The notes beneath the pieces are model-generated. The model had not been told where the DNA came from, searched no databases, and saw nothing but the letters and a program-made list of their open reading frames with translations. Positions 1-64,000 of a stretch of 64,000 bases of DNA are shown piece by piece. Location of the stretch: assembly GCA_905235785.1 (NCBI GenBank), contig CAJOMP010000004.1, forward strand, positions 18,761 to 82,760. The letters are read 5' to 3'. The translations under genes and the position numbers were made by a program. This DNA comes from an uncultured Clostridia bacterium (lineage in GTDB: Bacteria > Bacillota > Clostridia > Christensenellales > Borkfalkiaceae). How positions within the stretch are numbered: position 1 is the stretch's first letter; each line of letters opens with the position of its first letter.

Positions 1-274
1 GATATTTACCGTAGAAAAGACGATAAAAGACGTCGGCGACAAAATCACCGAAGAAGACAAAGCGAAACTCGAAGAAGAGATAAAGAGCGCTAAAACCGAG
101 TTGGAGAGCAACGATAAAGACCGTATGGATAAGGCTTTCGAGCAACTTTCTAACGTTTCGCAAGGAATATTCGCAAAGATTTATCAGCAGGCGCAGGGCG
201 CAAATCCCAACGGAGACCCCAACGGCGGCGCAAACGGCGCAGGCGCGGGAGACACCGAATTTCACCAGAATTAA
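1..274 (+). CDS. dnaK: Molecular chaperone DnaK, C-terminal fragment (5' end outside window)
   Basis: Frame 2 is open from the window edge to TAA at 272-274. The translation ...KITEEDKAKLEEEIKSAKTELESNDKDRMDKAFEQLSNVSQGIFAKIYQQAQGANPNGDP...EFHQN is a typical Hsp70 C-terminal tail, and dnaJ follows directly. Confidence 0.85.
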   Translation, partial: IFTVEKTIKDVGDKITEEDKAKLEEEIKSAKTELESNDKDRMDKAFEQLSNVSQGIFAKIYQQAQGANPNGDPNGGANGAGAGDTEFHQN

Positions 275-313
275 GCGCAAAAGCACAATAAAAAAACGTT
301 AAATTTTACGCAG

Positions 314-341
314 AACTGAAAGGCGAAAACGCCTTTCAGTT
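314..341 (+). terminator. Hairpin between dnaK and dnaJ (possible partial terminator or processing site)
   Basis: aactgaaaggcg-aaaa-cgcctttcagtt forms a perfect 12-bp stem. There is no clean T-run after it. Confidence 0.3.
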
Positions 342-380
342 CAACGCGTTTATTAAAGCCTTGCGGCACAAAAGGGAATT

Positions 381-1511
381 ATGGCTAAAAATTATTACGA
401 AACTTTGGGCGTGAGTAAAAACGCCACGCAGGACGACATAAAAAAAGCGTACAGAACTCTCGTTAAAAAATATCACCCCGATCTTCACCCGGGGGACGCA
501 GCCGCTGCGGAAAAATTCAAGGAAATTAACGAAGCGAACGAAGTATTATCCGACGAAAGACGCCGTAAAGAATACGACTTTCAGCAGGAACACCCGAATA
601 TGGGCGGTTTCGGTGGCGCGGGTGGCGCAGGCGGATTTTCGGGCTTTTCCGATTTCGGCGACATTTTCGGCGATATATTCGGCGGTTTCGGCGGCGGAAG
701 ACGTCAGGCGCAGACGAAAGTCAAGGGCGACGATATCACTATCGAAATTTCGCTTTCCTTTCTCGACGCGGCGAAAGGTTGCGTAAGGGAAGTGGTATAT
801 AACAGAAACGAACCGTGCAAAGCGTGCAAAGGCACGGGCGCGAAAGGCGGTACGGCGTATAAAACCTGCGAAAAGTGCGGCGGCACGGGTCAGGTCGTTT
901 ATACTTCTACCAGCGGGTTTTTCAGGTCGCAGACCGTCCGCCCCTGTCCCGATTGCGGCGGCACGGGCAGAAAAATTCTGGAAAATTGCCCCGATTGCAA
1001 GGGCAAAGGCTATACCCGCGCGGCGACGAAGGTTTCTCTCAATATCCCCGCCGGCGCGGATACGGGCAGTTATTTAAGAAAGACAGGCTTCGGCGAAGCG
1101 TCAAGTAGCGGCGGCGACGCCGGCGACCTTATCGTGGTTATAAAGGTAGAACCGAGCAAACTTTTCAGACGCAAGAATTTCGACCTTTACGTTACCGTGC
1201 CGATAAGCGTTAAAACGGCGGCGCTCGGCGGAAAAGTGAAAGTGCCGCTTATCGACGAAACGATAGACTATACTATTCCCGAAGGCACGCAAAGCGGCAA
1301 AGTGTTTTTCGTGCGCGGAAAAGGTATAAAAACTTCGCGCGGGACGGGCGACCTTTACATAGAAACGGTCGTGGAAATTCCGACCAAACTGTCGAAAGCG
1401 CAAAAATCCGCTCTCGAAGATTTAGACGGCGGCACGGATATCAAACAATGTCCGAAAATGAAACAGTATTCGGACAATATGCAATCCATGTACGGCAAAA
1501 ATCCATACTGA
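381..1511 (+). CDS. dnaJ: Molecular chaperone DnaJ (Hsp40)
   Basis: J domain with HPD (YHPDLHPGD), a G/F-rich linker, four CxxCxGxG zinc-finger repeats (CKACKGTG, CEKCGGTG, CPDCGGTG, CPDCKGKG), and position after dnaK. Confidence 0.97.
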   Translation: MAKNYYETLGVSKNATQDDIKKAYRTLVKKYHPDLHPGDAAAAEKFKEINEANEVLSDERRRKEYDFQQEHPNMGGFGGAGGAGGFSGFSDFGDIFGDIFGGFGGGRRQAQTKVKGDDITIEISLSFLDAAKGCVREVVYNRNEPCKACKGTGAKGGTAYKTCEKCGGTGQVVYTSTSGFFRSQTVRPCPDCGGTGRKILENCPDCKGKGYTRAATKVSLNIPAGADTGSYLRKTGFGEASSSGGDAGDLIVVIKVEPSKLFRRKNFDLYVTVPISVKTAALGGKVKVPLIDETIDYTIPEGTQSGKVFFVRGKGIKTSRGTGDLYIETVVEIPTKLSKAQKSALEDLDGGTDIKQCPKMKQYSDNMQSMYGKNPY

Positions 1512-1512
1512 T

Positions 1513-2448
1513 ATGAAAGATTATTCAGAAATCACCGTAAAAACGACGCATATCGGCGCGGAACTCGTCGCCGACGTTCTGTCCGAACTTTCGGACGGCG
1601 GAATTTCCGTCGCCGACGTTCAGGACGTAATCGACCTTGAAAACTCGGGCAAGAGTTGGGATTACGCCGACGAAAATATTTATTCCGCGGATAAAACGGT
1701 TACGGTTAAGTGTTACGTTAAAATTGCGGAAAAAGACAAAAAAATTTCTGATATAAAGTCTGCGCTTTCCGATTTGAAACAAAATTCGCCCTTCGATTTA
1801 GGCTCGCTCGCCCTTTCCGAAACAGAAGTGGACGGCGACCTTTGGCGCGATAAATGGAAGGAAAATTTTAAACCCATACATATAGGCAAGATAACGGTCG
1901 TGCCGGAGTGGATAGACTACACGCCCGCAAGCGGCGAAAAATCGGTCGTTATAGGCTCGAATATGGCGTTCGGCACGGGTGAGCACGAAACCACTTCTAT
2001 GTGCGTGGAACTGTTGCAGGATTGCGCTCTTAAAAACGCCACGGTAATAGACGTCGGCACGGGTAGCGGCATTTTGGGCATTGCCGCCGCAAAACTCGGC
2101 GCGAAAAAGGTCATAATGACCGATATAGACGAGTGCGCGGTTACCGCCGCAACGGATAACCTTAAATTAAACGACGTAAAAAACGCCGAAGTGTATTTAA
2201 AAAATCTTCTTGACGATAACACGGTAAAAGGCGACGTTATTCTCGCTAATATTATGGCGGAAGCGCTTATCGCTTTTGCGTCGGGGCTTAAAAACAATCT
2301 TAACGCGGGCGGAACGGTAATTCTTTCGGGCATACTTACCGACAGGCTGGATAAAGTTATCGCGGCGTATAAAGCGCAGGGGTTTAAACTTATTAAGACC
2401 GAAATAAAAGGCGAGTGGGCGGCAATCTCGCTTAAAGGTATAAAATAA
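1513..2448 (+). CDS. prmA: Ribosomal protein L11 methyltransferase
   Basis: PrmA-like N-terminal domain plus the SAM-binding motif VIDVGTGSGILGIAAAKLGA. Synteny dnaJ-prmA matches the Bacillus yqeT position. Confidence 0.9.
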   Translation: MKDYSEITVKTTHIGAELVADVLSELSDGGISVADVQDVIDLENSGKSWDYADENIYSADKTVTVKCYVKIAEKDKKISDIKSALSDLKQNSPFDLGSLALSETEVDGDLWRDKWKENFKPIHIGKITVVPEWIDYTPASGEKSVVIGSNMAFGTGEHETTSMCVELLQDCALKNATVIDVGTGSGILGIAAAKLGAKKVIMTDIDECAVTAATDNLKLNDVKNAEVYLKNLLDDNTVKGDVILANIMAEALIAFASGLKNNLNAGGTVILSGILTDRLDKVIAAYKAQGFKLIKTEIKGEWAAISLKGIK

Positions 2449-3689
2449 TGAAAGCGGTGGTTTTTACGCTCGGATGCAAGGTGAACGAGTGCGAAAGCGA
2501 ATCGCTCGTTTCGGGGTTAAAAGCGCGGGGCTACGAAGTTTTCGATAAACTCGTAAAAGCCGACCTGTATATCGTTAACACCTGCGCGGTTACGCTCGAA
2601 GCCGAGAAAAAATCCCGACAGACGGCGAGTAGGATAAAAAAACTAAACCCCGCCGCAAAAGTTATTTTTACCGGTTGCGCGGCGGAAAAAAACTATAAGG
2701 CTTTCAGCGACAAATCTTCCGCATATCTCGTAACGGGCGTATTTAATAAGAACGCTGTTTTAGACGCTTTGGATAAATCCGGCGTTATGATATCCGAAAG
2801 CAATTCGGAGTACGAAGAACTGCCCGCGCCGACTTCCTTGCGTACGCGCGCCTTTATCAAAGTGCAGGACGGGTGCGACGGTTTTTGCACTTATTGCATT
2901 ATCCCGCATCTTCGCGGCAGGAGCAGAAGTCGCAATCCCGAAAGCGCAGTAAACGAAATTGTTGCGTTAAATCCTGCGGAAGCGATAATTACGGGCATAA
3001 ATCTTTCCGACTACCGATACGGGGATTTGGGGCTTACGGGACTTATTGAAAAACTGAAAGACGTAAATGCGCGGATACGTCTCGGCTCTTTGGAAGTTCG
3101 CGTGATAGACGACGGGTTTTTGCGCGCGGTAAAAGGGCTTAAAGACTTTGCGCCGCATTTTCATCTCTCGTTGCAGTCGGGGTCGAACGCGGTGCTTAAA
3201 AAAATGAACCGCAAATATACGAGAGAAGAGTTTATAGAAAAAGTCGGCTACATAAGGCGGTATTTTCCGCTTGCGGGGATAACCACCGATATCATAGCGG
3301 GCTTTCCGACGGAAACGGAAGAAGATTTTGCGGATACTCTTTCGCTTGTGGAAACAGTAAAGTTTTCAGATATTCATCCCTTTATATTCAGTCCGAGAGA
3401 CGGCACGCCCGCATATAAAATGCAAGATTTGCCGCCATGCGTCAAAAAATCGCGGCTTGACCGTTTGCTGGAAGTTAAAAAACGTCTTAAAGCGGAATTT
3501 GCGGCGGCTATGCGCGGCAAAACCCTGCGGTTTTTACCCGAAGAGTATAAAGACGGGTTTACAGAAGGATATTCGGAGAATTATTTGAGAATTTACGTTA
3601 AGGGCGAGTTGCCCGTCGGTAAAATAATAAACGTTACGGTGAACGCGCCCTATCTTGACGGCGCGACAGCCGAAATAATAAAAAATTAA
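2448..3689 (+). CDS. mtaB: Radical-SAM methylthiotransferase, MtaB-like (tRNA ms2t6A37)
   Basis: UPF0004 N-terminal domain (TLGCKVN...NTCAV), radical SAM motif CDGFCTYCIIP, C-terminal TRAM-like region. Position after prmA matches yqeV. The ATG overlaps the prmA stop. Confidence 0.85.
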   Translation: MKAVVFTLGCKVNECESESLVSGLKARGYEVFDKLVKADLYIVNTCAVTLEAEKKSRQTASRIKKLNPAAKVIFTGCAAEKNYKAFSDKSSAYLVTGVFNKNAVLDALDKSGVMISESNSEYEELPAPTSLRTRAFIKVQDGCDGFCTYCIIPHLRGRSRSRNPESAVNEIVALNPAEAIITGINLSDYRYGDLGLTGLIEKLKDVNARIRLGSLEVRVIDDGFLRAVKGLKDFAPHFHLSLQSGSNAVLKKMNRKYTREEFIEKVGYIRRYFPLAGITTDIIAGFPTETEEDFADTLSLVETVKFSDIHPFIFSPRDGTPAYKMQDLPPCVKKSRLDRLLEVKKRLKAEFAAAMRGKTLRFLPEEYKDGFTEGYSENYLRIYVKGELPVGKIINVTVNAPYLDGATAEIIKN

Positions 3690-3701
3690 AAGGAGTAAGT
3701 T

Positions 3702-4043
3702 ATGGAAGATTGTTTATTCTGTAAAATAATAAAGGGTGAAATTCCCGCGACGAAGGTCTACGAAGACGACGATATGGTGATTTTTAAGGATATTGATCCG
3801 AAGGCAAAAAACCATCATTTATGCGTGCCGAAAAGCCACTTTAAATTGCTTGCCGATATGACGGAAAAGCAAGCCGAAATGCTGTTAAAGTGCTTTAAGA
3901 AAATCCCCACGCTCGTAAAAGAGTTAGGTTTAGAAAACGGCTATCGACTCGTGATAAATCAGGGCGACGACGCGGGGCAGTCGGTGTTTCACTTGCATAT
4001 CCATATATTGTCGGGTCAAAAGATGGGTTGGACGCCCGCGTAA
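3702..4043 (+). CDS. HIT-family (histidine triad) nucleotide hydrolase
   Basis: 113 aa with CLFCKII at the N-terminus and the histidine triad HLHIHIL. AGGAG RBS upstream. Confidence 0.9.
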   Translation: MEDCLFCKIIKGEIPATKVYEDDDMVIFKDIDPKAKNHHLCVPKSHFKLLADMTEKQAEMLLKCFKKIPTLVKELGLENGYRLVINQGDDAGQSVFHLHIHILSGQKMGWTPA

Positions 4044-4055
4044 AAATATTTAAAT

Positions 4056-4095
4056 AAGGGGGAAGAACTGTTTTTCGAATCCGTTCTTCCCCCTT
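4056..4095. terminator. GC-rich hairpin between convergent genes
   Basis: aagggggaagaac / gttcttccccctt forms a 13-bp perfect stem. The T-rich flank is on the minus-strand side. Confidence 0.5.
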
Positions 4096-4149
4096 AAAAC
4101 CCCTAACTCCGAAAACTCTTTAAACGGTATAAAATTAAACGAAACTTTT

Positions 4150-4181
4150 GGTACGCCCACGGCATAAGCCGTGGGCGTACC
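4150..4181. terminator. Second GC-rich hairpin between convergent genes
   Basis: ggtacgcccacgg / ccgtgggcgtacc forms a 13-bp perfect stem 30 nt beyond the stop of the minus-strand LRR gene. No clear U-tract. Confidence 0.4.
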
Positions 4182-4211
4182 ACCGTTCCCTTACAGGGGA
4201 CACAAGCATTC

Positions 4212-6086
4212 TTATAATTCTATTACGCCGTCGGTGCAAACTATTTGTGTTATATTGGTACCGTATGCCCAATAATATTTTTTATTTATATTGTTCCACT
4301 GTTCCATTGTACCGAGATAATTTACACTTGTTAACAAATAGCATTCGGCAAACGCCCCCACGTCTATCTTTTCAACGCTTTCAGGTAGCGTTATACTCGT
4401 TAAATATCGTTTGCATTCCTGAAACGCATAAGAGACAATTATTTTTGTACTATCGTGACAAACTAAAGAAGCGGTTTGTTGTGTTTTTACGGTTGTTAAT
4501 ACAAAATACGGGTTAGCGTTGTTACCTAAATAACATGCATTATCATATTCGTTATAATGCAAATTATAACATTCATCAAACGCGTCATATCCTATCCCTT
4601 CAACACTATTGCCAATGGTTATGTTCTCTAATAAATTACATTTATCGAATGCATTGGCGGCAATGATTTTTGTATTATCGTGTATAATGCAGGAAGTTAT
4701 ATCTTTTGTTTTTGCTTTTGCTAATACTAAATACGGGTTAGTTTCGCTACCTAAATAATATGCGTTATCGTATTCGTTATACTGTAAATTATCGCAATCT
4801 TCAAACGAATCCATATCTATAACGGACGTTAATATATTGTCGGATAATTTTACGGTTGTTAACGCAGTGCAGCCGTTAAATGCCCACTGACAAATTACAA
4901 ATACTTTTTCAGGTATCGTTATGCTCGTTAAAGCCGTGCAATTTCTGAAAGCGCTATTGCCAATCGTCGTTATATTATCGGAAAAGGTTATGCTTACAAG
5001 AGCCGTGCAATTTTCAAAAGCGGAACCTGCAATGTATTTTGTGTCAGGATGTGTAATACAGGAAGTTATATCTTTTGTTTTTGCTTTTACCAATAACAGA
5101 TATGGGTTGTTGTTATTACCTAAATATAGTCCGTTATCGTATTCGTTGTACTGTAAATTGTCACAACCGTTGAAAATTTCAAATGCTATTTGTAAAGTTA
5201 TTCTTTTTTCGTCCTTTATCGTTACGCTTGAAAGAGAAGTGCACCCTTCGAAATCGCCCATGCCTATTGTACTCCCCATATTTATCACGCTATCTGAGAT
5301 TATTATACTTTCCAACGAAGTACAATGTGCTAATCCCGATCCCAAACGTTCACCGCTTGTGATTTCTACTGTTTTAAGGTTATCGTTTTTAATATAACTG
5401 CATGCGAACGCGGGAATTTTTGCATTCTCTATCTGACAACCCGAAAAAGCATTATAATCTATACGGGTGACGAAATCGGGTATTATTATATCCCTTACAG
5501 TTTTATCTTTTAATTCGTTTATTCTATATCCCGTTTCCGTTTTTTCCCAATCGAACATGTTAAGACAAGTTTCGTCTATCGACCATTTTGCGGTTAAAGT
5601 TATATCTTCCGTTATTACGTAGCCTATAAACGACCATTGTTCATTTTTGATATACCAACCGTCAAAAGTATAACCGTACCTTGTCGGCGTAGCGGGTTCG
5701 GCGCACTTTTTGCAATTTTCTACTTGTATAGAAGTGACTTCCGTTCCGCCGTCGGAATCGAAATTAACGGTATAATAAGTCGGTTCGTCTTTGCCTTTAA
5801 GCCAATTTAAAAAATCTTCTTCCGTACCCGTATGTCCGTTGTAAAGCCATATCTCATACGCAGATTTGCCGTCCTTGCCGTCTTTACCCTTAATACTTGC
5901 AATCCACTCGTCGTAAGATTTAGGCGTTTCCCCGGTTTCTTCCGCGTGCGCGACATAAGTATTATAGATACTTACAATCTGCTGGTCGCGCGTATCTGCC
6001 GTATTTGAGCCGCCGCAAGCAGTAAAACCTACTGCGCACAAAGCACAAATAACGCTTAAAAATAAAATAGCCAAAAGTTGTTTCAT
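4212..6086 (-). CDS. Surface lipoprotein with a Listeria-Bacteroides (Flg_new-type) repeat and BspA-type leucine-rich repeats
   Basis: Signal peptide plus lipobox (LCAVGFTAC). KGKDGKDGKSAYEIWL..GHTGTEEDFLNWLKG is a phage-fibre-like motif. YTVNFDSDGG...YTFDGWY is a Flg_new-like repeat. Repeated I.IP..V..IG..AF..C..L modules follow, with three NL(Q/H)YNEYDN..YLG...NPY..L blocks. Good RBS aaaggag. Confidence 0.85.
   Translation of the reverse strand: MKQLLAILFLSVICALCAVGFTACGGSNTADTRDQQIVSIYNTYVAHAEETGETPKSYDEWIASIKGKDGKDGKSAYEIWLYNGHTGTEEDFLNWLKGKDEPTYYTVNFDSDGGTEVTSIQVENCKKCAEPATPTRYGYTFDGWYIKNEQWSFIGYVITEDITLTAKWSIDETCLNMFDWEKTETGYRINELKDKTVRDIIIPDFVTRIDYNAFSGCQIENAKIPAFACSYIKNDNLKTVEITSGERLGSGLAHCTSLESIIISDSVINMGSTIGMGDFEGCTSLSSVTIKDEKRITLQIAFEIFNGCDNLQYNEYDNGLYLGNNNNPYLLLVKAKTKDITSCITHPDTKYIAGSAFENCTALVSITFSDNITTIGNSAFRNCTALTSITIPEKVFVICQWAFNGCTALTTVKLSDNILTSVIDMDSFEDCDNLQYNEYDNAYYLGSETNPYLVLAKAKTKDITSCIIHDNTKIIAANAFDKCNLLENITIGNSVEGIGYDAFDECYNLHYNEYDNACYLGNNANPYFVLTTVKTQQTASLVCHDSTKIIVSYAFQECKRYLTSITLPESVEKIDVGAFAECYLLTSVNYLGTMEQWNNINKKYYWAYGTNITQIVCTDGVIEL
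4690..5088. repeat. Intragenic coding repeats of the LRR gene
   Basis: The identical 30-mer caggaagttatatcttttgtttttgctttt occurs at 4690-4719 and 5059-5088 (369-nt, 123-codon period). A related aaatacgggtta...tcgtattcgtt block recurs near 4504, 4729 and 5100. Confidence 0.9.
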
Positions 6087-6119
6087 AAAAGTCTCCTTTC
6101 AAAATTTTTTCTGTAAAAT

Positions 6120-6310
6120 AAAAAAATGCGCAACAGAAGTTGCGCACCCAAACGCAAACTCCTTGTTGCTACACAAATAAAGAGAAATGAACGAGCACTC
6201 CCATTTGAGTTTGCATTTTAGCAAGTTTCAATAATGGGAGTATGACGAAAAAAAGATAAAATAACCCCTTTATCCGTTCATTTCCATACAAATATTTATT
6301 TGTGTAGCAA
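6120..6310 (-). promoter_or_regulatory. Structured 5' leader with intrinsic terminator upstream of the LRR lipoprotein gene (unclassified riboswitch or attenuator candidate, or a small RNA)
   Basis: Nested perfect helices: 6166-6181/6295-6310 (16 bp), 6184-6193/6275-6284 (10 bp), 6197-6205/6233-6241 (9 bp). Possible pseudoknot 6150-6161/6207-6218. On the minus strand, terminator tgcgcaac-ttct-gttgcgca (6146-6127) plus T-run, then the RBS. Confidence 0.55.
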
Positions 6311-6314
6311 GAAT

Positions 6315-6343
6315 ATTATATCACACTTAAAACGTTTTATCAA
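6315..6343 (-). promoter_or_regulatory. Sigma-A type promoter driving the leader and LRR gene
   Basis: Minus strand reads TTGATA-17 nt-TATAAT with an extended -10 (TGaTATAAT). The predicted start falls at the first helix of the leader. Confidence 0.65.
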
Positions 6344-6461
6344 GTAATAACGGAAATAATGGGTAAATCCCCTTTTTTCATTTTAAAAGGAATAAAAATT
6401 TTTTAACGAGCAATACTATCGTAATCTTCCCTTGATTTTCGGAATACATAAAGGGGGAATT

Positions 6462-7232
6462 ATGGCAAATAAAGTAGTAATCTGCGGGATAAACACCGCA
6501 ACTCTTCCGAAAATCACCGAAAAACAGTCCGCGGAGATGCTCGCTAAAATAGCGGCGGGCGACAAAAAAGCGCGCGAAGATTTTATTATCGCGAATATGC
6601 GGCTGGTGCTTTCCGTGATAAAACGGTTCTGGCGAAAGAACGATTCCGACGATATGTTTCAGGCGGGCGTTACGGGACTTATTAAGGCGATAGACAATTT
6701 CGACCTGAAATTTCAGGTAAAGTTTTCCACTTACGCCGTACCGATGATAATAGGCGAAATAAAACGGTTTTTGCGCGACGGCAATTCGCTCAGGATTTCC
6801 CGTTCTATACGCGACACGGCGTACAGGATATTACAGACCCGTAGCGAAATAGAGAAAAAGGACGAAGAAGCGAGTTTAGAGCGAATCGCCGCCGAAATGC
6901 AGGTTGCTCTTTCCGAAGTGGTGTACTGTCTCGACGCTATATCGGACACGGTGTCTTTATACGACCCCGTATACAATAAAAACGGAGACGAACTTTTGCT
7001 TTTAGACCAGATAGGCGACAGTAAAAACACCGAAGAAAATTGGTCGGATAAAGTTGCCTTGGAAAGCGCGCTTAACTCGCTCGAAGTAAGGGAAAGGGAC
7101 ATCATTTATTTAAGGTATTTTGAAGGCAAAACGCAAACGGAAATATCGGAAGCGGTAGGGATTTCACAGGCGCAGGTGTCGCGCTTAGAGAAGAACGCGC
7201 TCGGCTTTATAAAAAATTCCTTAAAAGCGTAA
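6462..7232 (+). CDS. sigG: Sporulation sigma factor SigG
   Basis: N-terminus MANKVVICGINTATLP matches the SigG signature NKVEICGVDTSKLP. Also has NMRLVLSVIKRF, FSTYAVPMIIGEIKRFLRD and GISQAQVSRLEKNAL. ATG at 6462 with RBS aaaggggg is preferred over the upstream TTG at 6432. Confidence 0.92.
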   Translation: MANKVVICGINTATLPKITEKQSAEMLAKIAAGDKKAREDFIIANMRLVLSVIKRFWRKNDSDDMFQAGVTGLIKAIDNFDLKFQVKFSTYAVPMIIGEIKRFLRDGNSLRISRSIRDTAYRILQTRSEIEKKDEEASLERIAAEMQVALSEVVYCLDAISDTVSLYDPVYNKNGDELLLLDQIGDSKNTEENWSDKVALESALNSLEVRERDIIYLRYFEGKTQTEISEAVGISQAQVSRLEKNALGFIKNSLKA

Positions 7233-7265
7233 AAAGAACAAGAAAAAGCAAAAAACAATATTTTG

Positions 7266-7310
7266 TACCGCCCCGCGCTTTGATTACAGCGCGGGGCGGT
7301 AAGTTTTTTT
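7266..7310 (+). terminator. Intrinsic terminator after sigG
   Basis: taccgccccgcgc / gcgcggggcggta stem followed by the T-run at 7304-7310. Confidence 0.85.
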
Positions 7311-7354
7311 CGGCTTTGTAATACGGACAAACAGCGTTTGCATATTTATACAGT

Positions 7355-7816
7355 ATGATATTATCGTATAAAGAATTGAGAAAACGGGACGTCGTAAATA
7401 TCGCGGACGGAAGGTCGTTCGGCAAAATTACCGATTTACAATTAGACTTTCCCCGCGCCGTACTTAAAGGAATAGTGGTGTGCGATAAAAAGCGTAGCGG
7501 TTTTTTCGGGTTGTGGTGCAAAAACGAAATATTTATCGACGAAAAACACATAGTCAGAATAGGCGGCGACGTAATACTCGTAAATATCAGACACAGCGAA
7601 CCTATAACCCCGTCCGTCGTGGATATAAACGCGAAGGGCGGCGGCGCAAAGAACGGCGCGTCCTGCCCACCGCCGTGTCCGCCACCGTGTCCGCCGCCGT
7701 GTCCATCGCCATGTCCATCACCCTGCCCGCCGCCGTGTCCGCCCGAGCCGCGCGCGCAAAACGGACAAAGCGGGGATTTCGGCGAAGATTTCAGAATAGA
7801 TTTTGAAGATTATTGA
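7355..7816 (+). CDS. YlmC/YmxH-family PRC-barrel sporulation protein with a Cys/Pro-repeat C-terminal extension
   Basis: The N-terminal ~85 aa (LSYKELRKRDVVNIADGRSFGKITDLQLDF...GDVILVN) resemble YlmC/YmxH. ylmC lies near sigG in Bacillus. The tail is SCPPPCPPPCPPPCPSPCPSPCPPPCPPEP followed by an acidic end. Confidence 0.8.
   Translation: MILSYKELRKRDVVNIADGRSFGKITDLQLDFPRAVLKGIVVCDKKRSGFFGLWCKNEIFIDEKHIVRIGGDVILVNIRHSEPITPSVVDINAKGGGAKNGASCPPPCPPPCPPPCPSPCPSPCPPPCPPEPRAQNGQSGDFGEDFRIDFEDY
7664..7744 (+). repeat. In-frame 12-nt tandem repeats encoding (CPPP/CPSP)n
   Basis: tgcccaccgccg tgtccgccaccg tgtccgccgccg tgtccatcgcca tgtccatcaccc tgcccgccgccg tgtccgccc. Confidence 0.95.
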
Positions 7817-7856
7817 GCGCGAGAAAATAAAAACCGTAAATATTTTCCGAAAATCC

Positions 7857-7885
7857 TTGAAACGCGGTCAAATTTGTTGTATCAT
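7857..7885 (+). promoter_or_regulatory. Sigma-A type promoter upstream of the PfkB-family kinase gene
   Basis: TTGAAA-17 nt-TATCAT. Confidence 0.45.
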
Positions 7886-7947
7886 ATTTGCGGGGGTGTT
7901 TTACCGCAACATTGTACGGATAATACGCCGCTTAACGGAGAACTTAT

Positions 7948-8874
7948 ATGATACTTACCATCTGCCCGAATCCGAGCATAGATTGTACGATAGAACTCGA
8001 AAGTTTAAACGTAGGTATGCTTAACCGCATACAAGGCAAGGTAGAAACTTATTCGGGTAAAGCGCTGAACGTCGCGATAGGCGTAAGCAGACTCGGCGAA
8101 AAATGCACCGCGACGGGCTTTATGTTCGCTAATCAGCAACGGACTTTCGAGCACGTTTTACATGAAGAAGGGATAAATTGCGACTTTGTTTCCTGTACGG
8201 GGAATACTCGCGTAAACTATAAAATAATAGATAAGAAATCAATGCTCACCGAGATAAACGACGTGGGCGACGAAGTAAGCCTTGACAAACAGGCTGAACT
8301 TATAAAAAAGGTCGCGGCGCTCGCGGCGGAAGCGGATATCGCCGTGATGAGCGGCAGTCTTCCGAAAGGCGTAAAGACGGAATTTTACGGCGAAGTTATA
8401 AAGCGTATCCCGAAAAGGGTAAAAGTCGTAGTCGATACCGAAAAGGCGAATATGCTTTCGGCGCTTTCCGCTTGCGAACTGTTTATGGTAAAGCCGAATA
8501 TAAAGGAACTCGAAAACTTTTCGGGGTTAAAGGTGCGCAAAATTTCCGACGTGCTTGCGGCGTCCGCAAAATATTTCGAGATGGGCGTAAAGTACGTGCT
8601 TGCGTCGCTCGGTACGGAAGGCGCGGTTTTGACCGACGGAAAGGACAGTTTTTATTGTAAAAGCGCGTCCGTTGCCGTAAACTCCACGGTCGGCGCGGGG
8701 GACAGTATGGTAGCCGCCGCTTGCGTGGGGGTGTACAACGGTCTTCCTATGCGCGAGATATTAAAAGAAGCGGTCGCAGCGGGAACGGCGGCGGTAACTA
8801 CAAGCGGCACTAATCTTTTTTACAAAGACAAGTACAAGGAAATTTATTCCAAATTGCAAACGGAAAGAATATAG
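7948..8874 (+). CDS. PfkB-family sugar-phosphate kinase (1-phosphofructokinase / tagatose-6-P kinase type)
   Basis: N-terminus ILTICPNPSIDCT...GKALNVA is typical of FruK/LacC. C-terminal motif NSTVGAGDSMVAA. No PTS or DeoR partner is adjacent. Confidence 0.85.
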   Translation: MILTICPNPSIDCTIELESLNVGMLNRIQGKVETYSGKALNVAIGVSRLGEKCTATGFMFANQQRTFEHVLHEEGINCDFVSCTGNTRVNYKIIDKKSMLTEINDVGDEVSLDKQAELIKKVAALAAEADIAVMSGSLPKGVKTEFYGEVIKRIPKRVKVVVDTEKANMLSALSACELFMVKPNIKELENFSGLKVRKISDVLAASAKYFEMGVKYVLASLGTEGAVLTDGKDSFYCKSASVAVNSTVGAGDSMVAAACVGVYNGLPMREILKEAVAAGTAAVTTSGTNLFYKDKYKEIYSKLQTERI

Positions 8875-8909
8875 AAATCGGGTCGCGACAAAAGTTTAAA
8901 GGGTAATTT

Positions 8910-9644
8910 ATGATTGTTTTATACGTGGCGTTAGGGATAATCGGTTTGATTTTGGGCGTGCTTATACTGCACGTCCTGTTTTTGGCAGCGCTTTCGCTTT
9001 TCGTGCGCAAAAAGTATTACGATAAACCGAGCCCCCTATACCGCGCCGCTTTTGCCTATGTCGTGCGGCTTGCTATGTTTTTTTGCAATATTAAAATAAA
9101 GGTAACGGGCAGAGAAAAACTCACGGCGATAGACGGCAAATGCCTGTTTGTCGGCAATCACCGTTCGGATTTCGACCCGTTTGTTACTTTGCTCGGGCTT
9201 AAAATAAAAGAGTTAGCCTTTATTTCAAAACCGGAAAATTTTAAAATTCCGATTTTCGGTAAAATCGTTCGCAAGTGTCTTTACACGGACATTGACAGGG
9301 AAAACGCCAAAAACGCCATAAAGACCATTAACCGCACGGCGGAACTTATACAAAAAGACGTCGTGTCTTACTTTGTGTATCCCGAAGGCACCCGCAGTAA
9401 AAGCGCGCGGATGTTGCCGTTTCACGACGGGGTGTTTAAAATCGCGCAGAAAGCGGGCGCTCCGATAGTCGTTGTCGGCGTAAGGAGCACGGAAAAAGTG
9501 CATAAAAACGCGCCGTGGAAAAAGACCGTCGTCTATTTGGACGTTTTAGACGTAATCGATAAAGAAACGGTTTCGGCGCTTTCTTCTCACGAAATAAGCG
9601 GTAAAGCGAAGGAAACTCTTATTCTCGCGACGGAAGGAAAATAA
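8910..9644 (+). CDS. plsC: 1-acyl-sn-glycerol-3-phosphate acyltransferase
   Basis: N-terminal TM helix, acyltransferase motif I NHRSDFDP and motif III YPEGTRS. Confidence 0.85.
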   Translation: MIVLYVALGIIGLILGVLILHVLFLAALSLFVRKKYYDKPSPLYRAAFAYVVRLAMFFCNIKIKVTGREKLTAIDGKCLFVGNHRSDFDPFVTLLGLKIKELAFISKPENFKIPIFGKIVRKCLYTDIDRENAKNAIKTINRTAELIQKDVVSYFVYPEGTRSKSARMLPFHDGVFKIAQKAGAPIVVVGVRSTEKVHKNAPWKKTVVYLDVLDVIDKETVSALSSHEISGKAKETLILATEGK

Positions 9645-9733
9645 TCCGAGAAATATTACCGTCGAAAAAAGGTATATATTCAAAAATAAACGCATAAATT
9701 GTATTATTCTTATAATTCGGGGGATAATACCTT

Positions 9734-9997
9734 ATGCGCGAAGAACTTATTGCGAGAGTTACGGAAGAAGCCGAATACATAGCGGAAACGGGCGCGACGG
9801 TAAGGGACGCGGCGAAAGTTTTTCATTTTTCAAAATCGACGGTGCATAAAGACGTAACCGAAAGGCTGTTTTATATCGACAAAACGCTTTACAAAGCCGT
9901 AAGAAAAGTTTTGCGTAAAAATCTCGACGAAAGGCATCTTCGCGGCGGTAACGCCACGCGGGAAAAATACCTTAAAGAAAAAGGGCAAAACCGATAA
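9734..9997 (+). CDS. spoIIID: Sporulation transcriptional regulator SpoIIID
   Basis: 87 aa. ...TVRDAAKVFHFSKSTVHKDVTERL... and HLRGGNATREKY match the SpoIIID HTH and basic region. Confidence 0.92.
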   Translation: MREELIARVTEEAEYIAETGATVRDAAKVFHFSKSTVHKDVTERLFYIDKTLYKAVRKVLRKNLDERHLRGGNATREKYLKEKGQNR

Positions 9998-10001
9998 TCG
10001 C

Positions 10002-10030
10002 TTGACAAAATTTTTTACGCATGTTAAAAT
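10002..10030 (+). promoter_or_regulatory. Sigma-A type promoter of the ABC-transporter leader
   Basis: TTGACA-17 nt-TAAAAT. Confidence 0.6.
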
Positions 10031-10036
10031 AAAGAC

Positions 10037-10160
10037 GATAAACCTGAACCGAAAGGGCTGTTCCTGACGGCAAAGGGGAGAATATAGGAAACTTTAAGGC
10101 AAAATTATGCCTTATTGATTTACGTCCCTCCCTTTGCTACGCGAAGGGAGTTTCTTTTTT
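10037..10160 (+). promoter_or_regulatory. Riboswitch-like transcription-attenuation leader (class not recognised)
   Basis: Terminator ctccctt-N9-aagggag (10128-10150) plus T-run 10151-10160. Competing antiterminator gcaaaggggag (10070-10080) pairs with ctccctttgc (10128-10137). Two similar CCTGA..(N4)AAAGGG segments at 10043 and 10063. Hairpin at 10095-10114. Confidence 0.5.
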
Positions 10161-10190
10161 GGTCAAAACGGAAACAATAAAGGAGTAGTT

Positions 10191-11198
10191 ATGAAAAAAT
10201 TATTATCTGTTTTATTAAGTATCGTGTCAGTATTTACGGTTTTTGCTTTTTCCGCCTGCGGAGATAAGGGCGACGTTAACCTTAAATACTACAATACCGC
10301 CTCGGATCTTATACCCGCGCTCAAAACGGGAGCGGTTTCTTACGGGCTTTTACCCGAACCCGCCGCCACCAACCTTGAAAATATGACGAAAGCCGACGGC
10401 AAATCGTGGTACCGTCTGGATATTCAGGAACTTTACGATAGCGAAACCAAATCTTATCCGCAAGCGGTCGTTCTTATTAAAGAAAGCCTGTTGAATACTT
10501 TTCCGACGCTTGTTGAGAATATGAAAAATAAATTTTCCAATAATGCGGCTTGGGTGATAAATAGTCCCGACGAAACGGTGTCCGCTGTCTATAATGAAAA
10601 CGTGTGCGAAGAAGGCATTACGCCGTCTTTTAAAAACGCGGCTATTCTTACCGAAAAGGTCGTAAACAACTGCAATATAAGTTGGCAGAGCGCGCAAGAC
10701 GCTAAAAAATCGGTAAAAGATTATCTTAATTCGATAATCGCCGTAAAAGATATCTCGGCGACAGCCGCAACCGACGACTTTTTCTACGACGGAACGGCGT
10801 CTGGCGAATTTACCGCCGATACTGTCAAAGTTTACGCGCCCGACGGCGCGCCCGCGCTCGCTATTGCAAAGTTTATAGCGGAAAACGAAACGTTCGGAAC
10901 GGGGAAAACTTTCGAGTATCACGTCGTTGCGGCGGATAAAATAGGTACGACGGGCGGCGATATAGTTATTATTCCCGTAAACCTTGCAAGTAAGCGTTAT
11001 AAAGCGAACGAGTTAAGCCCTTATAAAATGGTTTCAGTCGTAACGCACGGCAACGTTTATCTTATGTGTTCGGAAGAGATTTCGGCAAACGACTTAAAGG
11101 ATAAAACGCTTGGCGTTTTCAATATGGGCGGAGTGCCGGATCTTACTTTGCAGGTTGTATTAAAAAATCTCGGATATAAAATCGGTATAGCCGATTAA
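10191..11198 (+). CDS. ABC transporter substrate-binding lipoprotein (NitT/TauT, NMT1/THI5-like family)
   Basis: Signal peptide plus lipobox (VFAFSAC) and an SsuA/ThiY-like periplasmic binding fold. ATG at 10191 with RBS aaaggag is preferred over the TTG at 10134, which lies inside the terminator. Confidence 0.8.
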   Translation: MKKLLSVLLSIVSVFTVFAFSACGDKGDVNLKYYNTASDLIPALKTGAVSYGLLPEPAATNLENMTKADGKSWYRLDIQELYDSETKSYPQAVVLIKESLLNTFPTLVENMKNKFSNNAAWVINSPDETVSAVYNENVCEEGITPSFKNAAILTEKVVNNCNISWQSAQDAKKSVKDYLNSIIAVKDISATAATDDFFYDGTASGEFTADTVKVYAPDGAPALAIAKFIAENETFGTGKTFEYHVVAADKIGTTGGDIVIIPVNLASKRYKANELSPYKMVSVVTHGNVYLMCSEEISANDLKDKTLGVFNMGGVPDLTLQVVLKNLGYKIGIAD

Positions 11199-11206
11199 CG
11201 TATAAT

Positions 11207-11959
11207 ATGAAAACGCGGGATAAAATTTTAAATTTCGCTTTGCCGCTTTTTACCGTCGCCGTTATCATCGGGTTATGGGCGACGACGGCAAAAGCCGTAG
11301 ACAGCGAATATATATTGCCGAATATCGGCGAAACGCTTTCCGCGCTGAAAAAACTATTTAAAAGCGCGGAGTTTTACCGCGCTTTTTTCGGTACGCTACT
11401 CCGAAGCGTTATCGCTTTTGCGATATCGTACTTACTCGCTTTTTGCACGGCGCTTTTATCTTATAAATCGGAAAAGGCGCGCCGAGCGTTAAAACCCGTT
11501 ATCGTTATCGTAAGGGCGCTTCCGACCATCGCCGTAGTGCTCCTTTTAGTGGTGTGGACAAACTCTCGGATAGCGCCCGTTATAGTTACTTTTCTCGTTG
11601 TGTTTCCGACCCTTTACAACAATCTTTACGCCGCGCTTTCGGGTATCGATAAAAAACTCGACGAAATGTGCACGGTTTTCGGCGTAAACAATAAAAAACG
11701 GTTGAAAAAAGTGGTCTTTCCGCAAATCGCTCCCGAATTTATAACGTCCGCGGGGGCGGGGCTTACCTTAAACCTTAAACTTATGGTCGCCGCAGAAGTA
11801 CTTTCGCAGACCGCTCGGTCTATGGGCTATCTTCTTAATACTTCAAAAGTTTATTTCGAGATTTCAACTATGCTCGCTTTGGTGCTTATAACCGTTGTCG
11901 CGGGGCTTATTATAGAGTGGGCTTTCGGGTTTTGGACAAAAAGGACGGTGAAAAAATGA
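11207..11959 (+). CDS. ABC transporter permease (NitT/TauT family)
   Basis: Six predicted TM helices. BPD-transport (EAA-like) region ...LYAALSGIDKKLDEMCTVFG.... Confidence 0.85.
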   Translation: MKTRDKILNFALPLFTVAVIIGLWATTAKAVDSEYILPNIGETLSALKKLFKSAEFYRAFFGTLLRSVIAFAISYLLAFCTALLSYKSEKARRALKPVIVIVRALPTIAVVLLLVVWTNSRIAPVIVTFLVVFPTLYNNLYAALSGIDKKLDEMCTVFGVNNKKRLKKVVFPQIAPEFITSAGAGLTLNLKLMVAAEVLSQTARSMGYLLNTSKVYFEISTMLALVLITVVAGLIIEWAFGFWTKRTVKK

Positions 11960-12609
11960 TAAGTTTTAAAAACGTTACCAAAAAATACGGCGATAAAACC
12001 GTATTTCTTAATTTCAATCTCGATATAAACGAACACGAGATAACCGCGGTTTTAGGCGAAAGCGGTTCGGGCAAAACCACGCTTTTGAATATGATAGCGG
12101 GGTTAACCGATTTCTACGGCGAAATTACAGGGGTTTTTAACGTTTCTATGGTCTTTCAGGAAAACAGACTTGTGCCGCACCTTACCGTAGAAGAAAACAT
12201 ATTACTCGTAAACGAAAACGCGGATGTTAATAATCTTCTTGAAAGCGTGGGACTTAAAGACGCAAAAAATCTTTACCCGAAAGATTTGTCGGCGGGGATG
12301 GCGCGGCGCGTCGCGATAGTCCGCGCGTTTTCCCATCCCGCGCCGCTCTTACTTATGGACGAGCCGCTCGTAAATTTAGACCTTTCGCTTAAAACTTCGC
12401 TTTTCGAACGGATAAAGGAACTGAAAGAAAAAACGGGCAAAACCGTTATCATCGTTACGCACGACGTAAAGGAAGCGGCTTTGCTTTCGGACAGGGCTAT
12501 CATTATAAGCGGCGGGAAAGCGGTATTCGATAGGCGCGGCGTTTCGGAAAAGACGCTTGAAAGAAAACTGTTGCAAGTGTTTTCGGACGGAAAAAACATT
12601 TTTTCGTAA
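11956..12609 (+). CDS. ABC transporter ATP-binding protein
   Basis: Walker A GESGSGKTT, signature LSAGMARR, Walker B LLLMDEP. ATGA overlap with the permease stop. Confidence 0.9.
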   Translation: MISFKNVTKKYGDKTVFLNFNLDINEHEITAVLGESGSGKTTLLNMIAGLTDFYGEITGVFNVSMVFQENRLVPHLTVEENILLVNENADVNNLLESVGLKDAKNLYPKDLSAGMARRVAIVRAFSHPAPLLLMDEPLVNLDLSLKTSLFERIKELKEKTGKTVIIVTHDVKEAALLSDRAIIISGGKAVFDRRGVSEKTLERKLLQVFSDGKNIFS

Positions 12610-12613
12610 ATTG

Positions 12614-12642
12614 TTGCAAAAAATTGCGCGAACGGGTATAAT
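12614..12642 (+). promoter_or_regulatory. Sigma-A type promoter upstream of the GT2 gene
   Basis: TTGCAA-17 nt-TATAAT. Confidence 0.55.
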
Positions 12643-12671
12643 AAAGACAAGAAAACAGTGTCGGGGGAGTT

Positions 12672-13679
12672 ATGACGTATCCGCTTATTTCCGTAATAGT
12701 GCCGTGTTATAACGTAGAAAAGTTTTTACCGAATTGTTTTAAAGTGTTTGACAGGCAGACCTATAAAAATCTGCACGTTATATTCGTTAACGACGGTAGT
12801 TCGGACGGAACGTTCGGCTTGCTTAACGAGTATTGCGCGCATCACCCGCAGTATACGCTCATTACGGGCGAAAACGAAGGCGTTGCGAGTGCGCGGAATA
12901 AAGGGCTTAACGCCATAAAAGGCGAACTTTTCGCTTTTTGCGACGCGGACGATATTATTTCCGATTTTCATTTTGAGCGGCTTTATAAAAATATTTCGGA
13001 AAACGCCGCGGATATGGCGGTGTGTTCTATAAAACGGATTTCCGAAAGACGGGCGGACAAGTTTAACGCAGGCAAGCGCGTGAAAGGCGGGAAAGTCCGC
13101 GCTTACGGTAAAACGCAGGCGTTAGAACAGTTCTTTTCGCAGGAAAAGTTCGATTACCTTTTAATGAATAAACTTTTCCGCACGGAAATTTTGCGTAAAA
13201 GCGGCGCGACTTTTTTGGATAATTGTCGTTACGGCGAAGAAGGATATTTCTTTTTCAAATATTTGTCTTGCGCCGAAAAAACCGTGTACGAGCCTTGCGA
13301 AACTTATATTTACGTACAAAATCAAAACAGCCTGATGCACAGCGCGTTTAACGAAAGCCGTTTGGACATATATAAAAATCTCAACGCAGTGATGAAAGAA
13401 ATAGCGGCAAGCGGAGAGTTCGAATCGGTGTTTCCTTACGTTCAAGTCATGCGCGCGGGATATTCGGTGGGAATACTGTTTTTTATACTAATTAGCGGTT
13501 ACAAAAACGGTAAGGTGATTGCCGAAATTACACGTATGTTGAACGACGACGTAAAAAGTCTGAAAAAATGTCCGAAAGTCGCGGCGTATAAAAAGGCGTT
13601 TTTGCCGTTATGCGCGGCGCTTGCCAAAATGATTTTCGCAAAACACCTTAAAAAAGAAAAGGCGCTTACGACAAATTGA
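12672..13679 (+). CDS. Family 2 glycosyltransferase
   Basis: ISVIVPCYNVEKFL...VNDGSSDGT...CDADD is the GT-A/GT2 signature. Confidence 0.88.
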   Translation: MTYPLISVIVPCYNVEKFLPNCFKVFDRQTYKNLHVIFVNDGSSDGTFGLLNEYCAHHPQYTLITGENEGVASARNKGLNAIKGELFAFCDADDIISDFHFERLYKNISENAADMAVCSIKRISERRADKFNAGKRVKGGKVRAYGKTQALEQFFSQEKFDYLLMNKLFRTEILRKSGATFLDNCRYGEEGYFFFKYLSCAEKTVYEPCETYIYVQNQNSLMHSAFNESRLDIYKNLNAVMKEIAASGEFESVFPYVQVMRAGYSVGILFFILISGYKNGKVIAEITRMLNDDVKSLKKCPKVAAYKKAFLPLCAALAKMIFAKHLKKEKALTTN

Positions 13680-14748
13680 TAACGGTATAAGAATTATCGA
13701 GCAGGGTGAAATCTTCGCCCTGTTTTTTATTTGTCAGAATTTGTTTTTTATTTTCTTTTACGCATACGGCGAAAACCTGCGCGCCTTCAAATTCTTCGCT
13801 CGACAGAATTTTTTGTATAAACGCGTAAAGTTCGCCGTTTTCTGGGGCGTCGAAATCATGCCCGAACAAACACATCGCGGTGGTAAGCGCGTCGAGTTTT
13901 ACACCGTTTTTACCGATAACCGTCGCGCTCGCAACGCCCGTGTCTTGCGGATAGCCCGTATACGGGTCTATTATGTGCGAATAGGTCTTGCCGTCTTTAA
14001 CGTAGTTTTTTCGGTAATCGCCGCTGGTGGATACGGAAAGGTCTGTTTCATTGAGTTTTACGGTTATAATATTTTTGCCGTCTTCGCGCGGGTGAGTTAC
14101 GGACAGATTATCGGTCGCGATAACGTAAATACTGCTGCCGCCTATGTTTACGAATCCTTCCGTAACTCCGTCGACTTTCATTATCTCGGCTATTTTATCC
14201 GCCGCGTAACCTTTTATAATCCCGCCGAAATCGAGTTTCGCTTTATCCGTTGTTTTTACCGCCGCGCTTTTAAACGAAAACTTGTCGTAACCGACCGTCG
14301 CCTTTGCCGCCGCTATTTCTTCCGCTTGCGGCACGGCAAAATCGTGTACGGGGAAGTTTGGCGCAAACCGCCATAACAGCGTTAAAGGGTACACGGACGG
14401 GTCGAATTTGCCGTCCGTAAAATCGCGGAGTTTTTTGCACTCGTCCGCTATAAACTTAAAACGATCGGAAATAGCCGTTTCTTCACCCGCCGCGGCGGCG
14501 TTGATTTTATAAACCGTCGAGTTTTCGTCGGTCGCCGAAAACTCGGCGTTTAAGTCTGATAGGAGCGCGCGGATGTTTTCCGTCGCGACAGACGACAGCC
14601 GTTTATTTCTCGATTGAACCGTAACGAAAGTGCCGTTAAAAGCGGTAAAATGTTGTTCTTCGCCCATATCGCAAGCGCAGAACAAAACGGCAGAGAAAAC
14701 GAGCGCCGCGCAAATAACCGTTGAAAGCGTTTTAACAAAAAATTTCAT
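13666..14748 (-). CDS. apbE: FAD:protein FMN transferase (ApbE family) lipoprotein
   Basis: Signal peptide with Cys (VLFCAC) and ApbE-like blocks (FDPSVYPL, GGIIKGYAADK, NIGGS, SGDY, HIIDPYTGYP). Its 3' end overlaps the convergent GT2 gene by 14 nt. Confidence 0.85.
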   Translation of the reverse strand: MKFFVKTLSTVICAALVFSAVLFCACDMGEEQHFTAFNGTFVTVQSRNKRLSSVATENIRALLSDLNAEFSATDENSTVYKINAAAAGEETAISDRFKFIADECKKLRDFTDGKFDPSVYPLTLLWRFAPNFPVHDFAVPQAEEIAAAKATVGYDKFSFKSAAVKTTDKAKLDFGGIIKGYAADKIAEIMKVDGVTEGFVNIGGSSIYVIATDNLSVTHPREDGKNIITVKLNETDLSVSTSGDYRKNYVKDGKTYSHIIDPYTGYPQDTGVASATVIGKNGVKLDALTTAMCLFGHDFDAPENGELYAFIQKILSSEEFEGAQVFAVCVKENKKQILTNKKQGEDFTLLDNSYTVINLS

Positions 14749-14828
14749 TATAACCTTAAATTATAAAAAACATAAAAAATTCGATACTTTAATTATATTA
14801 TAAATCTCGCCGAAAATCAATTTATGGA

Positions 14829-14857
14829 TTGACAAATATATTTACCTTTGGTAAAAT
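14829..14857 (+). promoter_or_regulatory. Sigma-A type promoter of the HprK-like/PqqD/DUF1846 operon
   Basis: TTGACA-17 nt-TAAAAT. Confidence 0.6.
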
Positions 14858-14893
14858 ATAAAAGGTTGCTTAAAATGCGCCAAGGGGGAATAC

Positions 14894-15613
14894 GTGCCGA
14901 GATATAAAATCGCGGACGTGGTGTTCGACGCCGAGCCGATTTACGGATATACAGTAAAATTGTGTGAAAAATATCTGTATTCCGGCGCGGAAAAACCGGA
15001 ATTTACCGCGGTAATGACTAAAAACGATATCGACGCGGAAAAAACGCAGGCGGGGGCGGAAAACTTTCCCGATTATTACCTTGAAAGTCTTGCGCTTTTC
15101 CGTAAACTGTGCGATTACGTTCTTTCTTTCCGTCAGGGGATAATATTTCACAGCAGCGCGGTCGCGGTTGACGGAAAGGCATATCTTTTTACGGCGCCGA
15201 GCGGGACGGGTAAGTCCACGCACGCGCGGCTTTGGCGCGAAATGCTCGGCGATAAAGTCGTTTATATTAACGACGATAAGCCGATAATAAGGTACGTCGA
15301 CGGGGATTTTTACGTCTACGGTACGCCGTGGAACGGGAAACACCGCCTTGATACAAACACGCGCGCGAAAATCGCGGCGATTTGCGAAATAAAGCAGAGC
15401 AAAGTAAATTCGATTTGCAGAATTTCGCCGCAAGAAATGCTGCTCGTTGTAATGAATCAGACCATACGCCCGACGGAAACGGACAAGTTAGAAAATCTTT
15501 TTACAATACTCGATAAACTTTTGACCACCGTTCCGCTTTATAGGTTAGAGTGCGATATTTCGAGAAAAGCGGCTGAAATGTCTTACGGCGCGATGGCGGA
15601 AAACAAAATTTAA
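14894..15613 (+). CDS. HPr-kinase-C-terminal-like P-loop protein (RiPP-associated kinase type)
   Basis: GTG start with RBS aggggga. ...IIFHSSAVAVDGKAYLFTAPSGTGKSTHARLW...INDDKPI... resembles the HprK/P catalytic domain and lasso/ScmC-type kinases. Confidence 0.7.
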   Translation: MPRYKIADVVFDAEPIYGYTVKLCEKYLYSGAEKPEFTAVMTKNDIDAEKTQAGAENFPDYYLESLALFRKLCDYVLSFRQGIIFHSSAVAVDGKAYLFTAPSGTGKSTHARLWREMLGDKVVYINDDKPIIRYVDGDFYVYGTPWNGKHRLDTNTRAKIAAICEIKQSKVNSICRISPQEMLLVVMNQTIRPTETDKLENLFTILDKLLTTVPLYRLECDISRKAAEMSYGAMAENKI

Positions 15614-15629
15614 GAATAAGGGGAAAATT

Positions 15630-15893
15630 ATGAAAATAAAGGACGGCTTTATTATCCGCGAAGTGGCGGGTAGTTACATTGTAGTTGCGGTCGGTAGCGC
15701 GGTTAAAGAGTTTAACGGTATCATCAATCTCAACGAGACGGGCGCCTTTTTATGGAAGATACTCGAAAACGGCGCGACGAAAGAAGAACTGCTTGAAAAA
15801 CTGCTCGGAGAATACGACGTGGACGAAAAAACGGCGCGCGCCGACATAGACGCGTTTATAAAGAAATTACAGGAAGCGGAACTCGTAAAATAG
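15630..15893 (+). CDS. PqqD-family protein (RiPP recognition element-like)
   Basis: 87 aa. ...[56 protein letters not shown] is the classic PqqD/RRE winged-helix pattern. Confidence 0.8.
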
Positions 15894-15913
15894 CGGGTTT
15901 TGGGGGCGTACTT

Positions 15914-17398
15914 ATGAAAATCGGTTTTGACAACAAGAAATATCTCGAAATGCAATCCGCGAAAATTCTCGAACGGATCTCTATGTTCGGCGACAAACTG
16001 TATCTGGAATTCGGCGGCAAACTGTTCGACGACTATCACGCGTCAAGGGTGCTGCCGGGGTTCTTGCCCGACAGTAAAATAAAGATGCTTTCGCAACTGA
16101 AAGACAAGGCCGAAATTCTTATCGCCATCAACGCGAACGATATAGAAAAGAACAAGACAAGGAGCGATCTCGGCATCACTTACGATACCGAAGTTCTGCG
16201 GCTTATCGATATATTCAGATCCCGCGGGTTTTACGTCGGGAGCGTGGTGCTTACCCGTTTTGCCGAACAGCCTTCCGCGGCGGCTTTTAAAAAACGTCTG
16301 GAAAATCTCGGTATAAAAGTTTACCGCCATTATCCCATAGACGGGTATCCTTCGGAAGTGGAGAAGATAGTGAGCGAAGACGGTTACGGGAAAAACGAAT
16401 ACGTCGTAACCACCCGCCCGCTCGTCGTAGTTACAGCCCCCGGACCCGGTAGCGGAAAAATGGCGACGTGTTTATCGCAACTTTATCACGAGAATAAACG
16501 CGGGGTAAAGGCGGGCTATGCAAAGTACGAAACTTTCCCCATCTGGAATTTGCCGCTTAATCACCCCGTAAACGTGGCGTACGAAGCGGCTACCGCAGAC
16601 CTTGACGACGTTAATATGATAGACCCCTTCCATCTCGACGCGTACGGCGCGATGGCGGTCAATTATAACCGAGACGTAGAAATTTTCCCCGTGCTTTCGG
16701 CAATGCTTTCAAAGATAATGGGAAGTTCGCCGTATAAATCTCCCACGGATATGGGCGTCAACATGGCGGGGTATTGTATCGTCGACGACGAACTTTGCGC
16801 CAAAGCGAGCAAACAGGAAATTATCCGCCGTTATTACGCCGCTCGGCTCGACGTAATGAAAGGGCTTATTCCCAAGGACGCGGAAACCAAGATAGATATC
16901 CTTATGCAAAAGATGCATATTACCATTAACGACAGAGCGGTCGTTGCCGCCGCGCTCAATAAGGAGCAGGCGACAGGTCGCCCCGCCGCCGCGATAGAAC
17001 TTGTAAACGGCAAAATGGTAACGGGTAAAACGAGCGAACTTTTAGGTGCGTCGGCCGCGGCTCTTTTAAACGCGTTAAAAGTTCTCGGCAATATAGACGA
17101 TTCTATACCGCTGATTTCTTCTGCCGTAATAGAGCCTATCCAAAAACTCAAAGTCGAACATATGGGCAGCGCAAACCCGCGTCTGCATACGGACGAAATA
17201 CTTTTGTCGCTCGCAGTCAGCGCGGTAACTAATCCCACCGCCGCGTTCGCGCTTAAACAACTCGACAAACTTAAAGGCGCGGAGTTCCACTCTTCGGTTA
17301 TTTTGTCGCACGTGGACGAAATGACGCTTAAAAAACTCGGCGTAAACGTAACTTGCGAACCTAAACGCAAAAGCGAACAGGACGCGTCGAATAAATAA
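15914..17398 (+). CDS. DUF1846 (UPF0371) family protein
   Basis: 494 aa. N-terminus [22 protein letters not shown]...[22 protein letters not shown] is typical of UPF0371. Lies 20 nt after the PqqD gene. Confidence 0.75.
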
Positions 17399-17431
17399 AC
17401 CGATAACCGTTTTTCTATACTTAAATAACCG

Positions 17432-17463
17432 TTCCGCCGTTTTTTGTAACGGCGGAAATTTTT
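17432..17463 (+). terminator. Intrinsic terminator after the DUF1846 gene
   Basis: ttccgccgtt / aacggcggaa stem followed by a T-run. Confidence 0.8.
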
Positions 17464-17552
17464 CGTTTTACGACCGATAGGCGCGTTTCGCCAAAAATCA
17501 CGGATAAAAATCGCGCGGAATAAAAAAAGTTTTAAAATAACGTCGTTTTTTA

Positions 17553-17580
17553 TTGACAAATCCGTTTCATCGTATATAAT
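17553..17580 (+). promoter_or_regulatory. groESL sigma-A promoter
   Basis: TTGACA-16 nt-TATAAT immediately upstream of CIRCE. Confidence 0.7.
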
Positions 17581-17585
17581 AAGAA

Positions 17586-17612
17586 TTAGCACTTGAAACT
17601 CGCGAGTGCTAA
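17586..17612 (+). promoter_or_regulatory. CIRCE operator (HrcA binding site)
   Basis: TTAGCACTT-N9-GAGTGCTAA matches the consensus TTAGCACTC-N9-GAGTGCTAA. Confidence 0.95.
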
Positions 17613-17640
17613 ACGAGTAAAAATTTTTTCGGAGGCATTT

Positions 17641-17925
17641 ATGACAGTTAAACCTTTATTCGACAAAGTGGTCGTAGAGAGTATCGAACAGGAAGAAAAG
17701 ACGGGAACGGGCTTTATACTTCCGTCCAAATCGCAGGAAAAACAAGAGATGGCAAAAGTCGTCGCGGTAGGCCCCGGGGGAATAGTAGACGGTAAAGAAA
17801 TCACCATGCAGGTAAAAGTGGGAGATACCGTTTTATATTCCAAATATTCGGGTTCGGAATTCAAAGTCGACGGTAAAAACCTGATAATTATTCGCCAAAG
17901 CGACATCTTGGCGATCGTTGAATAA
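17641..17925 (+). CDS. groES: Co-chaperonin GroES
   Basis: MTVKPLFDKVVVESIEQEEKTGTGFILP... ATG at 17641 with RBS ggagg is preferred over the upstream TTG inside CIRCE. Confidence 0.95.
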   Translation: MTVKPLFDKVVVESIEQEEKTGTGFILPSKSQEKQEMAKVVAVGPGGIVDGKEITMQVKVGDTVLYSKYSGSEFKVDGKNLIIIRQSDILAIVE

Positions 17926-17932
17926 TAAATAA

Positions 17933-19570
<1,638 letters not shown>

Positions 19571-19608
19571 TCTCTACTTTTTCAATGCTGAAAAAGTAGC
19601 AAAAAGGC

Positions 19609-19632
19609 GTGGGGAGTTGCGATTCTCCCCAC
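19609..19632 (+). terminator. Hairpin downstream of groEL
   Basis: gtggggag / ctccccac stem with no strong T-run. An AT-rich hairpin at 19574-19599 precedes it. Confidence 0.35.
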
Positions 19633-19668
19633 ACCCCTTGAAACGCTTTAAAAGGTGTGAAATTTATA

Positions 19669-19696
19669 CGCCCGCGAAGGCTTGCCTTCGCGGGCG
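19669..19696. terminator. GC-rich hairpin between groEL and the convergent XRE gene
   Basis: cgcccgcgaagg / ccttcgcgggcg forms a 12-bp perfect stem 7 nt beyond the XRE stop. Confidence 0.5.
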
Positions 19697-19702
19697 TTGA
19701 GT

Positions 19703-19900
19703 TTACATTAAAATATTGTTAAAATCTTCATTAAAAATTTCGCAAAGTTTTGCAAGATTTGCAAAACTCGGTTCGGCAATTTCTTTTTCCCAAGCACTTA
19801 TCGTTCGTTGGTTCACTTCTAAAAGTTCAGCGAGCGTTTTTTGGGACATTTTCGCTTCGTTTCTTAATTTTTTGAGATTTTGTGCAAAGTTTATTTTCAT
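19703..19900 (-). CDS. XRE-family helix-turn-helix transcriptional regulator (65 aa)
   Basis: NLKKLRNEAKMSQKTLAELLEVNQRTISAWEKE is a Cro/CI-type HTH. AT-rich, with no SD upstream of the ATG. Confidence 0.85.
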   Translation of the reverse strand: MKINFAQNLKKLRNEAKMSQKTLAELLEVNQRTISAWEKEIAEPSFANLAKLCEIFNEDFNNILM

Positions 19901-19908
19901 TTTATATA

Positions 19909-19957
19909 TTTTACTAAATTTTTTAGTAAAATAGTTGACTTACCAAAAAATTTGGTA
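19909..19957. promoter_or_regulatory. Two palindromic operator-like sites in the XRE upstream region
   Basis: ttttactaaa-ttt-tttagtaaaa (19909-19931) and taccaaa-aaa-tttggta (19941-19957). Confidence 0.45.
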
Positions 19958-19963
19958 TAAAAT
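19935..19963 (+). promoter_or_regulatory. Orphan sigma-A type promoter divergent from the XRE gene
   Basis: TTGACT-17 nt-TAAAAT, with the spacer filled by the taccaaaaaatttggta palindrome. No plus-strand ORF follows. Confidence 0.5.
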
Positions 19964-19985
19964 ATATTTTACAAATCCCGATTGT

Positions 19986-20006
19986 CGCCACGAAATTTTC
20001 GTGGCG
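19986..20006 (-). terminator. Hairpin after the tmcAL stop
   Basis: cgccacga / tcgtggcg stem flanked by direct cgattgt repeats. Confidence 0.4.
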
Positions 20007-20024
20007 GCGATTGTATAACTTTTA

Positions 20025-21197
20025 TTAAATTATCAGCATTTGATTTTCGTTGGTTTTTTCGTTCGTAGCGAGATTGTATATGTCGTTTGCAAGTACGTCG
20101 AGTTCGTAACTTTCAAGCGCCGTCTTTTTTAAGTCGACCGTATCGCTCTTTCTTGTTATTATCGGTATGCGGCTCTTTTCCGAAAGCAGAGAAATTATAT
20201 CTTTACTGTCGGCATTTACCGCGAGCACTTTGGCGTAAAGTCGGGAATTCAAACACTCGTTCGTAAATTCCTGGTTTATTCCCAAAAGATTTGCGATAAG
20301 TATCCGCCTTATACGCGCCGCGGTATAACGTTTTGTCGAGATTTTTTCTACTAACACGTCTATATTTTTGTTGTCTTTAACGAGCGCTTTTATTCTGTTT
20401 TCCAGCCCTTCGGTGCAATCGGGAATTGTCGCTAATTTCTCTTTCGACGCGGTGAGAAGCGCCGCCGTCGTTATTTTATCGAACGCAAACGGATAGGGTT
20501 TTAAATCATCGTAAACGTAGGGCGGAAGATTTTTTTTCAGTTTTTTCAGTTTCCCTTCGCGGATTTTTTGACGGATACTCGTGGCGCTCGTTATCCCTTT
20601 TTTAAGAATAACGCTGTTATGATCGCCTTCGCGCAACATAGGGTAGGTCTGTATGCCGCTGTTTCTTTTAAGTATCGCCTTTGTGTATTCCAGCCCCAAA
20701 ATGTTGTTGGGGAGCGATATAAGTTCTTCGGAAAGTTCTTCGCCTTTGAGTTCTTGTACGGTAAGGAATTTGGCTTTCGCGAGCGAGTAACCTTCTTCCA
20801 AGTGGTTTTTCAGCAATTTTTTAAATTCTTTCGTTTCGTTTAAAAGCGCGTCCGCCAAAGCGAAAAAGTCTTCTTTCAGTCCGCTTTCCACACCGAAACA
20901 CAGTCCGTCTATTGCGCCTAAATCGTCTAACAGATTGATAGCGCCCGTTGCGAAAGTTTCGGCGTTGGCGGTGGCGAATACCGTCGGCAATTCTATTACC
21001 GCGTCGGCGCCGGCGATTATCGCTTGTTTTGCGCGCGTAAACTTGTTTAATACTGCCGGTTCGCCGCGTTGGGTAAAGTTCCCGCTCATTAAAACTACTA
21101 TCCTGTCGGCGGAAAGTTCGTTTTTCATATAATCGATATGTTTTAAATGTCCGAGGTGAAAAGGATTGTATTCCGCAACGCAAGCGCAAATTTTCAT
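20025..21197 (-). CDS. tmcAL: tRNA(Met) cytidine acetate ligase (YlbM/UPF0348 nucleotidyltransferase)
   Basis: N-terminus MKICACVAEYNPFHLGHLKHI matches the TmcAL HxGH-type nucleotidyltransferase motif. 390 aa. Confidence 0.85.
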   Translation of the reverse strand: MKICACVAEYNPFHLGHLKHIDYMKNELSADRIVVLMSGNFTQRGEPAVLNKFTRAKQAIIAGADAVIELPTVFATANAETFATGAINLLDDLGAIDGLCFGVESGLKEDFFALADALLNETKEFKKLLKNHLEEGYSLAKAKFLTVQELKGEELSEELISLPNNILGLEYTKAILKRNSGIQTYPMLREGDHNSVILKKGITSATSIRQKIREGKLKKLKKNLPPYVYDDLKPYPFAFDKITTAALLTASKEKLATIPDCTEGLENRIKALVKDNKNIDVLVEKISTKRYTAARIRRILIANLLGINQEFTNECLNSRLYAKVLAVNADSKDIISLLSEKSRIPIITRKSDTVDLKKTALESYELDVLANDIYNLATNEKTNENQMLII

Positions 21198-21342
21198 AAA
21201 TATATCTCCGAAACAATTTACTTTTTCGTCCGAAAGTTGTAAAATGGATAAGGACGCGAAAATGTCTTTCGTTCTACACTATTGTACAACATTTTTCGCA
21301 AAATGTCCAAACGAATTTTAATATTTATAAGGAGCAAGTATT

Positions 21343-22377
21343 ATGGCGGATATTCTTTCGCAAATCAAAGAAAGGGCGAAAGCCAAAAACAAAAACATCG
21401 TTCTTACCGAAGGCGAAGATAAAAGGGTGGTCGCGGCGGCGGCTACCGTAGTTAAAGAAGGCTTTGCGCGCATTACTCTTCTCGGCAACAAAGAAGAGAT
21501 CGAAAAGGCTAACGCGGGCATTGATCTTACGGGGGTCAACGTCGTAGACCCCGCAACAAATGCTAAAACCGACGAATACGCCGCTCTTTTGTATAAATTA
21601 AGAGAAGGCAAAATCAACAAGAAAACAAATCTTCCCGAATATGCGGACGTGGAGCAGGCAAAAGCCGCTATACTTAAAGACTACGCTATGTACGGCGCGC
21701 TTATGCTTAAAGCGGGCGACGTTGACGGTATGGTTTCGGGCGCTTGCCACTCTACGGCAAACACTCTTCGCCCCGGTCTTCAAGTAATCAAAACCGCGGC
21801 GGGAATTAACACGGTGTCGAGTTCTTTCATTATGATAGCGCCCGCGCCGCATAAGTATAATCCCGACGGAGTCGCGGTTTTTGCCGATTGCGCTATAAAT
21901 ATAGAACCCGACGCGAACCAGATTGCGGATATAGCGATTTCTTCCGCGGATACTGCGAAAAATATCGCGGGTATTGAGCCGCGCGTCGCTATGCTGTCCT
22001 TTTCCACTAAAGGCAGCGGCAACGACGACAAATACTTTAAATCCGTACCCAAGATGCAGGAAGCGACGCGCATTGCAAAAGAAAACGCGCCCGATCTTAT
22101 TCTCGACGGAGAATTTCAGTTCGACGCGGCGACCGCGCCCGAAGTCGGCAAGTTAAAAGCGCCCGACTCGAAAGTTGCGGGCAACGCCAACGTCTTTATT
22201 TTCCCGAACATCAACGCGGGCAATATCGGCTATAAAATCGCGCAACGTTTCGGCGGCTATATGGCGCTCGGTCCTATCTGTCAGGGCTTTGCGAAACCCA
22301 TCAACGACCTTTCCCGCGGGTGCAACGCGGACGACGTTGTGGCGGTAGTCGCCATAACCGCGCTTCAAGCCGAATAA
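21343..22377 (+). CDS. pta: Phosphate acetyltransferase
   Basis: Pta catalytic-domain pattern (IVLTEGEDKRV..., SGACHSTANTLRPGLQ, DLSRGC). Followed by ackA. Confidence 0.93.
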   Translation: MADILSQIKERAKAKNKNIVLTEGEDKRVVAAAATVVKEGFARITLLGNKEEIEKANAGIDLTGVNVVDPATNAKTDEYAALLYKLREGKINKKTNLPEYADVEQAKAAILKDYAMYGALMLKAGDVDGMVSGACHSTANTLRPGLQVIKTAAGINTVSSSFIMIAPAPHKYNPDGVAVFADCAINIEPDANQIADIAISSADTAKNIAGIEPRVAMLSFSTKGSGNDDKYFKSVPKMQEATRIAKENAPDLILDGEFQFDAATAPEVGKLKAPDSKVAGNANVFIFPNINAGNIGYKIAQRFGGYMALGPICQGFAKPINDLSRGCNADDVVAVVAITALQAE

Positions 22378-22414
22378 TTAAATATTAAAAAAACGATAAG
22401 GAAAATATATATTT

Positions 22415-23608
22415 ATGAAAATTTTAGTCATTAACGCAGGCAGTTCTTCGCTCAAATATCAACTTATAGATATGGAAAACGAAAGCGTGGTCGTCAAAGG
22501 TCTTTGCGAAAGAATAACCTTTGCGGGCAGCGTGCTTTCGCAAAAAACCGCGGACGGCAGAGAAACTGTCATAAAACAGGATATGCCCACCCATAAAGAA
22601 GCGATGGAACTCGTGCTTAAAGCAATGCTCGACCCCGAAAAGGGCGCGATAAAGAGCGTAGACGAAATCGGCGCCGTGGGGCACAGGGTACTTCACTCGG
22701 GCGAAGATTTCAAACACTCGGTAGTGATAGACGACGAAGTTATTAAAATCTGCGAAAAGAACGCTGAATTAGGGCCGTTACATATGCCCGGCAATATCGC
22801 GTGTATCAAGAGTTGCAGGGAAGTTATGAAAGGCGTGCCTATGGTGGCGGTCTTCGATACGACTTTCCACTCCACTATGCCGCAAAAAGCATATATGTAC
22901 GGAATACCCTACGAAGTGTACGATAAGTACAAGATAAGAAAATACGGTTTTCACGGCACGTCGCATAAGTTCGTAAGCGAAGAAACGATAAAACTTTTAG
23001 GCAGAAAGGACGCGAAAATAATCGTTTGCCATCTCGGCAACGGGTCGTCGATTTCCGCAGTGAAAGACGGCAAGTGTCAGGATACGTCTATGGGCTTTAC
23101 TCCGCTCGAAGGCTTGGTTATGGGCACGCGTAGCGGCGATATCGACCCCGCGGCGGTAGATTATCTTCGCGTTAAGTTGAACCTTAAACCCGAAGAAGTC
23201 GTAAATTATCTCAATAAAAAGTGCGGTATGCTCGGCATAAGCGGATTTTCCAGCGATATGCGCGACTGTACCGAAGCGATGTTAAAGGGCGACGAACGCG
23301 CGAAACTCGCTATCGAAATGGTGGCGTACAGAGTTAAAAAGTACGTCGGAAGTTACATCGCGGTCTTGGGCGGCGTAGACGCTATCGTATTCACGGGCGG
23401 CATCGGCGAACACTCGTATAGAGTCCGCCAGATGGTTATGGAAGGTATGGAATACTGCGGCGCGAAGTTCGACGAGAAAAAGAACGAAGAATATTCTTCG
23501 GGCGTAGGATATCTGAATACCGACGATTCGAAGGTCAAGATAATCGTTCTTCCGACCAACGAAGAACTCTCTATCGCGCGCGAAACCAAGATTTTAACCG
23601 CGAAATAA
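22415..23608 (+). CDS. ackA: Acetate kinase
   Basis: MKILVINAGSSSLKYQL, HRVLHSG, GFHGTSH, FTGGIGE. Confidence 0.97.
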   Translation: MKILVINAGSSSLKYQLIDMENESVVVKGLCERITFAGSVLSQKTADGRETVIKQDMPTHKEAMELVLKAMLDPEKGAIKSVDEIGAVGHRVLHSGEDFKHSVVIDDEVIKICEKNAELGPLHMPGNIACIKSCREVMKGVPMVAVFDTTFHSTMPQKAYMYGIPYEVYDKYKIRKYGFHGTSHKFVSEETIKLLGRKDAKIIVCHLGNGSSISAVKDGKCQDTSMGFTPLEGLVMGTRSGDIDPAAVDYLRVKLNLKPEEVVNYLNKKCGMLGISGFSSDMRDCTEAMLKGDERAKLAIEMVAYRVKKYVGSYIAVLGGVDAIVFTGGIGEHSYRVRQMVMEGMEYCGAKFDEKKNEEYSSGVGYLNTDDSKVKIIVLPTNEELSIARETKILTAK

Positions 23609-23650
23609 TAAGGAAATACGTTGCGGATACGGAAATTTCATTTAAAATCG

Positions 23651-23679
23651 TTGACAATGGGGCGTAAATAGTTTATACT
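23651..23679 (+). promoter_or_regulatory. Sigma-A type promoter of yceD-rpmF
   Basis: TTGACA-17 nt-TATACT. Confidence 0.55.
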
Positions 23680-23724
23680 TTTTAGGCTTGATTTAAAAAA
23701 GCCTTGCGTAAGGAGATGCGCGTT

Positions 23725-24159
23725 ATGATTTTAGACCTTAATGCAATAAAGCGCGCGGGGAAAACGCAAACGTCTTTTTTCTTCGAGTATAACGCCGATA
23801 TCGATATTGCCTTGCCGGACGCGCAAGTGCTTTCGCCGATACAAGTACGGGGCGAAGCGTTTTTGACGGGAGAAAATAAAGCGGAAGTCGAAGGCGAAGT
23901 CTGTTTCACGATTTCCGGCGCGTGTACGCGGTGTCTTACTCCCACCGAAAAAGTTTTTACCGTCGGTTTTTCGGAAGCGTTCGGCGAAGAAGACGGTTAT
24001 CCGATAGTCAATGGCAAAATCGACCTTAAAAAAGCGGTCGAAGACATTATAATAATAAACACACCGGTTACGTTTTTATGCAGGGAAGATTGCAAAGGGC
24101 TGTGCCCCGAGTGCGGCGCGAACTTAAACGACGGCGGGTGTAAATGCAATAACAAATAG
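23725..24159 (+). CDS. yceD: YceD/DUF177 family protein (large-subunit rRNA accumulation)
   Basis: C-terminal Cys cluster CREDCKGLCPECGANLNDGGCKC and position upstream of rpmF. ATG at 23725, 9 nt after aaggag, was chosen. Confidence 0.85.
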   Translation: MILDLNAIKRAGKTQTSFFFEYNADIDIALPDAQVLSPIQVRGEAFLTGENKAEVEGEVCFTISGACTRCLTPTEKVFTVGFSEAFGEEDGYPIVNGKIDLKKAVEDIIIINTPVTFLCREDCKGLCPECGANLNDGGCKCNNK

Positions 24160-24173
24160 GATGGTAAAGAAAA

Positions 24174-24368
24174 ATGGCAGTACAGAAAAGTAAAACTTCT
24201 AAACAGAGAACCAACACGAGATATGCGCAGTGGAAAATTTCCGCTCCTAATCTTTCGGAATGCCCGCAATGCCACGAATTAAAGGCGTCGCATAAAGTTT
24301 GTCCTAAATGCGGTTATTACGACGGCAAACAGGTAGTAGACGTTTCCGCAAAAGAAAAGAAAGACTAA
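24174..24368 (+). CDS. rpmF: 50S ribosomal protein L32
   Basis: MAVQKSKTSKQRTNTR...CPQCHELKASHKVCPKCGYY. Confidence 0.95.
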   Translation: MAVQKSKTSKQRTNTRYAQWKISAPNLSECPQCHELKASHKVCPKCGYYDGKQVVDVSAKEKKD

Positions 24369-24398
24369 TTTAAAAGACGGATTTTAATTTAAAAATCA

Positions 24399-24435
24399 AA
24401 AGCCGTGCTTGCATTTTCTATGCAAGCACGGCTTT
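24399..24435. terminator. Bidirectional intrinsic terminator (rpmF / nagA)
   Basis: aaagccgtgcttgca / tgcaagcacggcttt forms a 15-bp stem with T-rich flanks on both strands. Confidence 0.85.
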
Positions 24436-24446
24436 ATGTTTAATTT

Positions 24447-25589
24447 TTACGATTTATATGCGACTTTTCCGTTTACAACGGTTGCGCATACGTTGAATTC
24501 GCCGTCTAAAACCGCAAAATCCGCAAAGTTTCCGACCTTTATTTCGCCGTAGCCTTTAAGTCCCAGATTGTTCGCGGGGTTTACCGTCGCAAAATCCACC
24601 GCGTCGGTAAAAGGCACGCCGCACTTTAAGACCATATTTTTAACAGCGTCGTTCATTTTAAGCACGCTGCCCGCCAAAGTGCCGTCCGTAAGTCGCGCTT
24701 CGCCGCCGTTTACGATTACCGTCTGCCCGCCGAGTTCCGAAACGCCGTCCGAAAGCGCTTTTGCGCGCATAGCGTCGGTAATTAAAATAATTTTGTTCTT
24801 CGGTTTGTTTTTGACAAGCAGTTTTACCGCCGGCGCGCTTACGTGAATAAGGTCGCATATTACTTCGGCATACAACTCGTCGAACAGCATAGCCGCGCCT
24901 ACCGTTCCTATTTGTCTGTGGTGCAACGGACGCATTGCGTTATACGTGTGCGTTATGCAGGAAAGCCCGTTTTTTATCGCTTCCGCAATCTGTTCCGCGC
25001 CCGCGTCGGTGTGTCCCGCGCTGACCGTCGCGCCATTATGTACGGCTGCCTTTATAAGTTCTGCCGCGCCACGCTCTTCGGGGGCAAGAGTTATAAGGCG
25101 GATATTGTTCCCGCTCGCCGCGGACAGTTCGTTGAAAAAATCCACGTCGGGGTCTTTTAAGTATTTAAGCGGTTGCGCGCCTATATGTTTTTCGGAAATA
25201 AACGGTCCTTCAAGGTGCGCGCCCAGAATTTTCGCGCCGCTTTGTTGTTCTTTCATACAAACGTCGACGTTTTTCAGCGCCCGTTTTATATTTTCGGGCG
25301 ACTGCGTCATAGTAGTCGCTAAAAACGCCGTGGTGCCTTCTTTAACGAGAGCGTCGGCAATGGTAAAAAGCGACTTTTTGTCGCCGTCCATAGCGTCCGC
25401 GCCCGCCGCGCCGTGAATATGTTCGTCGATAAATCCGGGGAGCACTGCTTGCCCTTCGCAGTAAGGTAGCGGATCGGTAATGTCGAGATTTTCACCGATA
25501 GCCGAAATTTTGCCGTTTTCAACCGAAATATCCGTCGTTATTAAGCCCTTATCTTTTACGTAGGCTTTAACGTTTTTAAAACCCGTCAT
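24447..25589 (-). CDS. nagA: N-acetylglucosamine-6-phosphate deacetylase
   Basis: GFIDEHIHGAAG, HLEGPF, SAGHTDA, THTYNAM. Start taken at MTGFKN (aaggag RBS) rather than the upstream ATG at 25619. Confidence 0.9.
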   Translation of the reverse strand: MTGFKNVKAYVKDKGLITTDISVENGKISAIGENLDITDPLPYCEGQAVLPGFIDEHIHGAAGADAMDGDKKSLFTIADALVKEGTTAFLATTMTQSPENIKRALKNVDVCMKEQQSGAKILGAHLEGPFISEKHIGAQPLKYLKDPDVDFFNELSAASGNNIRLITLAPEERGAAELIKAAVHNGATVSAGHTDAGAEQIAEAIKNGLSCITHTYNAMRPLHHRQIGTVGAAMLFDELYAEVICDLIHVSAPAVKLLVKNKPKNKIILITDAMRAKALSDGVSELGGQTVIVNGGEARLTDGTLAGSVLKMNDAVKNMVLKCGVPFTDAVDFATVNPANNLGLKGYGEIKVGNFADFAVLDGEFNVCATVVNGKVAYKS

Positions 25590-25651
25590 AACGTTCTCCT
25601 TACAAAACGATTTTAACATTAAAGCGCGCGTTTGTCAATCGGGGGGACGAA

Positions 25652-26029
25652 TTAAAACACATTTGCGAACGAAAACTCAAAAGATTTCGGAACTTGTTCT
25701 TCGAGTTCTTTTATTACTTCGATTTTTGAAAGAGCGTCGTCCCACATTTCTGCCGCGACGAGTTTGACCGTTTCCGCTATCCACAGGTCGAATTCCTTTA
25801 TTTCGTTATGCGATATAAAAGCGTTTAGTTTGTCTTTCGTCTCCACCCATTTTTTTTGCAGAACGTACACGTCGTTTTCGTTAGCCGTTTTGGCGTCTAC
25901 TTTGTCGTAAAGTGTGTCGGTTGCAACGGTGAATTCGCGGAATTCGCCGCGGATAAACGTCGTTTCGTATATTACGCCGCAGGTTAAAATTATCGCTACC
26001 GCTATCATTGATATTATCGATTTTACCAT
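25652..26029 (-). CDS. DUF4363 family membrane-anchored protein
   Basis: 125 aa with one N-terminal TM helix. Typical partner of DUF421 genes in spore formers. Confidence 0.7.
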   Translation of the reverse strand: MVKSIISMIAVAIILTCGVIYETTFIRGEFREFTVATDTLYDKVDAKTANENDVYVLQKKWVETKDKLNAFISHNEIKEFDLWIAETVKLVAAEMWDDALSKIEVIKELEEQVPKSFEFSFANVF

Positions 26030-26709
26030 TTTACACCTTCCTTTAACGGATAACGGGCTATAACGAATTTTTCGTTTTTCTTTTTAAAATACGCTCTGCC
26101 GTTTCCGTCTACTGTAAGGACTTCCGTCGTTTTCGGCGTCGCGCCGGAATCGATAATAAATCGTTTGACGTTTTCTTCTTCGTCCTGTAAGACTTTTATG
26201 TTTTTAACTTGAAGTTTGCCGTTGTCGACGATAAGGATGGGCATAGAAGAAGGCGCGTCGCGGCGTTCGGGATTTTCAAACGCCGATAACTTTCCGTTAG
26301 ATTCGAAAATGGCGTAATCTAAATCGTCGAGCGAAAAATATCCCTGAGACCGCATTGATTCTATCAGGTCGTCAAGCCCTAAATTGTTCTTTTTCAGTTC
26401 GTTCATATCCACGCCGTTTTTATTGATGACGACGGACGGCGTGCCGGAGAGTATCTTTTTCGGCAGATTGCCCGATTGTTCAATTACAGTAAACAGTTGG
26501 TGCAGTAAAAACAGCGCGAGTACCGCCGCGATACCGTAGATAAGCGGAATAGAAAGGTCTGCCATAGGTATGCACGCCAGGTCGGCTATAATAAGGGTTA
26601 TTATAAATTCAAACGGTTGCATTTCGCCTATCTGTCGTTTTCCCATAAGGCGCATTACGACAACAAGCACTAAAAATATTATAAGCGTTCTTACGAATAT
26701 AACGAGCAT
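26023..26709 (-). CDS. DUF421 (YetF-like) membrane protein
   Basis: MLVIFVRTLIIFLVLVVVMRLMGKRQIGEMQPFEF... is the usual DUF421 N-terminus. The internal Met at 26709 was chosen because the upstream ORF extension overlaps the folT promoter and riboswitch. Confidence 0.75.
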   Translation of the reverse strand: MLVIFVRTLIIFLVLVVVMRLMGKRQIGEMQPFEFIITLIIADLACIPMADLSIPLIYGIAAVLALFLLHQLFTVIEQSGNLPKKILSGTPSVVINKNGVDMNELKKNNLGLDDLIESMRSQGYFSLDDLDYAIFESNGKLSAFENPERRDAPSSMPILIVDNGKLQVKNIKVLQDEEENVKRFIIDSGATPKTTEVLTVDGNGRAYFKKKNEKFVIARYPLKEGVKW

Positions 26710-26764
26710 AAGCGTAGTATGGCGCAACGCGTAAAAAATATTCCGATAAACGGCGCGCGTTTGC

Positions 26765-26793
26765 TTGACAATTTTCGCGCCGACTTTTACAAT
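26765..26793 (+). promoter_or_regulatory. Sigma-A type promoter of the THF riboswitch and folT
   Basis: TTGACA-17 nt-TACAAT. Confidence 0.65.
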
Positions 26794-26800
26794 ATACGGT

Positions 26801-26895
26801 GTAGAGTAGAAAAGACGCGTTAAGTGTTGCAAAACGGGATGTTGTTTGCAAACGAAAGGCGGTAAAAGTCTGCGGTGTCTTTTCGCGTCCGCTAT
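26801..26895 (+). promoter_or_regulatory. THF (tetrahydrofolate, folT-motif) riboswitch
   Basis: GUAGAGUAG-aaaaga-CGCGUUAAGUG-uugcaaa-aCGGGAUG-uuguuugcaa-ACGAAAG...GCGGUG-ucuuuuc-GCGUCCGCUAU aligns block by block with the remembered E. siraeum THF aptamer. The stems covary: aaaaga/ucuuuu and uugcaaa/uuugcaa. Confidence 0.85.
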
Positions 26896-26978
26896 TATCA
26901 AGCGTTCGGGCGGCAAAACGCTTTTCGAAACGCAAAATTTTATCGGATCTCTCTAATAAAAAAACGGGAGATTTTTTT

Positions 26979-27722
26979 ATGTTCTGCAATCTGCTTATTA
27001 ACGCGTTCGATTTTTCGGAAATTTTCAAAACGATTCGCTCGAGATGGTATTATTACGTCGCTTTGGCGGTTTTCGTTATTTTGCTTTTTTCTTTCTTCTT
27101 TTTCAAAAAACAGCCGAGAAAAAACAATCTTACCAAAACGCAAAAGATCACATACGTCGCCGTTTTAACGGCTCTCGCCACAGTCGGCAACGTTTTCGAC
27201 ATAAAGGTCAGCGACGAATTTCAGATATCGCTCGTGGCAACGGTCGGATTTCTCGCCGGATATCTGTTAGGCGGCGGATACGGGTTTGCCGTGTGTTTTA
27301 CGGGTGATCTTATCGGCGCGATAGTAAACCCGCACGGTCCGTATAATCCTATCATAGGTATAGGAACGGGGTTTTGGGGGCTTATTCCGGGCATAGCGTT
27401 TTATTATTTCAAAGGCAACGACTACGTTAAAACGGCGATATCCTTCGCTTTGGGTTTTTTGCTCGTTTCCGCGGGCATAAACGTAGTGGGATTCTGTCTT
27501 ATGTATCCGACGTATTATACTTTCGAAATACTTTTGCCCACGCTTCCGCTTAAACTCGCCGTCGTCGCCGTGAATTGCGCGATATGTATGGCGCTCGTTT
27601 CGGTGTTGCCGCGCGTAATACAAAGCACCGCGCTGAAAAGATCGTCAAACGAAAGCGATAAAGGCGCCGAAGAAAAATCGGACGATAATAAGGCGGACGA
27701 TGCGGACGACGTCGTCGACTGA
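26979..27722 (+). CDS. folT: ECF transporter S component, folate family (FolT-like), with an extra N-terminal TM segment and an acidic tail
   Basis: Multi-TM protein with ECF-S-like helices (KITYVAVLTALATVGNV...). Located directly behind a THF riboswitch. RBS gggag. Confidence 0.7.
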   Translation: MFCNLLINAFDFSEIFKTIRSRWYYYVALAVFVILLFSFFFFKKQPRKNNLTKTQKITYVAVLTALATVGNVFDIKVSDEFQISLVATVGFLAGYLLGGGYGFAVCFTGDLIGAIVNPHGPYNPIIGIGTGFWGLIPGIAFYYFKGNDYVKTAISFALGFLLVSAGINVVGFCLMYPTYYTFEILLPTLPLKLAVVAVNCAICMALVSVLPRVIQSTALKRSSNESDKGAEEKSDDNKADDADDVVD

Positions 27723-27751
27723 TGTCTTTCTGCGAAAAACGATATCGTTAC

Positions 27752-27788
27752 CCGCGCGGCAAACTTTTCCGCGCGGGCGATTTTTTTA
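27752..27788 (+). terminator. Intrinsic terminator after folT
   Basis: cccgcgcgg / ccgcgcggg stem followed by T-run 27782-27788. Confidence 0.8.
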
Positions 27789-27798
27789 TCGGTCGGCT

Positions 27799-29319
27799 TT
27801 AAGTTTTCTGCGGTTTTTTAAATAAAAAGTTTTTCGCTTTGCCTTTGACGATTTCAAAACCGATAAGGTTAAATCCGAACGCGAGCATGCCGTAAAACGT
27901 ACACATAATACAAGAACACACGAAAAATGTAAAAAATATGCCGAGATAATCCGTCAGCAGTTTTTCCGCCATAGCGCCGAGCAAGACCGTAGGAAGAGTT
28001 ATTGCGGCGGCGGACAGCAGGTATTTTACGACCTTGGGTTTTACGGGGCATTTTTTACGGAGAAGGAAAAGGTTTAAAACCGTAGTTATAACGTACACGA
28101 ACGAAAACCCGATAAGCAAAGCGTAAATCCCGACGTAAGCGGGCAAAAACCAGATAGACGCAAGCATCAAAACACCGCCCGCTACGCAAAAAAGCAGCGT
28201 TTGCACTTCGCAACCCATTGAGTTTAATATGCTTGTCGTGATATTAGAAAGCCCCATAAACAGCATTAAAAACGCCGAAGCGGTAAGATATTCGCCGCAA
28301 TCCGCGCTGTCGAAGATGATAATGCCTATTTGTTTTCCGCACACGAAAAACACGGGGATAAAAAAGCAAGTTAAAACGGAAGTGAATTTGATAGCCTTTT
28401 CCACGTCGTTTTTAAGGTAATGCGCCTTATTGCGATAGTAGTTTTCGGAGATTTCGGGTATTAAAACGAGCGTGAAAGAACCTATTAGTGTAGTCGGAAT
28501 AAAAAGGAGCGGTATTGCCTGACCCGCCGCCGAACCGAAAAGGCTCATAGTTTGCGCTTCGGTAAAGCCCGCGGCGATAAGTCTGTGCGGCAGAACGACC
28601 GATACCAGCGATATGGCAAGCGAGTTTACCGTTCGCATTGCGGTAATGGGCGCTGACGCGCAAATTATGGGTTTAAATTCCGATTTGGGATTTGCAAGGC
28701 GGTTTTTCCTAAGGAAGAATACAACGGTTGCGAGAGTAAAAGACAGCGCGTAAGAAGTTATCACCGCAATCCCCGCGCCGAGCGCGCCGTTTGTTTTATC
28801 GTGCATAAAGGTTATGACTATTATGCCGACGACTATCATACAAATTTCTTCTAAAAGTTCGATAATGCTGTACGGAAGAAAATCTTTATTGCCCCAAAAA
28901 ACGCCCCTTAACACGGAGTAAACGGAAGTAAAAATAAGCCCCGGCAAAAGCACGAAAAACACTTTAAGACTTCTTTTATCCGCAAATAAAAAGGACAGAT
29001 TGTCGCCGAGAATATAGCATATAAGACAGACGGGCACGGCGATTAGCAGAGTGTAAGTAATGGCGGCGGTTATGGCTTTCGCCACTTTTTCTTCGCGGTT
29101 TTCGGCGCGGTATTTTGTCATAAGCCGCGAAAGAGTGATAGGCGTACCGGACGCGATAAGGGTGAACAAAAATCCGAATACCGAAAGGGCGACCTGATAA
29201 GTGCCTACGCCTTCCGCGCCGATGGAACGGGAAAGATAAATACGGTATAAAAACCCCAAAAACTTTTCGCAAACCGAAAACAACGTAACTACGGCGACAG
29301 CCTTAAAAAATTTTCTCAA
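27799..29319 (-). CDS. MOP-superfamily flippase, SpoVB/polysaccharide-biosynthesis type
   Basis: 506 aa with about 14 TM helices. The N-terminus ...CEKFLGFLYRIYLSRSIGAEGVGTYQVALSVFG is typical of SpoVB/MurJ-like proteins. Confidence 0.75.
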   Translation of the reverse strand: MRKFFKAVAVVTLFSVCEKFLGFLYRIYLSRSIGAEGVGTYQVALSVFGFLFTLIASGTPITLSRLMTKYRAENREEKVAKAITAAITYTLLIAVPVCLICYILGDNLSFLFADKRSLKVFFVLLPGLIFTSVYSVLRGVFWGNKDFLPYSIIELLEEICMIVVGIIVITFMHDKTNGALGAGIAVITSYALSFTLATVVFFLRKNRLANPKSEFKPIICASAPITAMRTVNSLAISLVSVVLPHRLIAAGFTEAQTMSLFGSAAGQAIPLLFIPTTLIGSFTLVLIPEISENYYRNKAHYLKNDVEKAIKFTSVLTCFFIPVFFVCGKQIGIIIFDSADCGEYLTASAFLMLFMGLSNITTSILNSMGCEVQTLLFCVAGGVLMLASIWFLPAYVGIYALLIGFSFVYVITTVLNLFLLRKKCPVKPKVVKYLLSAAAITLPTVLLGAMAEKLLTDYLGIFFTFFVCSCIMCTFYGMLAFGFNLIGFEIVKGKAKNFLFKKPQKT

Positions 29320-29386
29320 ACTTTATTCCGCCTTTTGCATTATATAAAATATTCTATTCGCCGATTTTTTCAAATATAATATCGGT

Positions 29387-29674
29387 ATGAAAAAGTTTTT
29401 TTACCGTGTAAACCAAGGCGAAAGCGTGGCGGCGCTGGCATCGAGATTCAACGTTCCCGTGTCGACAATAGTAAAGAGTAATAATCTTTCGGCGGAGATA
29501 GAAGAAGGGGACGTCCTTTTTATCGAAAGATTAAGCGGAGCGCTGTACTCTGCAAAACCTTTCGACACGATGGAAGACGTCGCCGAAAGATTTCACGTTA
29601 CGGTAGAAGAGTTAAAAGCCGCAAACGGCGTGGATTATCTCTTTTACGGGCTTAACGTCATTATTCCCGATTAG
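29387..29674 (+). CDS. Small protein with two LysM domains
   Basis: YRVNQGESVAALASRFNVPVSTIVKSNNL and YSAKPFDTMEDVAERFHVTVEELKAANGV are LysM-like repeats. Confidence 0.75.
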   Translation: MKKFFYRVNQGESVAALASRFNVPVSTIVKSNNLSAEIEEGDVLFIERLSGALYSAKPFDTMEDVAERFHVTVEELKAANGVDYLFYGLNVIIPD

Positions 29675-29740
29675 TTTTTCCGCCTTTTATAAAGCGAACG
29701 GCGCGGGTGTAAAAGGATTAGTCAAATGTCTCTTCCGTCC

Positions 29741-29770
29741 TTGACAAAAGGCGCGCTTTTATCGTAAAAT
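29741..29770 (+). promoter_or_regulatory. Sigma-A type promoter of ruvCAB
   Basis: TTGACA-18 nt-TAAAAT. Confidence 0.5.
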
Positions 29771-29776
29771 ATTATC

Positions 29777-30271
29777 GTGACTATTATGGGCTTTGATCCG
29801 GGGCTCGCAACGCTCGGCTACGGAGTTATCGAAAAGGGTAAAGCGTTTAAACCGCAGATGATAGATTACGGTATAGTTTCCACGCCGAAGACTGAAAATC
29901 TCGCCGTCAGACTTTGTATGCTCGAAGAAGGCGTTAAACAGTTGATTGCCAAATTCAAGCCCGAAGAAATTGCCGTCGAAGAACTGTTTTTCGCTAAAAA
30001 CGTTACGACGGGTATCAACGTCGCGCACGCAAGGGGCGTGTTGCTTTTAACTGCCGTTAAAGAGTGCGGCAGGCTTTTCGAGTATACGCCGCTGCAAATC
30101 AAACAGGCGCTTACGGGTTACGGCAGAGCGGACAAGCATCAGATTCAAACGATGGTGAAAACTTACCTTAACTTAAAATCGATTCCGCGCCCCGACGACG
30201 CCGCCGACGCGCTTGCCGTCGCGCTGTGCCACGCGCAGACAAACAGACTCGGCAAACTGTTCAGTATTTAA
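29777..30271 (+). CDS. ruvC: Holliday junction resolvase RuvC
   Basis: IMGFDPGLATLGYGVIE..., EELFF, DAADALAVALCH. The start is uncertain: GTG at 29777 or ATG at 29786. Both are very close to the predicted transcription start. Confidence 0.9.
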   Translation: MTIMGFDPGLATLGYGVIEKGKAFKPQMIDYGIVSTPKTENLAVRLCMLEEGVKQLIAKFKPEEIAVEELFFAKNVTTGINVAHARGVLLLTAVKECGRLFEYTPLQIKQALTGYGRADKHQIQTMVKTYLNLKSIPRPDDAADALAVALCHAQTNRLGKLFSI

Positions 30272-30283
30272 CGGAGTAACAAT

Positions 30284-30874
30284 ATGATAGGATATTTAAA
30301 AGGCAATCTTATTTCGGCGGAAGAAGGCGTCGCCATAGTCGACGTAAACGGCGTGGGCTACGAAATAACCTGTTCGGGCGCGGTTTACGGCGAACTTATT
30401 AAAAACCGCGGCGGCGAAGTCTATATCTATACCGCCGTAAAAGAAGACGGGATTTCGCTTTACGGTTTCGTTTCGCAGGAAGAAAAAAAGATTTTCTTAA
30501 AACTCATATCTGTGTCGGGCGTAGGACCTAAAATGGGAATCACCGTGCTCTCTTCTATGAGCGTTAAAGACCTTACGGCAAAAATCGCCGCGGGCGACGT
30601 TAAGGGGCTTTCGGGAGTAAAAGGGCTCGGCAAAAAAACCGCGGAACGCATAGTGCTCGAACTTCGCGATAAACTCGGCGCGGTTTCGGATAAAGACAGT
30701 ATACCGTTTGGTATAGAAAGCGGATACGACGAAGAATCCGACGACGCGATAACCGCGCTTATGGGGCTCGGCTTTTCGCGCGCGGAAAGCGTCGCGGCGG
30801 TCAAAAAAGCCAAAGCCGACGGGGCAAGCACTATTCAGCAAACAATATCTTTTGCGCTTAAAAGCATGCGTTAA
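30284..30874 (+). CDS. ruvA: Holliday junction branch migration protein RuvA
   Basis: MIGYLKG...VDVNGVGYEI, a helix-hairpin-helix pair (ISVSGVGPKMG, LSGVKGLGKKTAERI) and C-terminal domain III. Confidence 0.95.
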   Translation: MIGYLKGNLISAEEGVAIVDVNGVGYEITCSGAVYGELIKNRGGEVYIYTAVKEDGISLYGFVSQEEKKIFLKLISVSGVGPKMGITVLSSMSVKDLTAKIAAGDVKGLSGVKGLGKKTAERIVLELRDKLGAVSDKDSIPFGIESGYDEESDDAITALMGLGFSRAESVAAVKKAKADGASTIQQTISFALKSMR

Positions 30875-30883
30875 AGGGGAATT

Positions 30884-31912
30884 ATGGATAACGAATCACT
30901 TATTACGAGCACGATAGACAAAGCGGAATCGGATTTTGAAAACGTTCTCCGTCCCAAGTCTATGGAAGGCTACATAGGTCAGGACAAAATAAAGGACAAC
31001 CTTGCTGTGGGCATTGCCGCCGCCAAAATGCGGGGCGACGCGCTTGACCACGTTTTATTGTACGGTCCTGCGGGGCTGGGGAAAACTACGCTTGCGCATA
31101 TAATAGCGAACGAACTCGGCACAGGTCTTAAAATCACCAGCGGTCCCGCGATAGAACGGGCGGGCGACCTTGCGGCGATACTTACTAACCTTAACGAACA
31201 CGACGTTTTGTTTATCGACGAAATTCATAGGCTTAACCATAACGTAGAAGAAATTTTATACCCCGCTATGGAAGATTTTACGCTCGATTTTATCGTAGGC
31301 AAAGGTCCTTCGGCAAGCAGCGTGCAACTTCCGCTCCCGAAATTTACGCTTATCGGCGCGACGACGAAGGCGGGTATGTTGTCTTCGCCGCTACGCGACA
31401 GATTCGGCGTTATTTGCAGGTTGGAAACCTATTCGCCGAAGGAACTTACCGTGATAATCAAAAACGCGGCGAAAATGCTCGGCGCGAATATTGACGAAAA
31501 GGCGGCGGAAGAGATAGCAAAGCGCAGTCGCGGCACGCCGAGAATAGCGAACAGATTACTTCGCCGCGTGCGCGATTACTCGGTGGTAAAGCGCCACGAG
31601 AAAATAGAACTTTCGGACGCGCGTTCCGCTCTTACTATGCTCGATATCGACGAATACGGGCTCGACGGTACGGACGTTAAATTTCTTTCCGCGCTTGCCG
31701 AAAAATTCGGCGGAGGACCGGCGGGACTCGACACTATCGCCGCAATGATAAACGAAGACGCGGGTACGATAGAAGACGTGTACGAACCCTATTTGTTGCA
31801 ACTCGGCTTTATCGCGCGCACGCCGCGCGGCAGAATACTCTTAAAAGACGGATACAAGCATATAGGACTTATTCCGCCGGAAAATATTGTCGAAAAGGAT
31901 TACGATGCTTAA
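30884..31912 (+). CDS. ruvB: Holliday junction branch migration DNA helicase RuvB
   Basis: [12 protein letters not shown], Walker [10 protein letters not shown], Walker B FIDEIHR, sensor [11 protein letters not shown]. Confidence 0.97.
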
Positions 31913-32930
31913 AACCGAAGATTTCGATTATTTTTTACCCGAAGAACTTATCGCGCAAACGCCGATAGAGCCGCGCGACGCGTCGAGACTTTTAGTATAT
32001 GATAAAAATGCGGATAAAGTTTATCACGAGCATTTTTACGATATAAAAAAGTACCTGAAAAAGGGGGACGTGTTAGTCAGAAATAACACCAAAGTTTTGC
32101 CTGCGCGCCTTTTCGCGTATACAAGTCACGGCGGAAAAGTGGAAGTGCTGTTATTAAAGCGTTTCGATTTGACCGAGTGGGAAGTGCTCGTAAAGCCCGG
32201 CAAAAAAGCGCGGGTCGGCGCGGAACTTGTCATTAACGACGAACTTTCGCTGACCGTTATCGGCAATATTGCGGAAACGGGTTCTCGCAGGGTAAAATTT
32301 AAATTTAACGGCGTGTTTGAAGATATAATTTCCCGCGTCGGGGAAATGCCGCTCCCGCCGTATATCAAGGAAAAACTGAAAGATAAAGACCGTTATCAGA
32401 CGGTTTACGCCGAAGTGGACGGGTCTGCCGCCGCGCCCACCGCCGGACTGCACTTTACCGATAAATTGCTCGCCGAAATCAAGGATATGGGCGTGGAAAT
32501 CGTCGACGTGCTTTTGCACGTCGGGCTCGGGACTTTCCGTCCCGTTAAAACGGACGATTTGACTAATCACCATATGCACTCGGAATATTACGAGATAAGC
32601 GAGAAAGCGGCAAACGCGATTAACGCCGCAAAAAAGGAAGGCAGGCGCATTATCGCCGTCGGCACGACGAGCGTCAGAACGTTAGAGAGCGCGGCGGACG
32701 AAAACGGCTTTGTTAAACCGGTAAAGGCAAATACCGAAATATTTATTTATCCGCCGTATAAGTTTAAGTGCGTCGACGCGCTTATAACGAATTTTCACTT
32801 GCCGAAAAGCACTCTTATAATGCTCGTTTCGGCGCTTTGTTCGCGCGAAAAGATTTTGGATTTATATAAAACGGCTGTCAACGAGAAATACAGGTTTTTC
32901 TCTTTCGGCGACGCGTGTTTTATATTATAA
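31905..32930 (+). CDS. queA: S-adenosylmethionine:tRNA ribosyltransferase-isomerase
   Basis: [20 protein letters not shown]..., [36 protein letters not shown]. Overlaps the ruvB end by 8 nt. Confidence 0.95.
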
Positions 32931-32962
32931 AAATATTTAATAATTACAAGTGGAGAAAAATT

Positions 32963-33292
32963 ATGATACCAAGAGAACAAGATAGAGAATTGTTAGATGG
33001 ACAAAAGTTAGAAACAAATAATGAGACAGGGGAAATGCGCAATGCTGGAATTAAAGTTGTTAATTATATTAAGGTTGTAGGTGCTTTATCTATTGTTGCA
33101 GCAATTGTGTTTATTATTATGTATTTTCGTAATAGAGAATTAGACAATACCGTCTCTATTCTGATGTTGGCGTGTTTTATTAGTTGTGTAGTTAACGCTT
33201 GTATCTTTTACGGCTTTGCTAAAATTATTGAGTTGCTTTATGATATTAGTTTATCTGTGAAAAAAGACAGTAAAAGTCCTGATAACAAATAA
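32963..33292 (+). CDS. Hypothetical small membrane protein (two predicted TM helices) in an AT-rich insert
   Basis: ATG at 32963 with RBS ggag. Hydrophobic segments VVGALSIVAAIVFIIMYF and ILMLACFISCVVNACIFYGFA. I recognise no family. Composition is visibly AT-richer than queA and tgt. Confidence 0.5.
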   Translation: MIPREQDRELLDGQKLETNNETGEMRNAGIKVVNYIKVVGALSIVAAIVFIIMYFRNRELDNTVSILMLACFISCVVNACIFYGFAKIIELLYDISLSVKKDSKSPDNK

Positions 33293-33310
33293 GACGATAA
33301 TTAAAAGATT

Positions 33311-34438
33311 ATGGAAAAATTTTCTTACGAAGTAATCAAACAGGACAGTAAAACGGGCGCGCGCGCGGGAATTTTACATACCCCGCACGGCGATATTTTA
33401 ACGCCTACATATATGCCCGTCGGCACGCAGGCGACCGTTAAAGGTGTTAAGCCCGACGATTTAAAAGCCGCTAAAACCCAGATTATTCTGTCTAATACTT
33501 ATCACCTTTATATGCGCCCCGGCGACGAACTCGTAAAACAAGCGGGCGGACTTCACGAGTTTATGGCTTGGGACAGACCGATACTCACCGACAGCGGCGG
33601 GTTTCAGGTGTTTTCGCTCGCAAAACTCAATAAAATAACCGACGAAGGCGTGCATTTTTCTTCGCATATAGACGGAAGTAAACATTTTATCACGCCAGAA
33701 AAGGCTATCGACATAGAAAACAATCTCGGCGCGGATATCATTATGGCGTTCGACGAGTGTTCGACTTTCGGCGCGACAAAAGAATATTCAAAAAAAGCGA
33801 TGGAACGAACGCTTAAATGGCTCGATAGGTGCTATAATCACCATAAAAACGACGACCAAATGCTTTTCCCGATAGTACAGGGCAACGTGTTTCGCGATTT
33901 GCGGCTTACGAGTTTAAAAGAAACTTTGCCTTACGCGAAATGCGGGTTCGGTATCGGCGGGCTTTCCGTCGGCGAACCCAAAGAAGTTATGTACGACGTT
34001 TTGGACTGTATGCTCCCGTTCTATCCCGAAAATATGCCGCGCTATCTTATGGGCGTAGGCAGCCCCGACTGTCTTGTGGAAGGAGTGTTGCGCGGAGTGG
34101 ATATGTTCGACTGTGTGCTTGCGACGCGTGTCGGCAGAAACGGCACCGCGCTTACGTCATACGGCAAAGCGGTGATACGCAACGGCGCGTATAAAGAAGA
34201 TTTTTCCGCTCTCGACCCCGAATGCGACTGCTATGCTTGTACGCACTACACCAAAGCGTATTTGCGCCACCTGATAAACGCGGGCGAAATGATGGGCGGT
34301 ATGATGCTTTCTTTACACAATATAACCTACCTTAATAAACTTATGCGCGATATAAGAGACGCTATTTTGCAGGACGCGTTTACCGATTTCCGCGAAGAAT
34401 TTTATGCGAAAACGGGAAATCTGTATAAAAGGGTTTAA
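33311..34438 (+). CDS. tgt: Queuine tRNA-ribosyltransferase
   Basis: TPHGDILTPTYMPVGT, LTDSGGFQV, zinc motif CDCYAC...H. Confidence 0.97.
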   Translation: MEKFSYEVIKQDSKTGARAGILHTPHGDILTPTYMPVGTQATVKGVKPDDLKAAKTQIILSNTYHLYMRPGDELVKQAGGLHEFMAWDRPILTDSGGFQVFSLAKLNKITDEGVHFSSHIDGSKHFITPEKAIDIENNLGADIIMAFDECSTFGATKEYSKKAMERTLKWLDRCYNHHKNDDQMLFPIVQGNVFRDLRLTSLKETLPYAKCGFGIGGLSVGEPKEVMYDVLDCMLPFYPENMPRYLMGVGSPDCLVEGVLRGVDMFDCVLATRVGRNGTALTSYGKAVIRNGAYKEDFSALDPECDCYACTHYTKAYLRHLINAGEMMGGMMLSLHNITYLNKLMRDIRDAILQDAFTDFREEFYAKTGNLYKRV

Positions 34439-34486
34439 AGTAAAACGGCAAAATATGTCGACTTTGTTAATTGTGTAAAAAAATAC

Positions 34487-34515
34487 TTGCTAAATTCACA
34501 AAAATCGTTTACAAT
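34487..34515 (+). promoter_or_regulatory. Sigma-A type promoter of yajC
   Basis: TTGCTA-17 nt-TACAAT. Confidence 0.5.
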
Positions 34516-34545
34516 ATTGCTATACGATTTTATAGGAGTTGAAAA

Positions 34546-34998
34546 ATGTTTTATAATTTCTTGGAAGCAAATACGGCTAGTCCCACAAACAGCACTTTGA
34601 TTACGATAGTTTTCATAGTTATCATCGTTGCAATGATCGGTCTTTTGATTTGGCAGACCATATCGGGCAAGAAAAAACAGAAAGAAGCGCAAAATATGCT
34701 TAATCAACTTAAAAAGGGCGACAGGGTTAAGACCATAGGCGGCGTATGCGGCTTTGTCGTAGAAATCAACGACGCTGAAAACACTTTCGTACTGGAAACG
34801 GGCACAGACGACAATAAGTCTTACGTTAAATTCGATAAGGGCGCGATTTATCAGACCGCTCCCGCGCAAGGCAGCGCCGTAGAAGCAAAAGAAGAACCGA
34901 CAGAGGAATCTGCGTTCGAATCCGTTTTTGAAACCGAAACCGCCGCGGAAGAAAAGGTTACGAAAAAAGCCGGAAGGAAAAAGGCAAAAGCCGAATAA
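34546..34998 (+). CDS. yajC: Preprotein translocase subunit YajC with an acidic/Lys-rich C-terminal extension
   Basis: One TM helix followed by QNMLNQLKKGDRVKTIGGVCGFVVEI. Synteny tgt-yajC. Confidence 0.85.
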   Translation: MFYNFLEANTASPTNSTLITIVFIVIIVAMIGLLIWQTISGKKKQKEAQNMLNQLKKGDRVKTIGGVCGFVVEINDAENTFVLETGTDDNKSYVKFDKGAIYQTAPAQGSAVEAKEEPTEESAFESVFETETAAEEKVTKKAGRKKAKAE

Positions 34999-35034
34999 TA
35001 TAAAATTTTGATTTGAAACAGTCATAAATTACGA

Positions 35035-35076
35035 ACCCCCGACGTATTTATATAAATACAGGTCGGGGGTATTTTT
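35035..35076 (+). terminator. Intrinsic terminator after yajC whose 3' arm carries the SD of the next gene
   Basis: acccccgac...gtcgggggt stem (the inner gtatttat/ataaatac also pairs), then TTTTT, then ATG at 35077. Confidence 0.7.
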
Positions 35077-35451
35077 ATGCAAACAAAAACCTTTATGATG
35101 TCGGTAATCAAGGCGACGGCGCTCGCGCTCATAGCAAGTCTTGCGGGAGTGCTTTTATTCGCTCTTATCGTTAAATTTGCGGCGCTTTCTCAAACGGCGA
35201 TCAAAACGGTCAATCAATTTATAAAAGTAATCGCGGTGTTTATAGGCTGTTTCTTTTCGGTAAAGGGAAAACTCGGCATAGTTAAAGGCGGGGTGTCCGG
35301 CGCGCTTTGTACGGTTTTACTTTACGCGATTTTTTCGCTTATGTCCGGGTCGGGTTTTTTTAGTATAGAAATGTTCATCGATATATTATTTACGGCAGTT
35401 GTCGGCGCAATATCCGGCATTATCGCCGTGAACGTAAGGGGAAAAGAATAA
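35077..35451 (+). CDS. Small integral membrane protein (YrzE/TIGR04086-like)
   Basis: 124 aa with four hydrophobic helices. The position after yajC matches Bacillus yrzE. Confidence 0.6.
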   Translation: MQTKTFMMSVIKATALALIASLAGVLLFALIVKFAALSQTAIKTVNQFIKVIAVFIGCFFSVKGKLGIVKGGVSGALCTVLLYAIFSLMSGSGFFSIEMFIDILFTAVVGAISGIIAVNVRGKE

Positions 35452-35467
35452 AAAATTAAAATAATGC

Positions 35468-35506
35468 ACTCCGCCCCCGTTGACAGAGCGTCAACGGGGG
35501 CGGAGT
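35468..35506. terminator. Bidirectional intrinsic terminator
   Basis: actccgcccccgttgac / gtcaacgggggcggagt forms a 17-bp perfect stem with T-rich flanks on both strands. Confidence 0.9.
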
Positions 35507-35523
35507 TATTGATTTTTTTATAA

Positions 35524-36912
35524 CTAAAACGCGATTTTGTCTTCTATGTGCTTTTTGACGTCCGATATCGAAATACGTATCTGCTCCATCGTGTCGCGGT
35601 CTCTTACCGTTACGCAGTTATCCGTTTCGGACTCGAAGTCGTAGGTTATACATAAAGGCGTTCCTATTTCGTCCTGACGGCGGTAACGTTTGCCGATAGA
35701 ACCCGTTTCGTCGTAATCCACCGAGAAATATTTTGCAAGGTCTTCGTAAATCTCCGTCGCCTTTTCGCCGAGTTTTTTGGAAAGGGGGAGTATCGCCGCT
35801 TTATAGGGGGCAAGCGCGGGGTGCAAGTGCAAAACAACGCGCACGTCGTTATCGCCCACGGTTTCTTCGTCGTAGGCTTCGGCTAAAAAGGCGAGCGCGA
35901 CTCTGTCCGCGCCGAGCGACGGCTCTATTACGTAGGGTATATAGTGTTCGTTAGTGTCCTGGTCAAAGTAGGTAAGGTCTTTGCCGCTGAATTTCGCGTG
36001 CTGACCCAAATCGTAGTCCGTTCTGTCGGCAATACCCCAAAGTTCGCCCCAGCCGAACGGGAACAAGAATTCGAAGTCCGTCGTCGCCTTTGAATAGAAC
36101 GCGAGTTCTTCGGGGTCGTGGTCGCGAAGGCGTAAATGTTCGTCCTTAATGCCTAAATCCAAAAGGAATTTGTGGCAATAATCTTTCCAGTATTTAAACC
36201 ACTCCAAATCCGTGCCGGGCTTGCAGAAAAATTCAAGTTCCATCTGCTCGAATTCGCGCGTTCTGAACACGAAGTTGCCGGGCGTTATTTCGTTGCGGAA
36301 AGATTTGCCTATCTGCGCTATGCCGAACGGGAGTTTTCTTCTCGACGCGCGTTGAACGTTAGGAAAGTTTACGAAAATACCTTGCGCCGTTTCGGGGCGA
36401 AGATATACCGTTGAAGTCGTGTCTTCGGTAACGCCGATAAAGGTCTTGAACATAAGATTGAATTTCTTTATGTCGGTGAACTCGTGTCCGCCGCACTCGG
36501 GACAAGCGATATTATGTTCTTTGATAAAAGCCGACATCTGCTCGAAAGTCCAGCCCGCGGGGTTGTCGTTTGTACCGTTTTGGTAGGCGTAATCTTCTAT
36601 AAGTTTATCCGCGCGGTGGCGCGCTTTGCATTGTTTGCAGTCCATTAAGGGGTCTGAAAAGCCGCCTACGTGCCCCGACGCTACCCAGATGTTCGGATTT
36701 ACGATTATCGCGGAATCAAGTCCCACGTTGTACTTGCTCTCTTGTACAAAGCGTTTCCACCACGCCTTTTTGACGTTGTTTTTAAATTCTACGCCCAAGG
36801 GACCGTAATCCCAAGAGTTCGCTAAGCCCCCGTAAATCTCGCTGCCGGGGAAGATAAAGCCCCGCCCTTTACAAAGATTTACGATTTTATCCATAGTCGC
36901 TTTCTGTTCCAT
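35524..36912 (-). CDS. glyQS: Glycine--tRNA ligase (alpha2 GlyQS type)
   Basis: 462 aa. [34 protein letters not shown] and [10 protein letters not shown] are class II GlyRS motifs. Confidence 0.96.
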
Positions 36913-36951
36913 AAAAAAACCTTCTTAAAAGATATAAATATTGCAACGAAT

Positions 36952-36980
36952 ATTTTACAATATAAAACTTTTTAAGTCAA
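36952..36980 (-). promoter_or_regulatory. Sigma-A type promoter of glyQS
   Basis: Minus strand reads TTGACT-17 nt-TAAAAT. This leaves a 5' UTR of only about 35-45 nt, too short for a T-box. Confidence 0.55.
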
Positions 36981-37011
36981 GCGAATATAAAAGAGCGAAT
37001 TAAAAGTCGGT

Positions 37012-37051
37012 TAAAAAAACATGCGGGCGGGGCAAAATTTGCCCCGCCCGC
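37012..37051 (-). terminator. Intrinsic terminator after the lipoprotein gene
   Basis: gcgggcggggca / tgccccgcccgc stem followed on the minus strand by a T-run. Confidence 0.85.
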
Positions 37052-37069
37052 AAAAGCAGTAAAAAATTT

Positions 37070-37591
37070 TTATTTATATTCGATATAATTTATGACGTCG
37101 TTTTCCTTGCCGTCAGGGTTGCCGCGAACAAGCCTGAAATTATAATATTCCAGCAGAACGTAATTTTCGTAATCGGTTGTGAGATCAGGCGTCAACTTTT
37201 CGTCGTTTAAATATACGTCTTTTTCCGCGGAGTAGACGGAATTTTCTGTATTTTTATAGACTTGGATAAACATCGAATACGTGCCGGAAATATCCACCGT
37301 CGTTGCCGTTTCGCCCGTTCCGTGGGTGGCGGTATAATCAGGTCCTAAAATCCGCGGAGCGAAAGATATTTCAAGTAATTTGTTGGTTGCAGTTTCGTCT
37401 TCATAAAGATAAATATGCGCGCCCGTGTTTCCATACATATTGGAAGTATAATACACGTATCCGTCGTCCGATTTTAAAGCCACCCACGCAGACGGTACTA
37501 CGCCCGCGTCGCACGCCGCAAAATTAAATATGAAAAATAATGATAAAACAGCAGATAAAAAATAAAAGCCGCCCTTTTTCGCTTTACCCAT
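37070..37591 (-). CDS. Hypothetical lipoprotein
   Basis: Signal peptide plus lipobox (FNFAAC). 173 aa, family not recognised. RBS aaggggg. Confidence 0.65.
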   Translation of the reverse strand: MGKAKKGGFYFLSAVLSLFFIFNFAACDAGVVPSAWVALKSDDGYVYYTSNMYGNTGAHIYLYEDETATNKLLEISFAPRILGPDYTATHGTGETATTVDISGTYSMFIQVYKNTENSVYSAEKDVYLNDEKLTPDLTTDYENYVLLEYYNFRLVRGNPDGKENDVINYIEYK

Positions 37592-37711
37592 AAATTTACC
37601 CCCTTAATCATATTCAATTACATTTTATCATAGAGTATGTGTTTTTGCAATAAAATTTATAGATTTACAAATAGAAACGGGAAATAATGAATTAACCGTG
37701 AAAACAAAATT

Positions 37712-37725
37712 CGAACATTTGTTCG
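37712..37725. promoter_or_regulatory. LexA (Cheo/SOS) box
   Basis: CGAACATTTGTTCG matches the Firmicutes consensus CGAAC-N4-GTTCG. It sits 8 nt upstream of the -35 of the GNAT promoter. Confidence 0.6.
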
Positions 37726-37733
37726 TAAACGTA

Positions 37734-37762
37734 TTGCTTTTTGTCGGGGAATAATGTATAAT
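37734..37762 (+). promoter_or_regulatory. Sigma-A type promoter of the GNAT gene
   Basis: TTGCTT-17 nt-TATAAT. Confidence 0.55.
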
Positions 37763-37798
37763 TACAACATAAAAAGTTAAAACAAGGGGGAATTTTTT

Positions 37799-38272
37799 AT
37801 GGAAATAAGAAAATTTAAGGATACCGATTACGAATATATCAAGAACAGTTGGATAAATACGGATAGATTGCGGGGAATAGAATTTCCCGCAGATTACGAC
37901 GAGTATATTGCTTTAACGGAAAAATGGAATAGTGGGAAATATAATGGTAAATATTTTGACCAATTCGTGATTTCCGATGGAAGCGAATTAACAGGCGTCG
38001 CTTCGCTTTACGAGCAAACGGAAAATTCCGCAAGCATAGGGGTAATTATAGACAAAAATCATTACAGAAAAGGTTATTGCTCGTTTGCTTGTAACGAACT
38101 TGTAAAGTTAGCGAAAGACCGTGGTTTTGATACAATTTGTGCGGGTGTTGCAGAAAACAATTTGCCAAGTTTAGAGTTTTGTAAAAAATTCGGGTTTACA
38201 GAAGTCGGAAGAATAGTCAACACCAAGGGCAGAAAGCAGGTACAATTCGTTAAAAAAATCAATAAAGATTAA
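37799..38272 (+). CDS. GNAT-family N-acetyltransferase
   Basis: 157 aa. ...IGVIIDKNHYRKGYCSFACNELVKLAKDRGFD...NNLPSLEFCKKFGFTEVG is a RimJ/RimL-like acetyl-CoA binding core. Confidence 0.85.
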   Translation: MEIRKFKDTDYEYIKNSWINTDRLRGIEFPADYDEYIALTEKWNSGKYNGKYFDQFVISDGSELTGVASLYEQTENSASIGVIIDKNHYRKGYCSFACNELVKLAKDRGFDTICAGVAENNLPSLEFCKKFGFTEVGRIVNTKGRKQVQFVKKINKD

Positions 38273-38337
38273 ATAAATTCATTTTGTTTTATTATTTCCT
38301 TTTGTATTTTAAAAAATTGTGGTAAAATAGATTTACT

Positions 38338-39978
38338 ATGATTAAAGAACTTCCCGAAGCGAATAATTTTATCGAACAAATAATAAACGACGAATTGTCG
38401 AGCGGAAAAGTCAACTGCGTTCAGACGCGTTTTCCGCCCGAACCTAACGGTTACCTTCACATAGGGCACGCGAAGTCTTTGTGCCTTAATTTCGGCGTTA
38501 AGGAAAAATACGACGGCAAGTGCAATCTTTTTTTGGACGACACTAACCCGTCGAAGGAAAAGGAAGAATACGAAGAAGCGATAAAAAAAGATATCGAGTG
38601 GCTCGGTTTTTCCTACGATAAAGTAACGCACGCGTCGGATTTTTACGATAAAATTTACGAGTTTGCGGAAAAGGAAATAATGCTGGGCAACGCGTTCGTT
38701 TGCGATATGACACCCGAAGAAATTTCCGCTAACCGCGGCACGCTTACGGAAACGGGCAAGGAAAGCCCTTACCGTAACCGCAGTATAGAAGAAAATCTTA
38801 AACTCTTCCGCGAAATGAAGGCGGGCTTATATCCCGACGGGAGCAAGTGTTTGCGCGCCAAGATAGATATGGCGAGCCCGAACATCAATATGCGCGACCC
38901 CGTTATTTACAGAATTCTGCGCGAAACGCATTACCGCACGGGCGACAAGTGGTGCATATATCCTATGTACGACTTCGCGCACCCGATATGCGACTATTTG
39001 CAAGGGGTAACGCACTCTTTGTGCACGTTGGAATTTGAAGACCACCGCCCGCTTTACGACTGGGTGGGTATAACTCTCGGCTTTAATCCCAAGCCCCGCC
39101 AGATAGAATTTGCGCGGCTAAACGTAACTAACCTTGTAATGAGCAAGCGGTATCTTAAAAAACTCGTGGAAGAAGGCAAAGTGGACGGGTGGGACGACCC
39201 GCGTATGCCGACGTTGACGGGACTTCGTAACCGCGGCGTGCCGGCGGAAGCCTTAAAAGATTTCTGCGCGAGAATAGGCATCGCTAAATCTAATTCCGAA
39301 GTGCAGATTTCCTATTTAGAGGCGTGTATAAGGGAATACTTAAACGCCAACGCCGAGCGGGCTATGGGCGTATTAAAACCATTAAAACTTACGATAACCA
39401 ACTATCCCGACGGACAGAGCGAAGAAGTGGATTTCGAAATTAACCCGAACGAAGAGATTAAGAGAACGAGAAAGATAACTTTCTCGAAACACGTATATAT
39501 AGACGCGGACGACTTTTCGCTTGACCCGCCGCCCAAATATTTCCGTCTTAAAAAGGACGGCTACGTGCGCTTGAAGTCCGCGTATATTGTAAAGTGCGAC
39601 GACGTGATTTTAGACGAAAACGGCGAGCCGACGGAAATTCTCTGTTCCTATATTCCGCAGTCGAAGAGCGGCAACGACACTTCGGGGATAAAGGTAAAAG
39701 GCGTTATTCAATGGGTTAACGAACAGGATTGCACAGATATCGAGATACGAAAGTACGGGTATCTGTTGCGCGACGAAGAATACGCCGGTCAGGACTTTTC
39801 CGAGCGTATGAATACGGACAGCGTTAAAATATATAACGGAAAGGTTGAGCCTTACGTTACCCGTAACGGCGACATGCCGTATCAACTTTTGCGAACGGGG
39901 TACTTTAAACTTTTAAGCGTTAAAGGCAAAACCGTTTTAAGCGAAATAGTCTCTTTAAAAGACAATTTCAATAAGTAG
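38338..39978 (+). CDS. glnS: Glutamine--tRNA ligase
   Basis: HIGH motif PNGYLHIGHAKS, KMSKS variant VMSKR, GlnRS-type C-terminal anticodon-binding domain. 546 aa. Confidence 0.93.
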   Translation: MIKELPEANNFIEQIINDELSSGKVNCVQTRFPPEPNGYLHIGHAKSLCLNFGVKEKYDGKCNLFLDDTNPSKEKEEYEEAIKKDIEWLGFSYDKVTHASDFYDKIYEFAEKEIMLGNAFVCDMTPEEISANRGTLTETGKESPYRNRSIEENLKLFREMKAGLYPDGSKCLRAKIDMASPNINMRDPVIYRILRETHYRTGDKWCIYPMYDFAHPICDYLQGVTHSLCTLEFEDHRPLYDWVGITLGFNPKPRQIEFARLNVTNLVMSKRYLKKLVEEGKVDGWDDPRMPTLTGLRNRGVPAEALKDFCARIGIAKSNSEVQISYLEACIREYLNANAERAMGVLKPLKLTITNYPDGQSEEVDFEINPNEEIKRTRKITFSKHVYIDADDFSLDPPPKYFRLKKDGYVRLKSAYIVKCDDVILDENGEPTEILCSYIPQSKSGNDTSGIKVKGVIQWVNEQDCTDIEIRKYGYLLRDEEYAGQDFSERMNTDSVKIYNGKVEPYVTRNGDMPYQLLRTGYFKLLSVKGKTVLSEIVSLKDNFNK

Positions 39979-39993
39979 CCTAAAAACCGAACA

Positions 39994-40020
39994 CCGCCGC
40001 GACGCAAAGCGTCGCGGCGG
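39994..40020. terminator. GC-rich hairpin between convergent glnS and the PP-loop gene
   Basis: ccgccgcgacgc / gcgtcgcggcgg forms a 12-bp stem. Confidence 0.6.
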
Positions 40021-40059
40021 CTGTAAACAACGATATATAACGGCTAAAAAATACGGGAT

Positions 40060-40806
40060 TTATAAAATTTCGTCGATTTCTTTTCGGAATTTATCGAAAA
40101 GGTTGTACCTTTCGGGGTGCGTTATCGCGGTGTAAGCCATTTCCCTTACGTTAGGTATATCATTTGCAATCTTGCGTAAAAGTTCTTTGGCATATTCCCG
40201 CTTGGTATTTTTATTAGCGGGGCAGGGACTTTTAACTATCGGTAAATCCTTCGCATAACCCGCGATATCCGCTTCTTTTGCCATAATCAGCGGGCGGATA
40301 AGCGTTAAACCCGTGCGGTCAAGATAACTTTTCGGGGCAAATGTTGACAATCTCCCTTCGTAGAAAAGTGAAAGTAAAAACGTGTCGGTCAAATCGTCCG
40401 AGTGATGCCCCAAAGCCACTTTGTTGCAACCGTTTTTCACCGCCACGTCGTACAGCGCGCCCTTTCTCATTTTGGAACACAGCGCGCAAGGGTTTTTCTC
40501 TTTTCTTACGTCGAATACGATTTTGCCTATATCCGTCTTTTCAACGATATACGGCACGGACAAATCGTCGCAGAACTTTTTAAGGGCGTTAAAATCGGTT
40601 TTCGCGCCCGTAAAGTCAAGGTCGACGGAAATCGCTAACAGATCGAACTTTTCGGGCGAAAATCTGCGGTACTCTGAAAGAAGTTTTAATAGTGTTACGG
40701 AATCTTTGCCGCCCGAAACGCCGACCGCAATCTTATCGCCGTCTTTTATCATTTTGTATTCGGTTACGCCTTTGCGCATAACCGACAGCATTTTTTGAGT
40801 AGTCAT
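40060..40806 (-). CDS. PP-loop ATPase, TtcA-like tRNA thiolation enzyme
   Basis: PP-loop VGVSGGKDS, CALCSKMRKG and a C-terminal CP motif. 248 aa. Confidence 0.75.
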   Translation of the reverse strand: MTTQKMLSVMRKGVTEYKMIKDGDKIAVGVSGGKDSVTLLKLLSEYRRFSPEKFDLLAISVDLDFTGAKTDFNALKKFCDDLSVPYIVEKTDIGKIVFDVRKEKNPCALCSKMRKGALYDVAVKNGCNKVALGHHSDDLTDTFLLSLFYEGRLSTFAPKSYLDRTGLTLIRPLIMAKEADIAGYAKDLPIVKSPCPANKNTKREYAKELLRKIANDIPNVREMAYTAITHPERYNLFDKFRKEIDEIL

Positions 40807-40858
40807 AGAAATATTTTACATTAAGCGAGCAAAAAACACAATTCATTTTAAGGTAAAT

Positions 40859-41494
40859 ATGGTAGAGTTTATTCAAAATCTTATCGGAAACGACAAAATC
40901 GCGACGCTTATAATGTCTTTTATTCCGCTTATCGAACTTAAAGGCGGCATCATTTTTGCGCGCGGCGCGTCCCTTAACTTTTTAGAAAGTTTCGGTTTGG
41001 CGTATATAGGTTCTACGGTAGCCTTTATTCCCGTGTTCTTTTTGCTCGTTCCGATACTTAATCTGCTTAAAAAATTGAAGTGGTTTGCGGCGTTTGCCGA
41101 TAAAATAGAAACTTATTTTAAAGATAAAGCGAACGGCGCTCTTATTAAAGCCGAAAAAAGCGGCAAAAAAGCGCGTTCGGAAAAATTTTATAAAATGCTC
41201 GGCACGTTTATTTTCGTGGCGATACCCCTGCCTATGACGGGGGTGTGGACGGGTACTGCCGTCGCGGTGTTTTTAAATCTTAAATTTAAAGACGCGATCT
41301 TGCCCGTATTTATCGGCAATTTTGTCGCGGGGGCTATAATTTCCGTTTTAGCGGAAATAATCCTTGCGTTGTCGGCAAGCCTTGTTGTTCTAGATTACGT
41401 TTTATACGGGTTGTTAGCGCTCGCGGCGGTGTTGCTTGTAATCGTTATCGTTAAAATTTTACGGAAGAAAAAAATCACGGCGGAAGAAAAATGA
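40859..41494 (+). CDS. COG2426 / small multidrug export-like membrane protein
   Basis: IPLIELKGGIIFA... and IPLPMTGVWTGTAVA motifs. Confidence 0.7.
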   Translation: MVEFIQNLIGNDKIATLIMSFIPLIELKGGIIFARGASLNFLESFGLAYIGSTVAFIPVFFLLVPILNLLKKLKWFAAFADKIETYFKDKANGALIKAEKSGKKARSEKFYKMLGTFIFVAIPLPMTGVWTGTAVAVFLNLKFKDAILPVFIGNFVAGAIISVLAEIILALSASLVVLDYVLYGLLALAAVLLVIVIVKILRKKKITAEEK

Positions 41495-42321
41495 GTTTTT
41501 TCAAATGGTTAAAAATATTCGGCAAAAAGCCCGAACCGGAGTTTAAGTTGGGGCTTGCCTTGGGGTCGGGCGGGGCGAAAGGCTACGCCGAACTCGGCGC
41601 GCTTTACGCTTTCGAGCAAAACGGCATAGAATTCGATATGGTCGCGGGGACGAGCATAGGCAGTATTATGGGCGCGTTTTATGCGGCGGGATATTCCGTG
41701 ACCGATTGCATAGAACTGATGAAAAACATCGACGTGTCCGAAATCAAAAACCTGTTTATGATAAAAATGGATACGCTCGGACTTTTCACGGTAATAGACC
41801 GCACTATCGGCAATCTCAATATCGAAGAACTTAAAAAGCCTTTCCGCGCGGTGGCGACCGACCTCGAAACGGGCAAGGAATACGTTTTTGAAAGCGGCAG
41901 CGTTGCGCAGGCGCTATGCGCGTCTTCCGCTTATCCGCCTTTTTTTAAACCCGTTATCGTAGACGGCAAACAACTTATAGACGGGGCGTTTACTAATTCC
42001 GTTCCGGCGGATTTAGTCAGAGAAATGGGCGCGGATTATATAGTCGGTATAGACCTTTCTTCGCACGTTAAGGGCGGCGGGGGACTGTTATCCGTTATTT
42101 TTCCGGAATTCAAAGGCGGCGCGGAAGAGCCGTGGAAGAAAGGCTACGATAATTCGGATTTTATGTTGCATCCGAACCTTGCGGCATATAAATCCGTGTC
42201 GTTTTCCGCCGCGAACGAAATGTTTGACATAGGTTACGCTTGCGCATCCGAACATATGTCCGAAATAAAGTCGGGCATTATCGCCGCAAAAACGAAAAAG
42301 GGTATAAAAATAAAGAAATGA
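41491..42321 (+). CDS. Patatin-like phospholipase
   Basis: Oxyanion GSGGAKG, nucleophile elbow GTSIGS, catalytic Asp in IDGAF. ATGA overlap with the upstream gene. Confidence 0.88.
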   Translation: MSFFKWLKIFGKKPEPEFKLGLALGSGGAKGYAELGALYAFEQNGIEFDMVAGTSIGSIMGAFYAAGYSVTDCIELMKNIDVSEIKNLFMIKMDTLGLFTVIDRTIGNLNIEELKKPFRAVATDLETGKEYVFESGSVAQALCASSAYPPFFKPVIVDGKQLIDGAFTNSVPADLVREMGADYIVGIDLSSHVKGGGGLLSVIFPEFKGGAEEPWKKGYDNSDFMLHPNLAAYKSVSFSAANEMFDIGYACASEHMSEIKSGIIAAKTKKGIKIKK

Positions 42322-43367
42322 ACATTTCGTTGACGCGGCTTAAACGGATAGCGTTAAAATCGGTTGCGATACTGATTGCAATCATCTTCGTTTGTCTTAT
42401 ATGCGCGTGCGATAATGTTTACGGCAATCCGATTTATACGGGCGGCGAGTATAAGGACACTTTTGAAGTTTACGATTGTTTTTCGGTAAACTTTCTCGAC
42501 GTAGGCGAAGGCGACGCCGTTTTTATCAACTTTGCCGACGGCAAAACTATGCTGATAGACAGCGGCGAGAAAAACGATTTAAACCTTAAAACCTTGCGGC
42601 GTTATATAGACGCTTACGCGAAAGACGGGCTCGACTATCTTCTTTTAACGCACCCCGACAGCGACCATACGGGCAACGCCGAAACCATCTTGGAAAACTA
42701 TACGGTAGACACGGCGTTTATTCCCGATTTATTGCAACCTGAAAATTTTGAAACGTATTATTCCGCTTATTCGTTGCTTAAAGAAAGCGAGAAAAGCGGG
42801 AAAACGAAAATAGTATATTCCGCGACGGGCAATACCGTCGTCGGCGAAGATTATTGCCTTATCTTTTTATCGCCGAACGCAAAAGGAACGAAATTCAGCG
42901 CGTACGACAAGGTTAATTCGTCGATAGAACCGAACGCGGACGACATAAACGACCTTTCGCCGATAATCTATCTCGAATATAAGGGCGTAAGGTTTATATT
43001 TACGGGCGACGCGGGCTTTTCGCAGGAAGAAGTCGCGCTCGATAACGTGGATACGGGCATAATAAACAGATATCTTAAAAGGAAACAGAAGTCCGAAATC
43101 GATCTTACGGACGTGGATTTTTTGAAGGTTGCGCATCACGGCGCGGCGGACGCGAGCGGCGATAAGTTTTTAATGCGCCTTACGCCGAAAAACGCGGTTA
43201 TTTCCGTCGGCGGAAATAATATATACGGACATCCGAGACAAGAAACGCTTAATAGAATACTCGCCGCAAACGAAAACTGTAATTTTTATCTGACGAGCGA
43301 AAAGGGAAACGTTTCGGTGCTCGTCGCGAACTACGGCGAGTTTACGGTAAAGACCGACGCCGCGTAA
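42318..43367 (+). CDS. Lipoprotein with a ComEC/Rec2-type metallo-beta-lactamase domain only
   Basis: Start at MNISLTR (ATGA overlap with the patatin stop). Lipobox LICAC. MBL motifs FLDVGEGDA, LLTHPDSDHTGN, FTGDAG, KVAHHG. No competence channel domain. Confidence 0.75.
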   Translation: MNISLTRLKRIALKSVAILIAIIFVCLICACDNVYGNPIYTGGEYKDTFEVYDCFSVNFLDVGEGDAVFINFADGKTMLIDSGEKNDLNLKTLRRYIDAYAKDGLDYLLLTHPDSDHTGNAETILENYTVDTAFIPDLLQPENFETYYSAYSLLKESEKSGKTKIVYSATGNTVVGEDYCLIFLSPNAKGTKFSAYDKVNSSIEPNADDINDLSPIIYLEYKGVRFIFTGDAGFSQEEVALDNVDTGIINRYLKRKQKSEIDLTDVDFLKVAHHGAADASGDKFLMRLTPKNAVISVGGNNIYGHPRQETLNRILAANENCNFYLTSEKGNVSVLVANYGEFTVKTDAA

Positions 43368-43385
43368 AAAATATAAACTGATAAA

Positions 43386-45347
43386 ATGGAAAAGAGAAAT
43401 TTCGAGTTAAAATCAAAATTCAAGCCGACGGGCGACCAGCCGCAGGCGATAAAACTTTTGACCGAAGGGTTAAGCGACGGACTTCGCACGCAGGTGCTTT
43501 TGGGGGTTACGGGTTCGGGCAAGACGTTTACCATGGCGAACGTCATTGCGAACGTCAATCGTCCCGCTCTCGTTATCGCGCACAATAAAACGCTCGCCGC
43601 GCAACTTTGCAACGAGTTTCGCGCCTTTTTCCCGAATAACAGGGTAGAATTTTTTGTGTCGTATTATGACTATTATCAACCGGAAGCGTATATTCCGAGT
43701 ACCGATACCTATATAGAAAAGGATCTTGCGATAAACGACGAAATAGATAAACTTCGGCACTCTGCGACCTGTTCGCTCGCGGAACGGTCGGATACCATCG
43801 TCGTCGCGTCCGTTTCGTGTATATACGGGCTCGGCGCGCCCGAAGAGTATTACCGCCTTGCCGTGTCCATAAGACCCGACGACGATATGGGGCGCGACGA
43901 ACTTATGCGTAAACTCGTCGGCATACAGTATTCGCGGAACGATATCGATTTTTCGCGTTCGTCTTTCCGCGCGCGCGGCGATACGGTGGATATTTTCCCT
44001 TCCGCAAATACCGAGATATTTATACGTGTGGAATTTTTCGGCGATACCGTGGACAGAATTTCCGAAGTGGAATTCGTGTCGGGCAAAGTCGTTTCGGAAT
44101 TAAAGCACGCGGTCATATTCCCCGCAAGCCATTACGCGGTGGGAACGGATAAACTCGATAGCGCGCTTTTTGCGATCGAGCGCGACAAAGAAGACGAAGT
44201 GCGCATATTCCGCGAAAACGGTAAACTCATAGAAGCGCAGCGTTTAGAACAGCGCACGAATTACGACGTCGAAATGATAAAAGAGATAGGCTTTTGTAAG
44301 GGGATAGAAAATTACAGCCGCTATTTCGACGGCAGAAGCGTCGGCGAACCGCCGTTTACTCTGCTCGATTATTTTCCGAAAGATTTTATAGTGTTTATCG
44401 ACGAATCGCATATGACTATTCCGCAGATAGGCGCTATGTATAACGGCGACAGGTCGAGAAAAACAAGTCTTGTGGAATACGGCTTTCGGCTTCGCTCCGC
44501 GTTCGATAACCGCCCGCTTACCTTTAACGAGTTTGACGAACGGGTAGGGCAAATGATATGCGTTTCCGCTACCCCCGCGCCGTACGAGAGAGAACAGGCG
44601 GGGCAGATAGTAGAGCAACTTATTCGCCCGACGGGACTGCTTGACCCCGAAATTACCGTTCGCCCCACAAAAAACCAAATAGACGATTTACTCGTTGAAA
44701 TACACAAAACCGTAAACGCGGGCGGCAGGATACTCATTACCGCGCTTACCAAAAAAATGGCGGAAAGTCTTTCGGAATATTTAAAAGAACACGGCGTAAA
44801 AGTGCGGTATATGCACAGCGACATAGACACGATGGAACGCATCGAAATAGTGGACGGCTTGCGTTCGGGCGAGTTCGACGTGCTGTGCGGCATCAACCTT
44901 TTGCGCGAAGGGTTAGATCTTCCCGAAGTTAAACTCGTCGCTATTTTGGACGCCGACAAAGAAGGCTTTTTACGCAGCGACACGGCGCTTATTCAGACGG
45001 TGGGGCGCGCGGCGCGCAACGCGGAAGGCAGGGTCATAATGTACGCGGACGTAATAACGGGCAGTATGCGCCGCGCGATAGACGAAACCGAGCGCCGCCG
45101 CAGTATTCAGGACGAGTACAACAAATCTCACGGCATAATTCCCAAAACCATAGTGAAAGACGTCGTCAACACGCTTGAAATCACCAAGAAAGCGGACAGG
45201 ACGAAGGATATAAAGAAAGGCGATATTCCCGCCGAGATAGAAAAATTAAAAGCGCTTATGAAAATAGCGTCTAATAATCTTGACTTTGAAAAGTGCATAG
45301 AAATACGCGACACAATAGCGAAACTGAAACTTAAAATGCGAAAATAA
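43386..45347 (+). CDS. uvrB: Excinuclease ABC subunit B
   Basis: [17 protein letters not shown] domain at the C-terminus. 653 aa. Confidence 0.98.
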
Positions 45348-45360
45348 CGGGGCTTATACT

Positions 45361-48183
45361 ATGAAAGAATTTCTTACTGTAAAAGGGGCGCGAGCCAACA
45401 ACTTAAAGAATATATCGGTGCAGATCCCGCGCGATAAACTCGTGGTATTTACGGGGCTTTCGGGCAGCGGGAAATCTACTTTGGCGTTTGAAACCATTTA
45501 CGCGGAAGGGCAAAGGCGGTACGTGGAAAGCCTTTCGAGTTACGCGCGTATGTTTTTGGGGCAGATGGAAAAACCCGACGTTGACTTAATAGACGGATTA
45601 TCGCCCGCCATTTCGATAGACCAAAAAACGACTTCGCACAATCCCCGCTCCACGGTAGGTACGGTTACGGAAATTTACGATTATTTCCGCTTGCTTTTCG
45701 CGCGGGTCGGCGAGCCGCATTGTCCTAATTGCGGGAGAAAAATAGAAAAACAGACGGTCGACAATATTGTCGACGCGGTGCTTAAATATCCCGATGGTAC
45801 TAAAATTTTAGTAAACGCGCCCGTCGTACGCGGCAAAAAAGGCGAATACAAAAAGGAACTTGACGGGTACAAAAAGAGCGGCTTTGCCCGCGTTGAAATT
45901 GACGGCATAGTTTATTCTTTGGACGAAGAGATAACTCTTGAAAAGAATATAAAGCACAACATATCGGTAGTTATCGACAGGCTTGTTGTCAAACAAGGTA
46001 TGGAAAAGCGGCTTTCTGACAGTATCGAAACGGCGGTAAAACTTACGGGCGGCACGGTAAATATCGAGACGGTCGGCGGGGAAAGCAAACTTTATTCCAC
46101 AAAATACTCCTGCCCCGATTGCGGCACTAATATCGAAGAGATAGAGCCGCGGCTGTTTTCGTTCAACAATCCTTTCGGCGCGTGTCCTGTTTGCCACGGT
46201 CTCGGTTTTTGTCAGGGCGTAGACGAAAAACTCGTGGTCAAAGACCCGAATTTAACTCTCCGTCAGGGCGCAATGACGGTTACGGGCTGGAATATCGGCG
46301 AAGGCAAGATGGCGGAAATGAGTTTTTCTTCGCTTGCCGCGCATTACGGGTTCAGCCTTGACGTGCCCGTTAAGGACTTGCCGAAAGACGTTTACAATAT
46401 TTTATTATACGGTAGCGGCAACGAAAAAATCCGTATGGATTATAAAACCAAAACTTTCACCACGAGTTATGACGCGCGTTGGGAAGGCATTATCCCGAAT
46501 TTAGAGCGGCGTTACCGCGAAACAACCAGCGACTACACAAAAGCGGAAATAGAACGCTATATGTCTTTTTCCGATTGCCCCGTCTGCCACGGCAAACGGC
46601 TTAAAAAAGAAGCCCTTTCCGTCTATATAGGCGGCAAAAATATTTCCGAACTCACCGATATGTCGGTATCAGACCTTTTGGATTTTGTAAACGGACTTTC
46701 TTTCGGCGAAACGGACAGTCTTATCGCCGCGCCTATCTTAAAAGAAATAAGGGCAAGACTTAATTTCCTTAAAGACGTGGGGCTTTCTTATCTCACGCTG
46801 TCGCGTAGCGCGGTAAGTTTATCGGGCGGCGAAGCGCAGAGAATAAGGCTTGCCACCCAGATAGGCAGCGGGCTTACGGGGGTACTATATATACTCGACG
46901 AGCCGAGCATAGGTTTACATCAAAGGGATAACGAAAAACTGATAGCGACGTTAAAAAAACTGCGGGATATAGGCAATACGCTTATCGTTGTCGAACACGA
47001 CGAAGACACTATGCGCGCCGCGGATTATATCGTGGATATCGGGCCGAAGGCGGGCGTTCACGGCGGCGAAGTGGTGGCGACGGGAAGTATTGAAGATATA
47101 ATGGCAGAGCCGCGTTCCGTTACGGGCGACTACCTTGCGGGCAGGCGTAAAATCGAAGTGCCCGCAACGCGGAATTTGCCCGACGGCAGATGGCTTAACG
47201 TTATCGGCGCTAAACAAAACAATTTAAAAGACATAACGGTTAAATTTCCGATAGGCTTAATTACCGCGGTAACGGGCGTTTCCGGTTCGGGCAAAAGTTC
47301 TTTGGTGAACGAAATTTTGTATCCCGCGCTTGCGGCAAAGTTAAACGGCGCGCGGATGCGTTCGGGTAACGCGGACGAGATACAGGGGATAGAATATCTC
47401 GACAAAGTTATCGCTATCGACCAGTCGCCGATAGGAAAGACCCCGCGCAGTAATCCCGCAACCTATACGGGCGTATTTTCGGCTATCCGCGACCTGTTCG
47501 CCGCTACTCCCGACGCAAAGGAGCGCGGGTATAAGTCGGGCAGATTTTCTTTCAACGTTTCGGGCGGAAGATGCGAACATTGCGAAGGCGACGGCATTAT
47601 CAAGATAGAAATGCAGTTTTTGCCCGATATGTTCGTCCCCTGCGAAGTATGCGGCGGAAAACGTTATAACAGAGAAACTTTAAGCGTAAAGTATAAGGGC
47701 AAAAACATAAGCGACGTCTTAGAGATGACTGTCGACGAAGCGTGCGATTTTTTCAAAAATCTCGGCGGAATATATAATAAGATAAAGACGTTGCAAGACG
47801 TAGGCTTAGGGTATATCAAACTCGGTCAATCGTCTACCACGCTTTCGGGCGGCGAAGCGCAAAGGGTCAAACTCGCCACCGAACTCTCGAAAAGGAGCAC
47901 GGGTAAAACCCTGTATATTTTAGACGAACCGACGACGGGACTTCACTCTTACGACGTGGAAAAATTGTGCGGCATATTAAAGCGCTTGCAGGCGGCGGGT
48001 AATACGGTTATCGTAATAGAACACAATCTCGACGTAATAAAACTTGCGGACTATATCGTGGATTTAGGACCCGAAGGCGGTAGCGGCGGCGGCACGGTAG
48101 TTGCCACCGGCACTCCCGAAGAAATAGCGGAAGTAAAGGGAAGTTATACGGGGCAGTTCTTAAAAAGAATTTTGAAAAAATAA
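45361..48183 (+). CDS. uvrA: Excinuclease ABC subunit A
   Basis: Two ABC modules ([26 protein letters not shown] twice) and zinc fingers. 940 aa. Confidence 0.98.
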
Positions 48184-48362
48184 AAACAAATATATTATAT
48201 TTTAAAAGTTTATTGAAAGGCGGTACGGCGCGCATCGTAAATTCTGACCGATGGTTCAATCGGTTGTCGGCGGAAGTTTGCTCTCGGCGCGAACGCGGCA
48301 AACGTCGCTCCTAAAAAACGCGGTTTTCTCAAAAGACTTTTAGGCGCTTTAAGGTAAAAAGT

Positions 48363-48414
48363 ATTTCAACTCTACCGCTTTGAGTTATCTTTCGCAAGGC
48401 GGAAGAGTTGAAAT
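48363..48414. other. Long imperfect hairpin in the uvrA-ZIP intergenic region
   Basis: atttcaactctaccgc / gcggaagagttgaaat forms 16 bp with 1 mismatch and a 20-nt loop. The T-run (acttttta) is on the minus-strand side only. Confidence 0.5.
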
Positions 48415-48508
48415 TTCATAACAATTTCACAATATATAAGCGTTACCTTTATGTCGGCTGAATACATATACATATAATAAATTGTTTGCTTGATTTAACG
48501 GTGTTTAT

Positions 48509-49297
48509 ATGTATAATGTTTTACTTACGATATTCGGGTTCGCGCTGATTTTTGCGGCAACAACGCTCGGCGCGGCGCTTGTGTTCTTTTTTAAAAAAGA
48601 AATTTCAAATAAAACGAACGTTCTGTTTTTGGGTTTCGCGTCCGGAATTATGATTGCGGCGTCAATCTGGTCGCTCATTATTCCTTCCATAGAAGGTGCG
48701 GGCGATTACGGCAGTTGGAATTTTGTGCCCGCTGTCGTCGGATTTCTTTTAGGCGGACTTTTTTTCGTGTTTTTGGATAAAGTCGCGCCGCAATTGTATG
48801 CGGGCGGTAATAATCAAGAAGACTTTAAATCCGACATTAAAAAACCCGTCAAAATGTTTATCGCTATGACTATACATAATATTCCGGAAGGGCTTGCGGT
48901 GGGATTTGCGTTCGGCGCGGCGGCGGCATACGGAACGCAGTCCGCAACGCTTTCCGCGTTGGGGCTTGCCGTAGGTATCGCCATACAGAATTTTCCCGAA
49001 GGCGCGGCGGTTTCCTTGCCGCTACAAAGGGCTACGGGCAGTAAGAGCAAATCTTTTCTTTTCGGCATGGCGAGCGGCGCGGTCGAACCCGTAGCGGCGG
49101 TAATAGGATATTTTCTCGCGTCGTCTTTGATTAAAGCGCAACCGTGGCTTTTATCGTTCGCCGCAGGCGCTATGATATTCGTCGTCGCCGAAGACCTTAT
49201 CCCCGAAGCGAAAACCGACAATAATTCCCATCTCGGCACTTGGGGGGTGATGTTCGGCTTTGCGATAATGATGGCGCTTGACGTTGCCTTGGGGTAA
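48509..49297 (+). CDS. ZIP-family divalent metal transporter (ZupT-like)
   Basis: HNIPEGLAVG and QNFPEGAAVS motifs, about 8 TM helices. Confidence 0.88.
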   Translation: MYNVLLTIFGFALIFAATTLGAALVFFFKKEISNKTNVLFLGFASGIMIAASIWSLIIPSIEGAGDYGSWNFVPAVVGFLLGGLFFVFLDKVAPQLYAGGNNQEDFKSDIKKPVKMFIAMTIHNIPEGLAVGFAFGAAAAYGTQSATLSALGLAVGIAIQNFPEGAAVSLPLQRATGSKSKSFLFGMASGAVEPVAAVIGYFLASSLIKAQPWLLSFAAGAMIFVVAEDLIPEAKTDNNSHLGTWGVMFGFAIMMALDVALG

Positions 49298-49342
49298 TTC
49301 GGGGAAAGGTAAAGATTACGGCGACGGGTCGCGTTAAAACGT

Positions 49343-49371
49343 TTGACAATGTTTTGCCGCTGTGATACAAT
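49343..49371 (+). promoter_or_regulatory. pyr operon sigma-A promoter
   Basis: TTGACA-17 nt-TACAAT with an extended TG. Confidence 0.65.
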
Positions 49372-49384
49372 ACATAAAATAAAA

Positions 49385-49489
49385 CTTTTAAGTCGGTACA
49401 GAGAGATCGGCAAGGTCAAATATTCGGGCGCTTATAATGTATGCGTTAAACCGTTAATATCGTCTTGCCGCGCGGCAAGGCGTTTTTTT
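49385..49489 (+). promoter_or_regulatory. PyrR-dependent attenuator (binding loop, antiterminator, terminator)
   Basis: uuuaaGUCGGUACAGAGAGAUCGGC resembles the PyrR binding loop (UUUAA..CAGAGAG). cggcaagg (49408-49415) can pair with cttgccg of the terminator at 49461-49482, which is followed by T7. Confidence 0.75.
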
Positions 49490-49509
49490 ATGCGACAAGG
49501 AGGCTTGCG

Positions 49510-50043
49510 ATGCGTAAAGTAATGATTATGGACGAAGCGACGGTTTTAAGATCGCTTGCGAGAATCACTCACGAAATAATAGAGAAAACAGACGGCGCGG
49601 AAGAAGTCTGTATTCTCGGCGTTAAAAGCCGCGGCGTCACGCTTGCGGAAATTCTTTCGGAAAACCTTAAAAAATTCGCGGGGATATCCGCGCCGTGCGG
49701 AATAATAGACGCGACTATGTACCGCGACGATTACACCGCCGCGCAGAAAAAAGAAAAGGCGACAAAAAGCGTTGTTCCGTGCGATATAACGGGCAAAACG
49801 GTGGTAATAGTCGACGACGTGTTATATACGGGCAGGACGGCGCGCGCGGCGATAGAAGCGGTGTTTGCGCTGGGGCGTCCGAAAGCAGTGCGACTTGTCG
49901 CTCTTATCGACAGGGGGCACAGGGAAATTCCCATACGCCCCGATTTTGTAGGCAAAAACATACCGACTTCGAGAAAAGAAAAAGTTTCGGTGGTTATGCA
50001 GGGCGAAGAACGCGGCGTGTTTATCGTAGGCATTACTGACTGA
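49510..50043 (+). CDS. pyrR: Bifunctional pyr operon regulator / uracil phosphoribosyltransferase PyrR
   Basis: Start at MRKVMIMDE (RBS aaggagg). PRPP motif VVIVDDVLYTGRTARAA. Confidence 0.93.
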   Translation: MRKVMIMDEATVLRSLARITHEIIEKTDGAEEVCILGVKSRGVTLAEILSENLKKFAGISAPCGIIDATMYRDDYTAAQKKEKATKSVVPCDITGKTVVIVDDVLYTGRTARAAIEAVFALGRPKAVRLVALIDRGHREIPIRPDFVGKNIPTSRKEKVSVVMQGEERGVFIVGITD

Positions 50044-50067
50044 TAATATTAAAAACGGAGAAACTAT

Positions 50068-51288
50068 ATGGATTTAGGCAACATAAAAAAGATTGCGGGA
50101 ACGGACGCGAAAAACGCGGGTAGCGTTGATTTTGCGTTCGCGTTTTCGGATTTTTGCCACGATTTAAATCCTGATAAAGAATACGTTGTTTTTCCCGGTT
50201 TCTGTGATGTGCACGTGCATTTCAGGGAACCGGGTTTTTCTTATAAAGAGACGATAAAGGCGGGGGCTTTATCCGCGGCGCGCGGGGGATATACCGCGGT
50301 TTGCACTATGCCTAACTTAAACCCCGTACAGGATTGCGTTTCGTCTATTGCAATTCAGCGACAAATCATAGAAAAAGACGCTTGTATAGCAGTTTATCCG
50401 TATGCCGCCATAACCAAGGGCGAGCGCGGCGAAGAACTTTCGGATATGGAAGAATTAGCCGCCCTTTCCGTCGCCTTTTCGGACGACGGAAAGGGCGTTC
50501 AAAGCGAAGACATGATGCGGCTTGCGATGATAAAGGCAAAATCGCTCGGTAAAATCGTCGCCGCCCATTGCGAAGTAAACGAACTTTTAAAAGGCGGATA
50601 TATTCACGACGGAACATATGCTAATATGCACGGACATAAAGGCATTTCTTCGGAAAGCGAATATAAAGAAATAGAGCGCGACCTTTGTATTGCAAAAGAA
50701 ACGGGCGCGGCTTTTCACGTTTGCCATATTTCCGCCGCGGAAAGCGTGGAACTCATAAGAAAGGCAAAAGCGGACGGTGTAAACGTTACCTGCGAAACCG
50801 CCCCGCACTATCTCGTACTCGACGACAGCGATTTAAAAGAAAGCGGGGATTTCAAAATGAATCCGCCGCTCCGCGGTAAAAAAGACAGGCTCGCTTTAAT
50901 ACAAGGACTTGTCGACGGCACGATAGATATGATAGCGACAGACCACGCGCCGCACGCGAAAGAAGAAAAATCCAAAGGTTTAGCGGGCAGCGCGTTCGGC
51001 ATTGTGGGGCTTGAAACGGCGTTTTCCGTTCTTTATAGCGAACTCGTAAAAGGCGGCGTTATTTCGCTTGAAAAACTCGTCGACCTAATGGCGGTAAATC
51101 CGAGAAAAAGATTTAATATACCTTACGACGGGTTTTCCGTTTGGGATCTTAACGCGGCGTATAAGGTAGACCCCGACGGGTTTTTATCGAAAGGCAGATC
51201 CACGCCGTTTGCGGGAAGAAGGGTGTTCGGTGAAAATCAACTTACCGTTTACGGCGGCAAGACGGTCTATAAAAAACTTAAACAGTAA
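50068..51288 (+). CDS. pyrC: Dihydroorotase
   Basis: PGFCDVHVHFREPG, DDGKG, ATDHAPH. Confidence 0.93.
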   Translation: MDLGNIKKIAGTDAKNAGSVDFAFAFSDFCHDLNPDKEYVVFPGFCDVHVHFREPGFSYKETIKAGALSAARGGYTAVCTMPNLNPVQDCVSSIAIQRQIIEKDACIAVYPYAAITKGERGEELSDMEELAALSVAFSDDGKGVQSEDMMRLAMIKAKSLGKIVAAHCEVNELLKGGYIHDGTYANMHGHKGISSESEYKEIERDLCIAKETGAAFHVCHISAAESVELIRKAKADGVNVTCETAPHYLVLDDSDLKESGDFKMNPPLRGKKDRLALIQGLVDGTIDMIATDHAPHAKEEKSKGLAGSAFGIVGLETAFSVLYSELVKGGVISLEKLVDLMAVNPRKRFNIPYDGFSVWDLNAAYKVDPDGFLSKGRSTPFAGRRVFGENQLTVYGGKTVYKKLKQ

Positions 51289-51310
51289 GACTTTTTAAAA
51301 GGAGCATATT

Positions 51311-54300
51311 ATGGCAAAGAGAAAGGACATTAAAAAGATACTTATAATCGGTTCCGGTCCTATCGTTATAGGACAAGCGGCGGAATTCGATTACGCGGGC
51401 ACACAGGCCTGCCTTGCGTTAAAAGAAGAAGGTTACGAAGTGGTTTTAGTCAATTCTAATCCCGCTACGATTATGACCGATACGCAGATTGCGGACAAGG
51501 TGTATATGGAACCCTTAACGCTCGAATACGTGGCGAAGATTTTGCGTTTCGAGCGTCCGGACGCGATTGTCCCGGGGATAGGCGGGCAGACGGGGCTTAA
51601 TCTTGCCATGCAACTCGAAAAAAAAGGAATACTTAAAGAGTGCCGAGTGGAACTTTTAGGCACGAGCGGCGAAAGTATAGAGCGCGCGGAAGACAGAGAA
51701 CTGTTTAAAAAAATGTGCGAAAGTATCGGCGAGCCCGTAATACCTTCGGAAATCACTTACGACATAGACGCGGCGCTGAAAGCGGCAAAAAAGATAGGAT
51801 ATCCCGTAGTGCTTCGTCCCGCGTTTACTTTGGGCGGAACGGGCGGCGGATTTGCCAACGACGAAAAAGAACTGCGTGAAATAGCGGCGAACGGTTTTGC
51901 GCTTTCGCCCGTGCATCAGGTACTTGTGGAGAAGAGCGTTAAAGGCTATAAAGAAATAGAATTCGAAGTAATGCGCGATTCCGCGGATAACGCGATAACT
52001 ATCTGCGGTATGGAAAATATCGACCCTGTGGGCGTTCATACGGGAGATTCCGTCGTCGTAGCGCCCATTATGTCGCTTAACGCTCACGATTTGAAAATGC
52101 TCAACGACAGCGCGATAAAAATCATACGCGAACTCAAAATCGAAGGCGGGTGCAACGTACAGTTCGCGTTAAACCCGAATTCGAGCGAATATTATCTTAT
52201 AGAAGTCAATCCGAGAGTTTCGCGTTCTTCCGCGCTCGCGTCGAAAGCGAGCGGCTATCCCATAGCCAGGGTAACTGCAAAGATTGCGGTGGGTATGGAA
52301 TTAAAGGATATACCCGTTGCGGGCGGTACGGCGGCAAAAGAACCCGCTCTCGATTATTGCGTTGCGAAATTTCCGCGGTTTCCGTTCGATAAATTCGTAA
52401 ACGCTACCAACGTTCTCGGCACGCAAATGAAGGCGACGGGCGAAGTGATGGGCATAGGCGCTACGCTATCAGAGTGTATTTTGAAGTCCGTGCGTTCGCT
52501 TGAAACGGGCGCGTGTCATCTGCGGTTAAAGAAATTTGAAGATAAGACTGCCGAAGAGTTGAAAGACTACTTAAAAGAATTCCGCGCGGACGGGCTTTTC
52601 GCGGCGGCGGAAGCGTTAAGAAGGGGAGTAACCGTTTCCGAACTTTATAAAATAACGATGATAACGCCGCTGTTTTTGGAGTGCGTTAAATCGATAGTCG
52701 ATATGGAAAATATTTTAACGGAAAAACATTTCGATATTAACGCGCTGAAAGCGGCAAAATCAATGGGCTTTTCGGATAAGTTTATCGCGGAACTTTGGAA
52801 CGCTCGGGAAAAGGATATTTACGATTTCAGAAAAAATAACGGAATAACTCCCGTTTTTAAGATGGTGGATACTTTGCATACGGGTAAGTATATCGCCTAT
52901 CTTTATTCGACCTACATAAATCAACTTGATAAAAACGTAAAACAGCAGTCGCGCCTTACGGACAAAAAGAAACTCGTGGTGTTGGGCGCAGGACCTATCC
53001 GTATAGGGCAGGGCGTCGAATTCGATTATTCTACCGTGCACGCCGTTCAGACGATAAGACGCGCAGGGTACGAGGCGATTATAATAAACAATAATCCCGA
53101 AACGGTTTCGACCGATTATACAACCGCCGATAAACTGTATTTCGAGCCGTTAACGCCCGAAGACGTTATCTCTATTCTCGATTACGAAAACCCCGAAGGG
53201 GTTATCGCGTCGCTCGGCGGACAGACGGCTATAAATCTCGCCGACCCGCTATACAGAAGGGGTGTAAACATCGTCGGCACCGATTGCGCCGCGATAGACA
53301 AGGCGGAAAACAGAGAATTATTTGAAAACCTTCTCAATAAACTCGATATTACGCGCCCCGAAGGATATGCCGTAACTAATATAAAAGACGGCGTTAAAGC
53401 GGCGGCGAAAATCGGTTATCCGGTGCTTGTTCGTCCGAGTTTCGTTCTTGGCGGCAGAGCGATGCAGATAGTCGGTGACGAAAAGGGGCTTTGCCGTTAC
53501 CTTAAAACCGCGGTGGAAATAGACGAAGATAAACCCGTACTTGTCGATAAATATATCGTCGGCAAAGAAGTGGAAGTCGACGCGGTGTGCGACGGCGTGG
53601 ACGTATTCGTGCCGGGGATAATGGAACTCGTCGAAAGAACGGGCATACACTCGGGTGACAGCATCTCGGTATACCCGACGTTTTCGATATCGGATAAAGT
53701 AAAGGGAACGATTTTAAGTTACGCGAAAAAACTCGGACTCGGCATAGGTATAAAGGGACTTTACAACATACAGTTTATAGTGGATAAAGACGAGAAAGTC
53801 TATATAATAGAAGTTAACCCGAGATCTTCGAGAACCGTGCCGTTTTTATCCAAAGCGACGGGCTATTCGCTCGCCGATATCGCTACCGAAGTGATTATGG
53901 GCAAGACCTTAAAAGAACTGGGAATTTTCGGGATATACCCCGAAGAGAAAAAACGCTATTACGTAAAAGCGCCCGTGTTCTCGTTCAATAAAATAAAGGG
54001 TTTGGACGCATACCTTTCGCCGGAAATGAAGTCCACGGGCGAAGCGATAGGTTACGACGACAAATTAAACCGCGCGCTGTATAAAGCGCTTACGGCGGCG
54101 GGTACGAAACTGCAAAACTACGGCACGGTGTTCGCCACGATATCCGACGCGGACAAGGCGGAAGCGTTGCCGCTTATCCGCAGGTTCTATAATTTGGGAT
54201 TTAATATAGAAGCGACTTACGGCACGGCGAAATTCTTGAAAGAAAACGGCATACGCACGCACGTTCTTAAAAAGATAAGCGAAGGCAGTACCGAAATTCG

Positions 54301-54502
54301 CGACGAGATACGCGAAGGGCATATAGCGTACGTTATCAACACTTCGGCGGTGGGCGCGGAAAGCGCAAAACTCGACGGCGTGGAAATAAGAAAGTACGCG
54401 ACCGAAAGCAACGTAACGACATTTACTTCGCTCGACACGGTAAAAGTGCTTTTGGACGTTTTGGAAGAAACCACTCTCACGATATCCACGATAGACGCTT
54501 AA
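51311..54502 (+). CDS. carB: Carbamoyl-phosphate synthase large subunit
   Basis: 1063 aa with duplicated ATP-grasp modules (ILIIGSGPIVIGQAAEFDYAGTQA and VLGAGPIRIGQGVEFDYSTVHA) and an MGS-like C-terminus. No carA is adjacent. Confidence 0.98.
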   Translation: MAKRKDIKKILIIGSGPIVIGQAAEFDYAGTQACLALKEEGYEVVLVNSNPATIMTDTQIADKVYMEPLTLEYVAKILRFERPDAIVPGIGGQTGLNLAMQLEKKGILKECRVELLGTSGESIERAEDRELFKKMCESIGEPVIPSEITYDIDAALKAAKKIGYPVVLRPAFTLGGTGGGFANDEKELREIAANGFALSPVHQVLVEKSVKGYKEIEFEVMRDSADNAITICGMENIDPVGVHTGDSVVVAPIMSLNAHDLKMLNDSAIKIIRELKIEGGCNVQFALNPNSSEYYLIEVNPRVSRSSALASKASGYPIARVTAKIAVGMELKDIPVAGGTAAKEPALDYCVAKFPRFPFDKFVNATNVLGTQMKATGEVMGIGATLSECILKSVRSLETGACHLRLKKFEDKTAEELKDYLKEFRADGLFAAAEALRRGVTVSELYKITMITPLFLECVKSIVDMENILTEKHFDINALKAAKSMGFSDKFIAELWNAREKDIYDFRKNNGITPVFKMVDTLHTGKYIAYLYSTYINQLDKNVKQQSRLTDKKKLVVLGAGPIRIGQGVEFDYSTVHAVQTIRRAGYEAIIINNNPETVSTDYTTADKLYFEPLTPEDVISILDYENPEGVIASLGGQTAINLADPLYRRGVNIVGTDCAAIDKAENRELFENLLNKLDITRPEGYAVTNIKDGVKAAAKIGYPVLVRPSFVLGGRAMQIVGDEKGLCRYLKTAVEIDEDKPVLVDKYIVGKEVEVDAVCDGVDVFVPGIMELVERTGIHSGDSISVYPTFSISDKVKGTILSYAKKLGLGIGIKGLYNIQFIVDKDEKVYIIEVNPRSSRTVPFLSKATGYSLADIATEVIMGKTLKELGIFGIYPEEKKRYYVKAPVFSFNKIKGLDAYLSPEMKSTGEAIGYDDKLNRALYKALTAAGTKLQNYGTVFATISDADKAEALPLIRRFYNLGFNIEATYGTAKFLKENGIRTHVLKKISEGSTEIRDEIREGHIAYVINTSAVGAESAKLDGVEIRKYATESNVTTFTSLDTVKVLLDVLEETTLTISTIDA

Positions 54503-54514
54503 AAAAGGTATAAA

Positions 54515-55243
54515 ATGAAACAAGTCATAATGGAAACGTTAAAGACCGAAAGACTTTGCGACAGCGTTTATAAAACGGTGTTTTGCGGCGACGTTTCGGG
54601 TATAACAAACGCGGGGCAGTTCGTCAACGTAAAGATAGACGACCTGTTTTTGCGCCGCCCGATATCCGTCTGCGATTACGGCGACAATACTCTTACGCTC
54701 GTATATAAAACCGTCGGCAAAGGCACGGAAGAACTGTCGTGCGCAAAACGCGGCGATAAATTCGATATGCTTACGGGGCTCGGCAACGGCTACGACTTGT
54801 CCGCCGCGGGTGAAAAACCGCTGCTTATCGGCGGCGGGGTCGGCGTTCCGCCACTTTACTGCCTTGCGAAAAAAATGATAAAAGCGGGCAAAAAAGTTTC
54901 GGTTGCGCTCGGATTTAACCGAAAAGAAGAAGCGTTTTTCGTTCGGGAATTCGAAGATTTGAATTGTCGGGTTTTCGTCTCCACGGTAGACGGAAGTCTT
55001 GGCAAAAAAGGTCTGATAACGGACGTTTTGCCCGACGATTATTCGTACTATTACGCTTGCGGGCCTATGCCTATGCTTAAAGCGGTGTTTAACGCGGCGC
55101 GCGGCGACGGAGAGTTTTCCTTTGAAGAGCGCATGGGTTGCGGTTTCGGCGCGTGTATGGGTTGCGCCTGTAAAACGCTTTTCGGCAATAAAAGGGTGTG
55201 TAAAGAAGGTCCGGTATTTAAAAAAGGTGAAATTTTATGGTAA
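54515..55243 (+). CDS. pyrK: Dihydroorotate dehydrogenase electron-transfer subunit
   Basis: FAD/NAD-binding fold plus the 2Fe-2S motif CGFGACMGCAC...C. Confidence 0.9.
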   Translation: MKQVIMETLKTERLCDSVYKTVFCGDVSGITNAGQFVNVKIDDLFLRRPISVCDYGDNTLTLVYKTVGKGTEELSCAKRGDKFDMLTGLGNGYDLSAAGEKPLLIGGGVGVPPLYCLAKKMIKAGKKVSVALGFNRKEEAFFVREFEDLNCRVFVSTVDGSLGKKGLITDVLPDDYSYYYACGPMPMLKAVFNAARGDGEFSFEERMGCGFGACMGCACKTLFGNKRVCKEGPVFKKGEILW

Positions 55244-56151
55244 ATTTCGACACAAAAGTAGATTTATGCGGAATATCTCTCGATAATCCCGTTATCCCCG
55301 CAAGCGGAACGTTCGGCTACGGGTATGAGTTCGCCGAACTCTACGATATAAATATTCTCGGCGCGTTTTCCTGTAAGGGCACTACGCTTTCGGAACGGTT
55401 CGGCAACCCCACTCCGCGCATTGCCGAGTGCGCCGCGGGCATGCTTAACTCCGTGGGCTTGCAAAATCCCGGAGTAAAAAAGGTAGTGGCGGAAGAACTG
55501 CCGCGCCTTAAAAAGGTATACGGGAAAAAAATAATGGCAAACGTCAGCGGCTTTTCCGCGGAAGAATACGTCGAAGTAAGCCGCATTTTAGATAAAGAAG
55601 ACGTAGTCGGATGGTTGGAAATTAACGTTTCCTGTCCGAACGTGCACGGCGGCGGGCTTTCTTTCGGCACCGATCCGAAAACGGCGGCGCAAATTACCGC
55701 AATGGTCAAAAAAGCGACCGTTAAACCCGTTATAGTAAAACTTTCGCCGAACGTTACCGATATCGCGGCAATGGCGAAAGCGGTCGAAGACGCGGGGGCG
55801 GACGGCGTTTCGCTCATAAACACGCTCGTCGGTATGCGTATAGATTTGAAAACAAAAAAACCTATTTTGAGTAACGTAACGGGCGGACTGTCGGGACCTG
55901 CGATTTTTCCCGTTGCGCTCGGTATGGTGTATAAGGTCTGTAAAGCGGTGAAAATTCCCGTGGTCGGTATGGGCGGTATCAAAAGCGCGGAAGACGTTTT
56001 GGAAATGATGCTTGCGGGCGCTACGGCGGTAGAAGTCGGCGCGGCTAATCTCGTCGACCCGTACGCGTGCAAAAAAATAATAGAAGATTTACCGAAGACA
56101 ATGGAAAAATACGGCGTAAAATCGCTTAAAGAAATAAGGGGGTCTGTATAA
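55237..56151 (+). CDS. pyrD: Dihydroorotate dehydrogenase (class 1B) catalytic subunit
   Basis: NPVIPASGTFGYG, GLQNPG, EINVSCPN, GGLSGPAI, GMGGI. Confidence 0.95.
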   Translation: MVNFDTKVDLCGISLDNPVIPASGTFGYGYEFAELYDINILGAFSCKGTTLSERFGNPTPRIAECAAGMLNSVGLQNPGVKKVVAEELPRLKKVYGKKIMANVSGFSAEEYVEVSRILDKEDVVGWLEINVSCPNVHGGGLSFGTDPKTAAQITAMVKKATVKPVIVKLSPNVTDIAAMAKAVEDAGADGVSLINTLVGMRIDLKTKKPILSNVTGGLSGPAIFPVALGMVYKVCKAVKIPVVGMGGIKSAEDVLEMMLAGATAVEVGAANLVDPYACKKIIEDLPKTMEKYGVKSLKEIRGSV

Positions 56152-56852
56152 TGGCGAAAGACGTAATAATAGCGTGCGATTTTGACGGCGCGGAAAAAAC
56201 GCTCGCTTTTCTGGACTTATTTAATGACAGAAAACCGTTCGTAAAAATAGGCATGGAACTTTTTTATTCCGCGGGACCCGATATCGTGCGCAAAGTAAAA
56301 GAAAGGGGACACAAAGTTTTTCTGGATCTTAAACTGCACGATATCCCGAATACGGTGAGAAAGAGTATGGCTGTTTTAACAAATCTCGGCGCGGATATAT
56401 TAGACCTTCACGCGGGCGGAACGATCAGTATGATGAAAGCGGGGCTCGAAGGCGTTTGCCAAAGAGTCGGCGCCAGACCGCTTTTGATTGCAATAACGCA
56501 ATTGACTTCAACCGACGAAGAAAGTATGCAACGCGACTTGCTTATCGAACGCCCTATTGCGGACGTCGTTTCGCACTATGCGTTAAACGCAAAAATCGCG
56601 GGGCTTGACGGTATAGTGTGTTCGCCGCTCGAAGCGGACAAGGTGCATAAAACTTGCGGCAAAGATTTTCTTACTATCACTCCCGGCATACGTTTTGAAG
56701 ACGGGGAAAAGGGCGACCAAAAAAGAGTTATGACCCCGACCGCCGCAAGACAAGCGGGTTCAGACTATATCGTTGTGGGACGCCCCATAACCGCGGCGGA
56801 AGATCCTGTCGCGGCATACCTTAGATGCGTAAAAGAATTTTTGGGAGAATAA
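56151..56852 (+). CDS. pyrF: Orotidine 5'-phosphate decarboxylase
   Basis: VKIGMELF, FLDLKLHDIPNT, IVVGRPIT. Confidence 0.95.
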   Translation: MAKDVIIACDFDGAEKTLAFLDLFNDRKPFVKIGMELFYSAGPDIVRKVKERGHKVFLDLKLHDIPNTVRKSMAVLTNLGADILDLHAGGTISMMKAGLEGVCQRVGARPLLIAITQLTSTDEESMQRDLLIERPIADVVSHYALNAKIAGLDGIVCSPLEADKVHKTCGKDFLTITPGIRFEDGEKGDQKRVMTPTAARQAGSDYIVVGRPITAAEDPVAAYLRCVKEFLGE

Positions 56853-56853
56853 T

Positions 56854-57501
56854 ATGGAAATTAACGAAAAAGTAGCGAAGGCTTTGCTTTCCGAACGGGC
56901 GGTGTTTTTCCGCCCCGAAGAGCCTTTTATCTGGGCGAGCGGCATAAAAAGTCCCGTGTATTGCGATAACCGCTTAACGCTTACCGCGCCGAAAGTAAGA
57001 CTTATAATCGAAAACGGGCTTGCAACGATAGTAAAAACGGAATATCCCGATGCGGAAGTCTTAATGGGAACTTCTACCGCGGGGATAGCGCACGCGGCTA
57101 TAACCGCGCATATTCTGGGGCTTCCCATGGGTTACGTCCGTTCGGGCGCGAAAGACCACGGCAGACAGAACAGAATAGAAGGCAAACTCGAAAAAGGACA
57201 AAAAGTCGTCGTGATAGAAGACCTTATTTCGACGGGCGGCAGCGTAATAGACACGGTAGACGCGTTGCGGCAGGCGGGCGCGGAAGTTTTGGGAGTTGCG
57301 AGCATTTTCACTTACGGTATGAAAAAAGGCATAGAGAAACTCGCCGCGGCGAACGTTAAAAACGTGTCGCTGACAAACTTCGACGCGGTAGCTAAGGTCG
57401 CCGCGAAAGAAGGATATATAGCGGGAAGCGACGTTAAAAGACTGTTAGAGTTCAGGGATAATCCGTCGGACGAAAGTTGGATAAAGGAGAAAAATTTATG
57501 A
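56854..57501 (+). CDS. pyrE: Orotate phosphoribosyltransferase
   Basis: PRPP-binding motif VVVIEDLISTGGS. Confidence 0.93.
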   Translation: MEINEKVAKALLSERAVFFRPEEPFIWASGIKSPVYCDNRLTLTAPKVRLIIENGLATIVKTEYPDAEVLMGTSTAGIAHAAITAHILGLPMGYVRSGAKDHGRQNRIEGKLEKGQKVVVIEDLISTGGSVIDTVDALRQAGAEVLGVASIFTYGMKKGIEKLAAANVKNVSLTNFDAVAKVAAKEGYIAGSDVKRLLEFRDNPSDESWIKEKNL

Positions 57502-58589
57502 AAAGCGTAATAGACATTTCCGACCTTACCCGCATAGAGATTGACGAAATGATAATGACGGCGACGGACATAATAAACCGTCCCGAAAAATATTCGGATA
57601 AGTGCAAGGGTAAAAAGATAGCCACGCTGTTTTTCGAGCCGTCCACCCGCACAAGGCTTTCATTTGAAGCGGCAATGTACGATCTCGGCGGCAACGTTTT
57701 GTCCGTGCCGGGCGAAGCGCTTTCTTCCGCGGCGAAAGGCGAAAGCGTTGCGGATACGGTAAAAGTGGTTTCGTCGTACGTCGATATAATAGCGATGCGC
57801 TCGCCAAAAGAAGGCGCGGCGTTCGTTGCGGCAAACAACGCGACCGTGCCCGTGATAAATGCGGGCGACGGGGGGCATTGCCACCCCACGCAGACTCTTG
57901 CCGACCTTCTTACGATTTACCGCGAAAAGGGCACGTTCGACAACTTGACCGTCGGATTTTGCGGCGACCTTAAATACGGCAGAACGGTGCACTCTCTGAT
58001 AACCGCGCTTTCGAGATATAAAAACGTTAAAATCGCGCTTATTTCGCCCGACGAGTTGAAGTTGCCGAATTATATGAAAACAGGCGTTATCGAAAAATCG
58101 GGTATGGAATATAAGGAAACGGACAATCTCGAAAGCGTTCTTCCCGAACTCGATATTCTCTATATGACGAGAATTCAGCAGGAGCGGTTCGATGACAAAG
58201 CCGAATACGAAAGGCTTAAAGACGCGTACGTTTTAACGGCGGAAAAAATGCGGGCGGCAAAAAAAGACGCTTGCGTTATGCACCCCTTGCCGCGCGTGAA
58301 CGAAATCAGCGTGAAAGTGGACAAAGACCCCCGCGCCTGTTATTTTAAGCAAGTGGAAAACGGCAAGTTTATGCGTATGGCGCTTATATTAAAACTGTTG
58401 AAAGAGGCGGAAAATCCCGTAAAAGAAGACCTTTTGAAAAACACCGAAACGTTCGCCTTAACATCGGGTTGCGAAAATCCGCGCTGTATTTCGCAAACCG
58501 AACAGGAACTTGAAAAACTGTTTAAAATCGTGGATAAAAAAGCGGGAGTGTGCCGCTGTGTGTATTGCGAAAAGAGCAAAAAAGTTTAA
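57498..58589 (+). CDS. pyrB: Aspartate carbamoyltransferase catalytic chain fused to a PyrI-type zinc domain
   Basis: FEPSTRTRLSFE, HPTQ and HPLPR form the catalytic core (about 305 aa). The C-terminal ~55 aa, CENPRCIS...CRCVYCEK, match the PyrI zinc domain (CPNxNCIS...CxYCE). ATGA overlap with pyrE. Confidence 0.88.
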   Translation: MKSVIDISDLTRIEIDEMIMTATDIINRPEKYSDKCKGKKIATLFFEPSTRTRLSFEAAMYDLGGNVLSVPGEALSSAAKGESVADTVKVVSSYVDIIAMRSPKEGAAFVAANNATVPVINAGDGGHCHPTQTLADLLTIYREKGTFDNLTVGFCGDLKYGRTVHSLITALSRYKNVKIALISPDELKLPNYMKTGVIEKSGMEYKETDNLESVLPELDILYMTRIQQERFDDKAEYERLKDAYVLTAEKMRAAKKDACVMHPLPRVNEISVKVDKDPRACYFKQVENGKFMRMALILKLLKEAENPVKEDLLKNTETFALTSGCENPRCISQTEQELEKLFKIVDKKAGVCRCVYCEKSKKV

Positions 58590-58592
58590 TTA

Positions 58593-58634
58593 CCGTCCGC
58601 TTGCCGACGTTTAAGCGTAACGGATAGTTTTTTT
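58593..58634 (+). terminator. Terminator after the pyr operon
   Basis: ccgtccgctt / aagcgtaacgg imperfect stem followed by T-run 58628-58634. Confidence 0.6.
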
Positions 58635-58645
58635 CGCTCAACGGA

Positions 58646-58674
58646 TTGACAATCTACGTATAATTTATTATAAT
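58646..58674 (+). promoter_or_regulatory. Sigma-A type promoter of the partner-switching operon
   Basis: TTGACA-17 nt-TATAAT. The ATG at 58683 is 8 nt after the -10 with no SD, suggesting a leaderless mRNA. Confidence 0.55.
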
Positions 58675-58682
58675 TACAAACG

Positions 58683-60750
58683 ATGGAAAAATCAAAATCC
58701 TTTATTCACAGTTTGACTTTCAACATTATAGCGGCGACCGCGGTGTTGCTGCTGATTTTTTGCGTGGTCGTAAGTACGATAGGATATCTTAAATTTACGG
58801 ATTCCTTAACTAGCGAATATACGGACTCCGCTATCCGCACGGCGGACACGGCGGCAACGCTCGTCAAAGCGGATAATATAGGGGAATATCTGCTAAATGC
58901 GCAGAGCATTAAAAATAACGAAAACACGGCGATAGTCCAAGAATACCGCCAGAGTTTAGATTATCTTAATACCCTTTGCGACAAGCAAAACGTTACCGTG
59001 ATTTACGTAATTGCCGTCGATACGACCGACTACAAGCATTTTACTTCCGTTTTCAACTGTCCGAATAAAACCAGCCCTTATTCGCCGTGGATTATCGGCG
59101 ACGTAAAGTATACGACGGCGACTTCAAATGACGAGTATGAGAACATTTATAAAGATATTTACGAAAACGGTAGAAAAAGCGCGACCATAATGAGAACAAC
59201 GAATTTAAACGGCGCGCCGCCGCACGTAACTTCGCTCGTTCCGCTTTGCAATACTGACGGCGCGGTTACGGGGATAATGTGCGTTCAGCGCCCTATGGCG
59301 GAACTTGACGCAGGGCGCAGAAGTTATATTATACTCGTTGCCTGTTTTACGCTTGGGCTTGCGGCGCTTTGCATAGCGTCTTCCGCGCTGTATATGAAAA
59401 AACAGTTCGTTAACCCGATTAAAAAGATAAATAACGAAGCGGCGCGATTTGCAAGGGAAAACAGCGCGCCCGAAAAGCCGCTGACAGGCAAATTGAGCAG
59501 AGTAAACGAGATATCTTCTCTCGCCGCGGCGGTTTCCGAAATGGAAGAAGACACTCTTAAATATATCGAAAACCTTTCGGCGGCTATTTCCGAAAAACAA
59601 CGTATGGGTACGGAACTGCATATAGCAAGCCTTATACAGGAAGGTTCTCTTCCTTCGGTTTTTCCCGCCTTTCCTGACCGCTCGGAATTCGACCTTTTCG
59701 CGTCTATGGACCCCGCGAAAGAAGTGGGCGGCGATTTTTACGACTTTTTCCTTATCGACGACGAACATTTGGCGCTCGTTATGGCGGACGTGTCGGGTAA
59801 AGAAAGGCGTTCCCGCCGCTCTGTTTATGATGGTAATGAAAATACTCATCAGCGACCGCGCGCTTATGGGCGGTACTCCCGCGGAAATTCTCGGCTTTGT
59901 CAACGATAGGATTTGCGAACACAACAAGGCGGAAATGTTCGTTACAGTCTGGCTCGGTATTCTCGAAATTTCGACGGGTAAACTGACTTTTGCCAACGCC
60001 GGACACGACGATCCCGCTTTTGCGACGGGGGGCGGCGATTTCGATATAATAAAGACAAAACACGGGCTTGCCGTCGGCGCTATGAGCGGCGTTACTTATA
60101 AAGACCACGAAACGGTTTTAAATAAAGGGGACAAAGTTTTCCTTTATACCGACGGCGTGCCCGAAGCGACCGACAAAGACAATCATTTATTCACGACGCA
60201 AAAAATGCTGGACGCGTTAAACGAGTGTACTGCGAGCGCGCCCGAAACGGTAATAAAGACCGTACGGAAAAGGGTAGACGAATTCGTGGGCGACGCGCCG
60301 CAGTTCGACGACGTTACTATGCTGTGCCTTGAATACAAGGGTAAAAACGGTAAAAGCGTAAAACTTAAAGCCGAGAACGAAAATCTCGGCAAGGCGATAG
60401 ATTTTGTAAGAGATTGCATTAAAGACAGCGGCTGTTCTGAAAAATTTATGCGGCAGACCGAACTGTTCGTCGAAGAGATTTTTGTCAACGTAGCGCATTA
60501 CGCTTACACGCCGGATACGGGCGACGTTGAAATTTCCGTCGAAGTTTTTGCGGACAAAATAACGGTTACGTTTACCGACGAAGGTAAAAAGTATAACCCG
60601 TTGGAAAAACCCGATCCGGACCTTACCGTTCCCGCGGATAAGCGCGAAATAGGCGGGCTCGGTATATATATGACTAAAAAACTTTCGGACGAAATGGAAT
60701 ACGACTACAAGGACGGCAAAAACGTTCTTACCGTGGAGAAGAGATTTTGA
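58683..60750 (+). pseudogene. Membrane sensor (Cache-like)-HAMP-PP2C(SpoIIE/RsbU-type) phosphatase-RsbW-like HATPase fusion, interrupted by a +4 frameshift
   Basis: ORF 58683-59909 ends its homology at ...LALVMADVSGK. ORF 59827-60750, extended upstream in frame, reads KGVPAALFMMVMK... Removing one aaag copy (59799-59806) restores the canonical DVSGKGVPAALFM. The C-terminus has QFDDVTML and then an anti-sigma-kinase-like domain (EIGGLGIYMTKKL). Confidence 0.8.
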
Positions 60751-61313
60751 GTAAATTAGACGAAGCGATAAAATTTGCGGTCGACGCGCATTGCGGGCAA
60801 AAGCGTAAACTTTCCGACGCGCCCTATATTCTGCATCCGCTGGAATCTGCGGCAATCGTTTCTACGCTTACGGGCGAAGAAGACGTACTTTGCGCAACGG
60901 TTTTGCACGACGTAGTCGAAGATACGGGACACGGACTTTTCGAGATCGAAGAAAAGTTCGGCAAAAGGGTGGCGGAACTCGTCGGCGCGGAAACGGAGAA
61001 CAAGCGTTCTAACTTGCCGCCGGAAAGTACGTGGCAGATAAGAAAGGAAGAAACGCTTGCGCATTTACGGCAAACAACGGACAGAGCGGTAAAAATTATG
61101 TGGCTCGCCGATAAACTTTCAAATATGCGCGCTATTTATAACGCTTATTCGGAGTGCGGCGATAGCATTTGGCAAGCCTTTCACGAAACCGATAAGAACA
61201 AGCAGAAATGGTACTATCAAAGCATTGCCGACGCGCTTAAAAACGACTTTAAGGACTCGGCGGCTTATAAAGAATACGAAAAACTTATTACTTTGGTTTT
61301 CGGTAAAAATTAA
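60747..61313 (+). CDS. Small HD-domain hydrolase of the RelA/SpoT (Mesh1/SAH-like) type
   Basis: 188 aa. AIKFAVDAHCGQKRK...PYILHPLESAAIV...VLHDVVEDT...ETEN matches the SpoT-type HD signature. TTG start overlaps the upstream stop (TTGA). Confidence 0.7.
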   Translation: MSKLDEAIKFAVDAHCGQKRKLSDAPYILHPLESAAIVSTLTGEEDVLCATVLHDVVEDTGHGLFEIEEKFGKRVAELVGAETENKRSNLPPESTWQIRKEETLAHLRQTTDRAVKIMWLADKLSNMRAIYNAYSECGDSIWQAFHETDKNKQKWYYQSIADALKNDFKDSAAYKEYEKLITLVFGKN

Positions 61314-61328
61314 CAGGGGTGAATAAAA

Positions 61329-62501
61329 ATGAATTTCAAAAACGAAAACGGAACTTTAACCGTATTTTTAAGCGGCAGAATAGACTCTTCTAACGCCGAC
61401 GCGACGGAAAAGGAAATAGCGGCAATAAGAGAGAGTAACTCTTACGATAACCTGATATTAGACGCCGACTGTTTAGAGTACATATCTTCGGCGGGACTTC
61501 GGGTTGTTTTAAGGCTGAAAAAAGCGGAATCGTCTTTCAGCGTCATAAACGCGAACTCGGACGTGTATGAAATTTTCGACATGACGGGCTTTACCGAAAT
61601 GATAGATATTAAAAAGGCGTACCGCCGCATATCGGTTGAAGGCGCGGAAGTTATAGGTCAGGGCGCGAACGGCAAAGTTTACAGGATAAACGCGGACACC
61701 ATCGTCAAAGTATACTTAAATCCCGACAGTTTAAATGATATACAGCGGGAACGCGACCTTGCCAAAAAAGCGTTCGTGCTCGGTATACCGACGGCGATTT
61801 CTTACGATATAGCAAGGGTCGGGAACGGATACGGTACGGTGTTTGAACTGCTTAACGCAAAATCTTTCGCTAAACTTATAGCGGAAGAACCCGAAAAACT
61901 CGATTATTACGTGGGGCTTTACGTGGATTTGTTAAATAAAATCCATTCTACCGAAGTTAAAGCGGGAGATATGCCCGATATGAAGGAAATTGCGGTCGGT
62001 TGGGCGGAATTCGACAGAGAGTATCTGCCTGAAAAAATCGGCGAAAAACTCGTAAATCTTGTAAAAGCAGTACCGCAGGATAATCATATGTTGCACGGCG
62101 ACTATCACATCAAAAACGTTATGATGCAAGACGGCGAAGTTTTGCTTATCGATATGGATACGCTGTGCGTAGGTAATCCCGTGTTTGAACTCGGCTCAAT
62201 GTTTAACGCTTACGAAGGTTTTTCTTCGCTTGAACCCGGCATATCGCTTGCGTTTTTAGGCGTACCGCACGAGACGGCGGTGGCAATTTGGGAAAAATCG
62301 CTCGCAAAGTATTTGGGAACTTCAGATGCGGCAAAAATAGCCTACGTGGAAAACAAAGCGAAGATCGTCGGGTTTATGAGACTTTTGCGCAGGGATATCC
62401 GCCGCGGCGGTTTGCAAGATGAAAAAATGAAAAAAGAAATAGACTTTTATACCGAACAACTTATTTCTCTCGTAGAAAAAGTCGATACGCTTACTATTTG
62501 A
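61329..62501 (+). CDS. STAS (anti-sigma antagonist-like) domain fused to an APH/choline-kinase-fold phosphotransferase
   Basis: The N-terminal ~95 aa carry the SpoIIAA-like phospho-Ser motif LEYISSAGLRVVL. The C-terminal part has GQGANGKVY...IVKVY, HGDYHIKNVMM and LIDMDT (APH/Brenner motifs). Confidence 0.75.
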   Translation: MNFKNENGTLTVFLSGRIDSSNADATEKEIAAIRESNSYDNLILDADCLEYISSAGLRVVLRLKKAESSFSVINANSDVYEIFDMTGFTEMIDIKKAYRRISVEGAEVIGQGANGKVYRINADTIVKVYLNPDSLNDIQRERDLAKKAFVLGIPTAISYDIARVGNGYGTVFELLNAKSFAKLIAEEPEKLDYYVGLYVDLLNKIHSTEVKAGDMPDMKEIAVGWAEFDREYLPEKIGEKLVNLVKAVPQDNHMLHGDYHIKNVMMQDGEVLLIDMDTLCVGNPVFELGSMFNAYEGFSSLEPGISLAFLGVPHETAVAIWEKSLAKYLGTSDAAKIAYVENKAKIVGFMRLLRRDIRRGGLQDEKMKKEIDFYTEQLISLVEKVDTLTI

Positions 62502-62611
62502 TTTGATGAATTAATAAGTCAAAAAAAATAAAAAACGATATAACTTTTACGTTGAATTACGGGCAAGCGGTATTTATTTATTGCAAAATGATTTGATGTT
62601 TGGTGAGCATT

Positions 62612-64000
62612 ATGAACAGATTTATTGATTACGAGCCCATACCTTTTTATTTTTTAAATGACGATTTAAATCGGGAAGAACTCGTTTTGCAATTGGATTT
62701 TATGAAAGCGAACGGGATTGCCGCGTTCTTTTTGCACGTGCGCGACGGCGTTGAAACGAAACCGTGGGGTACCGAACGGTTTTTCGACGATGTGCGATTT
62801 ATCGTTGAAAAGGCGGTCGAGCGCGGTATCAAGGTCTGGCTTTACGACGAAGATTCTTATCCCAGCGGGCAAGGCGGCGGGAAAATAGTTATAGACCGTC
62901 CGGAACTTGCCGCGAGATCTTTGAGAATAAAAAAACTTGCAAACGTCGATAAAGGTTTCGTAAGAGAAAATCTTGGCAGCGTACAGGGCTTATGCGGGTA
63001 CGTCGTAAGAAAGAGAGCGGGAAAGGAAACCGTTATCAAGGTGGAAAACTGTTTCGGTCCCGTTCGTGCGCGTTGGTATCGTTCCGCGTGGGAGTCTTCC
63101 TATTTTTACGATATGAAGCCTGCGTTTCCTTTTAAACACGTTCGGGCGTTGACGACGGACGTGGATATCGTTTTCGAGACGGAAGCGGAGCAGGGCGACG
63201 ACGTATTTATCGTATATTTAATGCCCGTGGAGAACAGTAAATACGGATACGCTGCCGATTGTTTGAATATTGAAACGACGAAAGAATATATCGCTCGCGT
63301 GCACGAAAAGTATAAGGCTTGCGTGGGGGAATATTTCGGAAAGGATATTCCCGGCATATTTTTAGACGAGCCGTCGGCAGGGGGAATATTGCCTTATACG
63401 CCTTCTCTCGCGGCTGATTTTTATGAAAAATACGGTTATTCCATAGAAGATAATTATTATCGTTTATCCGACGAATACGTCGGCGGCGAAAAAGTACGTC
63501 GCGATTATTTTGAATGCGCGGCGGAAACGTTCAGAAAAAATTTCATACAGCCGATCGCGGATTGGTGTTCTGCAAACGGGCTTTTAAGCACCGGTCATTT
63601 TGCCGGTGAAGATAACCCGATAGGTATGTCGCGATGCGCGCAGAATATTTATCGTCAATCCGCTTGTTTGGATATTCCGGGATTTGACATCATAGGACCT
63701 AATCTCGGTAGCAGAGAATATCCGGCTCTGTTGTTCGGAGCGGCTCTCGCGGTATCGCAGGCGGCTCAACAAGGTAAAACGCGTGTGCTTGCGGAATGCT
63801 TCGCGCTGTTGCCGTTTAATGCGCGGTATCACGATTTGAAAAGAATAGGCGATTGGCTATACGTACTCGGAATCAATTTTTTAGTGCCGCATGCGTTTCA
63901 TTATGCGTATTGCGCCTATCATCGGGCAGACGCGGGGAAATCTTTTTTCTTTCAGGATCCGTATTTTGAAGAATACAAAAAGTTCGCGGCGTATGCGGGC
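62612..64000 (+). CDS. Putative glycoside-hydrolase-like protein, 5' part (runs off the window; not in the ORF track)
   Basis: An open frame of 463 codons from ATG 62612 to the window end with no stop. MNRFIDYEPIPFYFLND...FFLHVRDG...VWLYDEDSYPSGQGGG...IFLDEPS resembles uncharacterised TIM-barrel-type GH-like proteins. The family assignment is tentative. Confidence 0.5.
   Translation, partial: MNRFIDYEPIPFYFLNDDLNREELVLQLDFMKANGIAAFFLHVRDGVETKPWGTERFFDDVRFIVEKAVERGIKVWLYDEDSYPSGQGGGKIVIDRPELAARSLRIKKLANVDKGFVRENLGSVQGLCGYVVRKRAGKETVIKVENCFGPVRARWYRSAWESSYFYDMKPAFPFKHVRALTTDVDIVFETEAEQGDDVFIVYLMPVENSKYGYAADCLNIETTKEYIARVHEKYKACVGEYFGKDIPGIFLDEPSAGGILPYTPSLAADFYEKYGYSIEDNYYRLSDEYVGGEKVRRDYFECAAETFRKNFIQPIADWCSANGLLSTGHFAGEDNPIGMSRCAQNIYRQSACLDIPGFDIIGPNLGSREYPALLFGAALAVSQAAQQGKTRVLAECFALLPFNARYHDLKRIGDWLYVLGINFLVPHAFHYAYCAYHRADAGKSFFFQDPYFEEYKKFAAYAG

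Follow-up and report, generated by a model that had tools for sequence, protein, structure and literature searches.

A cluster of three genes in an uncultured Clostridia bacterium appears to encode a sigma-independent phosphorylation module of the partner-switching type. In this reading, which is given a probability of roughly 0.55, the phosphorylation of a STAS domain would govern an APH-fold kinase in the same chain, with a small alarmone hydrolase (SAH) as the partner of that kinase. The whole cluster lies on the forward strand of a 64,000-nucleotide stretch of contig CAJOMP010000004.1, here called the window, with genes in the order sensor, HD hydrolase, STAS-APH (Table 1). A first-pass annotation had described the operon before. 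Its observation is partly confirmed and its interpretation partly supported.

The proposed mechanism starts at the membrane. One membrane protein would contain a Cache-like domain outside the cytoplasm, a HAMP-like linker, and two cytoplasmic enzymes under their control, an RsbW-like serine kinase and a PP2C phosphatase. These two opposing activities would share a single substrate, Ser54 in the N-terminal STAS domain encoded by gene 3. Whether STAS is phosphorylated would then gate the attached APH-fold kinase, either in cis or by way of unphosphorylated STAS docked on the HATPase domain. The SAH encoded by gene 2 would work with STAS-APH, either as part of that response, by clearing (p)ppGpp/(p)ppApp, or by acting on the product of the kinase. 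What the sequences show is the domain content, unbroken catalytic and phospho-acceptor residues, conserved co-location, natural fusions, and a missing sigma gene. Which protein phosphorylates which, in what direction the switch works, and what the APH and hydrolase domains act on are inferred.

Table 1. Features of the three-gene cluster, with positions counted in the window.
Feature	Position	Strand	Basis
Terminator-like hairpin with U7 tail, 3' of pyrB	58588..58636	+	RNA fold dG -12 kcal/mol, z -1.74
Sigma-70-type promoter, TTGACA-17-TATAAT	58646..58674	+	Perfect 12/12 match
Gene 1, N-terminal part, frame 1	58683..59805	+	ORF listing, hydrophobicity, AF2/Foldseek
Gene 1, TM1	58719-58790	+	Hydrophobic segment
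Gene 1, extracytoplasmic Cache-like domain	58791-59318	+	AF2 and Foldseek
Gene 1, TM2	59319-59393	+	Hydrophobic segment
Gene 1, HAMP-like linker	59400-59543	+	PF00672 13.7 bits, sub-threshold
Gene 1, PP2C domain	59757 to 60336, broken by frameshift	+	Pfam SpoIIE on repaired protein
Tandem 4-nt duplication, AAAG/AAAG	59799..59806	+	Breaks gene 1 within DVSGK/GVP metal-binding motif
Gene 1, C-terminal part, frame 2	59806..60750	+	Remaining PP2C and HATPase_c_2
Gene 1, RsbW-like HATPase_c_2	60367-60738	+	Pfam on repaired protein
Gene 2, stand-alone RelA/SpoT-type HD hydrolase (SAH)	60747..61313	+	HD_4 2.7e-23
Gene 3, STAS-APH fusion	61329..62501	+	Pfam STAS, APH
Gene 3, STAS domain	61338-61616; Ser54 codon 61488-61490	+	Pfam STAS 1e-10
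Gene 3, APH/ChoK-fold kinase domain	from 61647	+	Pfam APH 2.3e-15

Much of the layout stands as first annotated, namely the promoter, the hairpin behind the pyr genes, the 4-nt overlap between the end of gene 1 and gene 2, and the 15-nt gap between genes 2 and 3. Gene 1, however, is not a single reading frame but two ORFs (58683-59909 and 59827-60750). The ORF listing gives 188 residues for gene 2, which begins with TTG, and 390 for gene 3. The promoter is the single 12/12 match between 57 and 64 kb of the window. Just 8 nt separate its -10 box from the ATG of gene 1, and a Shine-Dalgarno sequence is absent; thus, the transcript would be leaderless. Three orthologous loci (L004, L008, and L009) have identical hexamers, the 17-nt spacer, and 8-9 nt to the ATG, again without a Shine-Dalgarno sequence. 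In L004 and L009, a T run follows more distinct GC-rich hairpins at the location of the window's pyrB hairpin.

The break in gene 1 is due to a tandem duplication of AAAG. At this site the sequence reads GGT AAA G AAAG GC, and the frame is lost after DVSGK, with the frame-1 ORF continuing out of frame until 59909. The motif quoted in the first-pass annotation, DVSGKGVPAALF, is therefore not coded contiguously in the window, and the sequenced operon does not code for the fusion protein that was described. The duplication is missing in every aligned orthologue, as well as in the same species from other samples (L002, L087, L088, L090, and L001). Residues K373 and G374 are invariant in 39 of 39 species loci, and the consensus of 20 homologues is DVSGKG. 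The broken 408-aa ORF (P0154) occurs only in the source contig (88,277 nt).

Five independent contigs of the same species terminate within 85 nt of the site, all with the motif intact. The duplication therefore stems either from the joining of contigs during assembly or from a lesion specific to the strain, and the module in the window is either mis-assembled or inactivated. If the mutation is real, the duplication removes the sensor-phosphatase, the locus is a decaying pseudogene, and at most an untethered kinase fragment is left. Such a lesion is a serious possibility, at somewhat below even odds. It agrees with the frameshift being present in the deposited 88-kb contig, where the broken ORF is on record, and with a pyr-to-gene 1 synteny that recurs in L007 and L009. 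Furthermore, both flanks match strain L088 at ~94%, which makes the join collinear, unlike that of a gross chimera. Besides the five contig ends, two observations speak against it: an end-to-end contig join with a 4-nt overlap (..GGTAAAG + AAAGGCG..) would yield exactly the observed sequence, and genes 2 and 3 are unbroken and recur in other samples with 100% identity.

For gene 1, the Pfam matches depend on deleting the 4 nt of the duplication. The repaired protein matches SpoIIE (1e-46, aa 359-550) and HATPase_c_2 (2e-23, aa 561-684), in agreement with the earlier calls of a PP2C/SpoIIE phosphatase and an RsbW/SpoIIAB-like HATPase. The metal-binding aspartates of the PP2C domain (D351, D369, D489, D541, and D542) are kept in 39/39 orthologues. 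Likewise, the N box and G boxes of the HATPase (N601, D631, G633, G656, G657, and G659, the last three in GGxG) are kept in 30/30. Unbroken, gene 1 would give a two-TM sensor that continues into a PP2C/SpoIIE phosphatase and then an RsbW-like HATPase_c_2 kinase.

For the sensor part of this protein, two TM helices around an extracytoplasmic domain had been proposed, and hydrophobic segments are indeed found at aa 6-40 and 213-238, with about 175 residues between them. The label "Cache" holds at the level of fold but not by profile. Pfam returned no match of any kind for aa 1-216, even at E<=10, and no Cache family assignment is on record among 120 homologues. The AF2 model has a long N-terminal helix and a PAS-like alpha/beta fold between the two TM helices. 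Its pLDDT is >90 over most of aa 40-210, with values >90 throughout aa 40-130 and >=87 in most later blocks, falling to ~70 at 141-150 and 171-180. Top Foldseek matches are the sensor domains of WalK, KinD, Tlp3, and DctB and an Oscillibacter formate sensor, with modest TM scores (0.4-0.6 on target). As to the label "HAMP", the region after TM2 has the right location and is modelled as a helix-loop-helix, but PF00672 reaches 13.7 bits (E 0.079, aa 240-287) against a cut-off of 25. One relative, L091, has a weak HAMP match on record. Sensor inputs vary, being Cache-like in the window, 5TMR-LYT with HAMP in L091, and none where the HATPase stands alone. Judged from these sequences, the input modules of gene 1-type proteins seem to be interchangeable.

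Gene 3 bears out the earlier claim of an APH fold joined to a STAS domain with a phosphorylatable serine. Both domains are confirmed by Pfam, and profile alignment puts Ser54 at the position of Ser58 of SpoIIAA, the residue phosphorylated there. The APH match (PF01636) scores 57.5 bits against a cut-off of 23.2, and a Gly-rich loop, catalytic Lys, HGDxHxxN, and DxD are all present. Residues S54, K127, H256, D258, N263, D275, and D277 are kept in 73/73 species loci. Such invariance of the APH catalytic residues points to a functional kinase rather than a domain that only binds. The AF2 model (mean pLDDT 88) has APH(3'), APH(2''), APH(4), MTR kinase, and choline kinase as its top Foldseek matches (E 6e-10 to 7e-8; TM about 0.5-0.6). 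The domain has 12-16% identity to solved APH/ChoK enzymes, with no close characterised relative. Its score for TIGR02172 is 112.3 bits, under the curated cut-off of 228.2, which makes it a relative of that family but not a member by the NCBI threshold.

Gene 2 is a stand-alone RelA/SpoT-type HD hydrolase, as first annotated. A single HD_4 domain spans aa 7-137, and synthetase, TGS, and ACT domains are absent; against RelA/SpoT models, the protein matches the N-terminal hydrolase part only. In the PDB, it is matched best by 7qoe, 4yf1 (Lmo0812), and 7qoc, all of them HD proteins with a single domain. Residues H54, D55, E58, D59, D122, and N126 are found in 40 of 40 sequences and H30 in 39, with one gap. 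These are presumably the equivalents of the catalytic residues of the Rel hydrolase (RelSeq), and the putative catalytic site is intact. The further suggestion of a link to alarmone hydrolysis appears unsupported or overstated, its basis being the gene neighbourhood and one fusion only.

The genes also co-occur outside the source genome. The STAS-APH gene is found in at least 553 species genomes, mainly of Clostridia, with hundreds of gut and rumen Clostridia among them and at least one cultured species, Coprococcus catus. In 51 fully flanked species loci, a reach of 4 kb around STAS-APH takes in a HATPase in 42, an HD gene in 31, a PP2C in 27, and any of the three in 45, always on the same strand. 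The HD gene lies <200 nt upstream of STAS-APH in 47 of the 55 loci that bear one. Seen from the hydrolase side, all three sampled homologues (55-58% identity) are located 5-11 nt upstream of a STAS-APH gene. This tight pairing in both directions is a hint of the messenger pair discussed below. Among 81 loci, only STAS-APH, PP2C/HATPase, HD, and a small STAS protein recur. No sigma factor is encoded in the operon, as had been noted, and none recurs in the 81 neighbourhoods.

The composition of these loci is variable. A HATPase within 4 kb is absent in 9 of the 51 fully flanked loci, and Coprococcus catus has HD, STAS-APH, and STAS together with no nearby kinase or phosphatase. Thus, kinase and phosphatase can lie elsewhere or may not be obligatory. 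The HD gene is missing in 20 of the 51, including a group with STAS, STAS-APH, and HATPase. Since many loci have the extra small STAS protein, the competition may be more complex than a simple cis switch.

Natural fusions are known in several arrangements. STAS-APH-HATPase forms a 90% cluster of 20 members, and HATPase-STAS-APH also occurs. An HD_4-STAS-APH single ORF is found on one contig only. Other fusions, mostly singletons, join STAS-APH to HD-CE, PHP phosphoesterases, or a nucleotidyltransferase head domain; together with HD_4, these fusion partners are another hint of a messenger pair. A search of known anti-phage defence systems with PADLOC gave no family match for any of the three proteins.

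Could the cluster be a classical partner switch after all? The HATPase would then be a true anti-sigma factor and STAS-APH its antagonist, with the sigma factor encoded elsewhere and APH and HD as passengers. Homologues are named "anti-sigma factor antagonist" in databases, the best NCBIfam matches, although weak, lead from the HATPase to RsbW and SpoIIAB and from STAS to anti-sigma antagonists, and the window has a sigma-70-family gene (6432-7232). That gene, the only sigma gene of the window, is nevertheless 52 kb off, beside a PRC-barrel gene and with no STAS/HATPase near. The NCBIfam scores are far under the family cut-offs (36 vs 145 bits), and the HATPase shares a chain with a membrane-bound phosphatase, or is even fused to STAS-APH. 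With no sigma gene recurring in the 81 neighbourhoods either, a classical switch is considered quite improbable.

Another model makes the hydrolase the regulated output. STAS-APH or the HATPase would bind and control the SAH, so that an extracellular signal leads to clearance of (p)ppGpp/(p)ppApp, and the APH domain would serve as a nucleotide-binding or regulatory module instead of the effector. HD and STAS-APH are the tightest gene pair, directly adjacent in most HD-bearing loci; the pair persists in Coprococcus catus, one contig even has it as a single ORF, and the hydrolase retains all catalytic residues checked. This model is unlikely all the same, given the many fully flanked loci in which the HD gene is missing and the invariant catalytic residues of APH. 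In a separate and bolder reading of the cluster, the APH-fold kinase and HD_4 would be a synthesis/degradation pair for a new phosphorylated nucleotide-type messenger, such as a ribose 2'- or 3'-phosphorylated nucleotide, switched by an extracellular signal through the Cache-PP2C/kinase sensor acting on STAS. This is a long shot, but if true it would be a second-messenger pathway assembled from partner-switching parts. A hint in the same direction comes from the SAH relative Mesh1, which strips the ribose 2'-phosphate off NADPH.

The textbook role of partner-switching modules is to regulate sigma factors, and few cases are known in which they control other targets. Direct control of a fused enzyme by a partner switch was first shown in 2026, in cyanobacteria. 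Under the preferred reading of a sigma-independent module, the STAS-APH family would carry such control over to a kinase-fold enzyme and into alarmone metabolism, across hundreds of Clostridia from gut and rumen. An extracellular signal could possibly be passed on to the turnover of (p)ppGpp/(p)ppApp or to some new phosphorylated metabolite. Since the phospho-site is defined, the three enzymes are purifiable, and natural fusions exist, such a route is directly testable.

The first-pass annotation did not recognise the cluster as a described system. This holds for the architecture as a whole, since no description of sensor-PP2C-HATPase, HD_4, and STAS-APH together turned up in the literature searches, but a STAS domain that switches an attached enzyme has a precedent in All4160. 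Phosphotransferases of the TIGR02172/APH (PF01636) type have the APH fold and motifs in common with the STAS-APH family, which differs by its N-terminal STAS domain. Gene 2 resembles the SAHs Mesh1, C. glutamicum RelH, and Lmo0812 (PDB 7qoe, 7qoc, 4yf1, and 5vxa) in having a single HD_4 domain of ~190 aa with HDxxED and no synthetase. Unlike these, it is embedded in a STAS/PP2C/HATPase operon, a context in which the literature searches found no SAH, and is sometimes fused to STAS-APH.

The Bacillus systems RsbU/RsbV/RsbW and SpoIIE/SpoIIAA/SpoIIAB have PP2C, STAS with a DSSG-type phospho-serine, and HATPase_c_2 in common with the window's cluster, and probably the phosphorylation chemistry as well. 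In the cluster, by contrast, kinase and phosphatase share one chain, STAS is joined to an enzyme, and there is no sigma factor. Its proteins also score far under the equivalog cut-offs of NCBIfam.

Kinase and PP2C occur in one chain, with an output that is not sigma or not only sigma, in Pseudomonas HsbR/HsbA, Streptomyces OsaC, and M. tuberculosis Rv1364c; the input of HsbR is a receiver domain. In Vibrio fischeri, SypE is a dual kinase/phosphatase regulator of the STAS protein SypA without a sigma output (PMC8256260). This pair and the Anabaena module described next come nearest to the proposed mechanism, and both lend experimental backing to its logic. The likeness to gene 1 lies in an RsbW-like serine kinase and a PP2C in one polypeptide acting on a STAS protein. 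SypE takes its input from a receiver domain, whereas gene 1 has a two-TM extracytoplasmic Cache-like domain and a HAMP-like linker. The STAS partners of the SypE/SypA and HsbR/HsbA types are single-domain, while the STAS domain of gene 3 belongs to the same chain as a kinase-fold enzyme and has an alarmone hydrolase at its side.

The experimental precedent for a STAS domain that switches a covalently attached enzyme is All4160 of Anabaena sp. PCC 7120, with HenR and Alr3423 (PMC13555669). There, too, an enzyme has an N-terminal STAS domain whose serine is the target of an RsbW-type kinase and a SpoIIE-type phosphatase, and the output is enzyme activity and not sigma (PMC13555669). From the genes alone, both the STAS-enzyme architecture and the co-location with regulators are present in the window's cluster. 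The two differ in the fused enzyme, which is a sugar transferase in All4160 and an APH/ChoK-fold kinase in gene 3. In the Anabaena module, a receiver domain is part of the phosphatase and the kinase is a protein of its own, whereas the window's cluster has both activities in one membrane sensor; it also has an HD hydrolase, which the Anabaena module does not. Finally, the All4160-type fusion is largely cyanobacterial (PMC13555669), while the STAS-APH family belongs mainly to Clostridia.

The gene cluster at 58646-62501 represents a module that is real, widespread and, in the literature found, uncharacterised. Its three genes encode a membrane sensor with a PP2C/SpoIIE phosphatase and an RsbW-like HATPase (gene 1), a stand-alone RelA/SpoT-type HD hydrolase (gene 2) and a STAS-APH fusion (gene 3). 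The first-pass annotation, made from the sequence alone, had read these domains correctly, and Pfam matches all of them: SpoIIE (aa 359-550, 1e-46) and HATPase_c_2 (aa 561-684, 2e-23) in gene 1, HD_4 (2.7e-23) in gene 2, and STAS (aa 4-96, 1e-10) and APH (aa 107-295, 2.3e-15) in gene 3. Its 4-nt overlap between genes 1 and 2 and 15-nt gap between genes 2 and 3 are likewise present. It had, however, silently read through a frameshift in gene 1, and there are four plus-strand ORFs instead of three intact genes. Removal of 4 nt from gene 1 yields a 687-aa protein, and this repaired version was the query for the gene 1 matches. NCBIfam matches to SiaA, RsbW, SpoIIAB, RelA/SpoT, SpoIIAA and TIGR02172 are all below threshold. 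The window contains no second copy of STAS, HATPase_c_2, PP2C or HD_4 besides the cluster's own.

Features of the window, with rare STAS-APH fusions from related contigs (L) and database proteins (P)
Feature	Coordinates or identifier	Strand	Remarks
Sigma-70-family factor	6432-7232		regions 2, 3 and 4
PRC-barrel protein	7355-7816		follows the sigma gene
THF riboswitch	26800-26896	+	78.6 bits, gathering score 36
ECF-transporter S component	26979-27722		just downstream of the riboswitch; probably a folate transporter
pyr block, four ORFs	54515-57501		upstream of the cluster
pyrB	57477-58589		follows the four ORFs
Promoter TTGACA-17-TATAAT	58646-58674		12/12 match
Gene 1, first half	58683-59909	+	ORF, 408 aa
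AAAG tandem duplication	59799-59806		frameshift in gene 1
Gene 1, second half	59827-60750	+	ORF, 307 aa
Gene 2	60747-61313	+	ORF, 188 aa, TTG start
Gene 3	61329-62501	+	ORF, 390 aa
GH106 alpha-L-rhamnosidase	62600-64000	+	downstream of the operon; runs past the window end
Rare STAS-APH fusions (HD_4, poly(A)-polymerase head, PHP, HD-CE, YezG-like)	L097 4001-5818; L098 652-2490; P0251, P0343, P0267

The key residues checked in the three proteins are highly conserved. Ser54 of gene 3, the putative phospho-acceptor, falls in the alignment on Ser58 of SpoIIAA, a phosphorylated residue, and does not vary in 73/73 loci; nor do the kinase residues K127, H256, D258, N263, D275 and D277. Conservation in gene 1 is 39/39 for the PP2C aspartates and 30/30 for the N and G boxes of the HATPase. 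In gene 2, H54, D55, E58, D59, D122 and N126 are kept in 40/40 and H30 in 39/40; its closest structures are the solved single-domain HD proteins 7qoe, 4yf1 and 7qoc, and also Mesh1.

The sensor part of gene 1 had been described as a Cache/HAMP region with two transmembrane helices around an extracytoplasmic domain. Hydrophobic segments at aa 6-40 and aa 213-238 bear out the helices. The naming holds in part: the region between the segments has no Pfam family, even at E<=10, and the HAMP match at aa 240-287 falls below threshold with 13.7 bits, such that a sequence-based assignment of either domain failed. The AlphaFold model, built with 20 homologues, has pLDDT >90 over most of aa 40-210; in it, a long helix leads into a PAS-like alpha/beta unit. 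In Foldseek it is closest to the sensor domains of WalK, KinD, Tlp3 and DctB, and to the formate-binding domain of an Oscillibacter chemoreceptor. "Cache-like" is thus a description at the level of the fold. A variant operon (L091 1129-6744) encodes a 945-aa 5TMR-LYT-HAMP-SpoIIE-HATPase_c_2 protein, a STAS protein, a 155-aa protein, HD_4 and STAS-APH; its core is the same as the window's, with a different membrane input domain.

STAS-APH proteins are abundant. Databases contain at least 8000 relatives, and nearly every one of the 120 listed combines STAS with APH. At 50% identity and E<=1e-30 there are 685 clusters. STAS-APH is carried by at least 553 species-representative genomes, mostly Clostridia; among the carriers are Oscillospiraceae, Acutalibacteraceae, Christensenella, Lachnospiraceae (the cultured Coprococcus catus being one), Mogibacterium, Erysipelotrichaceae and a Spirochaetia MAG.

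A neighbourhood search with the window's domains gave 81 non-redundant loci, 51 of them with full flanks. Within 4 kb of STAS-APH in these 51, always on the same strand, HATPase_c_2 is found in 42, an HD hydrolase in 31 and PP2C in 27; all three occur in 21/51 and at least one in 45/51, so the genes do occur together in other genomes. Of 55 loci with an HD hydrolase, 47 have it at most 200 nt upstream of STAS-APH. Sampling from the hydrolase side gave the same picture, with a STAS-APH gene 5-11 nt downstream of all three homologues at 55-58% identity; one of these loci has a 5TMR-LYT + HAMP sensor and no Cache-like one. Only four ORF families recur across the 81 loci: STAS-APH, PP2C/HATPase, HD and a STAS protein of ~99 aa. 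Gene order is variable, and the window's form (PP2C-HATPase, HD, STAS-APH) is found in 8 loci, plus 7 with an extra STAS. Orthologous loci have flanks unlike the window's, such as Flg_new proteins, a fucosidase and rpiB, and this variation argues that the three genes move together as a unit.

Reduced arrangements also exist. In nine loci of the Mogibacterium/Anaerovoracaceae group (L031, L036, L037, L043, L045, L049, L050, L052, L071), STAS, STAS-APH and a stand-alone HATPase follow one another in that order, and PP2C and HD are absent nearby. This looks like a minimal form with the kinase alone. In Coprococcus catus VPI-C6-61 (L027 6283-8591), HD_4 is followed in a row by STAS-APH and a small STAS protein, and neither HATPase nor PP2C lies within 7 kb. 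This cultured carrier could be an experimental model.

Some of the partners are fused. A STAS-APH-HATPase_c_2 fusion is found in several assemblies and forms a 90% cluster with 20 members, and another order, HATPase_c_2-STAS-APH, exists among longer relatives. Fusion to the HATPase is solid evidence that the two are functionally linked. Other fusions are only hints of such a link: a poly(A)-polymerase head is joined to STAS-APH in a 90% cluster of three members, and HD_4 (a single 605-aa ORF on one contig), HD-CE, PHP and YezG-like fusions are singletons at 90% clustering. These rare fusions give a hint that the substrate may be a nucleotide or a phosphoester.

The proposed promoter is supported by related loci. 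Three orthologous loci (L004, L008, L009) have identical hexamers, the same 17-nt spacer and 8-9 nt to the ATG. Promoter-like sites in the region number 11 against a shuffled expectation of 8.8 ± 3.8, a total not above chance. In all four loci a Shine-Dalgarno sequence is missing, and together with the short distance to the ATG this suggests that the sensor mRNA is leaderless. The distant orthologues L013 and L018 have a normal GGAGG-type ribosome-binding site upstream of gene 1. A modest hairpin lies 3' of pyrB (dG -12 kcal/mol, z -1.7, U7 tail); no convincing terminator was found 3' of gene 3, and no Rfam match near the operon that would point to riboswitch or leader control. The annotated start of pyrB overlaps pyrE by 25 nt, and its product has a Cys-rich C-terminal tail of ~60 aa (C..C...CxC..C) that may represent a zinc domain like PyrI's, fused to the enzyme.

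Gene 1 is interrupted in the window. The duplication shifts the frame immediately after DVSGK (GTG TCG GGT AAA G-AAAG-GC GTT CCC), within a motif whose consensus in 20 homologues, MADVSGKGxPAALFMM, lacks it. The aligned species loci all keep K373 and G374 (39/39), none has the insertion, and the motif is intact in all five same-species contigs from other samples (L088, L090, L001, L002, L087). A programmed frameshift is ruled out by these comparisons, and also because the +1 slip needed would put Glu into the invariant DxSGKG motif. A gross chimera is ruled out as well, since L088 covers both flanks at ~94% identity each and L007 and L009 share the synteny from pyrF-pyrE-pyrB to gene 1; the window is thus collinear. 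A repeat or mobile element has no support, as a BLAST search of the window with gene 1 gave no self-match >30 nt.

The duplication may be an assembly artefact, to which a probability of about 0.6 is given. Two contigs overlapping by AAAG and joined end to end would give exactly the window's sequence. The five same-species contigs, which are independent of one another, all begin within the 85 nt at 59718-59803, beside the duplication; downstream of the site, identity to the window is 99.9-100% in three of the five. The initial 9 nt of L001 have diverged by synonymous differences, suggesting that divergent alleles of the sensor half co-exist; 59718-59803 may be the boundary between these and a shared downstream segment. 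Alternately, the duplication is a real strain-specific lesion, a credible though less favoured reading. Among database proteins, only the broken 408-aa ORF itself (P0154), from one 88,277-nt contig, is identical to gene 1 over its N-terminal half.

The evidence is consistent with a phospho-switch of the partner-switching type that has no sigma factor. Domain content, residue conservation and genomic linkage are observed, and we infer the rest: a signal would control the balance of kinase and phosphatase in gene 1 and so set the state of Ser54, this state would gate the APH-fold kinase of gene 3, and the alarmone hydrolase would be a functional partner of the gated kinase. Alternately, the target could be a sigma factor encoded elsewhere. 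No sigma factor recurs among the clustered ORFs of the 81 loci, which agrees with the sigma-less system first proposed. The window's only sigma gene, 52 kb away, is unlinked to the operon and has no adjoining STAS or HATPase gene; its PRC-barrel neighbour makes a layout typical of sporulation sigma loci. In two further models, the hydrolase may be the true output, or a new phosphorylated metabolite may be handled by the kinase and the hydrolase as a pair. The structural model of gene 3, with a mean pLDDT of 88, resembles the folds of APH, MTR kinase and choline kinase; sequence identity to these is 12-16%, too low to infer its substrate. Defence and toxin-antitoxin readings are unsupported: a comparison of the three proteins with PADLOC models gave no match, and the cluster has no alarmone synthetase.

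Literature searches found nothing on this architecture, and no paper on STAS-APH fusions, TIGR02172 or an alarmone hydrolase within a partner-switching cluster. Dual kinase/phosphatase STAS regulators with non-sigma outputs include HsbR, OsaC and Rv1364c. The first-pass view that the system is undescribed stands for the architecture, but the proposed logic is shared with known systems. SypE is a dual kinase/phosphatase regulator of the STAS protein SypA, likewise with a non-sigma output (PMC8256260). In Anabaena, the glycosyltransferase All4160 has a fused STAS domain; genetic and in vitro work showed that an RsbW-type kinase and a SpoIIE phosphatase switch it (PMC13555669).
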